A stretch of 64,000 nucleotides of DNA from assembly GCF_006345805.1 (NCBI RefSeq), contig NC_043009.1, forward strand, positions 44,268,001-44,332,000. Reading direction: 5' to 3'. The stretch is from Octopus sinensis. Taxonomy: Eukaryota. A program made the position numbers and the translations under genes. Under the pieces are notes generated by a model. It made no database searches. It was given only the letters and a program-made list of their open reading frames with translations, and was not told where the DNA came from. This document shows positions 1-64,000 of this stretch, piece after piece. Within the stretch, counting starts at the first letter, position 1. The number at the start of each line of letters is the position of its first letter.

Positions 1-390
1 AGAAGAGAGAGTGATGAGAGGGTGATAGAAGAGAGAATGAGGGATGAGAGATAGGTGGGAAGGAGAATGGATGATAGAAAAGAGGAAAGTGCAAATAAGA
101 GAGAGTGGGTGACAGATGTCAAAAATGAGTGCTAGAGGAGGGAGTAATGTGCAAGAAGATGATGGGTAGTGGTGAGAGAATGGGTGTAATAGATGTCAGT
201 AATGAAAGATTGGGGTGAGGGTAAAGGGTGGAATTGAATATGGACATGGATTATGAAACACTATCTTTTATTTATTTTATTTTTACACAAGTGAGTGAGA
301 GGTAGGAAAGAGAGTAGCGTTTGAGAGGCACATAGAAAAAAGATTTAGTGAATGATAGATGAGAAGGAGAGAGAGAGAGAGAGAGAGCAG
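1..390 (+). repeat. Degenerate GA-rich low-complexity tract ending in (GA)n
   Basis: Almost only purines plus T on + strand; (GA)n at ~367-387. Confidence 0.8.
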
Positions 391-870
391 TATATGGAGA
401 CTTCATGTGATGGTACTAATTGGAAGAGATCCAAAAGTTGATCTTATTTATGTTTGGATCTCTCTCTTACTAATATGTTTATACTTGCTTTGCTGTAAAA
501 TAGGTACCACAACTACATAGGAATAACTCGGTGTTACAAAGAGAAATAGTACTTAATAATTAGCAAATGGTTCATTAGCGTGTGTTGTTCAATCCCCACT
601 AGTTTCTTCATCTCAAAGTTATTAAAGTCTACTGCCAAGTGATGGATATTTTTGATTACAAATAATGGAGCAATTCACTCAGTTGTTTGACAGCGACCTG
701 ATTAACCAAAGATTTAATCAAGCACAAGCAACCTTTTTTGTGAAGTGGGCTGCTTGGGGCATGGCTCATCATGCAGGTCACACTATTAAAAACAAAAAAT
801 GGTAATTTTTCGTTAAGTGTTCCGTTGAGAAAGTCATGCAGACTGCAGGTTTCACATGACTGATTTAAAA

Positions 871-1096
871 CCCTGTAGCAGTCAGATCACTCTGTCAAAT
901 GTAATGCTTATTTATTCGCATTGTTTTGAATTAATCATGCATTAATCTTGTAGCCTTGAGATTTCAATGATGTGATTGCTTATTTTTACATTGACATAGT
1001 TAGTTAGGTAGGTGGGAGAAGTCTGATCTGACCAGCTTGAACATAAAACAGGTAGAATATATTGGTCCAGATATGACCAGTTTAAATGCCAAAGGG
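871..1096 (+). mobile_element. piggyBac-like MITE, family P
   Basis: Ends CCCTGTAGCA...TGCCAAAGGG, right flank TTAA (1097-1100); same body as the copies at 7824, 17782 and 28307. Confidence 0.8.
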
Positions 1097-1175
1097 TTAA
1101 ATCATTAGTCCTAGCTGGTTGGATCAATTGGACGTCAACTTATCGCTTGGGTTGGTGGCTTGGATTTTCTTACAG

Positions 1176-1236
1176 ATACTTCTTCAGATTTATAAACTTA
1201 AAATGGCTTCAGTCTTCAAACAAGTACATTTTCAAG
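1176..1236 (+). other. Candidate 61-nt exon (unverified)
   Basis: Acceptor ggattttcttacag, donor AAG|gtaact; two of three frames open; ATG at 1203 in AAAATGG context (MASVFKQVHFQ). Confidence 0.25.
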
Positions 1237-2699
1237 GTAACTAGTTATATTTATGTTGCTATACAGACATTACATAGCTTACAGTCCCTTCAGATTTATT
1301 AATCACTGTCATTGTCATACAGCATACATCCATTTTTATGTTTGCATAAATTGGGCAAGTCTTCTCCAACATATTCTTTTTTTTTATCTTCTTTCACTTG
1401 TTTCAGTCATAGAACTGTGGCCTTGCTGGGGCTCCACTATGAAGTGTTTAGTTGAACAAATCACTCTTTCCACTACTAATGCCTTGGTTCACACTTGATC
1501 ATTACTTTGCAATATGAAACATCCCATGCCTCTGATCCTCTTCCCATATAACATTGGCAAACCTCTTGCTTTTGTTTTCCCTCCATGTTACGTACCCCTG
1601 ACATCTATCACTTCTTCTAGTAATCTCATACTTTACCTTACTCCTCTCTTTTCCTCAGTCTTACCAAGCCCGTTTCTTAGATTTTTATGCTCCTTTCTAT
1701 TGTACTATTTTCACACTGTGTCACTGATAAAACCATATGGTCTTCTAATTTCATATCAATATTATTAATAATCCTATCCAGTCAGTTCTTGTGAATCATT
1801 ACAACTTGGAACTATCAAAATCTATTAACCATATTAAACTTTGATGTGAAGGGCAACCTGAGTAAAGACAGCGTTGCTTTTACTTGCTCCTGAGGTGTTT
1901 GCTTGACTGCTTTTGTTATCCTTTTAACTTCACTTCTACATGAAACTAATTTAATTATTTCCACCTCTACTAGAACTACCATCTTAGTTATTTATGTAAA
2001 AAAAGAACTAGGAATCTGTTTAGATACCACTCATATCTTACCATTAAGACATTGGTCAGCTAACTACACAAGCAAACCCTGGCAAGAGCTAGTTTGTGTA
2101 CCATTACTAGCTCTACTTCTCTGCTGAAATAGAACAGGTACCATCATAAGATGTAGAAATAAGACTCAATTTAGGAAAACAAAAGTTCTCCCAAACTCTT
2201 TGATCTTTTATGTTTCTCAGCTTCCAAAGTGCATCAGTTCTGATGATTCATAAACTTATGACTCAGTTTTATTAAATATATTGACTAATTCACAATATTA
2301 ATACAAGAGAAGTAGTATTTTGGACAGCCAAATGCCTGGCTGTTGTTTACTATTTCTAAAGAATTAAGTTATTTTGGAGTGTGTTGATGAGATGCCAGGT
2401 GTTCACTTGTTTTCAAAACAGACCTTTTATTTGTTGAGAAATTGGTGCATGAAGAATTTTGGATTACATCCACCTCTCAGATCACTTCTAGAAGATAAGA
2501 GCTGTTGATTACTTCAAAGCAGAAACATGATCTAGCTTTTAATGTTGTTGTTGTTGTACATTGTAGACTATAGTCTTTGACAATCATTAGGTTTAGCTTG
2601 GATTTATAGGAACAGAGAAATAACAGAATGACAACTAAATATGTTTGTTGAGCTTTTTATTTAAACCAAGTTGTAAAATAATAATGAACTTGGAGGGCA

Positions 2700-2827
2700 C
2701 CCAACCACATGGTTCTGAGTTCAGTCCCACTGCGTGGCAGCTTGGGCAAGTGTCTTCTACTCTAGCTTTGGGCTGAATAAAGCCTTATGAATGGATTTGG
2801 TAGCTGGAAACTGAAAGATCATCATCA

Positions 2828-2882
<55 letters not shown>

Positions 2883-3120
2883 ATATATATATATATATCT
2901 GTGTGTCTTTGGTTCTCTGTTTGTCCCCTCCACTGCTTCACAACTAATGTTGATGTGTTCACGTTTCTGTAACTTAACAGATTGGCAAAAGAGGCCGATA
3001 GAATAAATATTAGGCTTAAAAAGAAAGTAAATATCGGGTTCAGTTCATTCAACTAAAAGTTCTACAAGATGGTGCCCCAGCAAGGCCTCAGTCTAATGAC
3101 TGAAACAAAAGATAAAAGAT
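2700..3120 (+). mobile_element. SINE family A (tRNA head, CORE-like box, internal microsatellite), 5'-truncated
   Basis: CCAACCACATGGTTCTGAGTTCAGTCCCACTGCGTGG head, TTGGGCAAGTGTCTT box, (CTAT)n/(AT)n linker at 2828-2897, GACTGAAACAAAAGATAAAAG tail. Confidence 0.85.
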
Positions 3121-3484
3121 TTGTTCCTCTTTTTTTTTTGTCTGTTTTCTTTTTGATTTCCAGTTATCAGCTGTCCATCCATTTATCCATTTTTCAAGTG
3201 GACTAAAAGTTTTCTCTACCCTGTATCAGTTTTTATTTTCTGAGTTACTGCTCTCTTAGATGGGTTGCCTTCTTCATGACTTGCAAAGATTAGAGCTCTT
3301 ATATTCTCTGCCCTTTTTTTCACTTTTTTATTTATTATATGCTGTTTTTTACTGTTGGATGTTCTTCGTTCACCAACCACTTTAGAATGAGGACTGCTGG
3401 GTAGATTTTATCACACCTCCAACAGTAAAGAAATTGCCTGCAACATGACTAAAGTCCTTTCTACCCTATCCCAGTTTTTAATCA

Positions 3485-4177
3485 CTAGCTGAGGTACCTG
3501 GTAAAAAATTACCATTAATAAGATGTTTGTTTATAGCCATGAAAAATGTTTCATCAAATTTCGACATTTTTCAGAAAATTAAAATCTATATTAATGGGTA
3601 GGACCAATTTAACGAAAAAATGAGCAGAGTCTGGTAGTGAACCCGTGTCGTTTTCATTTTTGTGGATGTGTGTAAATTGGCAGAATTTTACGCTTTGGGG
3701 CAGATTTTGTCAAGTTGATGTCACGATGGCTAGTGTGCAAAATGCCTAAATTTTGCTTGAGAAATAAAATGGTCTTACCTAATCAAAACTTGAAACGCTG
3801 TGGAATTAAAACAATGAATTGAAATAATAAGTTTTAGCAAATCAAAACAATTCACATTGGAATGCAGAATTAGCAAATGCTAAATAGATCACCGTTAATA
3901 AGATGTCTGTTGATAGTCATGGAACATTATTCGTCAAATTTTGGCATTTTTCATCAAATTGATGTCATGATGGCTAGTCCGAAAATGCCTAAATTTTAAG
4001 GTTTTTGAAAAATCAGTGCTGATTAAAAATCGATTTAAAAAAAATTCTAAGTGCATAAGTGACCACATAGGCATAAGCCCCCCACACATCAACTTTCATG
4101 AAGGTCTGTTGGATAGCCTCGGAGGAGCAAAAGTAACAAATTCACAAACACATAAACTTTCCATTTATTATAGTAGA
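3485..4177 (-). mobile_element. Non-autonomous Helitron-like element
   Basis: On - strand starts A|TCTACTATAATAAA and ends CAGCTAG|T (AT target, no TSD); hairpin TGGTAA-AAAA-TTACCA 10 nt from the 3' end; internal direct repeats ~3507-3580/3888-3960 and ~3711-3755/3955-3998. Confidence 0.65.
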
Positions 4178-4744
4178 TACCATTAGATTGATAGATTTTT
4201 ATTGGGTGTGAAACCAGTATATTGTAGGTTAGAGGAACAGTCAATTTCACCACTATTTATTCTCTCAGTGGGCATAAAGCCTATATATTCTAGGGTAGAT
4301 GAACACTTAATTCAATCAGCTTCACTATTTTACTGCTATTTATTCTGTCAATCCTAAGTTTAAATTAGATATATTTACATAATTTTAAATAAATGCCTGC
4401 TTTACCTTTTTGTAGAATAGTTTCTACCAATCTGATGAATGCAGTGTTTCCTATAAAATGTTCTCCCAGTTATGTCTACAGGTAGAATGTTATTTGGAAA
4501 GACTGGTTTTGTTCATCCTTTGACTTTTGCTGCTAACTAGTACCACACTGTAATGACCTGAACAAAGTATTTCAGTTAATAACAAAAGCTTTTTTAAAAA
4601 AAAAGATGAAAAAAATCAGTTGAAAGAATTTATGAAAAATAACCTTATTGTAAATTTAATTTTGTTTTCTTCTCAATTTCTTCTCTAACATGTCTCCCAT
4701 TAGTATTTTTCATTGCTATATTTTTGTTTTCTGTTTTTAGAAAT

Positions 4745-5060
4745 GAACTTTTAATTAATTTGTTTTTTAGTTGAAATAAGTACCAGTCATGTATTGGAGT
4801 CGGTCTTCAATCACTATACCATCCTCCTAAAATTTGTGCCTTTGTGCTTATTTTTAGAAATTGTTGTTGGCAAAGCGGCAGAATGGCTAATGCATTGGGA
4901 AACATGCTTAGGAGCTTTCCTGGTTTTAAAATCTGAGTTCAAATTCTACTAAGATTGATTTTGCTGTCATCTTTTGGGGTCAGTAAAATAAGTACTAGTT
5001 AAGCATTGGGATTGGTGTAATTGACCCACCCCTCCCCAAATTGTGCCTGTAATAGAAAGC
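4745..5060 (+). mobile_element. Two head-to-tail decayed SINE-B units
   Basis: AAATAAGTACCAGT...TTGTGCC tail motif twice; CTGAGTTCAAATTC B-box-like motif at ~4934. Confidence 0.65.
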
Positions 5061-5777
5061 ATTATTTAGTATATATCTAAAAAAAATTATATAAAGTACA
5101 CACCCATGCATGCCTGCATACAGTGAAAATCACTATGATTACTTTGGGACAAAGCCGTTTCAGTAATAACAACTGTCTGATAGCATTAAGTGAAGAAAGA
5201 ATTTGGAAATCCCCAGTTTTTATAACATTATCTGTGATTGTAAGTAGCAGCTTCCATTGCGCGTGTGTGTATTGAAGTCAATACATCAGACACAATAGGA
5301 AGAGAGATGTTAGACATTTGTCATTTTAAATACACCCAAGCATAAGTGCACTTATACGCTCATGCACACACTTGTATAAGAGTCACATATAGTTTACAGA
5401 GATGAGTAAGTCAAAGTGACATATAATGAAAAAAAAAAAAGAAAAAGAAAAAAGGACCTGATTTATTTCTGGACAGCTGTATGTCTTTGTGTGCATACAT
5501 ATGTGAGGGTGTATGTATGTGTATTAGTGTCTGAACCTGTGTTTTATAACCTATTTTCCTTTGGGCCCCACTATAACTTTCCAGAAAAAAAATGTGTGCT
5601 CTACCAGTGGCATATATAAAAAGATAAATAATTCATCGACTTCTTATAATTATGTACTTTCCTTAAAGAAATATCCACACTAGGCTATACCATAACAAAC
5701 AGTCTTCACATAGTATGCTCCACTGGAGGGATTGGTTTGACTAGGCTGAGTATCGGTGTAATATGTTTGCTGTGAAA

Positions 5778-5990
5778 GGCGGCAAGTTGGCAGAAACATT
5801 AGCACACCGGGTGAAATGCTCAGTGGTATTTCGTCTGTCTTTATATTCTGTGTTCAAATTCCACTGAGGTCAACTTTACCTTTGATCCTTTCGGGGTTGA
5901 TAAATTAAGTACCAGTTGCATACTGGGGTCGATCTAATCGACTGGCTCCTCTCCAAAAATTTCGGGCCTTGTACCTAGAGTAGAAAAGAG
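5778..5990 (+). mobile_element. Complete SINE family B with 16-bp TSD
   Basis: Perfect TSD TATGTTTGCTGTGAAA at 5762-5777 and 5991-6006; head GGCGGCAAGTTGGCAGAA, B-box-like GTTCAAATTCC. Confidence 0.9.
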
Positions 5991-6240
5991 TATGTTTGCT
6001 GTGAAAAAAAAACATACAAAAACTTTTCAAAAACTTTCCATGTCCCTCAACAAAAAAAGAAAAGTATCTTGGATCCTACACTTCACTACAATTTTCCCGG
6101 GCCCCACATTTGGAATTTGTCTACATGTATGCCTGAGTGCACACAGTCATGTGCATTCATTGTCAGTAATACATTCCAAAACCACCTTTCTAATCATGTT
6201 GTGTGTGTGTATATGTATGTATGTATGTGTGTATATATAC

Positions 6241-6600
6241 TGGTGCCATGTAACAGGCACCTGTGCCGATGGCATGTAAAAAGCACCTTTCACATGTTGG
6301 GCCTCATGGAGGTGATAAGAGACTGAGACCTTTGGGGATATACTGTGCTTGAGAAAACTTGTCAAGCCAAGTGAAATCATAGTTGTGGCTAACGCTGGTG
6401 CCATGTAACTGGCACATAAAAAGCACCCTTTACACTCTTGGAGTGATTAACGTTAGGAAGGGCATCTGGCCATAGAAACAATGCCAAATTAGATTGGAAC
6501 CTGGTGCCACTTTCCAGCGTATTTACTGAAATACCAGTTTCAGTAAAACTGTCTAACCCATGCCAGCATGGACAACAGGCACTACATGATGATGATGATA
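6241..6600 (+). mobile_element. RTE-clade LINE 3' end (family C): ORF terminus plus 3' UTR with (GAT)n tail
   Basis: 6291-6383 translates HMLGLMEVIRD*DLWGYTVLEKTCQAK*; UTR contains TTAGGAAGGGCATC and CCCATGCCAGCATGG; tail GATGATGATG. Confidence 0.75.
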
Positions 6601-7078
6601 TATATATATATATACACACACACACATATATATAAAATTAATTAGCAGAAGTATTACATCTCTAAACTACCTGACTTTAATTATTTATTTTTAGACTTTT
6701 TACTCTGTATTCCAATTTCAAATACTGCCAATGCAGACTTTCCTCATGGGTCCATCAAATATAATCTTGAATTTGTATTAGAAATATATATAGCCCATGG
6801 AAATATATATAGGCCATGGAAACCGTATGAATCCATACGGCTCATGGAGGATGCTTTATCCTTTCCTAATCCAAGTACACAGGTATGTAGGTATGTAGAT
6901 TAGTAAGTAAATAGGTTGTATAGACAGGCATACACATACACACAAATGCACATAGCCATACACACACTATGCTTTCTTGACAAACACATCATACATAATT
7001 ATTACTAATTTGAGGGCAGGACATGCTTGAAAATTCTATGTTTTTACAAACAATCTTAGATCTTTGTAACATTGATTC

Positions 7079-7200
7079 ATCTTCATCATCATCATTTAAC
7101 ATCTGTTTTCATGCTGGCAACTTGGAGACCTGTACCAGGCACAGGCCTGTTTTGACTTGGTTTCTCCAGCTGGTTGCTCTTCCTAATACCAACCACTTTG
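7079..7200 (-). mobile_element. Family C (RTE 3' UTR) fragment
   Basis: CATCATCATCATTTAACATCTGTTTTCATGCTGGC ... CTTCCTAATACCAACCAC. Confidence 0.7.
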
Positions 7201-7544
7201 GTTTCATTGCACAATTAAACCTAACACTCAAGCACATACTGTGACAATATTATCAAAGATGTGGACATTATCTTCAAACCTCCTGTTGTTTGTCAAATCT
7301 TGTCTTATTAATCGTTAATTGTTGGGTTTTTTTTCATTAAGTTGAAGTTTGTTTTACTTTCTTTTTAATTATAACCACAAAAGTTATTTATTCACATTCA
7401 TTTATTCAGAGAAGTCACAACTCGTTACTTTACAAACATAAAGGGTCTGGATTATGTATTTGATTTAAATATTAGTAATGTTTTTTTTCTAATTTTTAAA
7501 ATTTAAGTTGTGGAGAAGTCAATTCATGGTTTTAACCTTTGTAT

Positions 7545-7720
7545 TCCTGCACTTTTGATGTCCCTGGTCAATCCTGATTGAGCAAACCCCTGACTAAAGA
7601 CATTTCCATCTTAGACTATTCTGTTTTGGAGTTTCTTGAGCTACATTGGTGTGATTTGTGAGTGATTTAACTGCTCATGCCTCACAGGTCACATGACTAC
7701 ATAAAGGCTCTCCTGTTTGC
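7545..7720 (-). mobile_element. Decayed SINE-like family D
   Basis: CCTGATTGAGCA tail motif and CAGGTCACATGACTACATAAAGGCTC head motif, shared with the copies at 9020 and 45420. Confidence 0.5.
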
Positions 7721-7823
7721 TATACAGCAAGATTGTACCCTCGGTAAAATGCCGACCCAGTAAATGATATAACTTGCACTTTTACTTAAGCTATATCGTC
7801 CAAAGTTTTGACTAAAGCTTTAA

Positions 7824-8025
7824 CTCTTTAGCATTCAGATTACTCTGTCAAATGTAATGTTTGTTTATTCACATTATTTTGAATTAATTAGACATTATCT
7901 TGTAGCTTCAAAATTTCAATGATTTGATTATTTTAGAATGACATTATAGGGTAGGTGTGTAAGGCTGGATGTGATGGAACAAGTGGAATATTTGGGTTGG
8001 AATGGTCAGTTTAAATGCTAAAAGG
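7824..8025 (+). mobile_element. piggyBac-like MITE, family P
   Basis: TTAA|CTCTTTAGCATTCAG ... AATGCTAAAAGG|TTAC. Confidence 0.8.
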
Positions 8026-8714
8026 TTACCCAATTAGCATCTGCAGATAATTATTTGAACAATTGGTAACAGTCTTCTTCATATTATTGCTTTAAAAAAG
8101 TACATGTTCTTACCCTTCACTTAGAGTTGGGAGAAAAAAAAAAGGACAGTTTACTTGCCAATAATGTAGTGTAAATCTACCTAAAGATCTAGTCTTCATT
8201 GATGCAGTAAAATTACCATCATTATTGTATGTCTGCATACCATGCAGGTATGGCTTAGTATGGTTTTCATGGTCAAAGTTAATTCATATTTGGAGTTACT
8301 GCCCTTGTAGATAAGTCAGTAACTACATCCTGTTCATATGTTCCATTTTCAGCATGGTTTCTACAACTCTGTCCCCTTCATATAACCAACCACTTTACTG
8401 AGTGTATTAGGTATGTTTTAATTATGGCACCAGCATTAAAGAGGTTGCCATTTCCTGGATAAGACTAAAGAGTCCTCTCAACATTGTTTCCATTTGTTGA
8501 CCACTCACCTTATTGAATGTGTAAGGTGCATTTTTTTTTAGTGGTACTTTATAAGTTACCCCCTCCATTCTACTCTGCAGTGTTATAGAGTCCTCACTGC
8601 ATTATGTTGTTTCTGTTGAAGGCAGTATTAGGGAGAGAGTAAAAGAAAAAAAATTTGAAGAGTGAGAAGTTGGTGAGTAATAATAGAAGAGGAATTAACC
8701 ATGCATTTTAAAAA

Positions 8715-8832
8715 TTAATCCAGCATTATCTTGTAGCTTCAAAATTGCGATGGTGTGGTTGTTTATTTTTAGAATGACATTGCAGGGTAGGTGTGAGAGA
8801 CTGGACCTGGCCAGTTTAAATGCCAAAGTGTT
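8715..8832 (+). mobile_element. Family P MITE, 3' half
   Basis: TTATCTTGTAGCTTC...GGGTAGGTGTGAGA...TTTAAATGCCAAAGTG. Confidence 0.7.
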
Positions 8833-8891
8833 AGAGTCTACCTCTTCAGTTGCTTCCATTTTGAAGGATTCAGTTTTAATTTTGATTTTGT

Positions 8892-9008
8892 CATCATGAT
8901 CATCATCATATGTCCACGTTTGACTGGAACTAGCAAGCCAGAGAGCTGCACCAGGTTCCAGTCTGAATTTGGCTTGGTTTCTATGACTAGATGCCTTTCC
9001 TAATGTCA
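8892..9008 (-). mobile_element. Family C fragment
   Basis: GCTGCACCAGG...GTTTCTATGACTAGATGCCTTTCCTAATG. Confidence 0.7.
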
Positions 9009-9019
9009 CACACACACAC

Positions 9020-9205
9020 ATATAATGTTGTTTCTAATCCAAGGTCATCTAAGATATTCCAGCGGTAACTAGCCTGTCTTTTTCAGGGTGTATTGTAGAC
9101 TATACATTATCTAATGTGTGCTTTTCTTTTTTAAGAGGTTGATGCTGATTTGGCTGCTATTTCTAGCAAGTCGAGTGACTGCAGAGAGGCTTCCTCTTTG
9201 GCTTA
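9020..9205 (-). mobile_element. SINE-like family D
   Basis: GATTTGGCTGCTATTTCTAGCAAGTCGAGTGACTGCAGAGAGGCTTCCTCTTTGGCT motif, recurring at 16440, 45540 and 56810. Confidence 0.65.
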
Positions 9206-9498
9206 GTGCATGTTTTTTTTATTTAAGTTTGTTGTGATCAGTTCTTGGCTGTGATGTAGATTATTTGATGAATTTCTATGTTAATTTTTACATCATCTTT
9301 TGGCAATGGTGGCGCTGGGTGCAATAAAATAAAGTACCGGTGAAGTACAGGGTTGATGTAATTGACTTTCCTTGTCTCCTCACAAAATTGCTCAACTTGT
9401 GCCAAAATTAGAAACAATTATTTTTTTTTTTTATTCTTTTGTTTTGTTGTTTGTGTCTCTGTTTCAAGTATCAACTTCTCACTTGTTCTCTAATATAT

Positions 9499-9841
9499 AT
9501 AACATAAGGGACTAAAGCCATCTGAATATGGCTAGGAACAGGGCAGGGTGGTGGGGGTGTTACTGTTGCATTTAGCCCCAGGCGAACATCGACGTCGCTA
9601 GATAGGCTTGACACCGTCACGGTGTCCTTTAACCTGCAAAGGGAGATAATTCCCCGATGAAGCGGAAACCACACACGCTTCATCGGGGAATTATCTCCCT
9701 TTGCAGGTTAAAGGACACCGTGACGGTGTCAAGCCTATCTAGCGACGTCGATGTTCGCCTGGGGCTAAATGCAACAGTAATACTCCCACCACCCTGCCCT
9801 GTCCCTAGCCATATTCAGATGGCTTTAGTCCCTTATGTTAT
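9499..9841. repeat. Near-perfect fold-back inverted repeat, 166-bp arms, 11-nt spacer
   Basis: 9499-9664 is the reverse complement of 9676-9841 with 3 mismatches (9537/9803, 9556/9784, 9559/9781); spacer GAAACCACACA. Confidence 0.98.
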
Positions 9842-11427
9842 CGAGCAGTTACTGTCTATATCTCTTTTAAAGAATTATTATTGCTATATATATATATATA
9901 TATATATTGTCAATTGTATCTGAACTCTTTCTTGCCACTCATGACAGTGGTCAGAAATAAACATTTGTCTTCATCAAAGCAGACTTCAGGTTGATATTTC
10001 CAGGTTTTATGCAGCACTTTATATACATATGTGTTTGCGTATGTATATGTATACACACACTTGTACTTATTGTCAGTTATGATGACACATTTCATTATCT
10101 TACATAGAAGGTAAATCTATAACAAGATTACCAAATGAATGGAGATTATGAAACAATTGTTTCTATTTAATTGTATGTGGAATCTTTACTTCTAAGTATT
10201 TGTTGTTTTATACAAAGATTGTTATATGTTTGCTGCTGTAAACATGTATTGGGAGAGTCCATTTCTAAACTGCATCACTTTTATTGTATAAATTTCCACT
10301 GTTCACACACACACAGATAATGTGGAGTGATTATTTTTGTAAAGGTTGCCTGGTCGTTTTGTTCTGTTTTACTTAAAATGCTGTGCAGTAGTGTCACCTA
10401 ATTCCTGAAGCTCTGTTCTTTGTCCTTGTTATTACATTGTGCCTTTCTTTGACTGTCATTGTTGAATTTACGCCTAGTTTTCTTGCATTCCAAATTGTAC
10501 TGTGTCCCAAAATGCAACCCCCCACAACGAAGATATTATCTATGCTAACTTTATGGTCTATTAATTAATTTAGGAGTTGAGGTTTAGTTTTGCAAAGTGC
10601 AGTGACTTTTTTAAAATGTGTTTTGAACTCAACAAGGCATCATTATCACCATCATCATCATCAATATTAGCTGCTAAAAAAAAGGTTAAAATGCATGTCA
10701 CTGTAAGTTGCTTTAACTGCTAATTCAATAACCAAAACCACTCTCTCAGTGTTTCTGTCCATTTTGAGATCTGATTTCCCAAACTTTGGAACTACAACCT
10801 TGCCTAGGAAGTTAACTGGGCTCTTGTATTATTTGTTGGTCCTGACAGAACAAGTCAAATTTAGTTTGTGTAATTATAGTTGTTCTATTAGCTACACTGT
10901 TGACCTTTGTGATTGTCTGTCTGCTTCAAAGCTAATTGGAACTGGTAAATTAATAAGAATAACAACTAGAAAAATGGTTTATGGTCATTTATTTTTGGGA
11001 GTTGGTAATAATAACAGTAAACCAAAATATTTACTGTATTCAACACACTGAGACACTGTTACAACTAAATCTGATAGGACTGAATACTAAGGGCTGTAGC
11101 GAGAATTCATTAGAATATTTAGGTAATTTTATTTTTATTACTAACAGTTTCCTGACAATACTTCTTACAAAATACACTATACATTACTGTTAATTTTAAA
11201 ATTAAAAATTTGGAGGGATTTAGTAAAAATGACTACAGAGATGCTTCTTCTTTGGTTTAGTGCATGTTTTTTTTTTAGTTCTTGCCTATGAAGTAGATTA
11301 TTTGAGGAATTTTTACATTATGTATGGAAGGTACATGTTTCAATGATGGAAGGTTTTAATTTCAATATAGACTTTATAGTATTCAAGTATTATAGTATCA
11401 ATTACAATATAGACTTTATAGTATTCA

Positions 11428-11628
11428 AATTAGCCATATCAGGCCCATATGTTCTACTTGTTTTATGTTCAAACTGAGCAGATTAGGCCTCTCACTCATA
11501 CCCTCTAATGTCGTTCTGAAAATAAACAGTCACATCATTGAAATCTGAAAGACAATGTATGATCAATTCCAAAATGATGTTAATAAATAAATATTACATT
11601 TGATAGAGAAATCTGAATGCTAAAGAAG
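11428..11628 (-). mobile_element. Family P MITE, decayed
   Basis: Reverse complement of the P body; ends TCTGAATGCTAAAG. Confidence 0.7.
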
Positions 11629-11999
11629 TTTTGTATGAAAGGCCGTAAGAAAAGCATTAAAGTAATACTGTTGAGTGAAGATCTTTTAAAATTGTAATGG
11701 ATTAAACTTTTTAATTTACCTTCTCAATCAATCATTTTGTCCCCACCACTGTTTATTAATAACCTATCTACTTAATATTCTAAGTTGACCTATTCATTTT
11801 CAGTACTGCCATTAGACTTATAAAAGTTATCACTCACTTTATATTGTAGTCTAATCTAGATGTTTCAGCTTGATTCGACAGTAAAATATCTTAAATGACC
11901 CATGGGCAAAGATACACATAGCCATGCAGTCTTAAACATACCTTATTATGATACAAAGTAAAAATATTTATTTCCCCAATTTGGGTGGTATCTGCATGG

Positions 12000-12110
12000 A
12001 GTGGATTTAATCAATGACCTTAGTACTTAACACTGGTCTGATTCTTATTTTGTAAAAACCAGAAGATTGGAAGGCAAGGTCAACTTCTGTAGGGTTTGAA
12101 CTCAGAATAT
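12000..12110 (-). mobile_element. SINE-B fragment
   Basis: GGAAGGCAAGGTCAACTT...TTTGAACTCAGAAT. Confidence 0.6.
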
Positions 12111-14322
12111 AAAGACTTGTTACTGAGCAACTAAAAGTATGTCTTTATAATTAGCTCTATTATTTCAGTCACCTCACTACCTATATTTTAAGGCCAATCT
12201 ATTTTACTAGACTTGGGTATAAGGAACTTTAATCGTAGACCTCTTTAATGTTATCTGACCCAAAATACTGTTTCTTTAGATTTGGCCCAATATTTCTCTA
12301 AATAAGGAATATTGTTTCCATACTTCCAGCACATGCACACATTCATTCTCTCTCTCTCTGCTATTCTATTGTTGCCTGTCTCTGAATATTCGGATTGGTT
12401 TAGTTCCTACATATTCCTTCTTTCATAGTTAACACGACCAATGTAAGGGTTTGAATGACTTCTTTCAAAAACCAAAATGTTGTCTTCATTTGATTTCTTT
12501 TTCAGTAAATCTTCAAGTATCGTCTATTCTTTTGGTCATGTTTTATGACATAATTAACTGCCATAAGGGAACTGGTGCCTCTTTGCTACCAAAATCTCAG
12601 TTATATATCATTATACTCTCTCTCTCTCTCTCTCAAGAAGGAAGCAGTGCCTTAGATTTTATTTATATTTTTTTTGTATATATTATCTTTTCTAGATAGC
12701 TGAAATTATCAATCAGTCCTTCTAAGTGTTTTCTACTGTGCATAGCTGTTTAAATAGAGATGGGAAGTATTCACTTATCATGACCTTTCCTGTACATTCT
12801 TTTCCTTAAAAGTGAAAGCGGTGGAATTTTAAATACGAAAAGATTACTCTCTCTCATCAACAAATATTCGGTGAAATTACATAAAAAAAAAAAGAAACCC
12901 CAAAAAACTATTTTATCAAAATGACACTCGGCAAGATGAAAATATTTTTGTGATCATTGTAATAAATATCATAGGAAATGTTTGCATTACTTTGTGGAAG
13001 TCTTTGTTTTATTGCATGAGAAGATTTTGGCTTTTATTGGGATTTGGTCTGATGCGAGCCATTATATAATGTATGTCAGTGTCTTTGAGAATGGCTGCAA
13101 GCTAGATGTCATGCCAGGCTGGGAAATACTTCTCGAAATAGTTGCAGTGCCGAAAGGAAATGGAGGAGGAAACAGTTGTGTGTGTACATGCACACATTTT
13201 TTCTTTCTTTGTCTCTCTCTCCCGCCCTCCCTCTCTCTCTCACACACACACACACATACACACACACTGAAACTCTTTGTCACTGATCTACCATAATGTT
13301 TTGTTTTCACCGTTTCTTCTGCCAACTATTAAAACTGTTTCTGCCCCAATACCTTTGTGTCACCCCTATCTTGTTTCTCTGCCTTTTCCCCTATGGGCAT
13401 CCTTACTGTGCTGTCTTACCATATTTAGTACTAAACCAGCACAGTCAACTTTTTTTTTTTTTTTTTTTTTTTTTGAGAAGCAGGCTGCATGAGACATGGT
13501 TCACCACCAGGTCGACTGCATTTCAAAGAGCCAATTCAAGGTAATTGTTTGTTTAGGTGTGCCATCCAGAAAAGTCCTGCAGGCCTCATTTGTCCATTGA
13601 CTGTACTTGACATTCTGGATCACCAGAGTGATCTGTATTTGGAATACTTTATTCTAGATATTAAAATGAATTAGAGATTTTCTAATTATGTACCGTAGAA
13701 TAATTGGAAATTTATTTTCAATAAATGCCGTTCACTTTATTTTCTCTGAAGAAAGTATTTGTCTTTCAACTTTGAATTTATTGTCTTTGCACAGCTCTCA
13801 AGAGGTTTCACTGCCTTGTTTCACTATTTATCCCACCTCTTCCTTCCTTTTCCTTCTGTCTTCCTTCTCTCTCCTTCATATCCTCTTTCTCTTCTTCATA
13901 TTCTAATCCCACCTCACTGTCTCCTTTATCCCCTTCTTTATAGTAAGGGAATTTTATCAATTACTTTTGTATTTTCTTAAATAACTTGCTGGGTCCGAAG
14001 GAAAGGACAGTTGGTGGAGGAACAACAATTGTTCCTCCACCAATAGCGTCAACTCACCAACTCAAGAGGATTTTTGGTGGCCTTCTTTGGCCAGTGGGAT
14101 TGATGCCTTTAAATATCCCTCTTGGACCTTTGTAAGTCAACACCTGTGGGAAAGGTATAAACAAGGAGAAAATCCTAGAGGGATCAACATTCTAGACATA
14201 GTGATTATTGTGGAACCTGGGCCACAAGAGTGATTAGAGGATTAAAGGAGGAAAGACCAAGACTTGAATTTTGAACAACCTGTTTGCTGGATTCATTATA
14301 AACTAGCTGCAGCTTATATTTA

Positions 14323-14725
14323 ACACTTTGCCCACCATGGGAGTTACCAGTGACCCCCAATGGTGATTTTTTTTTTTTGTTGTTTTCCATGGGGTCTCAC
14401 ATCACTGTAGTTCAAACCATATTATTTGAATTTTAGAAAATGTGCAAAAGACTTGTTTCTTTGTATTTTTAAATGGTTTCCTATTTGCATCAATAGTTGT
14501 GGTCAGGGATCAGGTTTGATATTGAAAGGGTGCAAGTCAGTCATTTTCCATCATTGGACTGCTGCCCCTCCATAAAATAAATTCTGTGAAAAAAATAGCC
14601 ATTAAATCTTATATAATCTGAAATATTATCTGTAGAAAAAAAAATCCATAAATGGAGATATGATGGACATTTTAACACTTTTTAACATGTATGTCACTGG
14701 TGACTCCCACAGTACAGAATGAATA
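14323..14725. mobile_element. Probable TTAA-type MITE with GGGAGTCACCAGTGAC subterminal inverted repeats
   Basis: Left TTAA|CACTTT...GGGAGTTACCAGTGAC; right GTCACTGGTGACTCCC...AGAATG; a further left-end copy follows at 14728-14760. Confidence 0.45.
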
Positions 14726-14818
14726 TAATATTCATTCTGTATTTTGGGAGTCACCAGTGAGAGCCATGCTATAAATCAAATTGGTAGTTTTACAGTGAAT
14801 TAGAGAACATATATATAT

Positions 14819-15207
14819 TCTTTTATTTGCTTCAGTCATTTGACTGTAGCCATTCTACAGCACTGCTTTAAAGAGTCTTAGTCAAGGAATCGATCCCCAG
14901 GATTTATTCTTTGTAAGCCCAGTACTTATTCTATTGGTCACTTTTGCTAAACTACTAAGTTACGGGAACATAAACACACCAACATTGGTTTCAAGTAATG
15001 GTGGGGGGATAAACCCAGACACAAAAACACACATACATACATACGATGGGTTTCTTTCAGTTTCCGTCTACCAGATCCCCTTGCAAGGCTTTGGTTGACC
15101 CAAGGCTATAGTAGACAACACTTTCCCATGGTACCATGCAGTGGGGCCGAACCAGGAACCATATGGTTGGGAAGCAAGCTTCTTACCACACAACCACACA
15201 TACACCT
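14819..15207 (-). mobile_element. SINE family A, near full length
   Basis: TTTCAGTTTCCGTCTACCA, CCATGCAGTGGGGCCGAACC and CTTACCACACAACC motifs of family A on the - strand. Confidence 0.85.
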
Positions 15208-15430
15208 ATCGTTGTTAAGAGATTCTTTTAAATGCCCAATTTATATCAAAATGGGAAAGAAAACATGTTGCAAAATGGTTTTCGTAGGTAAAGTGTTAAT
15301 ACATTGCCCAATGTATATGGATTATAAACAAACCAACACCATTTGTGAAGCATGGGAAAGCATGCACACACTGCACAAAACATGCACTCACGTCTATGAA
15401 TTTGTTTTGCAAGATGCCTGATATGAAATA

Positions 15431-15434
<4 letters not shown>

Positions 15435-15514
<80 letters not shown>
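15435..15514. repeat. (AT)n microsatellite
   Basis: About 80 bp of alternating AT with one interruption. Confidence 0.95.
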
Positions 15515-15518
<4 letters not shown>

Positions 15519-15710
15519 AAGTTGGTGTGTGAAAGCACGTGGTTGAATATATAGAAAATAGTAAAAAGTGAAAAAACTACAGAAGGCTTGTTTTAAAAGG
15601 TTAAAAAATATATATTTGAGTCATTATGTCAGAAGAATGTTATAAATTTTTTTCATACAATGACATAGTTTTTGAAGAAATGACCGGTTATATATATAAT
15701 ACACACATAC

Positions 15711-15843
15711 ATAACAGGGTTTTGTCTACTGAATTCACTCACAAGGCATTGGTTAGCCTAGGGCTATATAGTAGACGTCACTTGCCCAAGTTACTGTGCA
15801 GTGGAACTGAACCTGAAACGATGTGGTTGCAAAGCGAGCACAG
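15711..15843 (-). mobile_element. SINE-A 5' half
   Basis: CACTTGCCCAAG...GTGCAGTGGAACTGAACC. Confidence 0.75.
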
Positions 15844-17344
15844 CATTCACAGGGAGACGGGTTTACTTAATTATAACTTACATTAACTAAGGAGCTGTGA
15901 TGAAATTAAGGCTGGTGTTGTTAGATAGACCATGTTAGTTTATTTTTATTTTTATGGCAGTCACAAAGGCAAAGAAGCGCCACTAAGTATTAAGGTTTGT
16001 CAGATGATACATGGATCTAACCTGCCAGATGGATTGACTCCATTTGCACACACCGTTGTTCTGTTGCTTCATTATATCGTTATTTCTATTGTGGAATGGA
16101 ATTACTGCCAGTTTAGTCATCACTCCAACACTTGAGTGGTTCCCCCCATCAGCCCTGGACAAGCTGAATTACCATAAAAGACATGGGTATGTTAGATGCA
16201 TCCTAATTTCAGTAGTGTATGTTCGAGAAAAAATAGCTTTGAAGCATGTCATATAATCCCAAAAGCCCAACTTCACATATAAGACCAGGAGTGATTTTTT
16301 TTTTTTGAGAAATGTTATATATACCATCAAATATGGTAGTTTCAATGGTGACCATTTTGTTACTTTTCTTTACCAAACACAGTGTACCTAGAAGTACATT
16401 TTCCAATGTGTCCTTCTTTCTTTTAAGTTGGTAGAATGATTTGAAGGAAATTTAGCTACTGTTTCTAGCGTGTCTGGTGACTGCTTATATTTATTCCCTC
16501 ATTGGTTCAAGAGTGACTGGAAGCAACAGATGTGGGTGGATAAAATAAACTCAAGACTTTTTATTAGGAATTTTCAATCCAGCATAAGATCTCGAATGGA
16601 ATAGATCTCATTAACATCCCTTAGTATGGTGATGGGGTTGTTGGCTATATTCATTTTTGAAAAAAAATTTGAAGTGGTTTTTTTTTTTTTTTCTCCATAT
16701 TCTAGATCAGACAGAAGAGAGTGGTTTTTAACATAAGAGATTGTAGATAATATGTGTAGGTGTCTACAAATAATTAAGCTGTTACTTCCAAGGAATGTAT
16801 ATGTGTGGGTGTATATAGTCTGAAACCATGAAATTCACACCTTTTACACTAAATCATTGTCCTTTTATCCTTTTTTTTTTCTTTTTGAATTTGTGAATGT
16901 ATGTAGGTGGAAGCTGATATGAAGAGCACTTTTCTGTGGAAGAATTTTTGTCGTTTTTTTTTTTTTTTTTACTGTCTACAGTTTGTTATGGTTTAATATC
17001 GCAGAGAAAATAGATATAATTTTTGATGTAACCTTTGCTTTCCATTAAGATAGCTTTTAGATATTACATTATAACTTAAAAACATTTACTCCCAAAAGTA
17101 TTGTTTGTCAAATGCTAGTATAGTTTAATGGTCTCACTCTGTCATGATTCTGAGAACAGTTTTTATTTCCAACTTTTTGGGTGTCAAAAAGCAAAGGCAA
17201 GTTTGTTTGTTTTCCTTTTTTTTTTATTTTGTAAGAAACTATATTCAGCAGGTAAAGGGTTTTCTTGAGGTCTATAAGCCCTTTAGCATTCAGATTACTC
17301 TGTGAAATCTAATACTTATTTGTTTACATTGTTTAGGGGATAAG

Positions 17345-17770
17345 AAGAGACCATTCCTAATTTTGTGGGCTCGTGGATACTGGTGCCACATAAATAGCAC
17401 CTGTGCTGGTGCCATGTAAACGCACCCATACCAGTTTATTGTACTTCAGAAGCTAAGTAAAATCGTGGTTGTCCTTGCATACAAGGAAATCCCCTGCATC
17501 CCTCTTCAGCTGAGCGTTCCTAATTTTGTGGGCTCATAGGTGCTGGTGCCACATAAAAAGCACCTGTGCTGGTGCCATGTAAATGTACCCATGCTAGTGC
17601 TGTGTAAATGCACCCAGTACACTCTATAAAGTGGTTGGCATTAGGAAGGGAATCCAGCTAGAGAAACCATGCCAAAGCAGACATGAAGCCTAGGCAGCTC
17701 TTCAGTTGACCAGCTCCTGTCAAACCATCCAACCCATGCCAGCATGGAAAACCAATGTTAAATCATGATG
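17345..17770 (+). mobile_element. Family C (RTE 3' UTR) with internal duplicated subunits
   Basis: ~80-bp repeat at 17354-17432 and 17517-17593; GGTTGGCATTAGGAAGGG; CCCATGCCAGCATGGAAAA...GTTAAATCATGATG tail. Confidence 0.75.
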
Positions 17771-17781
17771 TTTTGAATTAA

Positions 17782-17973
17782 CCCTTTAGTATTCAGATTA
17801 CTCTGTCAAAACTAATATTTATTCGCATTGTTTTGAATTAACAATGCTGTATCTCATAGCTTCAAGATTTCAGTGATGTGATTGTTTCTTTTTAGAATGT
17901 CGTTGTGAGAGGCATGTTCTGATCCATTTGAACATAAAACGGATAGACTATGATGGATTTAAATGCGAAATAG
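17782..17973 (+). mobile_element. piggyBac-like MITE, family P
   Basis: TTAA at 17778-17781 and 17974-17977; left end CCCTTTAGTATTCAG. Confidence 0.8.
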
Positions 17974-19203
17974 TTAAAGCAGATTTATAACTGTTAGACC
18001 TATAAAACACAATCTTTAGAAGTAGAACTTAAAATTTACTTAGTTATAATTAGTCCAGCTGCTAATCAACACTGTTGGCATTGGTAAAATAAGCATTTTG
18101 AAACAGGTCTTAAAAAATACTGCCAAGAGTAGTTGGAAGTAGAATTAATTTTCAATGACCTTCCAACCATAAATAAGACTTTATAATTCAGGTGTGGGAG
18201 CCACAAAAAGATTGAACAACAGAAACATTTAACTATTCTTTACTTATAATTTTTCTGTCTTTTTCCCTTTTTTTTTTCTTTATAAGGACTATTATATACT
18301 AACCTATATTACAGTCAGTCATGGTTTACCAACTTTACTTGGAAATAGAATTTGATTACATAAAAAAAAATAAAAAACGGAAATGACTAATGAATATTGA
18401 CTTAGATGATAGTAACAGATCAAATGAAAAGTCACAGCTGACTAAATGTCAGCCCTGCTTTTCTTGAATGGTTGACTGTTTGAATCTTAACACACACACA
18501 CACATACTGTGTACTGATGTATGTACATTATACTGTTGTTCCGGTAGCTCAGTTCACTTAATTGTAAAAGGGTACCGTGTGTAGGTATATCTCATTGTTG
18601 GAGCACTGTATAATTACCAGTTGCATAGTTGGTTCATAATGCTGAATTGAAATTTACTTTGTAGATCCAGGGAAGACAAAAGGGTCTGAGGTTTCTGCTT
18701 TGGTACAACAATTTCTTCATGGTTTATAGACATGAGGACCTACATCCTTATCTTCTTAAACTGCTCTTCTGAATTTTTGAGATACTTTCTATATCTTCTG
18801 TCTGTCACTTGTTTCAGTCACTCGTTCAGTACCACCTTAGTTTTTAGGACATAAACAAACCAATACCAGTTGTTTTGGGGAGAGGAGTGGGGGGCAGACA
18901 AGCCCATATACACAAAACAACATAAGTGCAAGAGACAATCACAGTTAATATTATTAGTTTGATGCTCCAAGAAGGAAAAAGTTACAAAGTAAAAGTTACA
19001 GAAAGAAAGTGTGTGTGCGCATGCACACACACACATACACAGTGAGTGAGAGAGTAGAATTAGAAATAGAAAATCCTTGGTACAGTATTCTATATTTGAA
19101 AAACTGAACAGAAATAGCTTTCCTGATAATATTTCCACTTTAATTATTAGATGTTTATAACTCAATTTACATATATCTATATCTATCTATATATATATAT
19201 ATA

Positions 19204-19405
19204 TATCATCGTTTAACATCTGCTTTCCATGCTGGCTGGCATGGGTTGGACAGTTAGACTGGGGATTGGCAAGCCAAGAGGCTGCACCAGGCTCTAATCT
19301 GATCTGGCAAGGTTTCTACAGCTTGATGGCCTTCCTAATGCCAACTACTCAGGGAGTGTAGTGGGTGCTTTTTACGTGCCACCAGCATGGGAGCCAGTCA
19401 GGTGA
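19204..19405 (-). mobile_element. Family C 3' end
   Basis: CATCGTTTAACATCTGCTTTCCATGCTGG...CTTTTTACGTGCCACCAGCATGGGAGCCAGTCAGG. Confidence 0.85.
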
Positions 19406-19751
19406 CACACACACACACAATGGGCTACTCCCTACTTTAGGAGAGTTTGTCAACGACGTTAGTTAATGAGTTGATTTGTCATGGAGAGTGAAAGAATATA
19501 CTGTTCTGACCACTGTCCACTGTCGTTTTCTAAAAAGAAGGAGAAATGCTCTGAACATTTAGATTCTTTCATTCCTCACACCAGTATCATCTCACTGAAT
19601 AACCTTGCCTCTACATCAATAATTCCTGTCAATAAAAACCACCATCACCACTTTTCTCAGATTTCAGATTTTACTGTATCTTTCTCTAATAATTTCAGTT
19701 CTTGTTTTTGTGTTTTCTTTTTTTTTTAATTTGGGTACTTTTTATTTATAT

Positions 19752-20275
19752 ATCATCATCATCATTTAATGACCGCTTTCTGTGCTTGCATGGGTTGGAC
19801 AGTTTGACTGAGGTCTGGCAAGTCAGAAGGCTGTACCGGGCTCCATTCTGATCTGGCAAGGTTTCTACAGCTGGATGCTCTTCCTAATGCCAGCCACTCC
19901 AAAAGTGTGTAGTGGATGCTTTTTACATGCCACCAACACGCGAGCCAGTCAGGCCGTACTGGTAACAACCACACTCGAATGGTGCTTTTTACATGCCACC
20001 GGCATGGGTGCCAGTCAGGCAGTACTGGCATCAGCCACAACAATGACTTCACTTGCCTCAACAGGTCTTCACAAACACAGTTTATTGCCCAATGATTGAA
20101 GGGTACTCTTAAATGGGCCGGTTATGCTGCACTGCTTAGGCCATGGTTACGGTCTCACTTGGCTTGTCAGGTCTTCTCAAGCACAGCATATCTCCAAAGG
20201 TCTCGGTCACTCGTCATCACCTCCTCGAGGCCCAGCGTTCACCACCTCATCCTAGGTCTTCCTGCTTCCATAGGT
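19752..20275 (-). mobile_element. RTE-clade LINE 3' end (family C) with ORF terminus
   Basis: - strand 20275-20150 reads ..RKT*DEVV/TLGLEEVMTSDRDLWRYAVLEKT*QAK*, typical of the RTE C-terminal region; tandem UTR modules; (GAT)n tail. Confidence 0.8.
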
Positions 20276-20620
20276 TCCCTTTACTGCTGCTACTTTTTTC
20301 CTAACTCTTTATGATAAATGGTAGTAGTGTAATAATGATAATAATGTTATCAAATTAATTTCTATTTATTATTAACTAAAATAGAAATATATAAAAGAGT
20401 AATTCATACTTTAATCTTAAAACTTTTCCCAATTCGAATATATTTCACCAAAAGAGTGACATCATTTGAAGCATGAGGATCAAGATAAGTCAACATTGGA
20501 AAAACATCTTCGTATAGTTTTAGGAAAGAACCAGCTCTTTCCAAATTTTGGATTTTGTTTTTCGATTTCCTTTTCAAAACTGCAGCAGGAAAACCAGTGT
20601 TTTCCCTGTATGTATTATGT

Positions 20621-20969
20621 TTATCTCTTACTTGTTTCAGTCATTGGACTGCAGCCATGCTGGGGCACCACTTCGAAGGGTTTGGTTGAAAAATATCAGC
20701 CCCACTACTTATTTTTTTTAAAGTCTAGTTCTTATTCTAACTGCTTAGTTTCAATGACATAAACAAACCAACAGCGGTTGTTAAACTATGAATGCAGGCA
20801 ACCACAAAGACATATCCACATACTTTGAACAGGCTCCTTTCAGTTTCTGCCTACCAAATTCACTCACAAAGTATTGATTGGTCTAAGGCTGTAATAGAAG
20901 ACACTTACCCAAAGTGCCAAACAGTGGGACTGAACCTGAAATCACATGGTTTGCAAAGTGAGCTTCTTT
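20621..20969 (-). mobile_element. SINE family A, decayed
   Basis: CTTGTTTCAGTCATTGGACTGCAGCCATGCTGG tail; CAGTGGGACTGAACC head. Confidence 0.8.
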
Positions 20970-21724
20970 ATATATACTAGGCTTAAAGGAAAAACAGAAG
21001 TACCGGGGTCAATTCATTCAACTAAAAATTCTTCAAGGCAATACCCCAGGATGGTCACAGTCTAATGACTGAAGCAGATAAAGATTTTATGTGTGTATAT
21101 ACATTCAAGCTTTTATTATTTACCTATTTGATAAACTTTAAACTTTAGGAGTAATAGTTTTCCACAGTTGGTAGAATTCTCTTGGTAATTATTGTATCAA
21201 CTGCAAAAATGTGTTCTGAATCAGTGTTATCTGTTATAAAATAATTGTTTAAGCTGTACACACGTCTCTTCCTCTCTAACCTTCAACTGAATCATTGAAA
21301 ATTTACTGATAATACCAACTGTATTGCCTGGAATGGTTCACCAAAGTGGGTGGGAGGTATCATAATGAAATGTTGTCAATTTACTGCATAAACCTTACAA
21401 AGTTTGGCGATAATGCACACAACCAGCAGTGTGTTTCCATCTTTCTCTTAGACCGTTCCCCTACCCTGACGTATGTACATCAAAGTGAATTTGCTGTTAT
21501 GGTAACTTTTGCTATGTGTGAACTTCATGGAAATACTAACCAATTACTTAAGTGAGCTGTGATACTGTCATTATCTTTGTGTGTCGTGGAAACACTGAAC
21601 TGGTTTATTTGAATAAAAATTTTCATGTTTAACTATTCATATGTATACAATACCAAAAATGTTTTATATATATATACACCTCCCTGGGGACTGCAATCTT
21701 GTAAGCTGCATGATTATCTCACTA

Positions 21725-21890
21725 ATGCTGGTGGCATGAAAAAATGCACCTATTAGATGTGTAGAGGTTGGCATTTGGAAGGGCATCCAGTTATGGAAAT
21801 TATGCCAGAGCAAATACTGGAGCACTATGTAGTCCTATCAAACCATCTAAGTCATGCCAGTTCGGAACATCGACATTAAATGTTGATGAT
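21725..21890 (+). mobile_element. Family C fragment
   Basis: GGTTGGCATTTGGAAGGGCATCCAG...GACATTAAATGTTGATG. Confidence 0.65.
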
Positions 21891-21916
21891 AAAGGTGTGT
21901 GTGTATCTATATATAA

Positions 21917-22292
21917 TTTTGGGCTCAATTCCACTCTACACCACTTTGGCTAAATGTCTTCTATAACCCCAAGCCTTGTCAATGGATTTTGTAAATGGCA
22001 ACTAAAAGAAGCACATTGTGTGTGTGCGTGCGTGCTTGGTGATGTGAGTGTCTGTGTCTCCTAGCTGTCACATCAAGTCCCAATTGCAAGCACACATCAC
22101 CATGTTTTTCGCAATCTTCCACAAAAACATATCCAGCTACTGAGATGTTCATGTTTGAAGGCCTAGAGGAAATATTATCTTGCTTGAAAAGAGGTGAGAA
22201 TTGGTGACAGGCGGGGAATCTAGTTGTAGAATATCTCCCTCAAATTTCATGTGACCCATACAAACATGGGAAAATGAGTGTTAAAATAATGA
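21917..22292 (+). mobile_element. SINE family E (A-type head, C-like 3' end)
   Basis: A-type 5' half, (GT)n linker, GAAATATTATCTTGCTTGAAAAGAGGTGAG, GACCCATACAAACATGG...GTTAAAATAATG. Confidence 0.65.
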
Positions 22293-23343
22293 ACCCACTA
22301 ATTTTAACATAAATCTGATGTTATTGAACAGGATTACATCTCAGTTAAGGTTGGATCAGTTGTGTGCTTGGTTTATTTATTTATTTTTTGTTTTTAATGT
22401 CTGAAACTTAATTTGTTCCTAATAGCTCTATAGTAATATTCTCATTGAAATTTATTTTAATTTCTGATAATTGGTCATTCACATTTTCTTGGAATGTTGA
22501 ACAGTAATACTAGTAGCTGCTGACCTAAAAAGACTTTGTGTGAAGTGAATATGTCAGATCCAAAAATGTTGAGTCACACAGTTTGAATGCATGGTGTAAT
22601 ACTGTATTGCAGGTATGTCCCCTCTATTGTGGGACATGGGAACAGTGAGGAATTAAGCCTAAAGGAAGTAGACTTTCCCCTTTATGAAAGGATAATGAAA
22701 CCATGCCTATTCAAAGAATGAACATTACAGTATTGTTGGGTCTTATGTTGTAACAATTTAATGGTTGGGGTGGAGGAAACTACTGTATGGTTGCTTGAGG
22801 TACTAGAAAGAACAGCCAATTATCCCTAACCCGAATGTGTAGGTTAAACAAGATTTGAATTGGGTTTTTTTTTTGTCTTACAGCTGGATACCCTTCCTGT
22901 CACCCACTCTTGTTTATATTGTTTTTCTTTCGATTGGCGAACAATTCAATGTTAGGACATGTTTTAGCAAGAAATGTAAACAATAACACCTGCTAATATG
23001 GTGATTCTTTTTTACACAGCTTGTTAACAATGTCAAATCAAATGAAAACACTCACATATTCACATTCACATACATACGACAAATTTTTGTAGAGTTTCCA
23101 TCTACTAATTTCACTCTTAAGGCGCTAGTCTATTGGAGGCACTTGCCCACAATGCCATGCAGTGGGAATGAACCCAAAGCAACATAGTTACAAAGCAAAC
23201 TTTTTAACAATGCAACCATGCCTATACCTATTGTCTTTTAAAAAGACTAACAAGTTGATAATGTAGCATTAGGTGTAATTTACCTGAGGTACGATACATA
23301 GGTCTTGGTCTGCTCAGTGGAGCTGATTTAGGACTTAATGTTG

Positions 23344-23550
23344 TCATCATCATCATTTAACATCCATTTTCCATGCTGACACAAGTTGGACAATTCGATA
23401 GGATCCGGTGAGCCACAGGGCTGTATTGATGTCCATTGTCAACTTTGGCATAGTTTCTAACAACTTGATAGTTCTTAATGACAAGTATTTTGCAGTGTGT
23501 ACTGGATGCTTTTTTTCCTCTCCCCATGGCACCAGCATTAGTGAGGTTAC
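23344..23550 (-). mobile_element. Family C 3' end
   Basis: CATCATCATCATTTAACATCCATTTTCCATGCTG. Confidence 0.7.
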
Positions 23551-24017
23551 CAAGTAATTTGACAGAAATTCAGAGAAATATTGGTGGTGGTGGTGGTGAG
23601 ATAATTTTGAAATGTCATTAAATGCCTGTTTTAAATTAATTAATTTTCATGAATTTAAAATAAATATTTATTTCCAGTGACACTCTGCTGTTGCCTTGCT
23701 ATTTATTGTTATTAACAGTAAATAATGAAAAACAGTAGAGTTTTTCATTGAATAATCTATCAGTCTTATTAGGAATTCAGCAATCAGTGTATTTTGCTAA
23801 TATACTGTATCAGTAATTGGTTTTTTGTTTAACCCTAGGCCAGCTGTAATCCAGCAGACCTAATACCAAAGGTTTTACCCATAACCATCCTATTTCAGAT
23901 CGTCTTAAGTTAACTTTTTTTTTATAGATAATGTTGTGATTTGAGGGGTAATGGTGAATGCTGTTTGTAACAAGTTGAGCAACTGTGTAGATGCTCATTT
24001 AGAGACTCTTGGATTAA

Positions 24018-24221
24018 CCCTTTTGTTTAACCCATATTTCCATTGAATTTTGAAAATAATGAAGAATTTTAATAGGTACCTCTGTCATTGTTGGACTGGT
24101 GTTTGGAAGATAATTTGATATTTTGGTGGAATGATTTAACTTAGATTACGTTAAAACGGGTAGTTTGTGTCATGGAATTAGAGGTGATCTTGGGTCAGTG
24201 GGTGGGTGGGTATCAAAAGAG
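24018..24221 (-). mobile_element. piggyBac-like MITE, family Q, decayed
   Basis: TTAA|CCCTTTT ... GGTATCAAAAGAG|TTA; body is the reverse complement of the 55566 copy type. Confidence 0.6.
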
Positions 24222-24679
24222 TTATAGAAGACATTAATAAGTTATTTATTCAATGAAGATAATTAACTTTCAGATTTAAAAGGCACAACTGTTATTAGGG
24301 TGAAGTTATCACTGGTGCTCAGTAACAAAGTTGATTCTTACTGCATGGGAACTGAATATAATTGGTTCCATACACATGCACTTGGGAGGTGAGGACCAAG
24401 TTAACTTGTTTTTGATTGTAGGGAACCTTCCAGAATTCTCCACATTTCATAAGATGTAGTACTCACATTTTATATTTGCTAACTAATAGAAAGAAGTCAG
24501 GAGAATTGATTTGCATATGATTAGAAAGTTGCATCACCAGCAAAAGTTTGATCAGCACTATGGGGGGGGGTGTTAAACCCCCTACAACCTACAACTTGTG
24601 TTGTTCAGTACAAACTGAAACTTAATTGACAGATTCCATTTTTATCCAAAAGATTTATTGGAGATTACATTTCACAAGG

Positions 24680-24860
24680 CTAGGGTTACAAGATCTGCTA
24701 GAAACCTGATCAGATTTCCCTCAAATCACATATTGCTGTCTTACCAAATGGACACTACAGATAATATAGTCTTAGATTTCCCTAAAGGGAAAAAAACCCA
24801 AATGTTTTTGATTGCCAGTCTGCTCAATCAGAGTTGACTTGAGATTAAACAGCAACATAT
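24680..24860 (+). mobile_element. SINE-like family D
   Basis: CTGCTAGAAA...CCCTCAAATCACA...CTGCTCAATCAGAGTTGAC...TAAACAGCAAC. Confidence 0.6.
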
Positions 24861-25809
24861 AATAGTATGCTGAGGTAGCAATGTTGCTGTGTGACAAAGG
24901 TGACATTTTTTAAATTTTTATAACACCTTTGTCTACTGAGAAATTAATTCCAAATAATGAAAAATAGTTAAAATAAATATAATGAAAAAGATAAATATAT
25001 AAAGGTATCAAGCTAATTTTCTCAAAATAGGGAAGTGCTTTAGCCAACTTCAAAACTTCAAATAACAAATTAAAAAAATCTTTCAATGGCAGACTATAAA
25101 TTTGTTCCTCATTGTCACCATCATCGTCATCTTTATTTATTATTAAATTTGTCGTCTCATTTTAACACCTTTCCGTTACTGTATTTAAAATCACTTACAC
25201 ATTTGGTCATGATGATGTTGATGATTATAAACAGTCTTTAAATAATTTATTCAGTTTTCATAAGTTTTACAATATTAACAAACCAAACGTTTCCTGTGGT
25301 TATATTTCTACTTTAGAACAATGTATAACTTATTAAATTCATAATGACATTCTTTTGAAGTGTTAAAAACACATTTGATTCTAATTCAAAACGGTTTGTA
25401 GATTATATTCAGGTGTTTGTTCATTAACTGGATGGATTTGTTAAAATTGGCAATTTACTGTGATCTCAAAAATGATGGGTTTGCAGTCGGTTACATTATC
25501 CGAAAGGGAAATTTTAACACATAATTAATAAAATTTAACCTCATTTATACATCCTGAGAAAAATATACATTCTAGACTTCGGTTAGAACTTTCTTCGCTT
25601 TAAAAAAAAAAAAGAAAGCAAGAAAGTAACAACTTAGGTGGAAAGGAATCACCTATAATCATTTCCAAGGCTACTAAGGTTGGTGGTAGGAAAAGAAGAA
25701 CTTAACTGTCTAGCCAGAAACATGGCCCAACTGTTTGCAATAGAGTGGACTCTGCTGAAGGTATGCACTGGCCAGGTGATGGTGTTAAACTAGGCCACAG
25801 ATTAAATAC

Positions 25810-25972
25810 CTCCAGTAAACTCCCACATAGTTTTTGTCTACCAAAATTCACTCAAGAGTCTTTGGTTGACCCAAGGCTGTAGTGGAAGACACACTAGAGT
25901 GCAGTATAATGAAATTGAACACCCAACCACACAGTTGCAAAGCAAATTTAATAACCCTGCAGCCCAGCCACA
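25810..25972 (-). mobile_element. SINE-A 5' half
   Basis: CTACCAAAATTCACTCAAGAGTCTTTGGTTGACCCAAGGCTGTAGTGGAAGACAC. Confidence 0.7.
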
Positions 25973-26059
25973 TCAGCTTCTTTTATCCGTTCATCTTCAT
26001 TTATAGTTGTTGTATCAACTCTCTTATATCTAAATTTAAAATAGCTTACAATTCCTCCT

Positions 26060-26225
26060 CATCATCATCATTTAATGTCTGTTTTCCAAGCTGACAGAGG
26101 TTGATCCGTTTGACAGGATACAACAAGCCATAGGACTGTACTACCTTCTTCCAGTGTCTGCTTTGGCACTGTACTAGGTGCTTTTTTTTTTTTATTTTCA
26201 CCCTAGTACTAGTGAGGTCACTGAG
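26060..26225 (-). mobile_element. Family C fragment
   Basis: CATCATCATCATTTAATGTCTGTTTTCCAAGCTG. Confidence 0.6.
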
Positions 26226-26340
26226 TAACTTACAGAACAAAGAAAAATAAGCTTAAATTATTCACAGTTGTGTCCATTCTTGAGATTCTTCCCTCTCCCC
26301 ATTTTTGCAAATTTATTGTTCCTGATCAAGGTGGTTTTTA

Positions 26341-26684
26341 GGAACAGGTGAGTGGTTAAGAAGGTCACTTCCCAGCCATACGGTTTTGGGTTCATTCTCA
26401 CTGTGGCAACCACATGGGATTTCGTAGATGAAAACTGGAAGAAGCCAGTCGTGGTGTGTGTGTGTGTGTCACTGTCTTGACATCATGGAATAGTTATAAA
26501 CATGTATCACCACCACACAAGAAGTTTCCAGCCTAATGTAAAAGCATAACCAGTCATGGGGGAAATATTATCTTGCTTGGAAACAGGTAATGTTGGTGAC
26601 AGGAAGGGCATCTGGCTGTAGAATATCCTCCTCGATGAATTCCATCTGATTCGTGCAAGCATGGAAAAGTGGATGTTAAAATGA
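26341..26684 (+). mobile_element. SINE family E
   Basis: GTGGTTAAGAAG...GGGTTCA head; GGTGACAGGAAGGGCATCTGGCTGTAGAA; GCAAGCATGGAAAAGTGGATGTTAAAATG tail. Confidence 0.75.
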
Positions 26685-26732
26685 GGTTCATATATTCTAT
26701 TGAAAATTAATGCCAAATCTAAATATCGGTAA

Positions 26733-27000
26733 TTCTTTTATTCTTTTACGTGTTTCAGTCATTTTGTGGTCATGCTGGAGCACTCCCTTAGAGGGTTTCA
26801 GTCGAAAAAAATTGACGCCAGGGCTTATTCTTTGTAAACCTAGTACTTATTCTGTCAGTCTCTTTTGCCAAACCATTAAATTACAAGGACTTAAACACAC
26901 CAACATTGGCTGTCGGACAATGGCAAGGGAACAAACACAGACACACAGATACACACACACACACACGATGGACTTCTTTCAGTTTCTGTCTACCAAATCC
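26733..27000 (-). mobile_element. SINE-A, 3' two-thirds
   Basis: TTTCAGTCATTTTGTGGTCATGCTGGAGCAC...TTCTTTCAGTTTCTGTCTACCAAATCC. Confidence 0.8.
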
Positions 27001-27103
27001 TCTCTTTTAAATTCTAATTATTGTGATCCCAAAAAAACTATTTTCACAATTATTATGATCAAGTTACTCCTTCATCCTCATCATTTGAGGTCTACTTTCA
27101 CTT

Positions 27104-27451
27104 CAAAACCATGTGATTTCAAGTTCAGTCCTACTGCACACCACACTATGACCCTGGGCTAACCAATGCTTTAATAAGTGAATTTGGTAAATGGAAAATG
27201 AATGAAAGCCTGTTGCACATATTTGTGTGTGTGTGTGTGTGTATTTCACTTTGCCTCTCTCTGCGTGACAATCAATGTAGGTTTGTTTACATTCCTGTAA
27301 CTTAGCAGTTTGGCATTTATATATTTAAAAAAAAAACTAGTAGATTAAGTACCAACCATCTTAATATTACTGAGATTTATTTGATCAACCAAAACTTTCA
27401 AGGTGGTGCCCCAGCATGGCCAATGACTGAAATAAGTAAGGGAATAAAAGT
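27104..27451 (+). mobile_element. SINE-A, decayed
   Basis: GTTCAGTCCTACTGC head; GGTGCCCCAGCATGGCCAATGACTGAAATAAGTAA tail. Confidence 0.7.
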
Positions 27452-27817
27452 CACACTATGTGACTCAATCATTTCTGTATTGTCAATGTGACTAGATGAA
27501 TGTTTGGGGCTGTCGAAAATAAACACTTAAGGGAATCAGCAAAGTTCATCTCCATACCTGTAGGATTCTGCCAAAGGTCTATGTGGTCACTAATTGTACT
27601 AGAAATAGCAGTTAAATCTTGCTAAAAATCCCTCACTCTACTATTTTAAATAAGGAATGAACACTAGATAATGAGTTCCTAGACATATGATGGTCATGGC
27701 TGGAATGTCTTCAATCAAGATGGAGGTAGATTTAAATAGCATCATATTGATAATAAATGTAATTGAAATTTATCTTCAAAATCATTTGATGCTTAAGTAA
27801 ATAAATTAATAAATAAA

Positions 27818-28056
27818 GTGGTGGTGCGTGGCTTAGTGGTTAGGGTGTTGGACTCATGTCTGTAAGATTGTGGTTTCCTGGACCAGGCGATATGTTCTGG
27901 AGCAAAATACATTTCACATTGTTCCAGTCCACTTAGCTGGCAAAAATGAGTAATCCTGCAATGGACCGGCATGCCATCCAAGTGAGGGAATATATACACC
28001 ATGAAAGCAGGAAACTGGCCCTCATGAGTTGGTATGACTCAAGCAAGTAACTTCAC
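27818..28056 (+). mobile_element. tRNA-derived SINE family H (CORE-like centre, V-domain-like 3' part)
   Basis: A-box TGGCTTAGTGG; CACATTGTTCCAGTCCACTTAGCTGGCAAAAATGAGTA shared with 47082 element; CCTGCAATGGACCGGCATGCCATCCA resembles the V-SINE domain (from memory). Confidence 0.7.
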
Positions 28057-28142
28057 AATTTTTTTCCTTTTTAAATAGTGTCTGTTAAAGATCAATGGCA
28101 CAATGGAATTTCAAGTAAATTCCAAAATAAGTTTTTTTCATT

Positions 28143-28302
28143 GCTGGTGCTGGTGTCACATAAAAAAATACCGAGTACACTCTGTAAAGTGGTTGGCACC
28201 AGGAAGGGCATCCAGTTGTAGAAGCCATTGCAAAGCAGACAGTAGAGCTTGGTACAGTCTTCTGGCTCACCAGTTCCTGACAAACCAATGTCATTGTGGA
28301 CA
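28143..28302 (+). mobile_element. Family C 3' end, tail interrupted by MITE P
   Basis: GGTTGGCACCAGGAAGGGCATCCAG...GGACATTAA; tail ATGATGAT resumes after 28535. Confidence 0.75.
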
Positions 28303-28306
28303 TTAA

Positions 28307-28531
28307 CCCTTTAGCATTCAGATTATTTTGTCAAATGTTGTGCTTATTTATTCTCATTGTTTTAAATTAATCTTGCATTATCTCGTAGTTTCGAGATTTC
28401 AGTGATGTGATTGTTTAGATTTAATATGACATTGTTGGATGGGTGTGAGAGGCCAGATCTGGTTGGTTTGAACATAAAACAGATAGAATATATTTTTGGG
28501 GCTGGATATAGCCGATTTAAATGCTAAAGAG
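28307..28531 (+). mobile_element. piggyBac-like MITE, family P
   Basis: TTAA|CCCTTTAGCATTCAG ... AATGCTAAAGAG|TAAA. Confidence 0.85.
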
Positions 28532-29447
28532 TAAAATGATGATAATGAGGAGGAGGTAAGACATTAAATGGTTTCCAGTGAGGAAGCTCCAGCTTGGGAG
28601 TTCAGGAGATTAGAGGAGTATGGAGTTGCTCCTTAGTCACCACTATTTTCAGGTCTACTCCAACTCAAGATGGTAATACCTGTCAAGGGCCCTAGTTGCG
28701 ACTCAAATAGTGGAAGATGGTGCTATAGCTAAGGCATACAGGACTGGGAGAAGGATTGGCTCCTAGGCATGTCATACAGGCCCAGTGGTGAGGGACATAC
28801 CCTGATGTCATATCAACTAATCTTCTTTGCTTAAAAGTTAAATATACTCTGTACCTCAAGGATAAGCTTAAGGCCACATTAACTATCACAATAAACTAGC
28901 AGAATGCAACAAGAAACAACTGCTGTTTCTTTCCCCACCAAAAAACTCATGAATCTTCAGACTCTGTTTGGAGGTCCATGGTAGCTGATGCCTTGAAACA
29001 GGCATGGCACATGAGAGAAAGAGGAAGAGAGTTTTACTTCCAGGTCAAAGATAATGCTTATAATGTAATCTGTCTTTCAGTGTAGTGTTAGTAAATTCAG
29101 TTCATTATCATTGTTTTTACATCTGCTTTTTTATGCTGGTATGGGTTGGATAAGATTTGTTACAGAAGTGTTCTCTGGCTGGATTCCAGTTTACAACCTG
29201 TTTCCATGTAGGGTACTTAATTCCCCTGACCTTTGAAACATTGTTCATATTCAGCACTTTTGTTGGGAGTACCATTGAAATTGATGAGACAAAGGATTTA
29301 CTTCCTGATATTATATCTTTAAACTGTTGGCCACCATCAAATTCCTAAACAAGATATCTTTGTTTAAGCAGGTTGGGAAATTCATAGTTTATTCTCAAGA
29401 CAATTGACAAGTAGAATAAAATATCTCCATAACATGAATCAGCACTG

Positions 29448-29498
<51 letters not shown>

Positions 29499-29589
29499 TA
29501 TATATATATACACACACACAGTCACACTCACACATATGCATTTGCATTGTTGGCTCAGATCCAGTTTATGTTATTGTATTTTATCTCAT

Positions 29590-29735
29590 ACATCATCATC
29601 TTTTAAACATCCATGCTGCATGCTGGCATGGGTTGGCAGCATCCAGTGGATTGAAGGACTGCATTATGTCTCATTATCTACATTGGCATGGTTTCTATGA
29701 CTGGATGCCCTTTCATGCCATCACCACTGGTGTGA
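29590..29735 (-). mobile_element. Family C fragment
   Basis: CATCATCTTTTAAACATCCATG...GTTTCTATGACTGGATGCCCTT. Confidence 0.65.
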
Positions 29736-30224
29736 TTGCCATACAGCTCCCTTGACAGTGTACACCAAGGGTAGAGGGGCTTTATGCTAGATGAGGTTGT
29801 ATGTGTGTTCTTTAATTATTGGAATTTTAACTACAAGGAAGGAGATGGTTTCTGATAGAGAAAGAGCTCAGTCACTGGAATTTGAGTTACTACAAGTGTT
29901 ACATGTTGAACTTCAGACAAGTCTTGCATATTTTCACTGTTCCACCTACAGGATATTTGTAGAGTGTGTATCAACTAGTCACTTTCCTTGCCTAAACACC
30001 CCAGCATTCTGAGTGTGTCAATTAAACATTTAGTTACAAAGCCAAAGTGCACCAATAATTACTAGTATAATAGTGAATTCATAATCAGGGTAGCAAAGCT
30101 GCAAATTTCAAAGCAATATTTCTCATCTTCTTTGTGTGTGTGTGTGTGTTTTGTTTTAATATATATACTGGAACCTTCGTCAGTAAATATGTATCCTCCA
30201 GCAATGGCATAACTACATGAGGAA

Positions 30225-30400
30225 TATTTGAAGGATCCCCCATATCTAAGGCGTTCGCCACTGGAATAAGGAGTGGTTGGAGATCACGCGGTCCTTAACC
30301 TCAAATCGCCAGGCTTGGTCGGCATTTGTGAGAGATGCAGCATTGAGGATGAATGAAGCCAGCTCGACCCACCCCGTGTGAATGCTGTCAAATCTAGTCA
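30225..30400 (+). pseudogene. Second RTE-clade LINE 3' end (decayed ORF terminus)
   Basis: Reads LKDPHI*GVRHWNKEWLEITRSLTSNRQAWSAFVRDAALRMNEASSTHPV* (stop 30379-30381), matching the RTE-1-type C-terminus ..DRRAWSAFVRD..GSTRPG*. Confidence 0.75.
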
Positions 30401-30440
30401 TGACAGTGCCATTAAGATGCCCTATGTTCAATACCATTGC

Positions 30441-30770
30441 ATGAGACCTTGGGCAAGTGAGTTCTGCTATAACTCAGGTCTACCAAAACCTTAGTAGACG
30501 GGAACTGAAAAAGTTCTTTTCTGTGTGTGTGTGTGTCTTCATGCTTGTCTTGACAAACTGGTTGTAAAGAAATATTGTTGCCATACAAGCAGTGCTGCTT
30601 GTTTGCAATCTTTGTGAAAAACAGGTCCGGTCATTGTGTTGTTCATGTTGAAAGGATTAGGAGAAATATTACCTTGGAACAGAAAGAGCATTAAGCTGTG
30701 GAAAATCTTCCTCAATACCTTTCATCTGACCCACTCAGGCATGGAAAATTAAATGTTAAAACAGTGATGA
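30441..30770 (+). mobile_element. SINE family E, 5'-truncated
   Basis: CCTTGGGCAAG; GGAGAAATATTACCTTGG; GACCCACTCAGGCATGGAAAA...GTTAAAA. Confidence 0.65.
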
Positions 30771-31903
30771 TAATAGTATATTTTTCTATAAGTACGTATG
30801 TCTATCTATCTGTGTGTCTGAGGTGTCTATGTAATATGTATGAATGTATGTATGTATGTGTGTGGTGAGGGTATTTACAAAGGAAACTTTCCTAGTTACT
30901 GCAAAGTTGCACCAGTCATTGACTCCTTCCTTCAGTCTGCCTGAAGAAACTAGAGATTACTGAAAACTTCAAAGTACCTATTAAGTTTTTCTTTGTAAAA
31001 ATATATTTTATACTCTACTTATATGTATTTTGTCCTTTCTAAATGTTTTTATGTATGACAATATAATGAGATACATTAACACTCATGCATGTGTGTGTGT
31101 ATATGAACATGCACAGACACTCTTGTTTTTATGTATAAAAGATCACTCGGTGCATTATTACAAAGGAACAGTTGACAGTTACATTGAATTTTTTGCTGAT
31201 TATTGACTTCATCATCCGATAGATAAAGCTAATGGTCAGCAAAACTTCAAAGTTACTATTGATCTTTTCCTTATCCCCACCCCTCCCCACCCCCAGAGTT
31301 AGTTGTTTACGTTGTTTTTTTGCTCCATCTGTAATTCAAAGCCAACATCCGGCTTCGGGATAGTCCAGTCGCCATTGGTCAGTTGGGTCAGTGCGATGTA
31401 GCATCTGTTACTGGACTGATGCCAAGACTTCTAACCCATGGGAGCAAGCAGATTGTAGTTGTTGTCAATAAAAGTCCACTTATCTATCCTTCTGTCTGTC
31501 TACATGTATGAATGTGTGTGTATTGTTGTGCATTATTATACATACATACATTGATTTCTAGCAGCTGGGTTATTGGTTCTGCTATGGCAAAGCAGAATTA
31601 TACAAAAAGCTAAAACGTATGTGCGCACACACATACACACACCTGCATTTGCATAAATATTATTTATGTACCAGGATACTGTTTTCTAATATCCAATGGC
31701 ATCATCTCTTTAACGAGTATTCTTCTAGAATGGCTGCTGCAAGCATACTGGTGTTTTCTCCTCTTTTATTGATATGACTTATCATTTTTTGTCACCAATT
31801 TCCTTATACTCGCTTTTATATTTAGTCTAATAATTTTACATCCATTAGTCTATGACATCAACGGCATTTCAAAATCTGTTTAATGCAAGTATCTGTTGTT
31901 ACA

Positions 31904-32307
31904 AGGTGTAGGAGTGACTGTTTTGGCAAGTAACTTGCTTATGAACCACATGGTTCCAGGTTCAGTCCCACTGCGTGACACCTTGGGCAAGTGTCTTCCA
32001 CTATAGCCTTGGGCTGACCAAAGCCATGCGAGTGGATTTGGTTGACGGAAACTGAAAGAAGCCTGTCGTATATATGTATATATATATGTGTGTGTATATA
32101 TTTGTGTGTCTGTGTTTGTCCCCCAACATCGTTTGACAACTGATGCTGGTGTGTTTACGTCGTCGTAACTTAGCAGTTCGGCAAAAGAGACCAAGAGAAT
32201 AAGTACTAGGCTTACAAAGAATAAGTCCTGGGGTCGATTTGCTCGACTAAAGGCTGTGCTCCAGCATGGCCACAGTCACATGACTGAAGCAAGTAAAAGA
32301 GTAAAGA
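31904..32307 (+). mobile_element. Full-length SINE family A
   Basis: AGGTGTAGGAGTGACTG head through GACTGAAGCAAGTAAAAGAGTAAAG tail; close to the 36231 and 47401 copies. Confidence 0.92.
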
Positions 32308-32526
32308 ATCTTCACAACGATCTCACCCACACTACAAAGTATAGAAGGATAATTTATGTTTAATTATCAGTAATTCATTATTTTGTTTGCTTTTTTTTTA
32401 CATGCAGTTTTCCATCCTGGCACAAAGTTTTGCTATATCTATTTGTTAAAGAGAAATAGCTACATGAATTACTGGTGTTGTTTTTTCTGTCTTTGTTATT
32501 ATCATCATCACCAGTGATGAGAACTA

Positions 32527-32684
32527 CCATATATACACTCCTGTGTAAATTACACTAATTTATACTTGATTTTAACTGGGAAAAACTGGGCTGCAGCTTA
32601 TACACAGGGCAAAGAAGTAAAAAAAAATTGTACCAAGTTTTAACACCGCATTGGAAGGTGCAACTTTTACACAAGTAAATATGG
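32527..32684. mobile_element. pogo/Tigger-like MITE with TA TSD
   Basis: TA|CCATATATAC..TGTGTAAA and TTTTACACAAGTAAATATGG|TA imperfect TIRs; internal GGGCTGCAGCTTATACACAGG. Confidence 0.55.
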
Positions 32685-32774
32685 TAACCTTTGTCAGTGC
32701 TTTTAAATTTGTTGCTTTGTGATACTTAAAACCTATAGTTGTCATTTTAGAGAAGGGTGTGGTTACTCATTTGA

Positions 32775-32777
<3 letters not shown>

Positions 32778-32830
<53 letters not shown>
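32778..32830. repeat. (AT)n microsatellite
   Basis: Pure alternating AT. Confidence 0.95.
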
Positions 32831-32833
<3 letters not shown>

Positions 32834-33153
32834 TAAACAGTAAAAATAATTACAGACATGGACAAGAACATGAAACACCACAGAGACGGCACAAGAACCA
32901 CAGGACGGGACATTCGAAGCCCTCAGTCATCAGTCAAGAACCAGATCATCCCAGCAATCTCGGCTGATTAATCTTATATATTAATCTTAATATATATATA
33001 CGCCCAGTCACTATTTTCCAGGTTGTTTGGTGTCTGTGTTTGTACAGCCAGATTTCAATACTTGTGCTATGCATTTTATCATCATAAGGTTAGACTTGTA
33101 GCTGTTTTCCACTTTTATGAAGTGAAAATAAATAGCAAAAACATTTATTTAAA

Positions 33154-33551
33154 CCCTTTTGACACCGACCTGTTTAAAACCATTTGTTTTAAAGTGATCT
33201 AAATTAAAATCATCCATCAAAATTTCATGTTAATTTATGTTCTAAACACCAGCTTATTGTATTATCCAGCAAACAATTTGATGTAGTATATAATGTAAAT
33301 ATGTAGTGTGAACATTCAAGCCTCATCGTTATTTTTACCTAATCCTGCTGTACTTCACATGGAATTTTAAGTCTTTGAAATTTAATCTTAGTGTATAAGT
33401 TGCCTACCCCTTTTGACTATAAATTTTGGTCTGAAAAATTAAACTTGATTGCTAGAAAATATGATAATGACAAAATTATTTGAATAAGTTCAATATTTTA
33501 AAAATTGAATTAAAAGCCATGTATTTCAACAGAAATATGGTGACTAATGGG
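33154..33551 (+). mobile_element. Family Q MITE with internal insertion
   Basis: CCCTTTTGACACC left end; AGAAATATGGTGACTAATGGG|TTAA right end; longer than the 220-bp intact copy. Confidence 0.55.
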
Positions 33552-33603
33552 TTAAGTACACATTCTGATATTTATATGAGTTCATGTTATGTCTTGTAGT
33601 GAT

Positions 33604-33790
33604 ATCATCATCTAACATCTATATTCCATGCTGATGAGGGTTGAACGGCTTGACAGAAACTGACAAAGCCAGGGGCCACATCAGGTTCTATAGTCTGTTT
33701 TGGTTTAGTTTCTACTACTGGATGCCCTTCCTAACACCAACCACTTAAAAAAGTGTATTGAGTGCTTTTTACATTGCACCAATATCTACC
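33604..33790 (-). mobile_element. Family C 3' end
   Basis: CTGGATGCCCTTCCTAACACCAACCAC. Confidence 0.7.
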
Positions 33791-34261
33791 CCAATACTTA
33801 TGTGGCACCTTGGTTTTAAGATCTCAATTCTGTTGTGACAGACAGGTCTTCTTGGATATGTATGTATATATATTACTTCATTTAGTTGGATTGAAATCCT
33901 ATATTTATATCTCACCAGTGGTGAGTGTATATGATAATAAAGTTGTGTGGGTATCTCTTATGTGTATAAAAGATTACTTGACATGATGTATCAAAAGGTT
34001 GATGCTTTGCCTTTCAGTTGGGTTTAGAATTATGTTTAGTAACAAGAAACATTTTACATAAGAATTTCTGTTATCAACTGGTCATGCAATTGAAAACTCA
34101 GATTCTGGACTCCAGTCTCTTAACTGAAATTGAAACGAACAGTTTGGAATTTAGGGCGTCAGAAACTGTATGTCATTATTTGGCCTACTAAAAGTAGCAA
34201 TCAAATCATCTTCAAATCACATGCTACTCCTTCAAGAGAAGAAGGAATGGCATTGGATTAT

Positions 34262-34619
34262 GTCATCTTAAGCTACAAAATATATATATATAAATAGATA
34301 AGACATGATGGTCACAGTTGGAATGCTTTTGTCAAGTCTTGTTCAATGAGAGACAATGTGGAGCTAATCAACAGCAAGAAAATTTATGGCACTCTGGGTC
34401 TGTTGCACTGTAAACTAATTTTCTTATTGGAAACTTGATTTAAGTCATCTTACATATAACATCAGCTACAAAAAAATAAATAAGGTATGATAGTCACGGT
34501 TGGAATGCTTTTGTCAGTAGGTCTTTTTCAATGAGAGCCAATAGGAAGCTAATCAACAAAAAAATTTATGGCACTCTGGATCTGTGGAACTGTTAACTAA
34601 TTTTCTTATTGGAAACTTG
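34262..34619 (+). repeat. Tandem duplication, ~180-bp units
   Basis: 34262-34437 and 34444-34619 share GTCATCTTA...TTGGAATGCTTTTGTCA...ATTTATGGCACTCTGG...TTCTTATTGGAAACTTG. Confidence 0.85.
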
Positions 34620-35180
34620 GTTCCACTATGTCAGTGTACCAAGTTATCATTTGTGTTTGTTATAAAACTATTCTTTATCATACCAACTTGCCTGAGACTG
34701 CACTTGGTTCTATGACACAAACTTCTTGGTTTTAAAGTTTCGTATTAGTCCGAAACACCATTCTATTTTACTACTAAATTCTTCATTATTTTCAAAATTA
34801 ATGGAAACAAAGAATTTGTATTTCAATAGAAATACAATAACAAAACGGTTAAATTTTATTTGAATATTAGTATAAATCCAGTGGAGTGTTGAATGATAGA
34901 TTGTTATACAGAAACAGAGTTTATGATACAGTACGATGTTATGTTACAGTAATGATGAAGATGATTCTTTTTAATTTTTGGCACAAGGCCAACAGTTTTG
35001 AGGAAAAGGAGTTAGTAGATTGCATCAATCTCTAGTGCTCAACTGATGTTTATTTTATTGACTCAAAAGGATGAAAGGCGATGTTGGCCTTGATATCATT
35101 TGAATTCAGAACTTGAAGCCCAATGAAATGCCACTAAGCATTTTGCCTAACATGCTAATGATTCTGCCAGCTTACTGCCT

Positions 35181-35213
<33 letters not shown>

Positions 35214-36230
35214 GTTTCAAATTTTGCCACAAGGACAGTCATGTTGGGGGAGGGGTTAAGTCGATTTCATCGACCTCAGTATTTCACTGGTACTTAATTT
35301 ATTGACTCCCAAAAGGATGAAAGGCATGATAATGACTTATTTATTTAAATAATAATAATAATCCTTTCTACTGAAAGCACAATGTCTAAAATTTGGTGGG
35401 AGGGGGCTAGTTGATTACATTGACCCCAGTGTTTCACTGGTACTTAATTTATCAACTTTGAAAAGATGAAAGGCAAAGTTGACCTTGATGGAATTTGAAC
35501 TCAGAACGTAGCGACAGGCAAAATACCACTGAGCATTTTGTCCAGCGTGCTAATGATTCTGCCAACTTGCTGCCTTTTGTATAATGATAATAATAATAAT
35601 AATGGTTTCAAATTTTGGCACAAGGCCAGCAAGTTTAGAGAAGGGAGTAGTAAGTCGATTACATTGATCCTAATGTTCAACTGGTACTTATTTTATTGGC
35701 CCTTAAAGGATGAAAGGTTGAGTTGACCTTGGCAGAACTTGAACTCAGAACATAAAAATGAATGAATTGCTGCTGAGTATTTTGCTTGGCATGATAATAA
35801 TTCTGCCAGCCTACCACCTTAATAAAAAAAATTAAAAAATAATAATAATAATGGTTTCTACTTGAGGCACTAGGCCAGCAGTTTTGAGACGAGGGATTTA
35901 ATCAATACCATCAGCCCAAGCACATGACTGGTACTTTATTTTATTGACCCTCAAAAGGATGCACAGCAAAAGTTGACTTTTGCAGAATTTGAAATCTCAA
36001 TTTGTTGGAAGAAATACTGGATAGTCTTTTGTCTGGTGGTCTAATGATTTCACCAGTCCATTCTCTAACATTGATGCACGGCCAGAAATCGGTTGGTGAG
36101 GAATAGTGGGTTTAAATCAACTTCGACTGGTTCTGTATTTTATTGATCCCAGAAAGGATGAAAGTCAAAGCTGACCTTGTTGGAATTTGAACTTGGGACA
36201 TGAACAGTTGCCAGAAATGCTGCTAAGCAT

Positions 36231-36646
36231 TTTACTCTTTTACTTGTTTCAGTCATTTGACTGTGGCCATGCTGGAGCACCGCCTTTTAGTCGAGCAAAT
36301 CGACTCCATGACATATTCTTTGTAAGCCTAGTACTTATTCTATTGGTCTCTTTTGCCGAACCGCTAAGTTACTGGGATGTAAACACACCAGCATCGGTTG
36401 TTAAGCGATGTTGGGAGGATAAACACAGACACACAAACACACACACACACACACACACATATATAAACATATACTTATATACGACGGGCTTCTTTCAGTT
36501 TCCATCTACCAAATCCACTCACAATGCTTTGGTTGACCTGAGGCCAAAGTAGAAGACACTTTGCCCAAGGTGCCACATAGTGGGACTGAACCCGGAACCA
36601 TGTAGTTGGTAAGCAAGCTACTTACCACACAGCCACTCCTGCGCCT
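36231..36646 (-). mobile_element. Full-length SINE-A nested in an array unit
   Basis: Host unit GCTAAGCAT|...|AATGTGCTAATG split by an element with intact CCACACAGCCACTCCTGCGCCT head. Confidence 0.92.
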
Positions 36647-37112
36647 ACAATGTGCTAATGAGTCTGCCAGCTTGCTGCCTTAATGATAATAATAATAATA
36701 ATAATAATCCCTTCTACTATAGGCACAGGGCCTGAAATTTTGGGGAGGGTGGATAGTTGATTACATTGATCCCAGTACTCAACTGCTACTTAATCTTATC
36801 TTAAACCCCCGGAGGATGAAAGGTAAAATTGTCCTCAGCAGAATTTGAACTCCGAGCATAAAGATGGATGAAATGCTGTTAAGCACTTTGTCCAATGTGC
36901 TAACAGTTCTGCCAGTTTGTTGCCTTAACAGCAATAACAATAATAATGGTTTTAAATTTGGGCACAAGGCCAATAATTGTTGGAGAGGATGCATGTTGAT
37001 TACATTGACCCCCAGTGCTCAACTGGTATTCATTCTATTGACTCGAAAGCATGAAAGGCAAAGTCAACCTCAGCAGCATTTGAACTCAGAACATAAAGAC
37101 AGATGTAATACC

Positions 37113-37331
37113 TATTTCTTTATTACCCACAAGGGGCTAAACACAGAGGGGACAAACAAGGAAAGACATAGGTATTAAGTTGATTACATCGACCCCCAGT
37201 GCGTAACTGGTACTTAATTTATCGACCCCGAAAGGATGAAAGGCAAAGTCGACCTCGGCGGAATTTGAACTCACAACGTAATGCAGACGAAATACCGCTA
37301 AGCATTTCGCCCGGCGTGCTAATGTTTCTGC
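37113..37331 (-). mobile_element. Young CpG-rich SINE-B variant with 13-bp TSD
   Basis: TSD CAGATGTAATACC at 37100-37112 and 37332-37344; many intact CpGs. Confidence 0.88.
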
Positions 37332-37837
37332 CAGATGTAATACCGCTAAGCCTTTTGTCTGATGCACTAATCATTCTGCCAGCTTGCCGCTGTTAATAAT
37401 AATAATAATGATGATGATGATGATTTCGAATTTTTGCCACAAAGGCAGCTTGGGGGAGGGGGGATTAAGTCGATTGCATCAACCCCAGTGCGTACTTATT
37501 TAATCGAGCCTGAAAGGATGATCGGCAAAGTTGACCTTGGCAGAATTTCAACTCAGAACATAATGATGGATGAAATACTGCTAAGCATTTTGCCCAGTAT
37601 GCTAACAATTCTTCCAGCTTGCTGCCATTCTGATAACTATAATTAATTCTGACAAAGCCTGAAAATTACTGGGAGGTAAACGACTGTATTGACCTCATTA
37701 CTTGACTGGTACTTCATCAACCCCAGATAGATGAAAGCAGAAGTTGAACTCAGAACATAAAAAAAGTCAGAGCAAGTACAGCAGGATGCTTTTAGAATTC
37801 TGTCAAATCAACCAGTGTTATGTAATAATTATAATCT

Positions 37838-38070
37838 AAGGTGGCAAGCTGCCAGAACTGTTAGCATGCTGGGCAAAATGCTTCGCAGTATTTCATCTGT
37901 CTCTACATTCTTCCGCCAAAGTCGACTTTGCTTTTCATCCTTTCAGGGTCGATAAATTAAGTACCAGTTGCCTACTGAGGTTGATCTAATTGACTAGCCC
38001 TCTCCCCCACACACTCCCAAAAAATTTCAGGCCTTTTGCCTAGAGTAGAAAAGAATAATAATAATAATAA
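37838..38070 (+). mobile_element. SINE-B, opposite orientation to the array
   Basis: AAGGTGGCAAGCTGCCAGAA head, GTAGAAAAGAATAATAAT tail. Confidence 0.8.
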
Positions 38071-38899
38071 TAATCTAGTAGAAAAAGAAATATATTATGC
38101 AAAAACATTGCAAGAAAGTAATAAAATATTGTGCTGCAGTATAATTGCACTGTAATTTACATTTGTACTATTTTCCATCTCTCTTTGCTTCCTTGTAATG
38201 CTGGTTACAGCGTTTTGTTGGTAGAGAAGTTTTGGCATTAATTGTGGCGTTTTACAAATAATTTTCCACCTAATTTGTTTCGCATTATTAATAGACAATA
38301 CATGATTGCAATTTATTTCCCGTATTACAGCATTTGCTGGAGACCTGTTTCTGTTTTTTTCCTTTTTTTCCGTTTTTTTTTTTAGTTTTTGTTTACTTTT
38401 TGGTAATTATTTTCTGTTTGATAATTAAAATATTTTATGCTTGCTATGGCTTTGAGCATATGCGTGTATGTGCTTTAGTGTCTGTGTATATGCAAAATAA
38501 GGTAGTCTCGTATGTGTGTGTGTGTGTGTAATGTTTGCATGGGTGCACCGATCAGGCAGGCTTAGAATGAATACCCACCATTTATGTGTTTATGGTTGGT
38601 GTTTTGCTGTTGCTGCTACTACTACTGTGGATTGCCTGAATCATTAGTATTAGAAAATATGCTATGCAATATTTATTCTTGCTCTTTACATTCTGAGTTC
38701 AAATCCAGGTCATCGAGGTCAATAGTGTCTTTCATCGTCAGCAAAATAAAGTCTCAGTTTAGGGGTTAATTAAATCAACTTTTCCCTTCTCTAAAGCACT
38801 CTGGCCCTGTGTGGTCACTGCTGTTGCTAAATCCATTTATTGCAGAGAAGTGCGCTGATAGCCTGCTCCTCTCGGTCATTGATTCATCAAGAATATTAA

Positions 38900-39270
38900 A
38901 TAGGCGTAGGCACAGTTGTTAAGAAGTTTGATTCACAACCACATGGTTTTGGGTTCAGTCTCAGGGTGTGGTACCTTGAGTAAGTGCCTTGTACGGACCA
39001 ATGCATGTGAGCAGATTTGGTTGACAGAAACTGTAGGAACCTTGTCGTGTGTGTGTGTACGTCCATATGTACAATTCTTAGGTATTCCATGTTTATCATT
39101 GCTTGAGCAAAACAGTGTTGATGTTTATATTACCTGTTGATGTCTTCTTTCAAAGAACCTGTGGAATAAGCAATTAAGGATTTAGCAACAGGCAAAGCAT
39201 CCAGCCATAAAATCCTGTCTCAAGTCCCCACCCAAACCCATGCTAGTATGGGAAAAACAGACTTTAAATG
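38900..39270 (+). mobile_element. SINE family E, decayed
   Basis: TAGGCGTAGG...AACCACATGGTTTTGGGTTCAGTC; GCATCCAGCCATAAAA; CCCATGCTAGTATGG. Confidence 0.6.
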
Positions 39271-39394
39271 AACACTCAAAGACCCAATGCATTTATATGT
39301 TTCTGAACACTTGCAGAGCTTTTTTTCTAAAACATACAGATGCTCTTCTCCATTGGTATTATTTCAGCTAATTTTTCTCCCTGATGATCTAAAT

Positions 39395-39697
39395 CAGTGG
39401 TTCTTAACCTTTTACATCATCTTACTCTATGAGCTATGAGACTCTCCAGGGTATTACTGTGACTCCTATACTAAATTTTGTAATGGTCTTTGAACACAAA
39501 GCGCCATGAGAATCATGGAGCAGGAGCAAAGCACATACAATCATGATACTGCTAGCAGCTGCAATACAGCAATACAACTGCAATGCAGTACCTCAAATAC
39601 ATGAAATAAATGACTTTCTCCCAAACCTTCTGTGATGCACCCGAGAAACCCCAAATGACTTCCTCAGAGGTCAGTACTCCCAGGTTAAGAACTGCTG
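39395..39697. mobile_element. hAT (Charlie-like) MITE
   Basis: TIRs CAGTGGTTCTTAACCT / AGGTTAAGAACTGCTG; perfect 8-bp TSD ATCTAAAT (39387-39394, 39698-39705). Confidence 0.9.
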
Positions 39698-40084
39698 ATC
39701 TAAATTACATGAATGTGTACAGGATGATACACCTGTATGCAGCTAAATGTAGAAATTTTTCAACAAAGCATTAAATTGCAACCGAAGAATATTTACATAA
39801 GTCCTGTAACAGTTACGCTATGATATCGCTTATACATAAGAAATGGTTTGTAAGATTTTCCTTGTTTCAAATAATTGAGTTTTGCTGATACAACATTGAT
39901 TTTTACAACATATTGACAAAAGTGTAAGTTAACATAGGAATAAGGTTCTTTTAGTTACCTGTTTTTCACATCTCTATACTGCATTTCTAGTTTTGGTTTT
40001 ATGACCTGTGACTTTTAGTTGTAACAAAGGGAACATCATGAACTGATTCCTAATAACTATATTGTTGATAACACCTAGAAGAAG

Positions 40085-40627
40085 GTGCTTCTTTCCATTC
40101 ACCAAAGTGAATGGAGCTGATGTCATCAGACAGTATCCAACTTTCATTGGGTGTTTTGACCCTGTACTGAGCCACCCTCCTGCTGGTGGATCAGCAGAAT
40201 TGGCCAAATCACTGCCCATCATCTTATCCTGGCATCTACTTTAACTTATTTCTTTTGCTCCATAGCCAGTAACTGGCTCTTTCTGCTGCCTCTCCCAGTC
40301 ATTACACAGCCACCCTTTGCACTTTTCCTCTCATTCCAATGGCTGAAAGCATCCTCTGTACCAATTGGGCAGGGAATCACATACAGCCAACATTAACTGG
40401 GAAAAGCCATAACTGCCATCTCTTCTCCCTGCAATCCTGCAGAAGGCTCTCATACTTGGCATGCTTCTGTTCATAGGTTTGATCACACCCTTCTTCCCAC
40501 AAGATAGCTCAATCAAGAATATTTTCCTTACCTTTTCTGACTACAGAACTACATTTGGCCTCAGGGATGTATGGATGACCTGTGAAAACTGCAGTCTTTC
40601 CTCCAGTTTCACTTTCATATCCCATGA
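40085..40627 (-). pseudogene. 3' fragment of an RLE-endonuclease non-LTR retrotransposon (HERO/NeSL/R2 group)
   Basis: Reads WDMKVKLEERLQFSQVIHTSLRPNVVL*SEKVRKIFLIELS/WEEGCDQTYEQKHAKYESLLQDCREKRW..FPVNVGC..EAAERASYWLWSKR, with stops and a frameshift; matches the LRPD..ELTVPWE..K..KY..EVGCRG..ERASRWLW motif. Confidence 0.85.
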
Positions 40628-40813
40628 ATTTATTCCTAATAACTATATATAATGTGTGTCTCAGCATTCGTTCATAAAGTTTGTGTTGTTAATTTGTAAA
40701 CTGTTTGCTTTTTTGTTTTGTCCTCTCTCATTGCTTGTTCTCCAATATATAAATTTGTATATATGTCTGACCATAGTGGCTCTTAATATTATAAAATAAA
40801 TGTAAGGTTACAG

Positions 40814-41056
40814 CAATGTTTCTCAACCATTTTTTACCTCTGGACTCCTTTTGATTCTTATTTTATTAGGGTAAGTTCCTCAGCAATTCACTGTTCAAAA
40901 AATTTTTTATACATTATTATAATTAAATACTATTCGGAATTGTATAAAAAAAATTGTGAAAATATTGTGGAAGTATAACTAATATATTGCACAAGAATTT
41001 TAACAACTGGGTTCATATGTCTCCAAGGGCATATGGACTCCAGTTGAGAATCACTG
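40814..41056. mobile_element. hAT MITE, older
   Basis: TIRs CAATGTTTCTCAACC / AGTTGAGAATCACTG; 8-bp TSD GGTTACAG / GGCTACAG. Confidence 0.75.
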
Positions 41057-41075
41057 GGCTACAGGTTTTTTAAAA

Positions 41076-41426
41076 CTCTTTATTTGTTTCAGCTTTTATA
41101 CTGCAGCCATGCTGAGACAACCCTTGAAGGGTTCAGTGAAGCAAATTGACCCTAGTACTTATTTTTAAACCCGGCACTTATTCTGTTGGTCTCTTTGTTT
41201 GCAAACTGCTAAGTTATGGGGATGTAAACAAACCAGCACTGAGTTTCAAATAGTGATGAGGACATAGACACACACACATGCATGATGGGTTTATTTTAGT
41301 TTCCATCAACCAAATCCACTCAAGGCTTTGGTTGACTCAAAGCTAAAGTAGCAGACACTTATCATGCAGTGCAATTGAACCCAAGACCACATGGTTGGGA
41401 AGCAAACTTCTTAACCACACAGCCAC
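41076..41426 (-). mobile_element. SINE family A
   Basis: CTTCTTAACCACACAGCCAC head and GCAGCCATGCTG tail. Confidence 0.8.
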
Positions 41427-42084
41427 AACTTTTGTTTTTCTTTCTTTTTTTATTTAATACTAGCTGAGTCTGGTGGATGGGTCAGTGCTTGCTCTTGATC
41501 TTTGTAGGTCCTTCCTGATCAGTGCACTCGATACTGTTAATGTTCTGTCAGCATTGTTGCTGGTCAACTCCTACAGGAAAGACATGAGTAAGGAGGAGAT
41601 TCCAGAGGGATAATATTCTGGAGAGGAACGAAATGTGTAGAGTGTGAGATGGAGGAGGGGTGGTGCCAAGTGAGCATTTAGATGTGTGATCTTAAGTGGG
41701 CAAAAAAACCCAACTTTTTTATAGTGTAATTAAACAGTTTATAGTTGATTTATAAGTGGATACTTATTCGTAGGTTTTCTATCTGTCCTCAGCTGACACA
41801 TTATTTCTTGGGCTATAAGATTTAACACATTACATAGAAATTGTATTGTAAGATTGATCCTTAAGGTCACCAGTATCCGAACAGTAAAGAGTCTCTTATA
41901 TATTAACTATTCTGTGATCAGCTGCAATAATAGGGGTTTCTTTCCTGCAGATCTTGACATATAACTTACGATATCAGTCAGGGCTGTTCTTTGTACCAGT
42001 GTCTGTTGGGAATATTCTAGTCTAAGTTACTATTAGCACATCAGTTCATTGATATAGCTGTAGGGATGTAAGCAGCAAGATTAA

Positions 42085-42305
42085 CCTTTTAATATCAACC
42101 CAGCTGAAACCGCTTCTGGCTCTGTAGTACAAATGTCTTGTTTTCAAAAGTTCTGAATTAAAATCTTCCACCAAACCTTAGTTACAATTTATGTTCCTAA
42201 CACTAGCTTAATTATAACTTAAGTTATTTTACTAAATTCTTTGTTATATTTAATATTAATTGAAAGAAACACAGAGCATCCTTACAGAATATGGTAATAA
42301 AAGGG
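42085..42305 (+). mobile_element. piggyBac-like MITE, family Q
   Basis: TTAA at 42081-42084 and 42306-42309; highly similar to 55566-55785. Confidence 0.88.
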
Positions 42306-43162
42306 TTAAAGCAATACTTGACCACAATTACTTTAAGTGGTCACTTGTTAGCACAGCATAAGATTTCTTCCCTCATTCTTTGTGTTGAGTTGCCTGTTTG
42401 ATGCCTAAAATTCTTTAGAAGTGGCTTTGATGAAAAAACCTTCAGTTAATGAGTCTGGCAGCTGCAGTTCTTTGTTCATTATTCACATTATTCCTTTCAG
42501 ACTTTGTGTGATATTTAGTTTGATTTGTAATTATATAAATATAATACACCACCACCATCATCATCACATCTATTTTCCCCCCTGCCTGCTCATGTGGCTT
42601 GGACGGGTTTATCACAAATCCTTATTCAGAATAACAGCCCTCTTAGGGACTGTGGCAGTGGCGTGTCCAGTTTGTGACAATTTATGTGCAGGGTTGCATT
42701 GGTATAGTTTTTTTTTTGTTTGTTTTTGTTTTTGTCTTGGATTTCTTGTAAAGAAGCAAAATTAGAGTTAAAGTACATGAAACATTGTCCCAAGGGCATT
42801 AATGAAGTAAATGAAATGAATTGGTTACCATCTCTAATTTAGGGTATTCAGTTATGTTATTAGTACTCTCCTGTAGGTATGGCTGTGTAGTTGGGAAGTT
42901 TTACCTTGTAACCACATATTCCTAGAACTGATTCCACAAGTGTTTTCTATCATTGCCTTTGATGCATCAAAGCCTCTGAGGTACATTTGGTAGATAGGAA
43001 TCCTCTGTGTGTGTATGTGTGTTGGCAAGGAATCATAACATTGTTACAGCAAGCAAAAATAGCTTGTGGGAAATGGAGACAAAAATAAGCATTTAGTAAT
43101 TCATAAGATTTGAAATATCATTTGAAAATCATTTTTTAGCTGATCAAAAACTGGAAGTATCA

Positions 43163-43976
43163 AAGTTGGTACAAAAATAATTGTGATTTTTAACAGTGAC
43201 ATTTGAAGACAATACTACTACTTCTCCATTCAAAATAAATTTTATTTTTTGAAATAATTACCATTAGAGTCTACTCCATTTTTGCCATAATGAAATAAGT
43301 ATTCTGATAGCATAGAATTCTGGAGTCCTGGAATTGATGTATTCTTTAAAGGTATTTTGAGGTGCTGGTTAGTTGTTAAAAAATCTTTTGAAGTTATCAA
43401 GATGCTTGAAAACATGGTATGAAGTTGGAGAGTTTTGGAGCCCAGTTTTTCCCAGTTCCTGCAGAACCATTGTGAAATGTGGTCAGCTGCTGTGATGGAG
43501 AGGAATCTATCCTTTTTGATTGGTTAATGCTAGATATGTTGTAGTTCTTGATAAATTTTTGTCAATTTCCTAGAATATCTCTTTACTGTGTTGGTTCACC
43601 AAGATTCATAGAATATTAGTGGATGATTCCACTTTCCAATTACCAAACTGACCATAACTTTTTTCAATGTAGTTTCAGTTTGGGAAAGTGTTTTGACACT
43701 TCGCCTTGTCTCAGCCACTGCACACAATGCCCTTAGGTGCTGTATAGAATCTTTTTTCGTTACATCACAACACAATGTAAAAAAAAGATTATATTGCACA
43801 ACAGAAGTGAAGAACAGACTTCACATGCTAGAAACATATTTTTAAAAATTCAGTCTGGTTGGTATTCATTATTGAAATCTTTTATGCCGTCCAGAATAGT
43901 GCAAATGTTGAATGGTGACTGTTTAATTCTTCTGCAACCTTTCAAGTTGTTTTGTACAGGTCCACTTCAATGATAA
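43163..43976 (-). pseudogene. Decayed mariner transposase, Hsmar1-like (cecropia subfamily), 3' part with right TIR
   Basis: - strand fragments IIEVDLYKTT*KVAEELN, QWLRQGEVSKHFPK, YHVFKHLDNF, SRTPEFYA..WQK..VDSNGNYF; TIR-like AAGTTGGTACAAAAATAATTGTGATTTT at 43163-43191. Confidence 0.88.
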
Positions 43977-44054
43977 GAGTCTTCAGGCTCCAGGCTGACC
44001 AAAGCCTTGCGAGTGGACTTGGTAGGTGGAAAACTGAAGGGAGCCCGGTGACCT

Positions 44055-44250
44055 CAGTAATGTCAGTGGCACGAAAAGAGTACCCAGTACACACTTAAGT
44101 GGTTGGTGTTAGGAAGGATATCTAGCTATAGAAACCATGTCAGTGCTGACATTGGACCTCAATGCAGCCCTGCAGCTTGCCAGATCCCAGATCTTATCAA
44201 ACTGTCCAACCCATGCTAGCATAGAAAACTGACATTAAATGATAATGATA
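44055..44250 (+). mobile_element. Family C 3' end
   Basis: GGTTGGTGTTAGGAAGG...CCAACCCATGCTAGCATAGAAAACTGACATTAAATGAT. Confidence 0.75.
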
Positions 44251-44269
44251 ATGATGATGATGTGTGTGT

Positions 44270-44470
44270 GTGTGTGTGTATGTATTTGTATCTCCTTGTC
44301 TTGACATTACGTGATAGTTGTAAATGATAGTCACAGCGGTGTCATTAATTTCCAGTATTGTGTGTGAACATGTTTCACTTTGGAGAAATATTACCTTCAT
44401 TGGAAACGGGTGAGGGTCTGTGACTGGAACAGCATCTGACTGTTGTAAACCTGCCGCAATAAGTACTGTC
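44270..44470 (+). mobile_element. SINE-E 3' part
   Basis: CCTTGTCTTGACAT...GGAGAAATATTACC...GGAAACGGGTGAGGG. Confidence 0.6.
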
Positions 44471-45128
44471 ATATCCACCAAAATTAGAACACTGGTGATG
44501 ACTCTCCTGATACGCAAAAGCCATTCCTCTACCATTTGTCTTAATATAAACATTATACAGATAATTGTTTTAATTGCAATTAACTGACATAATTTTAATA
44601 TGCTGTCCTATAATATTTCGATAGATACAAATGATCTACAGTTAACTATATTTTTCTAACCATGTTTTAAGTTTTAGTACACTGTAAATAGTATAATTTC
44701 AAATACATGCTCATCTCTTGCTAAATTATCTATTTGCTTAAATTTTTTTCTTTCTTTTTGCTCTTTCTCTTATTTTTAGAACCAAAAGGCGAAATTGTAG
44801 CCAGCAGTTTCTCAAATTCCTTCACCTATCTAAATTTAGTCTTTTGAACAAGGCGGAGTCTGTTCTCTTTTAGATAAATATTTATTCATAGCAATGTTGT
44901 TTTGTTCTCACTAACATTTTCAGATCACATTTAAAGTTAATCTCTCTTACAATCTCACCCCACTCTTATGTGATCACTACCTTTTTTTTTTTTTTTCTTA
45001 ACAGATAAGATTATTAGAAAAGAGATTGTGTGTTCTGACTTTAAAAGTGTGTAGTGTTTAAGTTTTTAATAGAGCAAAAAAAAAAAAAAAATTCACATTT
45101 ATTGTTGTTACATTGTCCAATTTGAATT

Positions 45129-45175
<47 letters not shown>

Positions 45176-45419
45176 CTTAATTAATCAACTATTTTTTGTG
45201 GTATTGGTTGCAGTATCGGACTGTTTCTTCTCCCTCACCCATATTGTTCTTGTTTGGACAGGTTTGAATTACAGCAACTGCAAAATGTCTTCTTGGTCTT
45301 GTATTATCTTTATACGTTCTAACTTTGTCAGGTTTTCTATGACTGCTACTTCTCAGAACATTCCGGGTCTGCTTTGACTATAGCTGTTTTGTGCTAACAT
45401 TACTGATATAGCTGAAGTG

Positions 45420-45585
45420 GTTGTTGTTATTGTTTAGCCCTAGGCCTATAATCAGTTATTCTAGCCATGACCATTATGATGTCTTTCTAGACTTGCTTTA
45501 TCTTTCTTTTAAGACAGTAAAATAAGATGTGAGGGAGATTTGGTTAGTATTTCTAGCAAGCTGGGTCATCCTGTAGAAGTTATGT
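45420..45585 (-). mobile_element. SINE-like family D
   Basis: GTTGTTATTGTTTAGCCCTAGG...GAGGGAGATTTGG...ATTTCTAGCAAG. Confidence 0.6.
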
Positions 45586-45633
45586 TGTTGATGCATTTCA
45601 TTTTGTTAGTTTCCAGCCCTACTGTATTGCATG

Positions 45634-45676
<43 letters not shown>

Positions 45677-45985
45677 TTGGTGTCTCGCTATGCCATCTTC
45701 CCAATGAAACTCGTTTTTTCCCCAAACTTTTTCTCAAACCTGCTATAATGTAATATATGTCTTTGGTGTGGTAATTGTACGTGGCTGACGAAGGCTGTTG
45801 ACCTACATGTTATATCAATTATGCATTGATATAAATTGTTCAATAAAGCCAGAAACATATGTACCGCAAAACCCTTTGCATCCTGTTTTTCTTTTGATAT
45901 ATGTCACTGTATCAACCAGACTATCAGATGTGCTATACATTGCTGGTCATAATCCAATTCCTTGCATTGTTGTTTCTTTTGAGTG

Positions 45986-46190
45986 ATGCCACCCTGCTGA
46001 TTAGGCAAATAGGCCAACATTCCCCTTGAAAAAAGACACCAGTCCATTGCAAAGTTACCATTTCACAACTGAGTGGACAGGAGCAATGAGAAGTAGTTTG
46101 CTTGACACAATGCACTATTAGCCTAGGAAGTGAAACTGCAATCGTACAACCAAGAGTGCAGTCCCAAAGCATTAGACCACATACCTTCAC
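45986..46190 (-). mobile_element. Decayed SINE family H
   Basis: - strand CATTGCTCCTGTCCACTCAG...TTGCAATGGACTGG, same architecture as 27818. Confidence 0.55.
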
Positions 46191-46424
46191 TATATAGATA
46201 TAGCTGGTGGCATTTTTAAGACATGGTTGCCATAAGACAATAACATTGTGTACTGACTATCATAATTGCTCATTTAGCTGTCGTTTCTAGCTCTTCTGTA
46301 TTTCATAAATATATATAGCTGTGTGTGTGTGTTTTTAAAAACTTGGTTTTCGTGACAGGAGAACTACAGGTCTGAGATTGAGGGCTTTCTTTCCTTGTAA
46401 TCAGCTTGTACCTTTATAAGTAAT

Positions 46425-46808
46425 GGATGGAAGCACTCCGTCGGTTACGACGATGAGGGTTCTTGGTTGATCCGAATAAACGGAACAGCCTGCTCGTGAA
46501 ATTAATGTGTAAGTGGCTGAGCACTCCACAGACACGTGTACCCTTAACGTAGTTCTCGGGGATATTCAGCATGACACAGAGTGTGACAAGGCTGGCCCTT
46601 TGAAATACAGGTACAACAGAAACAGGAAGTAAGAGTGAGAGAAAGTTGTGGTGAAAGAGTACAGCAGGGATCACACCATCCCTGCCGAGAGCCTCGTGGA
46701 GCTTTAGTGTTTCGCTCTAAAACACTCACAACGCCCGGTCTGGGAATCGAAGCCGCGATCCTTGACCGCGAGTCCGCTGCCCTAACCACTGGGCCATTGC
46801 GCCTCCAC
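46425..46808 (-). mobile_element. Young tRNA(Arg)-like SINE family F with 11-bp TSD
   Basis: Head GTGGAGGCGCAATGGCCCAGTGGTTAGGGCAGCGGACTCGCGG..GCTTCGATTCC (A and B boxes); TSD TTATAAGTAAT at 46414-46424 and 46809-46819; CpGs intact. Confidence 0.93.
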
Positions 46809-47081
46809 TTATAAGTAATAATATCTTAGAGAGAGAAAGTGAGTGTGTGTGTATGTGTGTAATGAATAGTAGTTTGTGGAGGAAAAATTAAATCCTTTTA
46901 TTTAAGTAATGACTGAACTTTTTAAAATATTCTCTAACCTGTAATTGTATATGACACATTCTTCTTTGTAATCATAACATTGTCATCATAACCTCCATTG
47001 TGTCAAGGTTATCACAACAAATAATAATTATTACCTTTGTCTGTGTGTCAGTCTCATTGCCGTAAATGTTATTTACTGTTC

Positions 47082-47381
47082 GGTGGCTTAGTGCTTAAGG
47101 TATTCTGCTCACGATCATAAGGCCATGAGTTTGAATCCTGGTTTCACATTGTGTCCTTGAGCAAGACACTTGACTTCACATTGCTCCAGCCCACTCAGCT
47201 GACAAAAATGAGTACTACCTGTATTTCAAAGGGCCAGCCTTGTCACATTCTGTGTCTCACTGAATCTGAGAACTAACATTACGGATACACATCTCTGGAG
47301 TGGTCAGTTAATTTCACGAGCAGGGTGTTTTGTTGACCGGGTCAACTGGAACACTAGTCATTGTAACCGATAGAATGTCAG
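47082..47381 (+). mobile_element. SINE family G (H-type head and core, F-type 3' half)
   Basis: GTGTCCTTGAGCAAGACACTT CORE-like box; CCTGTATTTCAAAGGGCCAGCCTTGTCAC...TTAATTTCACGAGCAGG shared with family F. Confidence 0.8.
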
Positions 47382-47400
47382 TTCATATATTGTTTCATTA

Positions 47401-47770
47401 CTTACTTTTACTTGTTTCAGTCATTTGACTGCGGCCATGCTGGAGTACCGCCTTTAGTCGAGCAAATTAACCCCGGGACTTATTCTTTGTAAGCCCAGTA
47501 CTTATTCTATCGGTCTCTTTTGCCGAACCGCTAAGTGACGGGGACATAAACACAACAGCATTGGTTGTTAAGCAATGCTAGGGGGACAAACAAACACACA
47601 TATATACGACAGGCTTCTTTCAGTTTCCGTCTACCAAATCCACTCACAAGGCATTGGTCGGCCCGGGGCTATAGCAGAAGACACTTGCCCAAGATGCCAT
47701 GCAGTGGGACTGAACCTGGAACCATGTGGTTGGTTAGCAAGCTACTTACCACACAGCCACTCCTGCGCCT
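47401..47770 (-). mobile_element. Full-length SINE family A
   Basis: Intact head and tail; probable 7-bp TSD TTCATTA (47394-47400, 47772-47778). Confidence 0.92.
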
Positions 47771-47864
47771 ATTCATTATTCATGTTCTGTCTTCTTGACA
47801 TTTATTTTCAGCTGTCTTTTGTAGGGCACTTTTATTTCCAATGACATTACTATCAAGTAGTACT

Positions 47865-47884
47865 CTCTCTCTCTCACACACACA

Positions 47885-47943
<59 letters not shown>

Positions 47944-47950
47944 ACTCACT
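47865..47950. repeat. (CT)n/(CA)n compound microsatellite
   Basis: Long CT run at 47887-47939. Confidence 0.95.
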
Positions 47951-48249
47951 AAAATTCTGACAGAAAATCTAAACCAGAATCAAAAAGCCACCTCATGGTG
48001 TGTGGAAGTGGTTCACTGATTTGGGCCTTTGTGGTGCATGTAGGTAAATATGACCAACAGTGGTTAGTAAACCATATTGGTGGTATATTTTTTCTGGAAG
48101 CTTCCAAAAGATCTGTGGAGAGACAGATCTAGTGTTATTTGAAGTGTATCAATGTCAGACTGGCTCTGAGATGACTGGGGAGTGGGTGGGGGAGGTCAAT
48201 TTGACCACATCTACATCTGAATCATATCCATTTTGATATATGGGAGGCA

Positions 48250-48350
48250 ACAGCCTGGGTACCAAGTACAATACTGCATAGTATAGTACAGTACAGTACC
48301 AAGTAGAATACAGTGTTATACCATAATGAGTACAATACAATGAAGTACAG
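48250..48350. repeat. Degenerate (CAGTA)n pentamer repeat
   Basis: AGTACAATACTGCATAGTATAGTACAGTACAGTAC. Confidence 0.7.
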
Positions 48351-49802
48351 TAAAAAAGGTCTCAGTAAACATATCTCAGTTCTGATAGAGCTATTTTACT
48401 GTTCTACTACTAACTTCCACATGTCATTGAGGCTATATTATTTGAATCTTTATTTTCATGCTCTACTAATCGTTTATCATCATTTTACGTCCACTTTCTT
48501 ATGCTGGAATGGTTTGAGTGATTGTCAGAATACTGAACCAGTTCTTGTTCAGGGAAGTTGTATCAGGGACCAAGGTTTGCTCTTATATTCCATTTTTAGC
48601 ATTTTCCTACAGTTTGAAAACTTCCCTAACACCAACCACTTTTATGATGGCACCATCATTAGAGGAGTTGTCGTGTTCTTGACAGGACTAAAACATACTC
48701 TCTACTCTGGGTTATCTTCATTGACCAACCACGTTACATATTTTATTGAGTATATGTTATCATGGTACAGTACCAGTGAGGTTACTATGTCCTTGACAAG
48801 ATTAAAGAATCCTCTCTCATATGTTGTTTCTGTTCACTTGCTAATCACCTTAGAGAATGTAACTGGGAGCATATTGCCAAGGTACTGGGTCTAGGGATGT
48901 CATGTACTCCACAAGATTTTTAAATAATCCTTTCTGCCCTACATTGCCTCATTTATTCATTCACTAGCACCTGAGAGTTTGTCTTGCTCCAGGCAGATAG
49001 AAGAAAAAGTGATGGAAGAGGACCAGAATGATTGGAGTGAGTGAGAAAGTGGGGAGGTAGAGAGCTGCTTCACAGTTGTTGGTAAAGATATTGAATAGAA
49101 ACATGGTGATCAGCATGATGGAGGAAAAAAGAGAGTGAGTGTGATGAGAGGGAGACAGGACAACAATGGAGGGAGTACTGGTAATGAAGATGAGTAGTTG
49201 GTGAAGGAGTAATATAGGAGAATGACTGTGTGATGGTAAGAGAGAGAGAGAGAGGTTGGGGGGGATTAAGGCTAGCAATAAAGGAAGTGTTTAGTAACTT
49301 TTGAAATAAGCTCTTAGTACCTTAGTAAGAGCCTATTTATCACATGTTATGGACATTTCAAGATGTGCTTTAACATAAATCCAGCTCTATTTTCTGGTTT
49401 TTAGTGATCAAAGTAATTATACTGGCTAAAACATTATGCATAAAGAGATTGTCCAATCAGTATTCTCTATCATTAGACACTAACAGAAAACATTTTTAGA
49501 AACTGAGTATGCATATAAATGTGTGCAAATTTTTGACATTTGTGCTTAGTTTCCTTTCTTATTTGCAAAACATTCGTCTCTGAAATAGGACAACAACCAA
49601 CTACCAAAAGTCAAACAAATTAAGAGACATAAGTTTAACTCCTAACTTCCTAAGCAGTACAAATCTGTGGCATTGCTTTTCTCTGCCTCAAACCACACAA
49701 ATCAAACTACCACCTCTAATCTTAACCTTTTTGAAACCAAACTGCTTGAGGCTGCCCTTGGTTTTATGGTACAGATTTCCATTTACAAAGTGATCTGAAG
49801 CA

Positions 49803-50150
49803 CGCAGACACAGCTGTGTGGCTAAGAAGCTTGCTTTGCAACCACATGGTTTCAGATTCAGTTCCCCTGAGCAGAACCTTGTACAAGTGTTTTTCTACTC
49901 TAGCCCCAGGCCAACCAAAGCCTTTTGAGTGAATTTGGTAGAAGGAATCTGTATGGAAGCCTATCATTTGTGTTTCTAGCCAGCCACTGCTTGACAACTA
50001 GTGTTGGTCTGTTTATGTCCCTGTAACTTAGTGGTTTGACAAAAAAGACTGGTAGAATAAGTACCAGACTTTAAAAAATAAGTATTGGGTTTGATTTGTT
50101 TGACTGAATCCTTCAAGGTAGCACCCCTGCATGACTGCAACTGGAAATCA
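49803..50150 (+). mobile_element. SINE family A
   Basis: GCTGTGTGGCTAAGAAGCTTGCTTTGCAACCACATGG head; GAATAAGTACCAG tail. Confidence 0.8.
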
Positions 50151-50910
50151 GTAAACTCCCTTATAAAATTTCATGTTAATTTATGTTCCAAACTTCAGTT
50201 TAATAATATGAATTATTTTACTATATTCTTCGTTATTTTTTTAATTAATTGAAAGAAAAGTAATGTATTTCAATGAAAATATGGTGACAATGACGTTAAT
50301 TCCACTAATCTAGCATTTTGTAATATTTGTTATTAACATTGACCCCCAAGCCCCATGCATTGTGGAATTTTTGTGACCACCATAATGTGTTTTCTATTGA
50401 CACTATTTGTAAACGACTGCTGATCATTCTTTGAGAAGCAATTTATTCAGTATTTTAATTAATGAATTAATGACTGATAAGGCTTTATGGATGATAGCTA
50501 TTTCTTCCATATGTACTTTGATGTTTGATTTAGGTCCATCTGATGTTTCATCAAGTGACTTGGATGAAATTTTACCAGAAAGAATGGTCCGTCACTGAAC
50601 CTTTTGCAAGTGCTTTAAGTTCAAAAATACCCGTAGGATTTGGTGTAAAGCGTGTTGAGTACTTTTTCAATGTTATCCATTGAATTGATCAGTACAATTT
50701 CAGAAGAAGAAAAGCAATCAACTTTTTTCTTGTATTTGTTGAGGAAATTCATGCATACCTTGGCATGCTGATTCTGAAGAGAGTAACTCAACTTTCCTCG
50801 AAATTTCATAATGGGAAAAACTGCAAAAAAATGCCATGGCGAAAACCTTTTTGTTTGTGATGTTTGTATGTCCATATCTATTACTAATTGCATTTAATTT
50901 ATTACAAGCA

Positions 50911-51210
50911 CTTCTTTTCAGCATCTTTTTTGAGGCATCATCATCATTCAAAATCTGTTTTCCATGCTGGCACAGGTTGGACGGTTTGGCCAGAGCTAGT
51001 AAAGCCAGGGGCTGCACCGGGTGCACTCCATTGTCTGTTCTGGCATGGTTTCTATGGCTGGATGCTCTTCCTAATACCAACCGCACCGCAGAATGTACTG
51101 GGTGCTTTTAAATGTGGCACCAGCACTGGTATCAATTCTTCTGTGGCAGATGGATCTTGAGTGTATCTGTTTTTTAGATTTTATATAATTAATTAACAAC
51201 CACACATACA
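50911..51210. repeat. Donor of a local 300-bp duplication (family C fragment plus flanks)
   Basis: Co-linear with 53076-53377, including non-repeat flanks. Confidence 0.88.
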
Positions 51211-51824
51211 CAATATTGTCTGACATTTACATTTAAAAAATAAATTTTTTTCCCCCCTGCAATATTGCAATATTTCACAATCTGACCTCAAATAACGAGA
51301 CTATAAACATTTTAATAAACTCATTCTTAGGTATTTTCAGTTCAGTCATTAGAAGACTGAGCTTTTGATTCAACAGGATGTTTAAAGTTAATTCCCCTCC
51401 TCACAGTGACAGCATAATGACAGTAGCAGGGTTTGAACTGATGAACAACCTGGTCGCTTTTCTGGCTCCTTGAGGTCTCTAACTATTTTAAACAACATAC
51501 CCAAACTAAATAATTCATGATTTGTTTTGTAAATTATTGCACTTTTATTCTCTGTTGTGATTCAGTATTTATCTCTCCACTCTGTATTTTCGTTCATGCT
51601 GCTTCTTTCCTTGTGGTTGTTGGGCTTCTCGACTGTATTTCATAAAAAGCCTTGTGTTCTTCAGAAAGCTGTCTTTATTCATCTTTTCTCAGTTTATCTG
51701 TGATTTCAATGCCACCAATATACCCAGGACAAAAATAATTTTCTCCATTTGTATAATTGACCCAAACAAAAGTTAACTATAAAAGCTGCCATATGACTTT
51801 GTGTAGAAACAGACCTACCTTTCT

Positions 51825-51826
<2 letters not shown>

Positions 51827-51876
<50 letters not shown>

Positions 51877-51890
51877 TATATATATATACA
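51827..51890. repeat. (CA)n/(AT)n microsatellite
   Basis: Direct reading. Confidence 0.95.
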
Positions 51891-52245
51891 GACCTTGTAA
51901 CAAATTACTTGATAACACTATCTTAACTAATCAGCTGTCATTAGCACCATTTTGATAACTTTGTTCAACAAGTCACTGTTGGTATGATAAAGCATTTTTA
52001 TTTACTAAACACCTTATCAAAATAGTTTTGAATGAAATCATTCTAGTTGCCATATTCAGATCAATTTCTGTTTATACCTCCTTCTGATCATCAGAGGTCA
52101 TGATAAACTGGTAGAAGTTTAATATGAAAAGTGTTTTTGATAACCTGATTAGTCTATTAATTATTCTAAAGATATAAATTTTGATCATTAATATCAATAA
52201 TTTTATGCTGAGGGCTTAGATAGGAATTTTATATATTGACGTTTT

Positions 52246-52965
52246 ATATCTGTCACTTGTTTCAGTCATTGGACTGCAGCCATGCTGGGACATTGGCTTG
52301 AAAGGTTTAGCTGACAAAACCAATTTTAGTACTTATTCCACTGGTCTCTTTGGGCAAACTGCTAAGTTATGAGGATATAAACCAGCCGACCCTGGTTGTC
52401 AAGCAGTAAGGAGATAAACACACACACACATGCACGTATGTTTGTGACTAACCTAAAGTTCGCTTATACCTAAACATGCTGATACTGCTGAATTTCTTCC
52501 ACCCTGATGGTCCAATGATATGGCTTAGCCAATGTTGTTGACTGTTTTAGTTAAAGCTATGGCCTTAAATCTCTCCAGAGGTACCTCCCTTTGGTATTTT
52601 CCATTGATAACAGCTAAAGAGCTAGAAATGCATATGGAAATCTGACAGGAGGCAGCATTGGACAGACATTGTGTTTTTACACCCTTTCACCAGAGAATTT
52701 TTTTCTACATGGTCACTACAGTACATTTGCCTTTTAGCAGTTGAAATACGTCACATATTTTAACTAACCTAAACTTTGCTTATGCCTAAACACTGTTTGG
52801 TGCTGACACTGCTGGACACACACATACACATAACAGGCTTCCACGTAGTTCTTGTGCCAAATTATCTCACAAGGCATTGGTTGGTCTGAGGCTGTAGTAA
52901 AAGTCACTTACCCAAGATGCTGTGCAGTGGGATTGGACCCCAAACTACAAAGCCATGCCTGCACC
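52246..52965 (-). mobile_element. SINE-A split by a ~370-bp insert at its (CA)n linker
   Basis: 3' half 52246-52440, 5' half 52815-52965, same orientation. Confidence 0.7.
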
Positions 52966-53007
52966 TATAAACTTATAATTATTATAAGTTTATAATTTAT
53001 CGACTTA

Positions 53008-53444
53008 ACAAATGATCCTCAGGCATTCATTTAAAAATGTGGTGTTCAAAGCTGACTGTGAGGTTCCGTAAGAACCTTCTTTTCAATATCTTTCTTGAGT
53101 CATCATCATCATTCAAGGTCTGTTTTCCATGCTGGCACAGGTTGGACAGTTTGACCAGAGCTAGTAAAGCCAGGGGCTGCACCAGGCTCGCTCCATTGTC
53201 TGTTCTGGCATGGTTTTTATGGCTAGATGCTCTTCTTAATGCCAACCACTCCACAGAATGCACTGGGGACTGTTTATGTGGCACCAGCACTAGTATCAAT
53301 TCTTCTGCGGCAGATGGGTCTTCTTGAGTGTATCTGTTTCTTGGATTTTATGTAATTAATTAACAACCACACATACAAATGATCCTCAGGTATTTATTTA
53401 AAAATGCATTGGTGTTCAAAGCTGACTATGAGGTTCCGTAAGAA
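53008..53444. repeat. 300-bp duplicated segment flanked by 67/70-bp direct repeats
   Basis: Repeats at 53008-53074 and 53375-53444 enclose a copy of 50911-51210. Confidence 0.88.
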
Positions 53445-54000
53445 TGTTGACTACTTTTAGTTAGAAAATTTAATTATCATGATTACTAATGAGGGTATCC
53501 AGTGGTAAATTGATTTGGTTAGACTTTGTCTTGTCCTATCAGGAATGTGGTTAAATTGTGTTTTGTGATATTCTATTTCTCTTCAGTACTACAGTGCCAA
53601 AAGCTAGTGTTTCCCCAAACAGCATTGCGATAACTCCATTTTCAGCAAGAGTCTTGCACCATTGTCTGTGACTGGAATTTGACCATATGTATGTAGATCA
53701 ATCAGCTCTAATAGAATGTGATTGTCTGTTTTGCAGTCGCTTTATGCATACACCATTGGCAATAATTTTTGTGTGTTTGTTGGGTGGAGTGGGTATACCA
53801 GTGGATGATCATGATATATATATATATATATATATATCTATACACATATATGCACACCATATGTGTGTATATCCAAATACATATACACACACACACACAT
53901 ACATACGTGCACACACAATTTCAAACTTGTTGACAGACCTTAAAGACATAGGTTATTTTAACCATTTTTCATTCTATCTTTATTTTATTTCCATTGTTAT

Positions 54001-54295
54001 ATCATCATCATCGTCGTTGTCGTTTAGCGTCCGCTTTCCATGCTAGCATGAGTTGAATAGTTCAACTGGGGTCTGGGAAGCCAGAAGGCTGCACCAGGCA
54101 GTGTTTCTATGGCTGGATGCCCTTCCTAACGCCAACCACTCCGTGAGTGTAGTAGGTGCTTTTTACGTGCCACCGGCACGAGGCCAGTTGGGGTGGTGCT
54201 GGCAACAGCCACATTCGGATGGTTCTCTTACGTACCACCGGCACTTGTATCACAGCTGCAATTTCCATTGATGTTGATCGAACATATAACATTGA
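54001..54295 (-). mobile_element. Young family C 3' end
   Basis: CATCATCGTCG..TTTAGCGTCCGCTTTCCATGC...GGATGCCCTTCCTAACGCCAACCACTCCG; CpG-rich. Confidence 0.85.
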
Positions 54296-54961
54296 TGTTA
54301 TATGTTCATTGTTTTTCTTTTCTTTCTTTTTTTCCCTTGGGGATGGGTTTTATATTTATGCAAATTTAGGTATTAGCTTTTGGTTGATTACTTTGTCATT
54401 CCTCCACTGCTCTGAAATTTAAAATGACATGTCTGTTTCAACAAGAATAAAAACAAACTCTTACCTTGTCATCCCCTGAAGGAATTTCTACTTTCATTTC
54501 TGTACTTAGCTATTTATATATTTGAAACAACAACATCAAAAAGCCATAGTGTCCCCATAATTCCTTGCTCCATTTTGTTTCTTTGGCGTGAGGTTACCAT
54601 TTATTGAACCCTAACCAGTCCTAGGTTAATATCTAAAATTTATGTTTTCTCAAACAACTTACTAATTGACAGGAGTTGACGTGGCTATGTTGCTGAGTGT
54701 GTCTCAGGTTCAGCCCCACTCTGCTGCACTAAGGGCAAGTGTCTTCTGTTATTACCCGGTGCTGAGCAATGCCCTGTGAATGAATTTGGTAAACAAACTA
54801 CAAGAATCCCATCCTACATGTGCACATATATATCTGAGTGTGTATATTTTATGATGTTCCAAAGCATCATGTAATTGGTCCTGTTCAGTATTTAAGGAAG
54901 GAATAGGTAGGAACTAAACCAATCTGAATATTCATAGACAGGCTCCAATAAAATAGCAGAA

Positions 54962-55205
54962 AGTGTGTGTGTGTGTGTGTGTACCCTTGTCTTGACATCA
55001 CATAATGGTTGCAGGACAAGCATCACTGTCATACAAGGAATGTTTGTTTCCATGAAAAGCATGTGTGACCCAGGGAAATATCACCTTATTTGAAAACAGG
55101 TGAGAATTGGCAATGGGAAGGGCATCCAGCTGTAGATAAATCAGCCTCAACTAATTCCGTCTGACCCATACAAGCATGGAAAATTAGATGTTAAATGATG
55201 ATGAT
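54962..55205 (+). mobile_element. SINE-E 3' half
   Basis: GGGAAGGGCATCCAGCTGTAG...GACCCATACAAGCATGGAAAA...GTTAAATGATGATG. Confidence 0.75.
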
Positions 55206-55565
55206 AATGGAAACCATCAGTATGTTGTAGTGGTTCAGTCTGTGGTTAGTCACTGTTTGTCGTATTAATCTCAAGTCTCATGTTTACTTAATTTTCTGTT
55301 ACACATATGCACTGTTTCATATTGTTTTCAGCAATCCAGATTGTGTAATGCTAATAGTTTTAATCTAACAAATCCATAACATGTTATGACGACTAACTGA
55401 CTATGTGTAGATAAATGTTGTTTACAGTTTGGTTTGATTTTGTTTTTTTCACACTTATTGCTAAAAACAACAGAGTTTCGTTGTATGTTCCAGTATTTGT
55501 ATTTCGCATAGTATTATGGAGCATTATTTCATTTCTGTGTGTGTGTGTGTATCATCATCCTTTAA

Positions 55566-55785
55566 CCCTTTCATTACCAACCCAGCTGAAACCGGCTCTG
55601 GCTCTGGGTACAAATGTCTTGTTTTCATAAGTTTTGAATAAAAATCTTCCACCAAACCTTAGTCACAATTTATGTTCCCAACACTAGCTTAATGATAACT
55701 AAGTTATTTTACTAAATTCTTTGTTATATATAAAGTAATTGAAAGAAACACAGAGCATCTCAAAATAAATACAGTAACGAAAGGG
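55566..55785 (+). mobile_element. Intact piggyBac-like MITE, family Q
   Basis: TTAA|CCCTTTCATTAC ... GTAACGAAAGGG|TTAA (12-bp TIR, 1 mismatch). Confidence 0.92.
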
Positions 55786-55789
55786 TTAA

Positions 55790-55975
55790 CGTACATGTTC
55801 CATGCTGGCATGGGTTGTATGGTCGGAGAGGATCCAATTTTGTCCAGCAGATAGCATTATGCTCCAGTACCTTCTTTGATATGGTTTTTACCACTTGATG
55901 CCCTTGCTAACATTAACTACATTACAGAATGTACTAGGTGCTTATTTCATGCCACCAGCCCCATTGAAGCTATGT
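55790..55975 (-). mobile_element. Family C 3' end, interrupted at its TTAA by MITE Q
   Basis: CATCATCCT-TTAA[MITE]TTAA-CGTACATGTTCCATGCTGGCATGGG. Confidence 0.75.
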
Positions 55976-55989
55976 AGCTTGCAAGATTA

Positions 55990-56423
55990 TGAACACTTAG
56001 GGGCAGCTTTTTGTCAGGAGATGGGAGTAAAAGTGTGAGTGAAGGGGGTCAGAGCATAACAGGTTGCTTGTTGTGGAGAAACTACATGAGTACTCACATT
56101 TTAAAGGAGAGGGTTGGAGTGACTGGGTGGAACTGGAAAAAGATAAAAGTAGTGGTGACAAGGTGCCAGGGTGGACCCACAAGGTACAAGTTGAGTAGAA
56201 ATGAGAGAGTCGGAGAGACAAGGGGAGTGAGTGGATGGATATTGCCAGAGATAATGGAAGGAGTGAGAAATGAGAAGTTGGTATGGGAGGAGGTTGGAGA
56301 TTATTGTAAAGATTGGGTGGAGGAGGAGGGCTGATGTAGTGAATGGTGGACTACCAATGATACACAAAATGGGGAGGATGGGAAGGGGAGTAGGGAATGA
56401 CTAAATGGTAATACGGCAGGCAG

Positions 56424-56456
<33 letters not shown>

Positions 56457-56560
56457 TGAGATATGGTTGGGTAAGTTGCATGAGGAGAGTGAGAGAAGTA
56501 TGATGGTGGAGGAGAAGGGATAATCTGGTGGGTTCAGTAGGGGTTGGGGGGTCAATGAAA
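55990..56560 (+). repeat. Purine-rich degenerate tract with (GA)n
   Basis: Strong G/A bias on the + strand. Confidence 0.6.
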
Positions 56561-57289
56561 GCTTGAGTGGGGAGAACAGTATTAATGTATGAAAAATGGG
56601 TGTGTGTGTGTATGTATATATATATATATATGAATGTGTGTCTGTGTGTGTACCTACCTAGTTGATATTGTTGTTTCATCTGGATTGACTCTAATCCAGA
56701 AGACCTATAGATTCCAACCATAACCATCACATCTATTTTCTTTTTCAAGGAGTGTTTTATCATAAATTACATTTTCCCTTAAGACTGAAGGGGGTAGGTC
56801 TACATGGGAATTTGGTTGCTATTTCTAGAAGTTTGACTTATCACATCAGAGCTCTCTTGTTCATTCATTGAATCTTGAATCACCAGGTTTTAAAAACAAC
56901 CAGTGATCTAATATGTTTAGTCAGTGATCAAGGCTTTGTGCAGATGCATAGCCTATTACTTAATATGGCAACCAAATCTCCTACCATCTATAAAATGAAG
57001 GGAGTTTGCTCATGTTTTATTACAGTATATCTGTAATGAAGACAAGATAACCATTGCTACAATACCTGTTATCCAATTGAAGTTTAATCAAACCACCATA
57101 TCACCTTTGGTGGCTCACTGGTGGTTTTTAATTCTTGCATCAGTTATTTTCATGTTTCTCAGAACTGATTAGGGGTCACAACAGCCATGACCTAACAGTA
57201 AATGGGATCAGATAGGAAATGGTGGCATCGTCATTGTCGTCATCATAATCTTGATTGCCAAAATTGTTAGTGCTTTCTAGGAAAATAGC

Positions 57290-57770
57290 TTGTATTTTTT
57301 TCCAGTTCCTTACATTTCGATTTCAAATCCTTCTGAGGTCAGCTTTGGCATTTGTCCCCTTGGGATTGTTAAAACAAAAAGTACCAGTTGAGTACTGAGA
57401 TTGATGTAAATGGTAAACCCACACCTCTCAATAATTGCTGCCCTCATTAGAAATGACAATGAGGGTGCAGGGTTGTCAGAATCAAAGGTCAGAACAGCTG
57501 TGAAGTAGCATTGAATATAATCAGATACAACAGGTGCAGCAGTGGTAGTGGTATCATCATCATTAACAGAATCCTTGGAACTTTTTAGAAAAAATGTCTT
57601 GCAATAATTGTTTCAAATCTTTTATGTTCTGAGTTCAAATCCTGCCAAAGTCAACTTTGCCTTTCATCCTTGTGAAGTCACAATACAATACCAGTCACAA
57701 ACCAGGGTTGATGTAATTGATTAATTCCCCCCTCCACCTTCCCTACATTTCAGGTCTTGTGCCTAAATTC
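57290..57770 (+). mobile_element. Two decayed SINE-B units
   Basis: TTCTGAGTTCAAATCCTGCCAAAGTCAACTTTGCCTTTCATCC and AAGTACCAGTTG motifs. Confidence 0.65.
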
Positions 57771-58694
57771 ATTTTTCTCTCAAAATATTAACCCTTTTCT
57801 TACCATATTTAAATCAGTGGTTTGGCAAAAGAGACCAATAGAATAAGTACCAGGTTTACAAAGTATCAGTCCTGGGGTTGATTTCTTCAACTGAAAAACC
57901 CTTTAAGCCGGTGCTCCAGCTTGGCCATGGTCACATGACTGTAAAAGAATATGTATGTTAGATACACTGCCATTATTCAGACAGTGCTTGAAATATAAAT
58001 GACCAAGAAATTTTTATGGAAGGTTTTAGTTTAGATCATTTTAAATTGAGGAATTTGTTTCATAGAACCAAAGGTGCTTTCAGATTGGTTGTTATGAAAA
58101 GGATTAAATAAATAAGTTGAATAGTTGATAAAGCATAAGAAGTTTTGTAAAAAAAAATATTTATAAATTTAACAATTATTTAAAATTTTGTTTCATTTTC
58201 CTCTTGATTTCTGTTTCTACAAACAGTCCTGCTCTCATCCCCACTCATAAAGGTATCTTATCTTACTTGAGCAGCACAGAGATTTGTAGTACTTTCAAGG
58301 TTTAATAGATCTTCTCCATTGTCCATATTGCTGTGAAAACTTGCTACTCTTGACATTTATGTAAAGAGAAGTTTCTGTAATTCTAAAGTGCGTTGAAATA
58401 TCATAAAATCCAAAATACCAGAAAATTTGCTATTAATAACACAGCCATGAGCAACAGAACTTCATCTGTTTCCCAATGCCTTCCACTACAGTTCCCTATG
58501 CTACAATGATAACATCAGTCTGTCAGGATTGATGTTTTAAACTTTTATTACATCTGCGTAATTTATTATATATTTTTGACATGAATCATAAAACATTTTT
58601 TTTCTATCTTTTCCTTCTATGTGCTACCAAAATCCAGAAATATATAGTTGGTAAATAAATATGCAATTTCAGAATTGCATATCAAAGTCATATA

Positions 58695-58915
58695 CTTGTG
58701 CTAGTGCCGCAAAAAATGCACTTGTACCAGTGTCATGTAAATGCAAAAAGCACCCAGCATACTCTGTAAAGTGGTTGCCATTAGGAAGGGCATCCAGCCA
58801 TGTAAACTGTGCCAAACAAACAGTTGGAGCCTGGACAACTCTCTGGTTGGCCAGTTCCTGTCAAACCGTCCAACCCATACCAGCATGGAAAATGGACATT
58901 AAACAATGATGATTG
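58695..58915 (+). mobile_element. Family C 3' end
   Basis: TTAGGAAGGGCATCCAGCC...CCAACCCATACCAGCATGGAAAATGGACATTAAACAATGATG. Confidence 0.8.
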
Positions 58916-61900
58916 ATATCCATATGAATTATTGTTCAAAGGTTATCCTTTAATTTAGCCTTTGTATTTGATAGCAGCAGATATTTTAATTATTCTCTCA
59001 TGTATGCTCTCTCTTTACTATTTTTGTTTTCCTTGATTCTGCAAGATTTATCTTTACTCTGGATAAAGTACAAATAATTCTCTGACCCAGAGGATAAATT
59101 AATATCTTTTGTTTCATTGCCATCAATTTGACTTTTGCATTTTCTTGTTATCTCTCTTAAGTTATCACTTATATTTCTTTTGTCTTTTGATTTTTATTTA
59201 TTTTGAATTGTTACATCTTTCCCAAAATCATTTCCCATGTAAAATCTTTGAGCTACCTTAACCTGAAATTTAACTGTAATGAAGAAAAGAGAACACAATC
59301 AACATGGGATGTGTTTACTTTTGTTTTTAACAATCAAAAGGTGGTGATGATGATATTTAATTAGTGAACTAATTAAAAGGAAAATTTTAATTACTGTAAT
59401 ACAAAATATTACTGAAAGTAAAAACTGAATTTCAAATATTTGCTAGATTTGATATTTTACTATCTCATTTGTAGCGAGGGTCCGAGCAGCATAGCTTTTC
59501 TGATGTTGTATATCAGAAAGGAATCAGATATGCAATGATTGTGTTGAGATAATTAATGTATATTTGAGTAGGGCAACAACTTTATTCTTCTTGAGTATCT
59601 GACTGAAATTAATCATCATCATCTTCATTTAACATCCATGTTTATCTACTGCACTGAGTTGTCTGCTTTGGTGTGGTTGACATTGGAGCTCAATGCTGTA
59701 GATAAAAAACAAAACAGACTTGAAGGAGTTATTGAAGAATGATAGCAATACAAGAAGTTATATGTTGGTATTATAAACTTCCCTATAAACTGTGGTTTAG
59801 TTTTTATATCAAGTGTAGATAAAATACGCCCTAACCTCAAGATCTGGAATTTTAATTAATCTAAAATTTGATAATACGACAGTGTTACACCTTTTTTCAG
59901 AGCTCTCCTTCCTTCTCCTTAATACTTCTTGTTACAGGAATCTATTAATTAGGAGAGAAACATAACAGTTTGTATGTATTTTGGGAAACTAGATGGAAAC
60001 AGTTTGAATTTCCATTCCTTTCCAAATTTATAATTCTGATTGAGTGACCTGAAAATTTTAGGTTTAATAAGTCCTTATCACATGATTTAATTGCTCTATT
60101 CTCTGAGCAATCCTAATATTCTACACCACCAACTCTAAATTTTTCTACATTTACCGTAAAAACCCATGTAATTTATGCACTTGTTTTCACAAAAGCAAAA
60201 ATTAATTTTAGGGGATACATAAATTACATGAGTAGATCGTTTCCAGAATTTTTTTAGAATTTTTTTTTTTTTTTGCTGAAAAATGACGTATGTGAAGTTA
60301 ACTCATTTAATGTCATTTAATAGGTTTTTACAGAAAAAATATAATGAAGTTGATTTTTATTTATGCTGGACAGTATAATGCTTACTTTTTCTGTATAAAT
60401 TTACTAAAACCATTAAATCGTTAACTACTTTTTGAAGTTTGACATTTGTGCTGGTAATCACGGTCCTGGCCATATTTTACATTGCTTGGAGTTTTTGCCT
60501 ATCACAATGGAGCCCAGCAATTTCCTTAAATAGATCAGTTTTTCTCCAGAAAGCTATTTGGTTGCTTTCTCCACAATGACACAATGAAATTCCTCATCAC
60601 TGATATCAGCTCTTGCTGCATCTAACATTGACAATGACATCATAATTCATCTTTGCGCATGAAGTTTGCTTGACATTTTATAAGAGTGAAAGGGATTAAA
60701 ATTCCGATGCTCCATATAAAAGGCTCCGACAAGAATAGGCAGAAAATCAGAGCTTGGACAAGAAGAAACTTTTGACCAATCTGAATTCTGCTTACATAAT
60801 CAGTCTGATCGGTCACCTTCCTCTGTCAGTTGAGTAAAGTGTCGTCCAAGCTGATGCTTATTGGTAATTAAACTTATTTTGCAACACTTGTGCATATTTA
60901 TCAGCTTTGTTTTTGTTGATAAGAATTATCAACAACTTTTCCTGTGATTGTGATTTGAGAAGACATACTAAAGATAGGACATAATCTCTTGTGGACATGA
61001 AACGTAAAATAAATTTATTATAAACAACACAAACATTTCGTAATTTAATAGCTTTCAGTGTTAAACCTGTTAAACAAATTATTTTTATTTAATGAAAATT
61101 TAATAAAATCTATTCATAAGTAAGCGAAATTATGCTAAATACAACTAAATTGAAAACCTTTTCCCCCTGGCCATATTGGCAATTCTGAAAACTTTTGCAT
61201 GTGAATTTTAGACGAGTAGAAGTTTTTTTCTAACAAGTTTTATCCTGAAAATCACCTACATAAATTACACAGATGTGCAAATTTCATGAGTTTTTTTACC
61301 ATACTTCACTAACTTTGGTGTGTGTTACAAAATCTCTGCTTTACTGATGAGATAATAGTAACATTAATACACGTTTAGAGTTGTCCCCCCGCCTTGGTAG
61401 ATTGCATAATTTCTAGTTAGCTTTTTATTACAGCCTGCATCATGAAGTTAACACTAGCTGATATATTATTATTTGAACCCCTACCTCTCCATATGTTTTT
61501 ATCAATAAGATAGGAAGTCGTATTGCCAATTTTACTGCTAGTAATCACATACACTTTTTTACAAAGTTGATATCAGCACTGACTATTACTATATTTGCGT
61601 TAATATCCAGTTTACCTTGTTTAAAGTCTGCTATTAGCATGTACTTAGATGCTTTTGGCCTCTAGTTCGTGCCCTTAACTGTCCTGCTACAATCACTACT
61701 GGCTTCGAAAACAGATGTTAAACCAGCAGAGTGCTGGAACAGAGATTTGCTGAGTATAAAGAGAAAGCCAAAACCAGAACTTTAAGCTGGTAGTGATAGC
61801 TGAGGTACCCTCATAGTGGTAATATGAATGGTAAAACAAAAATCAAAGTAGATCATTATGTTATATAATAAAATACTTCTATAACTACTGATGTAGTTAT

Positions 61901-62332
61901 TATAAGTTGCTGTTTTTTTTTAGTACTTTTTAAATGGTGTTTTACCTTTTGATGGAATCAAAATGCCGATGATGTTTTTTTTCTCTGTACAACTCTAAAA
62001 TTAAAAGGTTGTGTGCTTATCTTTAACCTAAATAACAGTATAAAAGCCACTTTGACAAACTTCCCCTGCCAGCTATTTTCTGTTGCAAGTGGCTAGTCTC
62101 AGCCGTTTTTGACTTGACACAACAATAGTAGCATTCTGCTGGTACTGCTTGCCAGATTTCTGATCTTTCTTTGTAATTTTACATCTCCCTGGCGTAAAAT
62201 ATTGGCATGTGGTTCCTTCAGATTAAGGATGATGCAATACTTCTAGAGATGGAATTGATAGCTACACTGTATAGATCGTAATTTTAGAAGTATATCTGGG
62301 CAGGTCAATAAACTCAGACATTTTTTTATGAT

Positions 62333-62712
62333 CGTCATTTAATGCCTGCATGGGTATTTGAGGTAGATTTGCTGTGGCCAGGTGCCTTTTTTGTTACTAA
62401 CCTTCACCTGTTTCCCAGCTAGGTAATATTTCCCTGGAGCCAGACGTTTTCACAGAATTGGAAATGAATGGCATTGTTTTTATGGCAGTAACACTCATTT
62501 ATGACTATCATGCAAAATCAAAACAAAGAGACAGAAACACACACACACACACTCTCTCTCTCTTTCAGTTTCTGTCAACCAAATCCACACAAAAGTCTTT
62601 GCTCGGCTTGGGGCTGTTGTAGAAAACCCTTACCCAAGGTGCCTCTAAATGGGACTCAACTCAGAACTACATGGTTGGGAAGCAAACTTTTCACCACACA
62701 GCCACATCCAAA
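62333..62712 (-). mobile_element. Near full-length SINE family E, decayed
   Basis: A-type head CACCACACAGCCAC at 62692-62705; GGTAATATTTCCC centre; CGTCATTTAATG tail. Confidence 0.7.
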
Positions 62713-63157
62713 AGCAATTTATAGGATATAACAATGATAATGACAAAAATCATAAATAATTTTTAGGAGAAAAGGAAAGACATCCTTCCTTAGCCTGGTA
62801 AACTGGATCTCTATACAATTGTGCATACGTGCACATTACTGTTTTATTCTCGTTTCCTTTTCTTCATATCAACATCATGGGGTGGTAGAATTTGAGTATT
62901 TTTTGTTGTAGATACTCTTCTACCACTTACCAGTTGTAAACTGGGTGGAACCAGGTGTTCTACAGACAAATTGGTTTCAGAGTTGTGTTCCTTGCTCAGG
63001 TGTGGCATTGCTCAATTGCTGTAGTAGCAGGTATTGGACCAGAAGATCGGCAGTTTAGCCATTTACTTCAATCTGTTTCTGTCATATGAGTTTAAATTAA
63101 AATTGTTTACTCTCTTTAGAATGAAAACTTGGACGGGGTGGGTATATAAAACCTACT

Positions 63158-63320
63158 TTAACCCTTTTGTTAATGTATTTCTGTTGAAATACATTGCTTT
63201 TGTGTCATTTAATTTTGAAAATAATAAAGAATGTAGTAAAATAACTATCATTATTACATTGGTGTTTGATGCATAAATTAACTTGGAATTTTGATATAAG
63301 GTCTTGTTTGATTTAGATCA
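63158..63320 (-). mobile_element. Family Q MITE fragment
   Basis: TTAA|CCCTTTTGTTAATGTATTTCTGTTGAAATACATTGC. Confidence 0.6.
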
Positions 63321-64000
63321 CCTTGAACAGGACGTTTGTAATATAAAATCAGGAGTGGCCTTGGCTGAATTGGTTACAAAAGTGTTAATGACCATCCTCT
63401 GGTGGGTCAAATTTCTGTTGGAATTTATTTGGGTTCTTTCCTAGCAATAAAAATAGTTGTTAACAGAAACTGGTCAACATTTGGTTCAATATTATCAGTT
63501 ATATCAATATATATTTTTTTTTTTTCTACTCATTTTCGCATAAAAAGTCTGTACTGTTAAAGATAGTTCTTCACACCTATACCAGATATACACACTGAGA
63601 TAACAAACTAACTTTAATTGGTGTTTGTTTCAAATACTAAATCACTGACATCATTATATCAATTCTAGATTTGATCCCTTTGTATTTCTGGATAATTACT
63701 GATTGTGAGGGGAACCATTTGTTACTTGATTTTTTTGTTTGTTTTTGGTCTTGATTCCTAGTTTATTGGTTTATTGATCTCAGTGAGTGCCTGATGGGAG
63801 TTATCAATTCATAAAACTTCAAAGTTGACTAACTATTTAGCATTGAGTTTAATAATCTCTGGTTCTGTTTCTGTAAATATGCAAAGGTAAATCATTTCAC
63901 AGATCATCCAGAGATGATCATGGGAAAACAGATCCAAAATATTTTGATAACTGAATCAGTCTAATCAAGGCCAGCACAAAAACCATTATCACCGCCACCA

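What the first reader, a model, noticed from the sequence alone, without database searches (positions are those of the whole stretch)
9499..9841. 343-bp near-perfect fold-back: 166-bp dsRNA/cruciform stem with nested mini-hairpins
Seen: the arms differ at only 3 of 166 positions, all in the outer part, and the inner 105 bp are identical. Each arm has 8 intact CpGs in its inner half, unusual for this window. Each arm also contains internal palindromes (GACACCG-TCA-CGGTGTC, CGACGTCG, AGCCAT-CTGAAT-ATGGCT). As + strand RNA, two mismatches are G.U wobbles and one is an A.C pair. Established: long dsRNA is an ADAR and Dicer substrate, A opposite C is a favoured editing site, and coleoids edit heavily. 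Inference: either a fold-back MITE (TA|ACATAAGGG...CCCTTATGT|TA fits a TA target) or a snap-back inverted duplication of a retroelement tail. TTTAGCCCCAGG in the arm and ATCGAGCAG in the right flank resemble my recollection of the SINE-D tail. If transcribed it could be a hairpin-RNA/endo-siRNA or hyper-editing locus.
Basis: partly seen in the sequence, partly recalled or inferred. Interest (0 to 1): 0.8.

Follow-up and report, generated by a model that had tools for sequence, protein, structure and literature searches.

The report
Young palindromic transposon-like hairpin insertion
A real, recently formed 343-bp DNA palindrome sits in repeat-rich non-coding animal DNA; it most likely is a fold-back miniature transposon of a well-known kind that would form a long RNA hairpin if transcribed, and nothing here shows it is more than that.

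Summary
Arms 9499-9664 and 9676-9841 are 166 nt with 3 transition mismatches and an 11-nt loop. The RNA fold is -344.7 kcal/mol (z = -47.7). Each arm has 8 CpG.

The element is foreign to its surroundings: GC 0.51 and CpG o/e 0.73, against flanks of 0.29-0.36 and 0.14-0.27. It is young (arm distance 0.018). Its ends allow only a TA (or AT) duplication and no longer one.

The best reading is a whole-element palindromic ("fold-back") MITE of the TA-target type, like C. elegans PALTA, human Made1 or the Xenopus palindromic Harbinger MITE. If transcribed it would be an ADAR hyper-editing substrate.

This is not proven. The arm has no second copy in the 64-kb window, and a positive control showed that the public collections I could search do not cover this genome. 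Copy number, an empty site and expression are therefore untestable here.

The nested hairpins are barely above chance. The endo-siRNA idea is weakened by evidence that molluscs lack an siRNA pathway.

One curiosity remains: the outer 82 nt of each arm carry no CpG and all 3 mismatches, and the inner 84 nt carry all CpGs and no mismatch.

Interest is low to moderate.

The parts
9499..9664 (+). Left arm of the inverted repeat (166 nt). The outer 82 nt have no CpG. The inner 84 nt have 8 CpG.
9665..9675 (+). Unpaired 11-nt spacer/loop, GAAACCACACA.
9676..9841 (+). Right arm, the reverse complement of the left arm except at 9781, 9784 and 9803.
9502..9838 (.). Element proper if TA is the target-site duplication (337 bp, ends ACATAAGGGA...TCCCTTATGT).
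   Evidence: TA or AT are the only possible duplications; the terminal 18-mer occurs nowhere else in the window.
9500..9501 (.). Left TA, either the putative target-site duplication or simply part of the palindrome. It lies at the end of a short (TA)n run.
9839..9840 (.). Right TA (putative target-site duplication).
9610..9626 (.). Perfect 17-bp palindrome GACACCGTCACGGTGTC inside the left arm. Its mirror copy is at 9714-9730.
9714..9730 (.). Mirror copy of the 17-bp palindrome in the right arm.
9537..9559 (.). The three mismatched positions of the left arm (9537, 9556, 9559), which pair with 9803, 9784 and 9781.

Best explanation
This is a recent insertion of a non-autonomous, whole-element palindromic ('fold-back') DNA transposon, that is, a MITE whose two long terminal inverted repeats meet at an 11-nt spacer. 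It inserted at a TA at the edge of a (TA)n run, as Tc1/mariner-type (Stowaway/PALTA-like) elements do. Such elements are thought to arise when gap repair after excision switches template between the two ends of a parent transposon. They are then moved in trans by a transposase encoded elsewhere. The element encodes nothing. Its likely consequence for the host is passive: if a passing transcript (for example an intron or UTR) includes it, either strand folds into a 166-bp, nearly perfect dsRNA with a short loop, which is the preferred substrate for promiscuous ADAR hyper-editing. Shown here: the structure, the sharp ends, the foreign and young composition, the absence of coding capacity, and the absence of any longer duplication. 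Inferred: transposon identity, TA targeting, mobilisation in trans, transcription and editing.
For: The 166-nt arms are 98% complementary and complementarity stops abruptly at both ends. The only possible flanking duplication is TA or AT; no direct repeat of 3-15 nt fits at any trimming, which argues against retrotransposition and most non-TA superfamilies. The insertion point is the end of a TA run and the joined flanks read ...CTCTAATATATATA|TCGAGCAG.... The element has GC 0.507 and CpG o/e 0.73, while 500-bp and 2-kb flanks have GC 0.29-0.36 and CpG o/e 0.14-0.27 and the whole window has CpG o/e 0.26. This points to a unit that arrived recently. The arm-to-arm JC distance is 0.018. With the octopus calibration in PMC13282606 (JC 0.065 at about 18 My), this is of the order of 2-3 My if that rate applies. 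There is no Pfam domain, no protein homologue and no Rfam family at gathering score. By far the longest close-spaced inverted repeat in the window is this one, but a second, older whole-element palindrome exists at 14679-14775, so such elements recur in this genome. Literature precedents include whole-element fold-back MITEs (PALTA1/2/4_CE, PALTTAA, Mirza, Hairpin) and the template-switch model for their birth (PMC3814204). Others are Made1, with two 37-bp TIRs plus 6 bp (PMC1784062), and the palindromic ~200-bp Harbinger MITE that is the most hyper-edited repeat in Xenopus (PMC5625713). Tc1-mariner elements and MITEs are among the recently active insertions in O. vulgaris (PMC13282606).
Against: I found no second copy of the arm or of its terminal 18-mer in the 64-kb window, and multi-copy status is a defining property of a MITE. 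The TA is self-complementary, so it cannot be distinguished from the last pairs of the palindrome. The termini (ACATAAGGG) do not resemble the termini I recall for Tc1, mariner or pogo elements (CAGT or TTAGG types; my own knowledge, not tested). No internal direct repeats of the IR/DR type occur in the arm. No autonomous partner or transposase remnant is present in the window. The arm's bipartite pattern (outer part CpG-free with all mismatches, inner part CpG-rich and perfect) is not predicted by a simple one-step insertion.
Confidence: 0.55

Rival explanations
1. This is a local inverted duplication. One arm was already there, for instance as a fragment of a young, GC-rich repeat. A replication or repair template switch (snap-back or intra- or inter-strand switch) then copied it in reverse complement next to itself, giving a single-copy palindrome.
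For: The arm has no other copy in the window. Template switching is a documented one-step source of perfect inverted repeats and can turn quasi-palindromes into perfect ones (PMC10710096). All three mismatches lie in the outer 61 nt and the inner 105 nt are perfect: P = 0.05 under uniform mutation, and 0.008 if CpG sites mutate ten times faster. This is what centre-proximal re-copying of one arm from the other would give. TA at the ends carries no weight because it is self-complementary.
Against: The arms are 166 nt, whereas the template-switch hairpins screened in PMC10710096 had stems of 30-55 nt. Both arms together form one compositionally foreign block with sharp ends on both sides. That is natural for an insertion but needs a coincidence if copying stopped at an arbitrary point. 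The mechanism also overlaps with the way fold-back MITEs are born (PMC3814204), so it may describe the origin of the family and not of this locus.
Confidence: 0.25
2. This is an assembly or sequencing artefact, from a chimeric fold-back read or a missed hairpin adapter.
For: Palindromes are a known artefact class in long-read and amplified libraries. No reads are available to me.
Against: The right flank is not the reverse complement of the left flank (2 of 14 positions pair), so the sequence does not simply fold back on itself. The palindrome is embedded in unique sequence on both sides. The arms differ by three transitions, which an in-vitro snap-back copy would not show. There is no similarity to plasmid/vector or phage records.
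Confidence: 0.05
3. This is a host gene for a structured RNA, such as a long hairpin RNA, endo-siRNA or miRNA-like precursor, or a dedicated ADAR substrate. On this reading the perfect inner stem is kept by selection.
For: The stem is extremely stable on either strand. The inner 105 bp are perfect with all 16 CpGs intact. There is no TTTT or AATAAA inside on either strand that would terminate transcription. Palindromic MITEs have given rise to miRNA genes (PMC1784062).
Against: All Rfam matches are generic hairpin matches far below gathering score, the best being 75 bits against 128. A 166-bp perfect stem is not a Drosha/Dicer miRNA precursor shape (about 35 bp; PMC10710096). Molluscs appear to lack a dedicated siRNA pathway (PMC12479628). 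No conservation or expression evidence could be obtained. Youth alone explains the perfection.
Confidence: 0.07
4. This derives from a retroelement: an inverted dimer of a SINE or LINE tail, or a Penelope-like tail-to-tail arrangement.
For: The window is packed with SINE-like repeats, and a SINE fragment ends 50 bp upstream, at 9317-9448. Weak motif similarity occurs at 49899-49915.
Against: The arm shows no significant similarity to any repeat in the window (best chance-level hits are 13-23 nt). The motif counts are at or near chance. There is no poly-A or simple-repeat tail and no target-site duplication longer than 2 nt. There is no hammerhead or any other Rfam match.
Confidence: 0.06

Closest known systems
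Whole-element palindromic TA-target MITEs (C. elegans PALTA1/2/4_CE, Mirza; Stowaway-like Tc1/mariner derivatives), as listed in PMC3814204
   Same: The entire element is one fold-back. It is a few hundred bp long, has no coding capacity, and has TA at both ends. It lies in AT-rich target DNA.
   Different: No family members or autonomous partner were found. The termini are not recognisably Tc1/mariner-like. TA cannot be proven to be a duplication.
Xenopus tropicalis palindromic ~200-bp Harbinger MITE (PMC5625713)
   Same: It is a self-folding repeat that forms a tight dsRNA with a short loop. This gives the functional analogy, because such elements are the most heavily ADAR-hyper-edited repeats.
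   Different: Harbinger elements make 3-bp TWA duplications. Here TAA on the left faces TTA on the right, which is palindromic and not direct, so that superfamily does not fit. Editing was not tested.
Human Made1 MITE / hsa-mir-548 (PMC1784062)
   Same: It is a mariner-derived near-perfect palindrome with two TIRs and a few bp of spacer. Either strand folds into a hairpin.
   Different: Made1 is 80 bp, with 37-bp arms of miRNA-precursor size. This stem is 166 bp, far too long for canonical miRNA processing.
Template-switch-generated hairpins (PMC10710096)
   Same: They form a near-perfect inverted repeat with a short loop in one step, and centre-proximal perfection is expected.
   Different: The documented stems are tens of nt long and are made from local sequence. 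Here the arms are 166 nt and are compositionally foreign to the flanks.

Membership tests
Fold-back / palindromic MITE (TA-target, Tc1/mariner-type) | Terminal inverted repeats at both ends | tested here: met
   The 166-nt arms are 98% complementary.
Fold-back / palindromic MITE (TA-target, Tc1/mariner-type) | Small size and no coding capacity | tested here: met
   The element is 343 bp. The arm-encoded frame has no homologue and the window has no Pfam domain.
Fold-back / palindromic MITE (TA-target, Tc1/mariner-type) | TA target-site duplication | tested here: inconclusive
   TA is present at 9500-9501 and 9839-9840 and no longer duplication is possible. But TA is self-complementary and cannot be told apart from the end of the palindrome.
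Fold-back / palindromic MITE (TA-target, Tc1/mariner-type) | Multiple dispersed copies with different flanks | not testable with these tools
   There is no second copy in the 64-kb window. Public collections gave 0 hits, but a positive control with the window's own abundant SINE frame also found nothing, so those collections do not cover this genome.
Fold-back / palindromic MITE (TA-target, Tc1/mariner-type) | Termini shared with an autonomous transposon of the superfamily | not testable with these tools
   No element in the window shares the terminal 18-mer, and no transposase remnant was found. A genome-wide search is needed.
Template-switch / snap-back inverted duplication | Ancestral or allelic state with one arm only | not testable with these tools
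   No orthologous or allelic sequence is available. No paralogous empty site exists in the window.
Template-switch / snap-back inverted duplication | Arms made of local sequence (same composition as flanks) | tested here: not met
   The element has GC 0.51 and CpG o/e 0.73. The flanks have GC 0.29-0.36 and CpG o/e 0.14-0.27.
miRNA precursor (any Rfam family) | Score at or above the family's gathering threshold | tested here: not met
   The best match is MIR1883 at 75.4 bits against 128. All the others are also below threshold.
hpRNA / endo-siRNA locus | 21-23-nt Dicer products from the stem and a host siRNA pathway | not testable with these tools
   No small-RNA data are available. The literature reports no siDicer/siAgo and no endo-siRNA signature in molluscs, including O. 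bimaculoides (PMC12479628).
   blastn with word size 7 gives only 13-23-nt chance-level hits. The motif counts are at or near chance.
   No duplication longer than 2 nt fits at any trimming, and no tail is visible in the sequence.

The most novel reading that the evidence does not exclude
The hairpin could be a single-copy, lineage-specific structure that is transcribed and kept perfect in its inner 105 bp, either by selection or by centre-proximal arm-to-arm correction. In that case it would act as a dedicated long dsRNA, for example an ADAR-binding or hyper-editing 'sponge' or an unconventional small-RNA precursor, in an animal thought to lack an siRNA pathway. The bipartite arm (outer part CpG-free and diverging, inner part CpG-rich and perfect) would then mark a maintained, unmethylated functional core.
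Probability: 0.06. Interest if true: 0.6.

Novelty: new member of a known kind. Interest (0 to 1): 0.25.

Why it matters
If this is a young fold-back MITE, it is a marker of recent DNA-transposon activity in this genome. It is also one more source of long, perfect dsRNA, the class of structure that governs how much ADAR hyper-editing a species shows (PMC5625713). That would be useful for annotation, but it would not be a surprise. It would matter more only if it proved to be single-copy, transcribed and maintained.

Tried and rejected
- **Other copies via proteins.** The arm-encoded 62-aa frame had no homologue among 5.8 billion proteins. An exhaustive HMMER run against 1.84 billion representatives gave one spurious repetitive bacterial protein. 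The exact look-up of 10 window ORFs found none.
- **Other copies via DNA.** Three different 22-23-mers of the arm gave 0 hits in the metagenome, prokaryote-genome and viral collections. The bare 17-mer palindrome gave 15 viral contigs, none extending beyond 17-22 nt, so these are chance matches. Plasmid and phage BLAST gave no match.
- **Positive control.** A frame from the window's abundant SINE-like repeat also finds nothing, so all these negatives say nothing about copy number in the source genome.
- **Empty site inside the window.** No paralogue spans the joined flanks.
- **Gene or organism anchor.** I found no tRNA, no Rfam family, no Pfam domain in frames of 85 aa or more, and no credible exon candidate. 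The organism remains unverified.
- **Supplement of the octopus repeat paper.** It holds no sequence library.
- **IR/DR architecture of long-TIR Tc1 elements.** The arm has no internal direct repeats.
- **Harbinger (TWA), piggyBac/Kolobok (TTAA), hAT (8 bp) and Helitron (A|T, TC...CTRR).** The ends do not fit any of these.
- **Hammerhead or Penelope tail.** CCGATGA...GAAAC near the loop is not a canonical core, and there is no Rfam hit.
- **Parvovirus-like terminal hairpin.** I considered this from memory. No adjacent coding sequence of any kind is present.
- **G-quadruplex.** Inspection of the G-rich outer arm shows only three G3 runs.

Full report
**1. The observation**

The repeat finder reports arms 9499-9664 and 9676-9841, 166 nt each and 98% complementary, separated by 11 nt.

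A base-by-base comparison gives three differences, all transitions, at arm positions 39, 58 and 61: 9537/9803, 9556/9784 and 9559/9781. The inner 105 nt are identical, and the loop is GAAACCACACA.

Beyond the arms complementarity collapses, with only 2 of the next 14 positions pairing. As RNA the + strand folds into one uninterrupted stem of -344.7 kcal/mol, against -105.2 +/- 5.0 for dinucleotide shuffles (z = -47.7). On the + strand the mismatches are A.C, G.U and G.U. On the - strand they are G.U, A.C and A.C.

Each arm has 8 CpG. Only 0.4% of other 343-bp windows in the 64 kb reach 16 CpG.

The internal palindromes exist but are a minor feature:
- The perfect 17-mer GACACCGT-C-ACGGTGTC is modestly unusual (P about 0.014).
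- A single arm as DNA folds no better than shuffles (z = -0.99).

**2. Context**

The window is AT-rich (GC about 0.31-0.42 per 2 kb) and strongly CpG-depleted (o/e 0.26). It is full of microsatellites and interspersed repeats. It contains:
- no tRNA;
- no Rfam family at gathering score;
- no Pfam domain in any frame of 85 aa or more;
- no credible exon candidate.

It is non-coding animal-type DNA.

A SINE-like fragment ends 50 bp upstream of the hairpin, at 9317-9448. The hairpin is by far the longest close-spaced inverted repeat in the window. The next is an unrelated, older ~97-bp palindrome at 14679-14775, which is 85% complementary.

**3. What the sequence itself says about origin**

- *Composition.* The element has GC 0.507 and CpG o/e 0.73. 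Its 500-bp and 2-kb flanks have GC 0.29-0.36 and CpG o/e 0.14-0.27. Both arms together therefore form one foreign block that has not been in a CpG-eroding genome for long.
- *Age.* The arm-to-arm JC distance is 0.018. With the octopus calibration of PMC13282606 (JC 0.065 at about 18 My, 0.09 at about 25 My), this is of the order of 2-3 My. This is an inference and is valid only if that rate applies.
- *Ends.* I tested every symmetric and asymmetric trimming of the ends against every duplication length from 2 to 15 nt. Only TA (element 9502-9838) or AT fit, and nothing longer does.
  - This argues against target-primed retrotransposition and against superfamilies with 3-9-bp duplications.
  - It fits TA-targeting Tc1/mariner-type elements.
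  - The left junction lies at the end of a (TA)n run, and the joined flanks read ...CTCTAATATATATA|TCGAGCAG....
- *Caveat on TA.* TA is its own reverse complement, so it would look the same if it were simply the last two pairs of the palindrome. It is consistent with a duplication but does not prove one.
- *Copies and architecture.* The terminal 18-mer and the arm as a whole occur nowhere else in the window. The arm has no internal direct repeats of the IR/DR type.

**4. An unexplained detail**

The arm is bipartite:

| Part of arm | CpG | Mismatches |
|---|---|---|
| Outer 82 nt | 0 | all 3 |
| Inner 84 nt | 8 (o/e 1.33) | 0 |

The chance that all three differences fall in the outer 61 nt is 0.05 under uniform mutation, and 0.008 if CpG sites mutate ten times faster. 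Three explanations are possible:
- chance;
- a family consensus whose arms are not perfectly complementary near the ends;
- centre-proximal re-copying of one arm from the other by template switching, the classical route from quasi-palindrome to perfect palindrome (PMC10710096).

I cannot decide between these.

**5. Search for relatives**

- The arm-encoded frame has no homologue in the 5.8-billion protein collection. In an exhaustive HMMER scan of 1.84 billion representatives it has only one spurious hit, a repetitive bacterial-type protein.
- Three arm 22-23-mers are absent from the metagenome, prokaryote-genome and viral collections.
- The bare 17-mer gives only chance hits.
- Plasmid and phage BLAST give nothing, which also removes a vector or contaminant origin.
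- A positive control failed. A frame from the window's own abundant SINE-like repeat also has no relative, and none of ten window ORFs is in the collection.

These resources simply do not cover the source genome. The key question, whether the element is multi-copy or single-copy, is therefore untestable here.

**6.

- *SINE-tail resemblance: not supported.* The arm shows no significant similarity to any repeat in the window. TTTAGCCCCAGG-like motifs occur 11 times against 3.6 expected, with 2 of 100 shuffles as high. The flank motif occurs 6 times against 3.9.
- *miRNA-precursor models: generic hairpin matches only.* The best Rfam match is 75 bits against a gathering score of 128.
- *ADAR hyper-editing: plausible by direct precedent.* In Xenopus a palindromic ~200-bp Harbinger MITE folds on itself and is the most edited repeat, with 65 of 77 adenosines edited in one copy. 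O. bimaculoides shows the strongest hyper-editing signal of 19 metazoans (PMC5625713). Nothing here shows that this locus is transcribed.
- *Endo-siRNA reading: weakened.* A mollusc-wide survey including O. bimaculoides found no siRNA-type Dicer or Ago and no endo-siRNA signature. It suggested editing as the fate of long dsRNA (PMC12479628).

**7. Explanation and rivals**

| Explanation | Confidence |
|---|---|
| Young whole-element palindromic (fold-back) MITE of the TA-target type | about 0.55 |
| Local inverted duplication by template switching | about 0.25 |
| Functional RNA gene | about 0.07 |
| Retroelement-tail dimer | about 0.06 |
| Assembly artefact | about 0.05 |

*Best explanation.* Such families are well known: PALTA1/2/4_CE, PALTTAA, Mirza and Hairpin, as listed in PMC3814204, and Made1 (PMC1784062). 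PMC3814204 gives a model for their birth, in which template switching occurs between the two transposon ends during gap repair. Tc1-mariner elements and MITEs are among the recently active insertions in O. vulgaris (PMC13282606).

*Local inverted duplication.* It is favoured by the lack of other copies in the window and by the centre-perfect pattern. It is disfavoured by the size (166 nt against the 30-55-nt stems screened in PMC10710096) and by the fact that both arms form one foreign block with sharp ends.

*Assembly artefact.* It is unlikely because the flanks are not mutually complementary, the palindrome is embedded in unique sequence, and the arms differ by three transitions.

*Retroelement-tail dimer.* It lacks sequence similarity, a tail and a long duplication.

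*Functional RNA gene.* It is not excluded but has no positive evidence.

**8. Verdict**

It is most probably an ordinary member of a known kind of mobile element, with a generic potential to form dsRNA. Section 4 describes the only slightly odd detail, the bipartite arm. One BLAST of the arm against the source genome and one look at the orthologous site would settle the origin. RNA-seq and small-RNA mapping would settle function.

Noticed in passing
window 14679-14775: A second, unrelated whole-element palindrome with 48-nt arms, 85% complementary and a 1-nt spacer. It is probably an older, decayed fold-back MITE-like element.
   Followed up: partly
window 46441-47265: This is the CpG-richest patch of the window (20 CpG per 343 bp, GC 0.51, o/e 0.9). 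It has 50-nt inverted repeats, 92% complementary, 602 nt apart (46564-46613 / 47216-47265). It could be a young TIR element or two inverted tRNA-like SINE copies, and would be another potential dsRNA former.
   Followed up: no
window 36100-38100: A cluster of multi-copy repeats (self-similarity depth up to 12) with CpG o/e about 1.1. It includes a 48-bp tandem at 37284-37382 and several 54-70-nt inverted repeats. This shows that young CpG-rich repeats are not unique to the hairpin.
   Followed up: no
window 9499-9664 (each arm): The arm is bipartite. The outer 82 nt have 0 CpG and carry all 3 arm differences. The inner 84 nt have 8 CpG (o/e 1.33) and no difference. P is 0.05 to 0.008 depending on the CpG mutation model. 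This remains unexplained.
   Followed up: partly
window 55993-56400: A strand-asymmetric G/purine-rich tract (GC skew 0.23 for 56-58 kb) that is open in several frames on both strands. It is low-complexity sequence and not an exon.
   Followed up: no
window 34292-34619: A 182-bp unit present in 1.8 tandem copies at 86% identity.
   Followed up: no
window 9317-9448: A fragment of a SINE-like repeat, 73-75% identical to copies at 35198-35950, ending in a T-run 50 bp upstream of the hairpin. The hairpin did not insert into it.
   Followed up: yes
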